From a virus, in IMG/VR virus record IMGVR_UViG_3300045988_005064, positions 1 through 18,651 of that record: a DNA stretch of 18,651 nt, one strand, 5' to 3'. This document shows, piece after piece, positions 1-18,651 of this stretch. The first letter of the stretch is position 1, and every line of letters starts with the position of its first letter. The translations under genes and the position numbers were made by a program. The notes beneath the pieces are model-generated. The model had not been told where the DNA came from. It worked only from the letters and a program-made list of their open reading frames with translations, and searched no databases.

Positions 1-207
1 GGAGGGGAGGGTCCCTAGCAGCTATCCTTTTTCCATAACTGCTCTGTTCTGTGTTCTGCATTGCTGTTGCTTTGTGTGTTTTTGTGTTGCTGTTGCTCTC
101 TGTGTTTTTCATCCTCGTTCTTTGTGTGTTTTTTTCTTTGCCTTGTTTTGTTCTCATTTTTTTGTGTGTTTTGGGTGTGTTGTTTTTTGTGGTGTGGTAT
201 GATGTGA
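1..207. repeat. Left inverted terminal repeat (perfect 207 bp; 229 bp with 4 mismatches)
   Basis: Checked base by base: 1-207 is the exact reverse complement of 18445-18651. After a diverged 7-nt block (208-214), identity resumes at 215-229. Confidence 0.97.
195..203 (+). promoter_or_regulatory. Extended -10 promoter TGGTATGAT (left-end, inward-facing), copy 1
   Basis: TGnTATGAT lies about 28 nt upstream of the ATG at 231, followed by the leader GTGATTGTTGGCCGATAAGGAAGGAA containing the SD. The same 35-nt block recurs at 549-583 and, inverted, at 18423-18457. Confidence 0.6.
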
Positions 208-230
208 TTGTTGGCCGATAAGGAAGGAAA

Positions 231-491
231 ATGGTTATGAAGAGTCAAGGTAAGTTTGAAGTCGCTGATATGAAAACTAATCTCATATGGTGTTTCCGAT
301 GGGAGTATTGTAACGATGATGGCGGCTATGCGCCACACTATAATTTCTACGTCTGGAATGACGTCTGTGGGTACTGGACGAGCGTGTATAGTTCGTTTGA
401 TTTAAACGAGGGTGTGGCATATATCGAACATATGGATAAATTGGAATTGAATGCGCGTCTTGTAGAGCAAGCTTTGCAGTTTGAGGTTTAA
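231..491 (+). CDS. Hypothetical small early protein (86 aa)
   Basis: ORF directly behind the promoter-leader cassette, with SD AAGGAAGGAA. No recognisable family. Confidence 0.6.
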   Translation: MVMKSQGKFEVADMKTNLIWCFRWEYCNDDGGYAPHYNFYVWNDVCGYWTSVYSSFDLNEGVAYIEHMDKLELNARLVEQALQFEV

Positions 492-548
492 CATGTTCGC
501 TTCGGTTCTCATTATCTGCGTGTGCGTTTTTGGTGTTGTCGTCGTTTT

Positions 549-557
549 TGGTATGAT
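549..557 (+). promoter_or_regulatory. Extended -10 promoter TGGTATGAT, copy 2
   Basis: 549-583 is a 35/35 identical direct repeat of 195-229. It sits upstream of the ATG at 593. Confidence 0.6.
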
Positions 558-592
558 GTGATTGTTGGCCGATAAGGAAGGAAGTAAATAAA

Positions 593-847
593 ATGATTAC
601 GTTTGATGCTATTGTTGGCGAGATTGAAGAAGATACCTCGTATGAGGTTGATATCAAGGGAATAATCTCTACTACTGTCACAGATTGTGGTGACATTAAC
701 GATAGTGTTGTTTCGTTCGAGTCGGCACTTTCTTCATGCGTAGAGCTTATGTTGAGTGATGATTACGAACTTGAGCTTGTGAAGAAATGTCGTATTAATG
801 GCCGCCGATACCGTAAATATGTTGTCTCGATTGACAACGGCGATTGA
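593..847 (+). CDS. Hypothetical small acidic early protein (84 aa)
   Basis: ORF behind the second promoter-leader cassette, with SD AAGGAAGGAA 9 nt upstream. It is followed by the terminator at 853-883. Confidence 0.6.
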   Translation: MITFDAIVGEIEEDTSYEVDIKGIISTTVTDCGDINDSVVSFESALSSCVELMLSDDYELELVKKCRINGRRYRKYVVSIDNGD

Positions 848-852
848 CATAT

Positions 853-883
853 AAAAAAGCCCCGCAAGGTGCGGGGCTTTTTT
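853..883. terminator. Bidirectional intrinsic terminator
   Basis: AAAAAA-GCCCCGC-AAGGT-GCGGGGC-TTTTTT. A GC stem is flanked by an A6 and a T6 run, lying between the convergent genes 593-847 (+) and 895-1953 (-). Confidence 0.85.
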
Positions 884-894
884 ATGCCGTGATG

Positions 895-1953
895 TTAGTA
901 GGATAGAGTTTCGCCAGGGTAAATGAGATTCATATTACCTGAACTATATCCGGCGATATTGTACATGCTGACTCCGAGCCAAGCGGCAATGCCGCTAAGC
1001 GTGTCGCCCGATTGCACCACATATGTGCGCGACGCCGTTGCGGTATTGCCGCCACCGTTGTGGCATACCTTGTCTCCAGGATATACGATTGACGGATTTC
1101 CGCTGGGTACGCTTACGTTCCACCAGTCGGCCCAGAACATCGAAACGTACTGGCCTGACTGGACGATAACGCAATTGGTGTTGCATGTGGTGGTCGGCTT
1201 GCTGGGCTGTGGCGTTGGTTGCGGGCGGGCGGGCGTGGATGCAATCTGTCCGCTACCTGCGTACGCGTACCATGTATTGAGGTCGCCATATATCACGCTT
1301 AGGTCAAGTGCGCCGCTCCAGTCACCAACGTAGCCGGTTGACGTGTACTGCCATGCGACGGCAAACGGCCAATGGTAAAGAGTTGGTTGCGCCGATGGCG
1401 GATTGAATCCGTAGACCGGTGTGTATCCGAGCGTATATGCGGCAATCCACAGTCCATAATTTCCGGAGACAACCGCCGACCAGTCGTAAGCATTTTCCGT
1501 AGACTGATTCATGTAGATTATTGGCTTGGTGCCCCACGCCGCCTCTACGGCGCGGAGCCATGTGAGCGCCCAGTCGGTGTTCCACGGAGCGGACGGTTCC
1601 CAATCGAGTATCGGCACTATACCTTTTCCGACGTATCCGCGCGTATTGTCGATGAAGTATTGAGCTTCGCGTCGTGCATCATTTTCCGTGTGGGCAAAGT
1701 GGTAGACGCCTACGCCTTGCCCTGCCGCTAAAGCGTCCTGCACTACGCGGTCACAATCGGGATTAACGTATCCGACGCCCTCGGTTGCCTTGGTGACGAC
1801 AATTTGTGCGCCGGACGTGGTGACGTTGATGCCGGTCTGCCAACTAGACACGTCTATCATGTCCGCAGCGTCCGCGCACGGCGCGAATGCCAACAGTAGG
1901 ATGACGACTGCCGCAATCGCACTGCATGCGGTTGTTTTAATCCTCTTTATCAT
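895..1953 (-). CDS. Endolysin: N-terminal signal peptide, GH25 muramidase, C-terminal LysM repeats
   Basis: The N-terminus MIKRIKTT-ACSAIAAVVILLLAFAPCADA looks like a Sec signal. DVSSWQ...KATEG...YHF is a GH25-type pattern. There is a Pro/Thr linker, and the C-terminal YVVQSGDTLSGIAAWLGVS...IYPGETL is a canonical LysM preceded by a degenerate one. SD AAAGGAAGGGA. Confidence 0.85.
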   Translation of the reverse strand: MIKRIKTTACSAIAAVVILLLAFAPCADAADMIDVSSWQTGINVTTSGAQIVVTKATEGVGYVNPDCDRVVQDALAAGQGVGVYHFAHTENDARREAQYFIDNTRGYVGKGIVPILDWEPSAPWNTDWALTWLRAVEAAWGTKPIIYMNQSTENAYDWSAVVSGNYGLWIAAYTLGYTPVYGFNPPSAQPTLYHWPFAVAWQYTSTGYVGDWSGALDLSVIYGDLNTWYAYAGSGQIASTPARPQPTPQPSKPTTTCNTNCVIVQSGQYVSMFWADWWNVSVPSGNPSIVYPGDKVCHNGGGNTATASRTYVVQSGDTLSGIAAWLGVSMYNIAGYSSGNMNLIYPGETLSY

Positions 1954-2302
1954 TGTTTCCCTTCCTTTCGATGTTGAAAATGTTCAGAATGTTTGAGCCG
2001 CTTAATTCTGGATTGATTTTTACGCAATTCTCCATGATCGACGTAATTTCAATTAGGCAGATGCCTACGCATACCGGAATGAATACCGGTAGTTCGATTC
2101 CTAGGTCAATGTAGTCCGAGCCGTATTCCACGATCAACGCGACGCAAATAATCGCCAAGTATGCGAACTTGTGGCCGAGGCCTTTCCGCATTTTTTCGCT
2201 GGACAATTCGCCGTGCATGATTGCGTTGACCACACCTGTCACGTAATCAATAAGCACCAACAGAAACACGATGCCGATAACGATTAATTCATGAACTGGC
2301 AT
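1937..2302 (-). CDS. Holin (phage_holin_4_1 / TcdE-like class, 3 predicted TM segments)
   Basis: 121 aa with three hydrophobic helices and a charged C-terminal tail (ERKGNNDKED). It lies immediately upstream of, and overlaps, the endolysin start. SD AAGGA. Confidence 0.75.
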   Translation of the reverse strand: MPVHELIVIGIVFLLVLIDYVTGVVNAIMHGELSSEKMRKGLGHKFAYLAIICVALIVEYGSDYIDLGIELPVFIPVCVGICLIEITSIMENCVKINPELSGSNILNIFNIERKGNNDKED

Positions 2303-2311
2303 GTATATTCC

Positions 2312-3418
2312 TTACTTTCTTATGCCTGATTGTTGCAACAAGCCGCCAAGAATCATACTGAATTCCGCTTTAATTTGCGGGGTCTCGAACCGTAATCTAC
2401 CGACGCGATAAGCGTTCAGTATTTTTTGCGTCATGTCGTCGGAGCGCTTGAGCATCATGCAATTATTATCGACCAGCCGATAGTCAAACGTAAAATCCCT
2501 TGTGATTTTCGGCTGTTTTTTTGTGATGATATACAAGACTTCGTCGGTGTCGCTTAATTGCTGATAAACGTTGAAAATACCGTATTCGGTGGTTCTTAAT
2601 GTGAACGCATAACCGGCGTTATTGAAATCACTAATGAGAGCATTAGCATTGTCTCTAAAATCGTTATTGATCGCATAATTCGCATAATTCTCGTCATACC
2701 TGCGTAAAAACTGTCCGAATTTGGATGTGGCGACCTTGGCGCTGAACCCGCCGTAATCGGCCAGTTCCACCATAATAAATCCGTCGCAATACCGTTGATA
2801 TTGCGTATGATTATCCAGTTGCGGTTTCAGATTGATACTGAACGCGCTAAAGTACGGATTAGCAAGCGTCACCGCGTTACTGCACATGATGACCCTAACG
2901 CGATCGTTCCATCTATCGACGGTATTGTAAAATTCCTCAAGCGCCGTGACCTCTCCGCCAAGGTATCGCATATTATCCGGAAATATTTCATCGAAGATAA
3001 TGGTCCGGACTTTTGGGTAAGCGACTGATTTCACCTGTCCGGCCTGCGATAGGGCGATGAAGTATCCTATGATGTGCCATGTCGAGCGTTGCTTACCGTG
3101 CTTATCGGTGGTGGCGTCACGGTCGTCCAGCCAGTGACATTCGGCCTGATTTCCGGACACTCTGAATTCTAACTCTGGATATTGCTCCGCGATATCCGCA
3201 AACCACGTGCCTTTATTCTTCTGTTCCTCGGCGGTTCGGCGGAGGTAGATGAATTGCCAGCGTTTTTTTATCCAGTCGCCTATGACCAGTTTTTTGGCGC
3301 CATAGGTTTTGCCGAGGCCGCGCGCGCCGATGACGAACATCCAAGGCGCGTGATAGGACAGCACGCGTCCATAATCATAGTAATCGCCCTCGCTTAACAG
3401 CCTCTCCATATTATCCAT
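2312..3418 (-). CDS. DNA encapsidation (packaging) ATPase, phi29 gp16-like
   Basis: Walker A is VIGARGLGKTYGAKK and Walker B is TIIFDEIF. RVRVIMCSNAVTLANPYF parallels phi29 gp16 RVRCICLSNAVSVVNPYF (recalled). Size is similar (368 vs 332 aa). Confidence 0.9.
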   Translation of the reverse strand: MDNMERLLSEGDYYDYGRVLSYHAPWMFVIGARGLGKTYGAKKLVIGDWIKKRWQFIYLRRTAEEQKNKGTWFADIAEQYPELEFRVSGNQAECHWLDDRDATTDKHGKQRSTWHIIGYFIALSQAGQVKSVAYPKVRTIIFDEIFPDNMRYLGGEVTALEEFYNTVDRWNDRVRVIMCSNAVTLANPYFSAFSINLKPQLDNHTQYQRYCDGFIMVELADYGGFSAKVATSKFGQFLRRYDENYANYAINNDFRDNANALISDFNNAGYAFTLRTTEYGIFNVYQQLSDTDEVLYIITKKQPKITRDFTFDYRLVDNNCMMLKRSDDMTQKILNAYRVGRLRFETPQIKAEFSMILGGLLQQSGIRK

Positions 3419-3470
3419 GATACCATAAGGTATGGATGAACCGGTAGATATCTGCCGGTTTACCGTTATA

Positions 3471-4736
3471 CTAATCGGTGATGTACCGGCGTATCTCCCA
3501 CCTGCTCGCCATATTCATTTCATCCGACGCGGTGAACAGATTCGGCCCATTGCCCGGCCCCCCGTGCGATAATGTCTCATCCTTGCCGTCCGCCGTAAAC
3601 ATTTCCACATGGTCCCACGCCTGCGTATAGGCACCCCAATCCAGCAACAGCAAGTCGGCGGCGTGAGCCTTGGCGATAGCATCCGACACCGATGTGTCGG
3701 AGCTGCCGCAGACGCGAGTGCCCTTGCTTGCCATCTGGCCTGTCCATGTGCCCACGTCAATGCCAAGCACGTCCTGATACGCTCGCCAACATACACTGGA
3801 GCAATCGCCGTACCCGCTCGACTCGGGATCTAATCGGCCTGCACCCTGCGAATAAGCGTATTTGCCGATGCGTGACCGCAACCATTCCACGACACGTGCC
3901 GCGTCCTCGCTGCTACTGCCGGAACTGGAACCGCCGCCAGTCTGGCCGCCGTCCGGTTTGGTTGATTTGGAAGTCTTGTACATCCATGTCTGTGCGACGC
4001 TTTTTACGAAAATGGCGGTACTGTCTCCGCTATGGTATATGAGGTTGTCGCCTTGCAATTGTATCCACGCGGTGCTGCTAGGTTTTCCGTCGATGCCGGG
4101 CTGGTCGCCTCCCGGCGTGTCGGACGGTTCGGAGGTCTGGCCGAAGTCAGGCGGCGCGGACGTGCCATCCCACGATTTCAGTAGGTTGTACGCGGTGGTA
4201 TACCGATTACGGTACTGGCCTAATACGCCATCCGCCAAGATGGTGGTGTAAATCAATTCCAGCGTGGCCGTGGCGGAGCATGATGCAAGTACGCGCTGCG
4301 CTTGCGCCGGGCTCTGGTGGTAGGCGCAAGCCCATAAGATGCGCTCTCTTACGTTCCCTGACGGAAACCCATATCCATCCATAGTGGACTGGTAGCCGTT
4401 CCAATCTGCCTCCCACTGCGACTCTTGGAAGGCATGGTTTTCGTCGCGTCGCGCCCACATTTTCCACGCATTGCCCTCGGCGGTGGATAGATAGCGCGTC
4501 GTCCAATTGATAGAGTTCGCCTGCACTTGGCTGGTGAGTGTCGGCGCTGCGGCGGCGAACGTTGTCCATCCGTTCGGGTCGGCTGTGCGGCCGCGTTCCA
4601 GTAGATTGCGGGCGCGATTGCCGTACCACTGCATCATGCCAATAGTGATGGCGTCAACATAATTGCATGCGCTCCAATCGCAATTGCTTTCCACCGTGCC
4701 GATAACGTACATCGCGTATAGTGCCGTATTGTCCAT
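3471..4736 (-). CDS. Tail-associated cell-wall hydrolase: N-terminal gp13-like lysozyme, Gly/Ser linker, C-terminal NlpC/P60 endopeptidase
   Basis: The N-terminus GTVESN...ITIGMMQWYG resembles the phage tail lysozyme (phi29 gp13 N-domain) ES...G.QW pattern. The linker is GGQTGGGSSSGSSS. The C-terminus has YSQGAGR...GYGDCSSVCWRAY...DLLLLDW...WDHVEMF, the NlpC/P60 Cys-His pattern. Confidence 0.75.
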   Translation of the reverse strand: MDNTALYAMYVIGTVESNCDWSACNYVDAITIGMMQWYGNRARNLLERGRTADPNGWTTFAAAAPTLTSQVQANSINWTTRYLSTAEGNAWKMWARRDENHAFQESQWEADWNGYQSTMDGYGFPSGNVRERILWACAYHQSPAQAQRVLASCSATATLELIYTTILADGVLGQYRNRYTTAYNLLKSWDGTSAPPDFGQTSEPSDTPGGDQPGIDGKPSSTAWIQLQGDNLIYHSGDSTAIFVKSVAQTWMYKTSKSTKPDGGQTGGGSSSGSSSEDAARVVEWLRSRIGKYAYSQGAGRLDPESSGYGDCSSVCWRAYQDVLGIDVGTWTGQMASKGTRVCGSSDTSVSDAIAKAHAADLLLLDWGAYTQAWDHVEMFTADGKDETLSHGGPGNGPNLFTASDEMNMASRWEIRRYITD

Positions 4737-4749
4737 GATAATAGCATAC

Positions 4750-4771
4750 CCCGCCCGGTATACCGAGCGGG
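4750..4771 (-). terminator. Stem-loop after fibre gene (9-bp stem, UAUA loop), possible terminator or mRNA stabiliser
   Basis: Minus-strand RNA reads CCCGCUCGG-UAUA-CCGGGCGGG with one U.G wobble. The same position is a C.A mismatch on the plus strand. The following GUAUGCUAUUAUC is only weakly U-rich. Confidence 0.45.
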
Positions 4772-4800
4772 ATATGGATTAGATCTTCAAGCGAAAACAC

Positions 4801-6246
4801 TCACCACGGATAACATACGAAACAGCCATTGTTACCTGCGGCAGTATTTCCGAAGTAGGTGATCCTAGGAGCGCCGGACGTTCCCGAATTCACGTCGCTT
4901 AACAGCCAGCCACTTATGGCGGAGCCGGAGTTAGTCAAGCCCGCACCCCACGTCCTGAACTGGTTGGGCGAGGAACCAGCGGCCACTCTGGCCCAGCCCG
5001 GAAACGTAAGACCGGCCTGCAGTTCGGCATTTGTGGATCCATCCTCGCCCCAAAGTGTTGCGAAAACCATGCCACCAGACGCCACGATATTGCTATGTAC
5101 ACGGCCGCTGGATGAAGAGAGGGTGGCCGCTTCGTAGCGTCCGGTATAGGTGCCTCGGATCGCGGAGGCCATATAGGATGCGATGACCTTCGAGCCGTTT
5201 GCGTTCGGGTGGATGTCGCCGCTTGGGAAATTAGAATCGTTGCCAATATTCCATGTCCAAGCCCAATCAACATTTTCCACGCCGTTTTTGGCAGCAGCCT
5301 GCGCAACGCCCGAAGCTTTCTGCCGGCCGTACATGTCCATACCGGCATTATGCCAGAGCATAGGCACGGAGATGATGCGAGCTTTAGGGAACTTGGCGCG
5401 CGCATTGGAGAACGTAGCGTCCGCATATGATTCCATCTGCGGCGTGGTGCCGATATCATTCCGGCCGCCTCCGATGATGATGATCGCCACATTATCGTTA
5501 TCGATGTCCGAAGCGCTGTAAGCATTGTTGATCTGGTCGGTGAACGTTTTACCAGAGACATTGAATCCGGCACCTGTGACCGAATAATTTTTAACTCGAT
5601 AATCATTGCCGATGATGTTGCGGAGTTGTGTCGGCCACTTGGTCGCGTCCGTACCGTCCGGATTGACATTCCCGGACGAATTGGCGTAACTGTCTCCGAT
5701 GCATAGGCAGATTGGCGGCTGGTCTTGTGGCGTCGTTTCCAGCGCACGAATACGCTGGTTCAACTGCTGCGCGGTTCCGGAATATCCGCCCTGCTTGGTA
5801 AACGTCGTATCAGCCTGACTCTTGGTGTACACATCGGAGGTGTTCGCCTTGGTATTAACCGTGCTGGATAGCGAAGATACGGTACTCTTAAGCAAGGTCA
5901 GTTCGGTACCCTCCGCCTTGCCGTTGATGGTATCCATAAGCTGCTGCGCGGTTGATTCCGACGTGACGCCGAGCTTGCCGAAATAGCCATCCAAGTCGGC
6001 AATATCGTTCTTGTTGGCCTGCGCGAGGTTTGTGGCGACGTTAGCCGCTGTCTTAGCCTCGCCCGCCGACGCGGTTGCGTTGTTCGCCGCTGCCGTCGCC
6101 GTGGTGATGTTGGTGGCGTTGGCGTACATCTGATTGTCGATTTTCGTCATAGCGTCGGTGAAATCGCCGCGCCATGACGGACGGTCGTTTGGATTGTCGC
6201 CAAATGTCGGCAGATTGTAGTGTCCGGTATGCTGTGTGGTGGACAT
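4801..6246 (-). CDS. Tail fibre / receptor-binding protein carrying an SGNH (GDSL) esterase domain
   Basis: SGNH blocks are I CIGDSYANSS, III IIIGGGRNDI and V GDIHPN. The N-terminal 45 aa are paralogous to the ORF at 6263-6682, and a coiled Ala/Thr/Asn-rich stalk follows. Start trimmed to the ATG at 6246 (MSTTQH), 7 nt behind SD AAAGGAG. Confidence 0.75.
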   Translation of the reverse strand: MSTTQHTGHYNLPTFGDNPNDRPSWRGDFTDAMTKIDNQMYANATNITTATAAANNATASAGEAKTAANVATNLAQANKNDIADLDGYFGKLGVTSESTAQQLMDTINGKAEGTELTLLKSTVSSLSSTVNTKANTSDVYTKSQADTTFTKQGGYSGTAQQLNQRIRALETTPQDQPPICLCIGDSYANSSGNVNPDGTDATKWPTQLRNIIGNDYRVKNYSVTGAGFNVSGKTFTDQINNAYSASDIDNDNVAIIIIGGGRNDIGTTPQMESYADATFSNARAKFPKARIISVPMLWHNAGMDMYGRQKASGVAQAAAKNGVENVDWAWTWNIGNDSNFPSGDIHPNANGSKVIASYMASAIRGTYTGRYEAATLSSSSGRVHSNIVASGGMVFATLWGEDGSTNAELQAGLTFPGWARVAAGSSPNQFRTWGAGLTNSGSAISGWLLSDVNSGTSGAPRITYFGNTAAGNNGCFVCYPW

Positions 6247-6262
6247 TGTTGTTCTCCTTTTT

Positions 6263-6682
6263 CTAGGCTTTAGCGTTACCAATGCGGACGATGCCGTTCG
6301 CGTCCTTGTACATAGAATCAAGTTCGGTCGCCGTCAATCCGAGCGTTCCAGGCTGCGAGGCGTTTTTATCGACCTTGCCCGCAAGCCCGGAAGTAAGGGC
6401 GGAGGTGGTGGCGAATCTACTTACGTCCGGAATATCGGCCTTCTTGGCGACGGTGCTCGCCACGCCCAACGGAGAATTGGACGTACCTTTGCCGGTAAGA
6501 TCGTCGGTGTGCGACACCGACGTAAGCCTGTCCGCGGCGGCAGATGCGATATCGTCCGCGTTTTGCTTCATCCGCGCGTCAATCTTCGCCATGTCGCCGT
6601 TGTAATCAACGAGCCATGTTGGACGGTCGGTGCCGACAAACTGGCTAAGTTTGTAATTTGCTGTCTTGTTGGTCGCAGTCAT
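6263..6682 (-). CDS. Small fibre-like structural protein sharing the N-terminal module of the SGNH fibre
   Basis: NYKLSQFVGTDRPTWLVDYNGDMAKIDARM aligns with HYNLPTFGDNPNDRPSWRGDFTDAMTKIDNQM of the next gene. SD GGAAAGGA. Located in the structural module. Confidence 0.6.
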   Translation of the reverse strand: MTATNKTANYKLSQFVGTDRPTWLVDYNGDMAKIDARMKQNADDIASAAADRLTSVSHTDDLTGKGTSNSPLGVASTVAKKADIPDVSRFATTSALTSGLAGKVDKNASQPGTLGLTATELDSMYKDANGIVRIGNAKA

Positions 6683-6687
6683 GGTAA

Positions 6688-7323
6688 TTATCCTTTCCTA
6701 TCGAAATTGTCTGCGGTTGGATTGCGTTCGACATATCGTGCATCCGCTTCCGATTGCGTGATGAACGACATGTCGGCGGGTGGATTCTCAGGCATGCTCT
6801 TGCCGTAGGGGAATTGTGAGCGGCCCGGAAAATCGCCGGGAACACAATTGTCAACGGCGGTTGCTCTCAAGTCGTATTCGCGGGCATTAAGAGTAAGTCC
6901 ATCGTATTCCTGCGCGGTGAGCCGCATCTTGTCATAATCGCCGAAGAACAGTCCATGAATGCGCGAATTGTCGTACATGCCGCCCAACACTTGCTCGAGC
7001 GGTTGCGTAACACCGTAGACCGGTGATGTCGCCACACCCTGCTGCTTCATCTCATGGATCAGCGAGAGCAATTCCGCACGCAACGCGGCCATGTCCTGAT
7101 TAAGCTGTGCAACGGTATCCGCGAAAGCCTTGTCTACGGATACCGCTAGATCGGCTGTGGCCTCTTCGACTTTGCTTAAGTCGCGCTGGGTGATATCGAG
7201 ATTGTGGCGCAAGCATTCAATCAACTGTAAGGTTGTCAACCCGTCACGATAAGTGAACGGAACAGATGTAGGCACCCCGTCAAACAAGCGTTGCCGTGGA
7301 ACCAGTGCATTAATGGCAACCAT
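6688..7323 (-). CDS. Putative tail appendage / fibre-associated protein with coiled-coil segment
   Basis: Lies between the lower collar and fibre genes. The central heptad-like stretch is DLSKVEEATADLAVSVDKAFADTVAQLNQDMAALRAELLSLIHEMK. Start moved to the ATG at 7323 (GGGAG 5 nt upstream); the ATG at 7335 abuts the SD. Confidence 0.5.
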   Translation of the reverse strand: MVAINALVPRQRLFDGVPTSVPFTYRDGLTTLQLIECLRHNLDITQRDLSKVEEATADLAVSVDKAFADTVAQLNQDMAALRAELLSLIHEMKQQGVATSPVYGVTQPLEQVLGGMYDNSRIHGLFFGDYDKMRLTAQEYDGLTLNAREYDLRATAVDNCVPGDFPGRSQFPYGKSMPENPPADMSFITQSEADARYVERNPTADNFDRKG

Positions 7324-7338
7324 GATTACTCCCATCTC

Positions 7339-8118
7339 CTAGTTATGGCAGTTACTGAATATTGTATCATAAGTACCCCAAACCTGCATGAAGCAAGGTT
7401 CGAGACTGCGCACGATTTCCATATCCACATTGATGATCGCCTGCCGGTACTCTTGAATCAGACTCATGGCGCTCTGACTGCGTCCGGTCACGCGACTCTT
7501 GCCTTTGGAATTGCTTGAATCATGCTGGTAGTCGGTGGCGCTCTGCGCCGTGGTGTGGCTGGTTGAATCCTGTGAACTGGATGCCGTGCCGCTGCTGTCC
7601 GCCTGCGATTCGTTCGCATGCGAGGCGTAGCGGGCGAAGTCTCCTACGACGCCGGTCTGAGGCACGTCACTATCAAAACTCTTGGACGTGGTGGTGCTGG
7701 AATTATCCGACTTGGACGTACTAGAGCTGGTTGAATCCTGTGCGCTGGACGCTTTGCCGGACGATTGGGATTCGCTGCCGTTCTCGCTGTCCGTCGTCAT
7801 ATCCATTGAATCCAACGGATTGTATTCCATATCCAGCGTCCGATAGCGTTCATTGAAATACGGCATGATTTCCGCCATCGTCATACCTAAATAGAAGATG
7901 AACTGTTGCGCGGTTTCCTGACCAATCTCTCTAAGCGCATAATGGCGGATGATTTTCTCATTCAACTCCGCACGATGGTTCTCGTCATAAATAGGATAAT
8001 AATCGGTACTAAGATGTAGTTTATCGTCCGTATCGTAGCCGAATGCGATGAGATTGCCGAGAGTTTCGGTGTACTCTCCGGGCGCCGCCATCGCGTAGGC
8101 GCTAAAATCCTGTGTCAC
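7339..8118 (-). CDS. Lower collar protein (phi29 gp11-like) with Ser/Thr-rich insertion
   Basis: Sits directly after the portal with a GTGA start/stop overlap and SD GGAGGTG. The N-terminal motif IIRHYALREIGQETAQQF...MAEIMPYFNERY matches the lower-collar family pattern as I recall it. Confidence 0.65.
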   Translation of the reverse strand: MTQDFSAYAMAAPGEYTETLGNLIAFGYDTDDKLHLSTDYYPIYDENHRAELNEKIIRHYALREIGQETAQQFIFYLGMTMAEIMPYFNERYRTLDMEYNPLDSMDMTTDSENGSESQSSGKASSAQDSTSSSTSKSDNSSTTTSKSFDSDVPQTGVVGDFARYASHANESQADSSGTASSSQDSTSHTTAQSATDYQHDSSNSKGKSRVTGRSQSAMSLIQEYRQAIINVDMEIVRSLEPCFMQVWGTYDTIFSNCHN

Positions 8119-9065
8119 AATACACCTCCGATACCCGCGTCATATGATGCCGGCATGTCGATATCCGTCGTGCCGCTCGCGCTTGGATCAAGCGCGTTTG
8201 GCACGCCGGAGCTTTGCGCGTCCGCATACTCCACCCACACGCTCAACTGCGGCCATAATCGGTTGATCTCGGTCGCCGCAGTCTGCCGCGCCTTAAGGAA
8301 ACTCAGTCGGAACACGTCAACTTTCTCGTTGGCTTGCGCCACCTCATCCGAAATGAGCCGTTCCTTTTTCTCCGTGCCGGACGACTGAATACCGAGATAT
8401 CCCAACACCTCGTTAGTCACCTGCGCTTTTTGCTGGACGAACTTATCCAACAAATAAGGCGTAGTATTAGGCCACGGTTGGAACATGCTGCCGGGATCAA
8501 GCGAGTCGTATCCGATGATATAATCCTGACCGTCCTGCCGTTGCTGAAGCATGTTCTGCACGGTGAGCTTCGTACGCGGATCGGCTGTGATGATGGTCGG
8601 CAGCTTAAGACTCTCCAAATTCACATCATACGCCTTATCAATGTCAGCGAGACGCCGCGCGTACTGCCATAACGTCGACTTGAATCCGACTCGCATCCGA
8701 TTATCCCAAACTGGAATGCATTCCGAACCGGCCTTGAGCTGCTTGTAGTGGTAGTTGACGCCCACCGGTTCGAAACATGTCGGATTATTATACACATTCA
8801 ATCTGCCCTGATAGCCCGCCTGAGTCACAAGGAACCTGCCGATACGCTTGTCCTCGAAAAACAACGCGCAACCGTATTCACACAGACATATTTCCAACCA
8901 ACGTTCATCCACAGTAGGCGGCAATCCGCGCCAACTGAAACGGTTCAACGCCAGTTCCATCAGCAAATGAAGATACATGTCATCAAGCGTGACGGCGCGT
9001 GCTTTCGCGTAATTGCCACGTGGATGCAACGCGCCGCCAACCCGATTTTTTTTAGACCTACTCAT
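8115..9065 (-). CDS. Portal / upper collar connector protein (phi29 gp10-like)
   Basis: [35 protein letters not shown] parallels phi29 gp10 [56 protein letters not shown] parallels [21 protein letters not shown]. 316 aa vs 309 aa. Confidence 0.9.
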   Translation of the reverse strand: [316 protein letters not shown]

Positions 9066-9071
9066 ATCGCC

Positions 9072-9080
9072 ATTATATCA
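9072..9080 (-). promoter_or_regulatory. Consensus extended -10 (TGATATAAT) overlapping the tail-knob stop codon; candidate leaderless promoter for the portal gene
   Basis: The minus strand reads TGA-TATAAT-GGCGAT-ATG. Exactly 6 nt separate the hexamer from the A of the portal ATG (9065). No SD precedes the portal gene. Confidence 0.45.
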
Positions 9081-11384
9081 CTCGTAGCCAATGCCCGGCA
9101 GTGGCTCATTATCCGACCAATCGGTCACACCAATGTACTCAGGTTTGGTCCATACCGTCACGCCCCGTTCGAACATGCCCTTGATGGTCAGCCGCGCCTG
9201 TTCAGGCAGTGTACCTTTAATGTAGCATTCCTGCATCTGCCAGTAAGTGAATTTCTCCATACATTGCAAACTTGCGGGCGGAGTGACGAACCGCTGGACA
9301 AAATATCCGAAGCGCAACATAAACTCGCCCACCGAGCGCAACGCGCTGGGGGCGCACGTGCGGAAACGCACCAACACGCCCATGATGCCATTAGCGAGGT
9401 TGAACGAGTCGCCGCCCACCGCACCGCTCGTAGTCGGCGGAGTCATCTGCATTTGCTGGACCTGAGCGTTAATTCCAGCTATCGAGTTCTCATAATCCCC
9501 TTCAGCAAAGCGCGTGGCCAACCGATAGTTCTGTCCGGCCATCAGGGCACTGGACGCGCCCTGAATCTGCTGAGCACGTTGCGCGTAAGTGTTCGCCTGC
9601 GAGGTTTGCGCCGCATTGGTCGCCACACTGTTGGCGGTGTTCGCGGCTGCCGTATCATTGGCGATATCACGACTGGCGTACAGTCCCTTGTTGGCGATGT
9701 CGTTCTGTACGACGCCGCCGATGGCGCCGACGGCGCCGCCAATCAGTCCGGCCACGTTCCCTGACGTCAACGCATTCCCGGCATTGGAGACCAGCCCCCA
9801 CGCGGTTCGCGCGTTGTTTTGGGAGACATTCAGGTCAGTCATGGCATTGGTGTTCGCCTGCCCGATGGCCAACGACTGGTTAAGCGAATTGGCTGCGATG
9901 GCGTTCAGAGCGTTACGGTTGGTAACACCCAGCTGAGTCATCTCCTGCTGAGTACGAATCGCAGTGCCGGCCTGAGATAATGCATTGGCCGCGCTCATGG
10001 TCGCTTTCTGCTGCGCCCAACCAGCGGACTGCTCCGCGTAAGCGCGAGAGTACGCACTGTTCGCCATAGCAAGCGATGCTCCGTTGTTCACCGCCATGAA
10101 CTGAGGAAAGTTTGTGATACCGAAACTGACGTTAAGCATTTCCCCGCCGTCAATCGGCAGTCCGGTGCCGTTTCCGGACGGGGAGGAAATGGCAGAAGCG
10201 CCTGACGTATTGTAGTTCACCGGATAAAAGTTCAGGCGCGGAGACGGTGGCGCGTAGTTCCACGTTTCACGGATAACCAAGTCATTAGACTGGATGTCTT
10301 CAGGCCGATAGATGATGTTCGAGCCATTCAGGCACGAACATTCCACGACGCTATACGGATAGCACTGTAGTTTTTTTAGATTATGGTACCGTTCAGGAAT
10401 ATTAAAGTTATTGCGGAAATTCTTGATAGAGACAATATCATCATACCTGTTATCGCTTTTAGCCTCCCCAGCAAACGTATACACATGCCCTTCAACCACG
10501 CCGGCCACGTCGTTGCCAAAAAATTGCGTTACCTCACGTCCGGCGTCGGCTATATAGTCGGCGCTGATTTTTGGGATGGCGTAAATCGCGGTAATGCCCT
10601 GAGTGATCCACGGATACGAACTGCCTGCCTGCATGACGCGCGTAAAATCGTCGACGGTGTCAAAATAATAAATTCCCGCCCCGTTCGACTGATTCTCGAA
10701 CTGTGAGCCTTGCGCGGTTTTCAGCGATGGTTTTTCAGTGCTGCCGCCCGACGCCACAAGGTCGGTCGTGGCCGCGACAATGACACCATAATCCAAGGTT
10801 GGCGAATTAAAGCCGGATTGTGCTGGCTTGCTGGACATAAGCGCCGTATACGACTGTGAGGTAATGACGGTTTCCGCGCCGGTATCCAAGCCCTCCGGCA
10901 GTGCAAGCGTGGTACGTCCGTAATCGTCCCACTGGCGTTCATTGGCGACGCCGATATGGCCGCGCGTCACATAGCAACTGCCAAAACTCACGTCAAACTG
11001 GAAACTTTGCCATACGTCCAGCATAAGCGTGAGCTGTGTGGTGTGCGCGTTGACGTATTCCACGGATTCAATAAAGTAATACCATGCGCGTGGCGATTCC
11101 AATTCGGAGTAATCGTTGACGGCTACAAGATAATTGTAGTTTGACGCTTGGTTGAATGGCATGTCGATACGAACGGGGGCGCCGAAAATATGCATAGTGG
11201 CTGGCCTGCATTCCACTCCATCCAGTTTGTCGAACCATTCCTGCTGTGTTTCACGTGAAACAAACCGTACGATATCACGATATGAAGCATCCCACGGCGC
11301 GCGGCAGAGTTTCAGTGTCGTGTTCGGCGTCCACTCCGCCCACGAAAAATTAGATTCCACATAAGGATTCGCGTCGTCAATCAT
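9078..11384 (-). CDS. Tail knob protein (phi29 gp9-like), expanded
   Basis: AWYYFIESVEYVNAHTTQLTLMLDVWQSFQFD parallels gp9 [32 protein letters not shown]. The C-terminus FGYFVQRF...GVTVWTKPEYIG parallels YGYKINRV...GITLWHTDNIG. The hydrophobic Gly-rich segment is GNVAGLIGGAVGAIGGVV. Start set at the ATG at 11384 behind SD GGAGGA. Confidence 0.88.
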   Translation of the reverse strand: MIDDANPYVESNFSWAEWTPNTTLKLCRAPWDASYRDIVRFVSRETQQEWFDKLDGVECRPATMHIFGAPVRIDMPFNQASNYNYLVAVNDYSELESPRAWYYFIESVEYVNAHTTQLTLMLDVWQSFQFDVSFGSCYVTRGHIGVANERQWDDYGRTTLALPEGLDTGAETVITSQSYTALMSSKPAQSGFNSPTLDYGVIVAATTDLVASGGSTEKPSLKTAQGSQFENQSNGAGIYYFDTVDDFTRVMQAGSSYPWITQGITAIYAIPKISADYIADAGREVTQFFGNDVAGVVEGHVYTFAGEAKSDNRYDDIVSIKNFRNNFNIPERYHNLKKLQCYPYSVVECSCLNGSNIIYRPEDIQSNDLVIRETWNYAPPSPRLNFYPVNYNTSGASAISSPSGNGTGLPIDGGEMLNVSFGITNFPQFMAVNNGASLAMANSAYSRAYAEQSAGWAQQKATMSAANALSQAGTAIRTQQEMTQLGVTNRNALNAIAANSLNQSLAIGQANTNAMTDLNVSQNNARTAWGLVSNAGNALTSGNVAGLIGGAVGAIGGVVQNDIANKGLYASRDIANDTAAANTANSVATNAAQTSQANTYAQRAQQIQGASSALMAGQNYRLATRFAEGDYENSIAGINAQVQQMQMTPPTTSGAVGGDSFNLANGIMGVLVRFRTCAPSALRSVGEFMLRFGYFVQRFVTPPASLQCMEKFTYWQMQECYIKGTLPEQARLTIKGMFERGVTVWTKPEYIGVTDWSDNEPLPGIGYE

Positions 11385-11400
11385 TGTTATCCTCCGGTAT

Positions 11401-11445
11401 GACAAGGCCCGGAGCAATCACGTGGATTACGTTCCGGGCCTTGTC
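11401..11445 (-). promoter_or_regulatory. 13-bp perfect stem-loop just upstream of the tail-knob RBS
   Basis: GACAAGGCCCGGA (11401-11413) pairs perfectly with TCCGGGCCTTGTC (11433-11445). The 19-nt loop contains an inner ACGT/ACGT stem and the 10-mer AGCAATCACG, shared with the hairpin at 13611-13638. Confidence 0.5.
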
Positions 11446-11463
11446 CTGCATCACACCGTGAGA

Positions 11464-11487
11464 GAGAGTAGCCAGCCGGCTACTCTC
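11464..11487 (-). terminator. Stem-loop after the major capsid gene (10-bp stem, 4-nt loop), possible partial terminator
   Basis: Minus strand reads GAGAGUAGCC-GGCU-GGCUACUCUC followed by UCUCAC. It begins 9 nt after the capsid TGA. The U-tract is poor. Confidence 0.45.
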
Positions 11488-11489
11488 CT

Positions 11490-11498
11490 ATTATATCA
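11490..11498 (-). promoter_or_regulatory. Consensus extended -10 (TGATATAAT) overlapping the major capsid stop codon
   Basis: The minus strand reads TGA-TATAAT-AGGAGAG. The TG of the extension comes from the TGA stop. Confidence 0.4.
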
Positions 11499-13226
11499 CG
11501 CGGTCACGGTCACGCTCTTCTTACCGGACACGCCGAACAGTGTGGCGGTGATGCCAGAGCCGCCCTCCTTGACGCCAGTCACCACGCCGGACTCGGACAC
11601 GGTGGCGTTCGCCGGAGTGCCGGACGTCCATGCGGCCTGTGCGGTCACGTCGGCGGTACGTCCGTCAATCATGGTCGCCACGGCAGTAGCCTGCGCCGTA
11701 TGTCCTACGGTCACGTTCGGTACGGTCACGGCAATGGACGCGATGATGGACGAGTTGAATCCGATAACACCGTCACCGACCACCTGCACGTCCAGAGCCG
11801 CGGACACGGTGTCCGGCACTTCCGGCGTCTTCGGATTCGTGTACAAGGCGGTTGCGGTAATCGGAATAGTGGTGTTCGGTTCGTCAAGTCCGACCACAAG
11901 CACGCCGGTAGGCGAAATGTATGTGTAATCGCTCTTCGGCTTGGCGGTGTCGCCAATGCGATACTCGACCGCGTTTGAGCGGAACGTGGCGGTGCCGTCA
12001 TTGCCGATAGTCGTGTCGGCAGTGACCTGCACCGCGCCACCACGCGCCACATTGCTCGGAGTTTCCGAGCCACCGCCATACATGGCAAGCTTAAGTTGGA
12101 ATTTCGGCGTCTCGGCCTGCGTGCCGGTAGGGGCCACCACGTTCGCGGTGGAACCGGCGCCGGTCCAGAACATGACAGCCGGAGCGAAGCCGGACACTGA
12201 GATGATGTGCTGGACATGCAGATAATGGTTGACCGAATTGATGTTGACCGGATTGGTCTGCTGAGTCATCTCGTTGATGACGGGAATGTCGATCAGGAAC
12301 TTGTCGGTAGTCAAGATGGCCTGTACGCCATCCATGCCGAACCGGTCTTGCGGAATGACGATAATCCGGTCGATGGTCGGCTCGGCGTCCGTACGCTGGA
12401 ATACCGTGGCGAGGCCCTGCACGTCAAGCGCCGACTTGACTTCCGGCGAACAGAACAATACGAGTTCGTCCGGACGGGCGAAGGTCGGCATATGGCGAGC
12501 ATTGTACTTGGTCGAAACGAATTTAAGCGTGTCCGCCCATGCGCGAATCTGGCGCAACATGTCGCGGGCGTCGGTTTCCGAACTGCTCATATTGTTCAGA
12601 TCGTTGTTCATGTGGACACGCCAATATCCGCCAAGCTTCGCGTACTCGACGAACTGGTGGCACAATGCTTCGAACAAGTCAACTTCAGCCGCATTGTAGC
12701 AGGATGTGAGAATCTGAGAAGTGAGCGAAGCCAAACCGTTTTCGGAAGTGAACGCACGCTGAAGCGTCTTGTCATCCGTGGTCGCAGGATACCAGTGAGC
12801 AAAGTCCAGACGGTGATAGAGCGAATCCACGTCGATTTTCCACTTGCGGAAGTTGTCCGCGCCGAGATATTCCGCATTAGGATCGTACACCTGCGCGAGC
12901 GGCATGCCTACGGCGATTTCCTGCCACGTGTCGCCATACGCTTGCGACGCACGCTGGAAAACACTGAGCGGATTGTTCCAACGCCACGTGTTCACGTAGG
13001 TGCCGCCGATGCGATTCACCAGCGCCGAATAAAACTCGTTCTTAAGCTGAGTGGACGACATGAGTGTAGCCATCTGCCTATCCATGTTCATCTGAGTGGC
13101 CGAGGGCATTCGCCGCTGATATTCCGGCGACGCCTCGTTGCGAATCATGTTCAAGATCTGAGCGTTGTTGAATTCGGTGAGCGGTCGAAGTTGCTGTTTC
13201 GGCGTCACCGCGGGAGTAGTTGCCAT
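11496..13226 (-). CDS. Major capsid protein (phi29 gp8-like) with C-terminal Ig-like (Big_2) domains
   Basis: LKNEFYSALVNRIGGTYVNTWRWNNPL parallels gp8 [27 protein letters not shown]. The C-terminal 80 aa (VTVGHTAQATAVATMIDGRTADVTAQAAWTSGTPANATVSESGVVTGVKEGGSGITATL) fit a Big_2 pattern, and a second Ig-like stretch precedes them. SD AGGAAGGAA. Confidence 0.9.
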   Translation of the reverse strand: MATTPAVTPKQQLRPLTEFNNAQILNMIRNEASPEYQRRMPSATQMNMDRQMATLMSSTQLKNEFYSALVNRIGGTYVNTWRWNNPLSVFQRASQAYGDTWQEIAVGMPLAQVYDPNAEYLGADNFRKWKIDVDSLYHRLDFAHWYPATTDDKTLQRAFTSENGLASLTSQILTSCYNAAEVDLFEALCHQFVEYAKLGGYWRVHMNNDLNNMSSSETDARDMLRQIRAWADTLKFVSTKYNARHMPTFARPDELVLFCSPEVKSALDVQGLATVFQRTDAEPTIDRIIVIPQDRFGMDGVQAILTTDKFLIDIPVINEMTQQTNPVNINSVNHYLHVQHIISVSGFAPAVMFWTGAGSTANVVAPTGTQAETPKFQLKLAMYGGGSETPSNVARGGAVQVTADTTIGNDGTATFRSNAVEYRIGDTAKPKSDYTYISPTGVLVVGLDEPNTTIPITATALYTNPKTPEVPDTVSAALDVQVVGDGVIGFNSSIIASIAVTVPNVTVGHTAQATAVATMIDGRTADVTAQAAWTSGTPANATVSESGVVTGVKEGGSGITATLFGVSGKKSVTVTA

Positions 13227-13248
13227 GATAGTTGTTCCTTCCTGATTG

Positions 13249-13590
13249 TCAGTCTTCGTATAGGTCGTCGAAAGTGCTGTAGGTGCCGTTATAGTCGTCG
13301 TCGGTCATTTCAGCCGATTCCGGCGTCGCATTGTCGTCGGGGCCATCGTTTAGCACATGGTCTGCTGCGGCGTCGCGCATCGCCTCAATGGTTTTAGACA
13401 ATTCCGCCACGGTCGCCTCCAATGCACTCAGCCGGTCGGCCATGTCGGCGTTCTTGTCGTCGTCCGCGTCTTCCGGTTCGCCATCATCCTGCGTTTCAGG
13501 TTCCGGATTCGGCGTATTGTCGTCGGCGGTCACGTCCGGTTCGGCGTCGGACGTGGTGTCCGGCTTGTCATCATTTTCGGTGTCGTCCAT
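13249..13590 (-). CDS. Putative scaffolding protein (very acidic, central helix)
   Basis: Lies immediately upstream of the capsid gene, as phi29 gp7 does. 113 aa, Asp/Glu-rich flanks, central helical DRLSALEATVAELSKTIEAMRDAAADHV. Start set at the ATG at 13590, 5 nt after GAGG; the GTG at 13596 lies inside the SD. Confidence 0.55.
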   Translation of the reverse strand: MDDTENDDKPDTTSDAEPDVTADDNTPNPEPETQDDGEPEDADDDKNADMADRLSALEATVAELSKTIEAMRDAAADHVLNDGPDDNATPESAEMTDDDYNGTYSTFDDLYED

Positions 13591-13596
13591 AATCAC

Positions 13597-13778
13597 CTCT
13601 TAAGGTAGATGGCACGGCAGCAATCACGCTGCCGTGCCGGATTTTGCTGGGCTGTGCGGGTTCCCTCGCCGTCGATGGGCGTTGGCTACGCACGTCTACA
13701 TCCGACCGAATCGCCTTACCGATTGCCTACCGGCCGGGCCATTGAATCGGCTTGGGACGCACACTCCGCTACCAGTCA
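13597..13778 (-). ncRNA. Structured 182-nt non-coding region: candidate packaging RNA (pRNA-like) or long structured late leader
   Basis: No ORF of 60 aa or more on the transcribed strand. A consensus extended -10 sits at its 5' edge. There is a perfect 11-bp hairpin at 13611-13638, further helices at 13719-24/13745-50 and 13709-13/13720-24, and a long-range pairing of 13653-58 with 13758-63. Confidence 0.3.
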
Positions 13779-13786
13779 TTATAGCA
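13778..13786 (-). promoter_or_regulatory. Consensus extended -10 (TGCTATAAT) overlapping the DNA polymerase stop codon
   Basis: The minus strand reads ATG-CTA-TAA-TGA, containing TGcTATAAT. The predicted start near 13771 is the 5' end of the non-coding gap preceding the morphogenesis genes. Confidence 0.45.
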
Positions 13787-15239
13787 TAAAAAAACAGCCG
13801 TCATCGTTGAGGTGGCGTGACCTCGGCAGGAAATCATCGTAAGGAATTGGAGCCGCTCGATGCACGCCGCTCAACCGCATGACGGTATCGCCGTCCGTTT
13901 CCACGCCGCAATATTTGCGATTGCCGAGAATGCGGAGTTTTTCATAGGTGTGGTCGTTTTTCCACATGCCCAACTTCTTGTCGTCCGGTTCAATATCTGC
14001 GGGCGCGTCTGACCCCTCCAAGATCATGCCGTCCGTATCGGCGTAGAGCACGCGGTCGGCGTTCGCATTCATCGCGCGTGACAATATTTGCCGACCGTAG
14101 GCGTTGACATATGCGGCGGTCGGTAGCCATGCGAGTGAGTTGGCCGACTCAGGTTTGTCCACAGTAAAATCCACACCCCCGTCGCCGGAGGGTTTCGGGT
14201 GCAGCATAGGCCGATAAAGCGAGGCGCCGAATTTTCCTACCAACGAGTTCAGCAATAGTTTCGCCATCTGCCGACGTTCACCGGTTGCGGTTTGTTTCAC
14301 GCGAAACCATTTATCAACGTAGTTGCAATAAAGTCCATGCGATTTACGGAATTTCCATCCGCCGATATAATTCCACACATGGACATCATAGTTTTCCGTC
14401 AAGGTCTGCCAATCCACGTCGGTCACCGGCATGGTGACGACGCCTAGCGTACTGTCCATACGTTCGCCCTCGTACCCCCATACAGGGAGGATGTTTGTAA
14501 GTGTCGCCGTTTTCCCAGCTTTCAGCCGCGCATCGAACGATACAACATCGATATGCAGCGGATAATCAGCGTCATAATGATATTCCTCTTCATACCAGAT
14601 AGGAGATCCTACCGGCATGGCAAAGTCGCGCATAATACTCGGATAGAGACTGTTCACATCCCAACTCCTGCAATCCCGATATTCCCCCGGTCTGCTGTAC
14701 ACTATCGCGCCATAGTAAGCGGGGCGCATCCGATGATATTCCGCTTTATCCAATGGCGGAAAATGACGCTTGAATCCTGCGTAATCTCCTCCGATGTAAT
14801 CGCTCATTGCCATAGACGCTATGGTCGTGCCCTTGAGATTCAAGGCGTCACATTCCCGCGCGATGTTCCACGTGGTTTCCAAGTCGTCCGCACCGCCAAA
14901 TGTTTCACGTGAAACATTCAATCCGTCATCGCGTGTGATGTTGCGCACGTCCAGAAAATCCACGGTGATGCCACCCATACGCACGCGGAAACTATAGAAA
15001 TGGCCGCGAATGTTGAAGGTACCACAAACCCCATCTTTTGCTGGATTCAATTGCAGAGGGAGACGCCTCAGTAACTCAGCCGCTATAGGCTTGATATCCT
15101 GCCAGCCATGTGCGCACCATACGCGCGTATGATGGTCAAGCATGGTCAGTCGGATTACGGCGTTCGCCGTCAATGGCGTTATGCCGTCGTCCGTCAATAG
15201 TGTTGCGCCGTCTGTTGCCGCCGTTCGACGCTCTCGCAT
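13779..15239 (-). CDS. Protein-primed family-B DNA polymerase (phi29 gp2-like), compact 486 aa
   Basis: Motif A is WDVNSLYPS, motif B is KLLLNSLVGKFG, motif C is VLYADTDG, and the KxY motif is NRKY. ADYPLHIDVVSFDARLKAG parallels phi29 EDYPLHIQHIRCEFELKEG. NYVDKWFRVK parallels DFIDKWTYIK. SD AAGGA. Confidence 0.93.
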   Translation of the reverse strand: MRERRTAATDGATLLTDDGITPLTANAVIRLTMLDHHTRVWCAHGWQDIKPIAAELLRRLPLQLNPAKDGVCGTFNIRGHFYSFRVRMGGITVDFLDVRNITRDDGLNVSRETFGGADDLETTWNIARECDALNLKGTTIASMAMSDYIGGDYAGFKRHFPPLDKAEYHRMRPAYYGAIVYSRPGEYRDCRSWDVNSLYPSIMRDFAMPVGSPIWYEEEYHYDADYPLHIDVVSFDARLKAGKTATLTNILPVWGYEGERMDSTLGVVTMPVTDVDWQTLTENYDVHVWNYIGGWKFRKSHGLYCNYVDKWFRVKQTATGERRQMAKLLLNSLVGKFGASLYRPMLHPKPSGDGGVDFTVDKPESANSLAWLPTAAYVNAYGRQILSRAMNANADRVLYADTDGMILEGSDAPADIEPDDKKLGMWKNDHTYEKLRILGNRKYCGVETDGDTVMRLSGVHRAAPIPYDDFLPRSRHLNDDGCFFML

Positions 15240-15254
15240 GATTCCATCCTTTTT

Positions 15255-16199
15255 TTAGTGTCTTGCCGCGCTGGTCATCCATTCGTCAAGTCGTGTCTCT
15301 ACATCTCCCGCGTCCGATTTAGTTTCCCATTTGTGTGCCTTATCATTATACCACGTTGCCTCACGCACGACAACGCTAAAATTCGTGTTGTTTATTAGCC
15401 ATCGTTTTTGGCGGTTCGATAAAGAAGCGAATCTTTGAGCTACGCTGAAATCGAAAGCTTCAAGTTGCTGCGCGACCTTATCAAAATCCGAAACACCCTC
15501 ATCCTCGGAAATACGCCTAATTCCCGCGCGTAATGGCGCACGTCCAATAAGTCCGGCGTATTCTAGCACTTCTCGCTCCAGTTTCCTACGGCTCCCTTCT
15601 CGTATCATCGCACGTGCATGGCTTATACCACGCTCTGTGCCGAACACGTTCGCACGGCTTCGCATGAGTTCGTCACGTGCCGAACCGCCGACCGTGTGAG
15701 TGCCTAACACATCGAACGGAGATTCCCCCGCGCGTTCCATTTCACGCACCTCCCCTACGGCATAGCGGGCCATGCTCAAGGCTTCGAACTGTTGAGCACG
15801 CTTGATTTTCTGCCGTGCCTCAACTCGGCGGCGCTGCTGCTGCCGTAATGTTTTCCGACGTTTCGACGGGGCGGCGGCGATTTCCGCATCGGTTATCAGC
15901 GGACGCGCGGCCATCTCACGGTCAAGTTTCGTGACGTGGATGTCAGGAACGACCTGATACGGCTCGTTATCTCGTGCTCTTAAGGCTTGCTGTTGTTCTC
16001 CGAACTCCTGCCCAATGCGTCGCGCGACCTGCTCAAGCTGTTGGGCACTGAGATTCCCTAAAAACGTTTCGGTGATTTTCTTAGGGAGTTGTCCGGTACT
16101 GTAATCTCTGACCGCTCGGTCTCTGCGTACCTGTGCCGACCTGATTGCGGCGTTGCGTTTCAGATTGTCAGCGCGTCGGCGGTTTTTGCGTTTTGCCAC
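15255..16199 (-). CDS. Putative terminal protein (priming protein)
   Basis: Directly upstream of the polymerase, as phi29 gene 3 is. 314 aa with a strongly basic N-terminus (MAKRKNRRRADNLKRN...) and Arg-rich helical content. GTG start 4 nt behind SD GGGAGG. There is no motif-level proof. Confidence 0.55.
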   Translation of the reverse strand: MAKRKNRRRADNLKRNAAIRSAQVRRDRAVRDYSTGQLPKKITETFLGNLSAQQLEQVARRIGQEFGEQQQALRARDNEPYQVVPDIHVTKLDREMAARPLITDAEIAAAPSKRRKTLRQQQRRRVEARQKIKRAQQFEALSMARYAVGEVREMERAGESPFDVLGTHTVGGSARDELMRSRANVFGTERGISHARAMIREGSRRKLEREVLEYAGLIGRAPLRAGIRRISEDEGVSDFDKVAQQLEAFDFSVAQRFASLSNRQKRWLINNTNFSVVVREATWYNDKAHKWETKSDAGDVETRLDEWMTSAARH

Positions 16200-16221
16200 G
16201 GTCCCTCCCGTGAGTAAAGAA

Positions 16222-16256
16222 CACCCCTCGCCGCAAGGATGGAACGGCGGGGGGTG
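16222..16256 (-). terminator. GC-rich 12-bp stem-loop followed by UUCUUU; candidate attenuating terminator between the SSB and terminal protein genes
   Basis: Minus strand reads CACCCCCCGCCG-(11 nt)-CGGCGAGGGGUG then UUCUUUACU. There is one C.A mismatch on the minus strand, which is a U.G pair on the plus strand. Confidence 0.4.
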
Positions 16257-16264
16257 AGTCTGGC

Positions 16265-16290
16265 GGCAACATCCCTATAGGGACATTGCC
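16265..16290 (-). other. 11-bp stem-loop with UAUA loop, strand-specific to the minus-strand RNA
   Basis: Minus strand reads GGCAAUGUCCC-UAUA-GGGAUGUUGCC with two G.U wobbles. Both positions become C.A mismatches on the plus strand. Confidence 0.45.
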
Positions 16291-16318
16291 ATGATATCAT
16301 ACAGTGCGGACAATAGTG

Positions 16319-16756
16319 TTACTTGCGCTTGTTTTCCGTCACCAGTTCAAGGTCAAAGAACTTGTAGCCACGGCGGCTCTTCTTTTCCACCACCTTGAGA
16401 GCAAGTGGCTGATTCCACGTGTCCGGCGTGCCGAAAATGGCGAACAGGTTGCCGAATGCGTGCGCCAGCGTAGGTGAGGCGGCGGCGAAATCGCCTTCCT
16501 CCGCGTGAATGACGACGCGGGTGGACGAATTGATTTCGCCAGTCTCCTGATTGGCGACTTCAATAGCCTGCGCCAGCACGTTGGTGACGTGCAGCGGCTC
16601 GTTAAGGTGTTCATCTACCTTATCGGCGGTCTGCATGGCGTTGTACAGTGCCATCTTGCCGTCCATCGTGGAAGTGTCGAAGAAGTGAGATACGGCGTTA
16701 GTGCCGTTCGCAGAAAAGTTGTTGCCGTTCGTTACGGTCAGTTCGTTGTCAGCCAT
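16319..16756 (-). CDS. Single-stranded DNA-binding protein (phi29 gp5-like)
   Basis: By-eye colinearity with recalled phi29 p5. HFFDTSTMDGKMALYNAMQT parallels ATFDTETLEGQIKIFNAQTG. LALKVVEKKSRRGYKFFDLEL parallels FKVKVVQGTSSKGNVFFSLQL. The position upstream of terminal protein and polymerase also fits. Confidence 0.65.
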   Translation of the reverse strand: MADNELTVTNGNNFSANGTNAVSHFFDTSTMDGKMALYNAMQTADKVDEHLNEPLHVTNVLAQAIEVANQETGEINSSTRVVIHAEEGDFAAASPTLAHAFGNLFAIFGTPDTWNQPLALKVVEKKSRRGYKFFDLELVTENKRK

Positions 16757-16783
16757 TAGTGTTGCCTTTCCTGATAGGGATTA

Positions 16784-17104
16784 TTAATTATTTTCCTCGG
16801 TGATAATATCATCTTCGACCACGTTGCCATTAACCGGCCCCGGATACTCAACGGTGGTATCATCTCCAAATTCACAATTAGCCCAATAAATCGCCTCATC
16901 CATGCGCGTTGCCTGCACATGATATTCGGCGGACATAGGTAGCATGTCCTTGTTGATTTTGTGGGCTTTCTTCATAGCCATGTCAGCCGTACGGCACGCG
17001 CCATTCACGATCACCTCAGTATCAACGAGTTCACCGTTTTCACCGCGCGTGATGCCGCGCACAATACTGTAATGCTTGACTCTCTTAATGCATGCCATAA
17101 TCAT
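16784..17104 (-). CDS. Hypothetical early protein; positional candidate for a p6-like dsDNA-binding (origin-organising) protein
   Basis: 106 aa, immediately upstream of the SSB as phi29 gene 6 is, with an acidic C-terminal tail (VEDDIITEENN). Start set at the ATG at 17104 behind AAGGA; the longer ORF overlaps the upstream gene. Confidence 0.5.
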   Translation of the reverse strand: MIMACIKRVKHYSIVRGITRGENGELVDTEVIVNGACRTADMAMKKAHKINKDMLPMSAEYHVQATRMDEAIYWANCEFGDDTTVEYPGPVNGNVVEDDIITEENN

Positions 17105-17111
17105 ACTATCC

Positions 17112-17642
17112 TTATTGTTGCTGCTGTTGTGACATTCTTGCAATGTCTTCATCAGTATACCGCACATCTGTCAGATTGTCAAAACAACGACACGCGATTT
17201 TGACAACGGTCTGAGCAAATTCGTTGCCATCCCAAACCTTGCACATTTCATAGCATGTCGCACCCTTAACATGACAGACGGCGCACCACGCCACCATAGC
17301 CGGAGCATAAATAACGCCGCCCAGCATTTCAATATCCTGAGTTCGCGCCAACGCACCGATGCGGGATGTGCGAGGGGACAGTGATAAGCAAACGTTTGCC
17401 GCATGTTCCACCCCGTCGGCGAACGCTACTTGCGACCCTTGAGGCTTATAAAAGTTCTTAAGCAGTGTTATACTACGGCATAATGTTTCCCAATCGCCCT
17501 CTCCTCGATTATATTCGCGCAAGTGCAACCTACGCCGACGACCACGAATGACACGGCGCACACGGTCATCATCCAGCACGCCATCATCAAACCAGTTCGT
17601 ACGTTTGTCACTGTCATCAAAATTCAGATTCTTCAATTTCAT
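17112..17642 (-). CDS. Hypothetical early protein with Arg-rich stretch and Cys cluster
   Basis: 176 aa, containing RVRRVIRGRRRRLHLREY, CAVCHVKGATCYEMC (CxxC...Cx3C) and a C-terminal QQQQQ. SD TGGAG. Confidence 0.6.
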   Translation of the reverse strand: MKLKNLNFDDSDKRTNWFDDGVLDDDRVRRVIRGRRRRLHLREYNRGEGDWETLCRSITLLKNFYKPQGSQVAFADGVEHAANVCLSLSPRTSRIGALARTQDIEMLGGVIYAPAMVAWCAVCHVKGATCYEMCKVWDGNEFAQTVVKIACRCFDNLTDVRYTDEDIARMSQQQQQ

Positions 17643-17644
17643 AA

Positions 17645-17848
17645 TTAAAACTCCAATGTATCCTTGCTAAACTCAGCACCATACAACCACATGTTTAACC
17701 ACACAGCCTTATCAAAGCACCGTTTCGGCGGATTATAAGCGCTACGCCTATGCCGTGCACCAGCCCAAAAAGCGCGCAAACGCCAGTACGCATCAGCGTC
17801 AGGACAGTTGCCACATGTCCACGAATGAATCCAACCACGAAAATACAC
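17645..17848 (-). CDS. Hypothetical small early protein (67 aa, Trp/Cys-rich)
   Basis: GTG start 6 nt after GGAAAGGAA. Tightly abutted to both neighbours, 2 nt from each. Confidence 0.5.
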   Translation of the reverse strand: MYFRGWIHSWTCGNCPDADAYWRLRAFWAGARHRRSAYNPPKRCFDKAVWLNMWLYGAEFSKDTLEF

Positions 17849-17850
17849 GG

Positions 17851-18096
17851 CTAATTCCTTTCCAAAAGCGGAGTGAACGCCAAGTTAGTAGCATCGACGA
17901 TGATGCCAACCACTTGATCATAGTCGCATGCGTCATACGGAGTTAATGCAACTGCATCAGTCAATCCGTCCATCGAGTAAAATCGGACATCATACCGAAG
18001 TTCATACACATTGCGGTGAGCGCAATACCATAATCCAACGTCACCGCCCCTAAACGGAGAATGGAACGTAGCAATCTTCTTATCGATATCAACCAT
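17851..18096 (-). CDS. Hypothetical small early protein (81 aa)
   Basis: ATG with SD AAAGGA 8 nt upstream. Co-oriented and tightly packed in the early operon. Confidence 0.55.
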   Translation of the reverse strand: MVDIDKKIATFHSPFRGGDVGLWYCAHRNVYELRYDVRFYSMDGLTDAVALTPYDACDYDQVVGIIVDATNLAFTPLLERN

Positions 18097-18119
18097 TTCA
18101 ATTATCCTTTCAGTTGGGT

Positions 18120-18141
18120 GCCCCGCCCTTGCGGGCGGGGC
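18120..18141 (-). other. GC-rich 9-bp stem-loop with GCAA (GNRA) loop between the first and second early genes
   Basis: Minus strand reads GCCCCGCCC-GCAA-GGGCGGGGC with no following U-tract. It starts 14 nt after the stop of 18156-18416. Confidence 0.45.
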
Positions 18142-18155
18142 TAGTATGAGTATTT

Positions 18156-18416
18156 TCAGGCTTTGCGTTCGTAGACTTCCACATTGTAACCGCCATCGGT
18201 GGTGTAGTCCGGCTTGAATTTGCCGAGTCGGTATCCTCGTTTGAGCATTTCAAGTCGGAGGGTGAATAGGATGCCTCCCACACGGTTCAGGTTTTCAATG
18301 TCGAAGTTGATTCCGTTATCGATGTTGCGGACGTATGCGGTTGCGTTTTCTTCGTCGATGATGAGGTATGCGTCACAGATGTATTCGCCTTGGTTGTACG
18401 GCTGGAGTTTAATCAT
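18156..18416 (-). CDS. Hypothetical first early protein of the rightward-end operon (86 aa)
   Basis: ORF directly behind the ITR-borne promoter-leader cassette, with SD AAGGAAGGAA 6 nt upstream. Confidence 0.6.
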   Translation of the reverse strand: MIKLQPYNQGEYICDAYLIIDEENATAYVRNIDNGINFDIENLNRVGGILFTLRLEMLKRGYRLGKFKPDYTTDGGYNVEVYERKA

Positions 18417-18444
18417 TTTAGATTCCTTCCTTATCGGCTGATAC

Positions 18445-18651
18445 TCACATCATACCACACCACAAAAAACAACACACCCAAAACACACAAAAAAATGAGA
18501 ACAAAACAAGGCAAAGAAAAAAACACACAAAGAACGAGGATGAAAAACACAGAGAGCAACAGCAACACAAAAACACACAAAGCAACAGCAATGCAGAACA
18601 CAGAACAGAGCAGTTATGGAAAAAGGATAGCTGCTAGGGACCCTCCCCTCC
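18445..18651. repeat. Right inverted terminal repeat
   Basis: Exact reverse complement of 1-207. The repeat reaches the last base of the window. Confidence 0.97.
18449..18457 (-). promoter_or_regulatory. Extended -10 promoter TGGTATGAT (right-end, inward-facing), copy 3
   Basis: Mirror image of 195-203 inside the right ITR. It would drive the long minus-strand gene array. Confidence 0.6.

Follow-up and report, generated by a model that had tools for sequence, protein, structure and literature searches.

The window analysed here, a stretch of 18,651 nucleotides of viral DNA (IMG/VR record IMGVR_UViG_3300045988_005064), is a complete 18.6-kb phi29-like genome in which every credible gene lies on the minus strand, and it probably derives from a Bifidobacterium phage. 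A Megablast comparison of the whole window with isolated phages returned no match. Among its genes are those for a packaging ATPase and a connector (Table 1). The ATPase had previously been called a clear homologue of phi29 gp16, and we found the homology to be full length (31% identity, residues 6-319 of 332). The connector has a basic N-terminus (MSRSKKNR), and the phi29 gp10 aligned with it begins MARKRS. Rfam matches at 771-1017 of the window stem from a bidirectional terminator at 851-885.

Between the polymerase gene and the scaffold-like ORF lies a noncoding gap of 182 nt (13597-13778). As the earlier note on this DNA had claimed, it is the largest internal intergenic gap of the window; the further gene-strand junctions by size measure 119, 78, 64 and 52 nt, 10 of 19 span only 2-27 nt, and four are overlaps. 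A likelier start of the scaffold gene is ATG 13590, behind the Shine-Dalgarno sequence (SD) AAGAGG, in which case the gap would extend to 188 nt. Coding by the plus-strand ORFs 13609-13842 and 13634-13789 was rejected on account of 1-, 2- and 3-nt indels among relatives.

The consensus extended -10 that had been noticed ahead of the gap is present as TGCTATAAT on the minus strand, and the polymerase stop codon sits within its hexamer. This overlap recurs in every related lineage with differing stop codons (TGCTA[TAA]T, TGCTA[TGA]T, TGCTA[TAG]T, TGTTA[TAA]T). Transcription is predicted to start at about 13772-13770, giving a candidate RNA that would end with a 3′ hairpin. The RNA is contiguous with the late mRNA, joining directly to the scaffold ribosome-binding site (RBS) both here and in lineages L173-L184, and no U-tract terminator or downstream promoter was found between the RNA and that site in the window family. 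In the window and eight divergent relatives, the RNA lies between the sole visible late promoter and the scaffold RBS. Its 3′ hairpin stands 12-25 nt upstream of the SD, and in a single fold of the window a weak small hairpin overlapping the SD can form.

Table 1. Positions of the gap features, their neighbours and the presumed partner genes in the window
Feature	Position	Strand	Detail	Basis
Packaging ATPase, phi29 gp16 homologue	2312-3418	-	presumed RNA partner	PF05894, 2.7e-43 (Pfam)
Connector (portal), phi29 gp10 homologue	8115-9065	-	presumed docking site	PF05352, 1e-40 (Pfam)
Scaffold-like ORF	13249-13596	-	acidic, 115 aa	
Tail AUCUACCUU	13588-13610	-	SD AAGAGG, probable scaffold start ATG 13590	sequence
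Candidate RNA	13611-13772	-	~162 nt, predicted start to 3′-hairpin end	model R1, 207.8 bits over 13597-13778
3′ hairpin	13611-13638	-	11-12-bp stem, loop GUGAUU, no U-tract	covariation
Closing A helix, 3′ strand	13646-13664	-		consensus fold and covariation
Closing-helix inner extension, 3′ strand	13668-13678	-	adjoins D hairpin, zero unpaired bases between	
D hairpin	13679-13691	-	GCGU-AGCCA-ACGC, counterpart of pRNA D/left-hand loop	A1 columns 90-105
C helix, 3′ strand	13702-13708	-	CGGUCGG	consensus fold and covariation
E hairpin	13710-13723	-	4-bp stem AUCG/CGAU, 6-nt loop GUAAGG	A1 columns 57-70
5′-side bulge	13724-13730	-	GUAGGCA, counterpart of pRNA CE/right-hand loop	consensus fold
C helix, 5′ strand	13731-13737	-	CCGGCCG, pairs with 13702-13708	A1 columns 42-48 with 72-78
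Closing-helix inner extension, 5′ strand	13739-13751	-	pairs with 13668-13678	A1 columns 28-40 with 106-116
Closing A helix, 5′ strand	13755-13769	-	pairs with 13646-13664	A1 columns 10-24 with 120-138
Extended -10 promoter-like element TGCTATAAT	13778-13786	-	polymerase stop TAA (13781-13779) within hexamer	
PolB	13779-15239	-		

Conservation and fold of the gap RNA

The region is conserved in 78 distinct close relatives, and the gap is better conserved than the flanking coding sequence. On the minus strand the gap has a minimum free energy of -80.7 kcal/mol (z = -3.7), a stability equalled by none of 200 shuffles, and the consensus energy is -73.6 kcal/mol for the sense strand compared with -49.7 kcal/mol for the antisense. 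One-sided changes are almost all G·U-compatible, and this holds on the minus strand only; together with the sense folding energy, these changes indicate an RNA encoded on the gene strand. A pattern scan of 185,579 species genomes found no match to the conserved 5′ motif of the RNA, and thus the RNA is not a bacterial or prophage element.

A consensus fold is 99.3% paired across the 78 relatives, whereas controls in which the partners were slid reach 28-44%. Two other structures were rejected for the family: the single-sequence minimum-free-energy structure of the window leaves about 170 broken cells and is 95.6% paired, compared with 99.3% in the consensus, and a local hairpin CCGGU/AUCGG has 32-46 broken cells. 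Mutual information within the close clade is dominated by phylogeny and uninformative for the bulge.

Beyond the close clade, eight contigs were retrieved whose polymerases are 42-77% identical, and each of them retains a gap of 169-193 nt. A covariance model trained on close-clade sequences alone (R1) found the RNA at full length in the polymerase-scaffold gap of seven of eight divergent lineages (E 1e-52 to 1.8e-8); its match in the eighth, L180, was weak (12.8 bits, E 0.019) and tied with an off-target match. When six divergent relatives were added to the close clade (alignment A7), 34 of the 51 pairs had changed on both sides, compared with 15 ± 2.6 in shuffles and 8-11 in slid controls, in an alignment that was itself fitted to the model; every helix of the RNA covaries there. 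Additionally, single-sequence folds of divergent relatives independently recover the same layout, and RNAalifold recovers it unprompted in the window clade and in Arthrobacter phages. Conserved, covarying structure in homologous gaps, which the earlier note had proposed as a check, is what these comparisons revealed.

The closing A helix, which incorporates a long-range pairing proposed previously (13653-58/13758-63), is invariant in the close clade and covaries at 6 of its 14 pairs with divergent relatives added. Its inner extension (8 of 10 pairs covarying in A7) leads to a three-way junction. The C helix, where close-clade changes are G·U-compatible and 6 of 7 pairs covary in A7, carries the 5′-side bulge and the E hairpin. 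Within the bulge, GGC at 13725-13727 is near-invariant, with both G residues unchanged and the C kept in 77 of 78 sequences. The E helix corresponds to a previously suggested pairing, 13709-13/13720-24, and all four of its pairs covary once the divergent relatives of A7 are added; in L179 it reads CGCG/CGCG beneath an unchanged loop. The D hairpin covaries at 3 of 4 stem pairs (A7) and presents GCC at 13684-13686 in its loop. A 7-nt single-stranded linker (13639-13645) sets this junction domain (13769-13646) apart from the 28-nt 3′ hairpin, whose 11-bp stem had been read by eye as 13611-21/13628-38 and was upheld by five covarying pairs in the close clade and 7 of 12 in A7. The hairpin's GUGAUU loop is kept atop unrelated stems in all Bifidobacterium-phage lineages.

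Two other helices suggested at first sight fit less well. The pairing of 13719-24 with 13745-50 is 99.8% compatible in the close clade, uninformatively so, but it rivals the E helix, and L179, the single divergent relative inspected for it, offers no equivalent. An end-to-end pairing of GGUAG with CUACC is kept in only 89% and falls outside the consensus.

Loop complementarity and related clades

In the window, the bulge GGC is complementary to the D loop GCC over 3 nt (P about 0.19). The two elements are also complementary in L179 (UGGCA/UGCCA, 5 nt, P = 0.002), L177 (GACUA/UAGUC, 5 nt, P = 0.004), L176 (GACUG/UGGUC), Bifidobacterium phage BP1 (UUGCCA/UGGCGG, 4-6 nt) and Arthrobacter phage Anjali (AGCU/AGCU, 4 nt), and no such complementarity was found in lineages L181 and L182. 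The phi29 pair AACC/GGUU gives P = 0.04 under the same test. In the BP1 clade, the D-loop bases can extend the D stem equally well, as a local alternative. A search for two loops with 4-nt intermolecular complementarity, proposed in the earlier note, thus leans towards the packaging-RNA reading, with lineage-specific stretches of 4-6 nt in related lineages but only 3 nt in the window itself. In pRNA, pairs of 3-4 nt with a GG/CC core are reported to define the interacting loops and to suffice for them (Jin et al. 2025, PMC12670572).

Relatives of BP1 and Arthrobacter phages share the RNA layout. A hand-built fold of 72 BP1-clade RNAs is 96.1% paired with 19 double-change pairs, and none of 500 shuffles was as good. 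BP1 and BD811P1 carry the RNA as a gene of its own, ~165 nt long, with an extended -10 and an intrinsic terminator, which in BP1 is the 3′ hairpin. A near-invariant, separate TGATATAAT precedes the scaffold gene in 79 sequences of this clade, and the combination of terminator and second promoter was seen in the BP1 clade only. In Arthrobacter phages a ribbon-helix-helix gene lies directly upstream of the RNA. E loops close to the UUGAGU of phi29 occur in several lineages (UUGAAU, UUGGGU, UUAGGU, UUAAGU). In the BadAztec clade, represented by two sequences only, the closing helix and 3′ hairpin covary and the interior gives no clear fold, and in Curtobacterium phages the corresponding gap measures 96 nt.

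Neither R1 nor a second covariance model, R2, detects the body of the BP1-clade RNA or phi29. On BadAargau2, Anjali and Mendel, their matches are full length and correctly placed but weak (E 0.02-0.08). As a consequence of these weak or absent cross-clade matches, homology of the window RNA with those of the BP1, BadAargau2, Anjali and Mendel clades is not established, and what these clades share with it is architecture and synteny only.

A candidate packaging RNA and its alternatives

Taken together, the sequence comparisons best support the suggestion, made in the earlier note, of a packaging RNA, and we consider it fairly probable that the gap encodes a prohead-RNA-like noncoding RNA, an analogue of pRNA. 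We found no earlier description of this RNA in the literature searched. For its transcript ends, oligomerisation, prohead binding and role in packaging we infer the following arrangement. Host RNA polymerase would initiate from the extended -10 lying across the stop codon of the polymerase gene, and the first ~162 nt would fold into the three-way junction followed by the 3′ hairpin, the latter resembling domain II. The long closing helix would be the analogue of the A helix, on the gp16 docking side, while the C-E arm, with its 5′-side bulge and 4-bp hairpin, would face the prohead and connector and the D hairpin would form the third arm. Copies may join head to tail, the bulge GGC of one pairing with the D-loop GCC of the next. 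The resulting ring would sit on the connector of an empty prohead and link it to the gp16-type ATPase while DNA is packaged. Window-family phages would produce the RNA as the leading part of the late (scaffold-capsid) transcript, so that its release would require processing or else partial termination at the GC-rich 3′ hairpin.

The main rival holds that the RNA is purely a cis-acting 5′ leader of the late scaffold-capsid-tail operon and is never free, controlling when the late transcript is made, how stable it is, how it is translated or whether it is read through, for instance as a target of a phage or host protein or as an RNA-polymerase-modifying element. A 5′ untranslated region of the scaffold-capsid operon had been named as the alternative from the start, and anatomically the description is true of the window and of L173-L184. 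Since nothing that would act as a terminator or promoter separates the RNA from the scaffold RBS there, the pRNA and leader readings are not mutually exclusive. The short distance from the 3′ hairpin to the SD, the small hairpin that may overlap the SD and the upstream ribbon-helix-helix gene of Arthrobacter phages would likewise suit a leader. We nevertheless regard a purely cis-acting leader as unlikely. The BP1-clade RNA is not placed as a late 5′ leader: it ends in a canonical terminator with the separate TGATATAAT beyond it, making the late genes of that clade independent of read-through. No covarying terminator/antiterminator or SD-sequestering alternative was seen in the alignments and single folds; an alternative helix, 29-34/56-61, is compatible in the close clade and lacks a counterpart in L179, the one divergent relative checked, and the 3′ hairpin covaries only with itself. 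A simple leader, moreover, needs no three-way junction, invariant loops or lineage-specific complementarity between bulge and D loop.

Less probable still is a trans-acting phage small RNA with some other job, such as a decoy or regulator of a host or phage protein, whose resemblance to pRNA is convergent. Such an RNA could well be a discrete gene with its own promoter and terminator, as in BP1, with strongly conserved loop sequences and no detectable sequence relationship to pRNA. No specific alternative job is indicated, however, and no Rfam family matches, while a pRNA would match the RNA in where it lies, its size, its topology, its loop complementarity and its occurrence alongside gp16 and gp10 homologues; that it is conserved in phages of both Bifidobacterium and Arthrobacter favours a part of the phage core machinery over a host-specific target. 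A DNA-level element (sites for transcription or replication proteins) or a non-functional spacer is highly improbable, for although the gap contains inverted repeats and lies at the border of the early and late genes, where p4 and p6 bind in phi29 (we located the p4 site in the phi29 sequence), its substitutions are strand-specific (minus-strand G·U would be A·C mismatches on the other strand), its 34 covarying pairs span long-range helices, its sense fold is far better than its antisense fold, and it is conserved above the flanking coding sequence with indels that exclude coding.

To our knowledge, no RNA other than pRNA is built into a viral DNA-packaging motor as a structural component. According to reviews, pRNA occurs exclusively in phi29 and its relatives among Bacillus phages (PMC11476376, 2024; PMC5066667, 2016), and the latest structure-based search for pRNA added only Bacillus phages (PMC12670572, 2025). 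The candidate described here suggests that packaging motors with an RNA component may extend beyond Bacillus phages and bears on whether other phages with a gp16-type ATPase also need RNA; it is testable in cultivable phages, namely BP1 and BD811P1-3 of Bifidobacterium and Anjali and Mendel of Arthrobacter. If the pRNA reading is true, these RNAs would provide the first independent, highly diverged set of pRNAs, separating essential from incidental features, and would inform the debate on pRNA as a relic or as a latecomer that took the place of a protein domain. They would also offer new ring-forming scaffolds for RNA nanotechnology and a new production route for pRNA, as an mRNA leader. If the RNA is instead a leader, it would be an unusually large, conserved regulatory RNA in abundant human-gut phages. 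A broader proposal, which we put forward tentatively and somewhat short of even confidence, is that a motor RNA is ancestral to or widespread in phi29-like protein-primed podoviruses, that actinobacterial pRNA retains the architecture only, and that in the window family it is a late-mRNA leader, coupling the supply of motor RNA to capsid synthesis.

Comparison with phi29 pRNA and other systems

A search with the Rfam pRNA model (RF00044, gathering score 100 bits), which had been proposed as a check, gave no match at E <= 10 in the window, the gap or the BP1, BadAztec1 and Arthrobacter RNAs, with the phi29 positive control scoring 145.4 bits. No other Rfam family matched the window, the gap or the related RNAs either (gathering and E <= 5-10). 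As neither RF00044 here nor R2 in phi29 finds a match, the link to pRNA rests on architecture and context and not on demonstrable homology.

In context, both phages are small protein-primed podoviruses with a gp10-type connector and a gp16-type ATPase. In both, the RNA gene follows the polymerase gene and closes the early region, behind a sigma-70-type promoter of its own, which in the window is predicted; this location in phi29 had been stated correctly at the outset, and the phi29 sequence bears it out, promoter included. Both RNAs are about 160-175 nt in length, that of the window ~162 nt. In the RF00044 drawing the elements follow the same order: a closing helix, the C helix, a bulge of 6-10 nt on the 5′ side only, a 4-bp E helix with a 6-nt loop, a D hairpin abutting the closing helix, a single-stranded linker and a 3′ hairpin. 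In phi29-type pRNA the two loops are complementary around a G/C core (PMC12670572), as they are in several lineages here, over 3 nt in the window. The pRNA of phi29 comprises domain I (1-117), a 13-nt linker and domain II (131-174) (Hill et al. 2016, PMC5066667), and the window RNA, with its 3′ hairpin set off by a linker, fits both this division and a pRNA size of 120-174 nt. Three-way junctions with interacting loops are a common RNA design.

The two systems also differ. The hosts are Actinomycetota here and Bacillus for phi29, and the RNA gene lies between polymerase and scaffold on the strand that carries all genes, whereas that of phi29 lies at the genome end. Unlike phi29 pRNA, the window-family RNA lacks a terminator and forms one piece with the late mRNA. 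Its closing helix has longer internal loops, with a small hairpin added in the BP1 clade, its linker from C to D is 10 nt long compared with 3 nt, and its conserved GUGAUU 3′-hairpin loop was not seen in phi29.

Structured leaders of late operons are known from other phages, including the HK022 put RNA and the lambda-type antitermination sites. The window-family RNA resembles these in forming the first ~160 nt of the late transcript, directly after the late promoter, but put- and nut-type elements are stem-loops of smaller size that have neither a three-way junction nor loops complementary to each other, and in BP1 relatives a terminator and a separate promoter cut the RNA off from the late genes. 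Homologues of gp16 also occur in staphylococcal and streptococcal picoviruses, where we know of no demonstrated pRNA, and the presence of gp16 is therefore no proof that an RNA is needed.

A further parallel is Streptococcus phage Cp-1, where sequence and folding prompted the proposal of a putative pRNA (Martin et al. 1996, J Virol 70:3678, as related in PMC6266182). Cp-1 is likewise a phi29-like phage from outside Bacillus, and, by the same secondary account, a covariance model built on Bacillus phages misses its RNA too. The hosts belong to different phyla, and, as far as that account goes, the Cp-1 proposal has one fold behind it, whereas the RNA described here is backed by covariation over well over 100 sequences.

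The polymerase–scaffold gap and its genomic setting

The gap is bounded by the polymerase stop codon and an acidic scaffold-like ORF, whose gene probably starts at the ATG at 13590, which would extend the gap to 188 nt. As the earlier note had claimed, no other junction on the gene strand is as long (those next in size measure 119, 78, 64 and 52 nt; 10 of 19 junctions are 2–27 nt and 4 overlap) and the gap is preceded by an extended −10, TGCTATAAT (13786-13778, − strand), with the polymerase's TAA stop within the hexamer. The polymerase stop lies inside this hexamer in every lineage, varying between TAA, TGA and TAG with the TGnTAnnnT pattern preserved. The − strand RNA of the gap has a minimum free energy (MFE) of −80.7 kcal/mol (z = −3.7).

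The genome is complete and linear (18,651 bp, with inverted terminal repeats of 229 bp), and its credible genes all lie on the − strand. The phi29-type genes found by Pfam and the alignment of the ATPase with phi29 gp16 (31% identity, residues 6–319 of 332) bear out the phi29-like context described in that note. The connector N-terminus is basic in both phages, MSRSKKNR in the window and MARKRS in phi29, and pRNA binding by phi29 gp10 has been linked to its N-terminal RKR. The capsid protein's closest isolated phages infect Bifidobacterium (36–42% identity), and a protein labelled as from a Bifidobacterium breve MAG is 87% identical to the polymerase.

Several other features were observed. At 486 aa, compared with 572 aa for phi29 gene 2, the polymerase is short for an enzyme of the phi29 type, and its Pfam match is limited to residues 134–342. 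The second largest internal gap (119 nt) separates the SSB gene from a 314-aa ORF in terminal-protein position that has no Pfam or PHROG match. The terminal repeats are 98% complementary and carry recurring CA/TG-rich motifs of ~24 nt, spaced about 40–50 nt; an exact copy of the left repeat's innermost 35 nt lies 354 nt further inward. An end region of about 42% G+C contains no convincing gene (PHROG gave no match for + ORFs 231-491 and 593-847 or − ORF 283-696) and, if non-coding, exceeds the gap in size; a bidirectional terminator with a perfect 16-bp stem lies between it and the endolysin gene.

Coordinates of features in the window and in related sequences (L handles; L173-L184 are contigs of divergent relatives, L167 is Arthrobacter phage Anjali)
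Feature	Sequence	Position	Strand	Basis or detail
Inverted terminal repeats	window	1-229 / 18423-18651
Innermost 35 nt of left repeat / duplicate	window	195-229 / 549-583
End region	window	230-895
Bidirectional terminator	window	851-885
gp16-type encapsidation ATPase	window	2312-3418	−	Pfam, 2.7e-43
gp10-type connector	window	8115-9065	−	Pfam, 1e-40
gp9-like tail knob	window	9078-11417	−	Pfam
phi29-type major capsid protein	window	11496-13226	−	Pfam
Polymerase–scaffold gap	window	13597-13778
3′-hairpin loop GUGAUU	window	13622-13627
3′-hairpin loop GUGAUU	L082	4612-4617
3′-hairpin loop GUGAUU	L083	4609-4614
3′-hairpin loop GUGAUU	L173-L184
Polymerase-stop/−10 box	window	13778-13786
Polymerase-stop/−10 box	L081	4357-4365
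Polymerase-stop/−10 box	L082	4452-4460
Polymerase-stop/−10 box	L083	4450-4458
Polymerase-stop/−10 box	L173-L184	last 9 nt through base after polymerase stop
Family-B, protein-primed-type DNA polymerase	window	13779-15239	−	Pfam
Second largest internal gap	window	16200-16318
phi29-type SSB	window	16319-16756	−	Pfam
Ribbon-helix-helix gene	L167	4714-5294		also L169-L171
Second long non-coding gap	L167	7293-7619

Fold of the gap RNA in close and divergent relatives

A capsid-based IMG/VR search recovered 80 contigs of about 18 kb with capsids 91–97% identical, whose gap region is 81–94% identical, keeps its length and is visibly better conserved than the flanking coding sequence; indels of 1–3 nt among them exclude a coding reading. 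RNAalifold on 78 distinct sequences gave a long closing helix with an inner helix that runs to a junction, an arm (7-bp helix, 7–8-nt bulge on the 5′ side only, 4-bp helix, 6-nt loop), a second short hairpin adjoining the closing helix and, after a linker of 7 nt, a 3′ hairpin of 12 bp. This consensus is 99.3% paired, compared with 28–44% for slid partners, beats 500 of 500 shuffles on all five measures, and has an energy of −73.6 kcal/mol in sense versus −49.7 in antisense. In this shallow clade many double changes fall in the 3′ hairpin only; in the remaining stems nearly all changes are transitions preserving G.U pairing on the − strand, which fixes the strand and leaves some alternative pairings possible.

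A polymerase protein search reached lineages at 77, 55, 55, 53, 46, 44, 42 and 42% identity. All eight contigs fetched for them have a polymerase–scaffold gap of 169–193 nt, a TG(C/T)TAT(A/G)AT box enclosing the stop codon, and the 3′ hairpin, its stem wholly different and its loop GUGAUU or a near variant. A covariance model built from the close clade only gave full-length matches at the syntenic gap in seven of these eight (193, 78, 42, 40.5, 39.8, 36.5 and 34.4 bits; E 1e-52 to 1.8e-8), with no comparable score elsewhere; the eighth, L180, scored 12.8 bits (E 0.019), equal to an off-target match. In a deeper alignment of six divergent RNAs and twelve close sequences, fitted to the model and thus biased towards structure, 96% of cells pair (30–39% for slid partners) and 34 of 51 pairs show changes on both sides (shuffles 15 ± 2.6, slid controls 8–11). 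The covarying structure that the earlier note had suggested looking for in relatives' gaps is present in every helix of this model-fitted alignment (C 6/7, E 4/4, D 3/4), and plain MFE folding of the divergent RNAs one at a time independently gave the same modules. As far as sequence comparison goes, these deeper relatives settle the predicted fold.

The family contradicts both the MFE fold of the window itself and an alternative local hairpin, and a helix drawn by eye in the earlier note (13719-24/13745-50) is compatible with the close clade and only there. The GUGAUU loop (variants GUUAUU, AUUAUU, GCGAUU) is found in all Bifidobacterium-phage lineages except BadAztec, and its retention on completely different stems hints at a processing signal or at a partner with sequence specificity. 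GUGAUU occurs again in the window between the scaffold Shine–Dalgarno sequence and AUG.

Related designs in other phages and the proposed role of the RNA

In the window family neither a U-tract terminator nor a promoter follows the RNA, which continues into the scaffold ribosome-binding site in 9 of 9 lineages examined and therefore doubles as the 5′ leader of the late mRNA. The Bifidobacterium phages BadAztec1, BP1 and BD811P1 have syntenic gaps of 178–230 nt, with the polymerase stop within TGCTATAGT, TGCTATAAT or TGCTATGAT. The RNA of BP1 and BD811P1 ends in a GUGAUU-loop hairpin and AUUUUAUUUU, a canonical terminator, and a second box, TGATATAAT, nearly invariant among 79 BP1-clade sequences, stands ahead of the scaffold gene, an arrangement that marks the RNA as a predicted separate gene of about 165 nt. 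A hand-built pRNA-like structure is 96.1% paired across 72 distinct BP1-clade RNAs (34–54% slid) and contains 19 double-change pairs, against 9.0 ± 1.7 in shuffles. The Arthrobacter phages Anjali, Swim, Tillums and Mendel gave the same layout by unguided RNAalifold, with 14 of 54 pairs compensated among these four sequences only. Window-family models found weak full-length matches at the right coordinates in BadAargau2, Anjali and Mendel (E 0.02–0.08) and no match to the BP1 RNA body; judged by these models, what these other clades have in common with the window RNA is design and position rather than provable homology.

In the Anjalivirus phages of Arthrobacter a ribbon-helix-helix gene lies between polymerase and RNA, and its stop codon is where the closing helix begins (AAGCGUGAUUCAUGG). 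A small gene in Curtobacterium phage Reje is followed by AAGCGUGAU, as in Anjalivirus, with a gap of only 96 nt. The capsid and tail genes of Anjali are separated by a second long non-coding gap, of 327 nt.

We favour, with moderate confidence, a pRNA-like function for the gap RNA. It would be transcribed from the extended −10, take the consensus fold and then form a ring on the connector with its basic N-terminus, the gp16-type ATPase docking on the closing helix. Being continuous with the late mRNA, the window-family RNA would need release, either through processing or because some transcripts terminate at the GC-rich hairpin; terminators lacking a U-tract have been proposed for Actinobacteria. 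That same late-leader anatomy, running into the scaffold ribosome-binding site with no U-tract terminator or downstream promoter of its own, keeps alive the main rival explanation, that the RNA is a purely cis-acting leader, which we consider unlikely given the terminator and separate promoter after the RNA in BP1, the lack of a covarying alternative structure in the alignments and single folds inspected, and the RNA's complexity and loop complementarity. Another trans-acting role is less likely still, and a DNA-level element or a functionless gap is highly improbable.

Comparison with the phi29 packaging RNA

In phi29, neighbouring molecules are joined by pairing of one copy's bulge (the right-hand loop) with the other's D loop (the left-hand loop). 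A pairing of 3–4 nt or even GG/CC suffices, and pRNA loops covary between phages (Jin et al., 2025, PMC12670572). The two complementary loops anticipated in the earlier note occur in most lineages, with differing sequences, and are weak in the window itself (3 nt); such loops may pair between molecules, a point that sequence does not decide. In the BP1 clade, pair 51:97 is GC in 61, GU in 8 and AU in 3 sequences with zero mismatches, and BP1's D-loop bases are equally able to lengthen the D stem. No convincing bulge/D-loop complementarity was found in the L181 and L182 lineages.

Arm elements and bulge/D-loop complementarity (P, chance for random loops of the same lengths; L176, L177, L179 and L182, divergent relatives)
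RNA	C 5′	Bulge	E	E loop	C 3′	Bulge/D loop	P
Window	CCGGCCG	GUAGGCA	AUCG/CGAU	GUAAGG	(U)CGGUCGG	clade: GGC/GCC, nearly invariant	0.19
L179	CCUCAUGC	GUGGCA	CGCG/CGCG	GUAAGG	GCGUGAGG	UGGCA/UGCCA	0.002
L177						GACUA/UAGUC	0.004
L176						GACUG/UGGUC (with G.U pairs)	0.02
BP1	GGCUGG	AUUGCCA	CGGC/GCCG	UGAGAAU	CCGGCC	clade: UUGCCA/UGGCGG	0.02-0.08
Anjali	CCGG	ACAGCU	CCCC/GGGG	UUGAAU	CCGG	AGCU/AGCU	0.03
L182	CGCUUC	AGGCGA	CGUA/UACG	UUAGGU	GGAGCG		
phi29						AACC/GGUU	0.04

Full-text literature searches found no pRNA or pRNA-like RNA reported for Bifidobacterium, Arthrobacter or other actinobacterial phages. pRNA has been called unique to phi29 and related Bacillus phages (2024 review, PMC11476376), and an Infernal-based survey in 2025 added 12 pRNAs, every one from Bacillus phages (PMC12670572). 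A putative pRNA proposed in 1996 for Streptococcus phage Cp-1 was, according to PMC6266182, likewise missed by Bacillus-based models. The Rfam pRNA model, RF00044, which the earlier note had put forward for a search, gave no match on the gap or window (E ≤ 10; phi29 control, 145 bits), and scans of the window against all of Rfam, at gathering thresholds and at E ≤ 5–10, gave no matching family.

The phi29 pRNA drawn by RF00044 has an A helix, a C helix (5 bp, a U bulge, 4 bp), a 5′-side bulge of 9 nt, a 4-bp E helix with UUGAGU as its loop, then UUU, and a D hairpin of 6 bp adjoining the A helix; a 13-nt linker and 3′ domain II follow in addition (Hill et al., 2016, PMC5066667). All these elements recur in the candidate RNAs in unchanged order, with the 3′ strand of the closing helix directly after the D hairpin in every case compared, and the E loops UUGAAU, UUGGGU, UUAGGU and UUAAGU of several lineages resemble phi29's UUGAGU. 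Unlike RF00044 members, the candidate RNAs lack an Rfam match and differ in gene position and expression, and for these reasons we file the gap RNA provisionally, pending experiment, as a variant of the pRNA kind outside RF00044.
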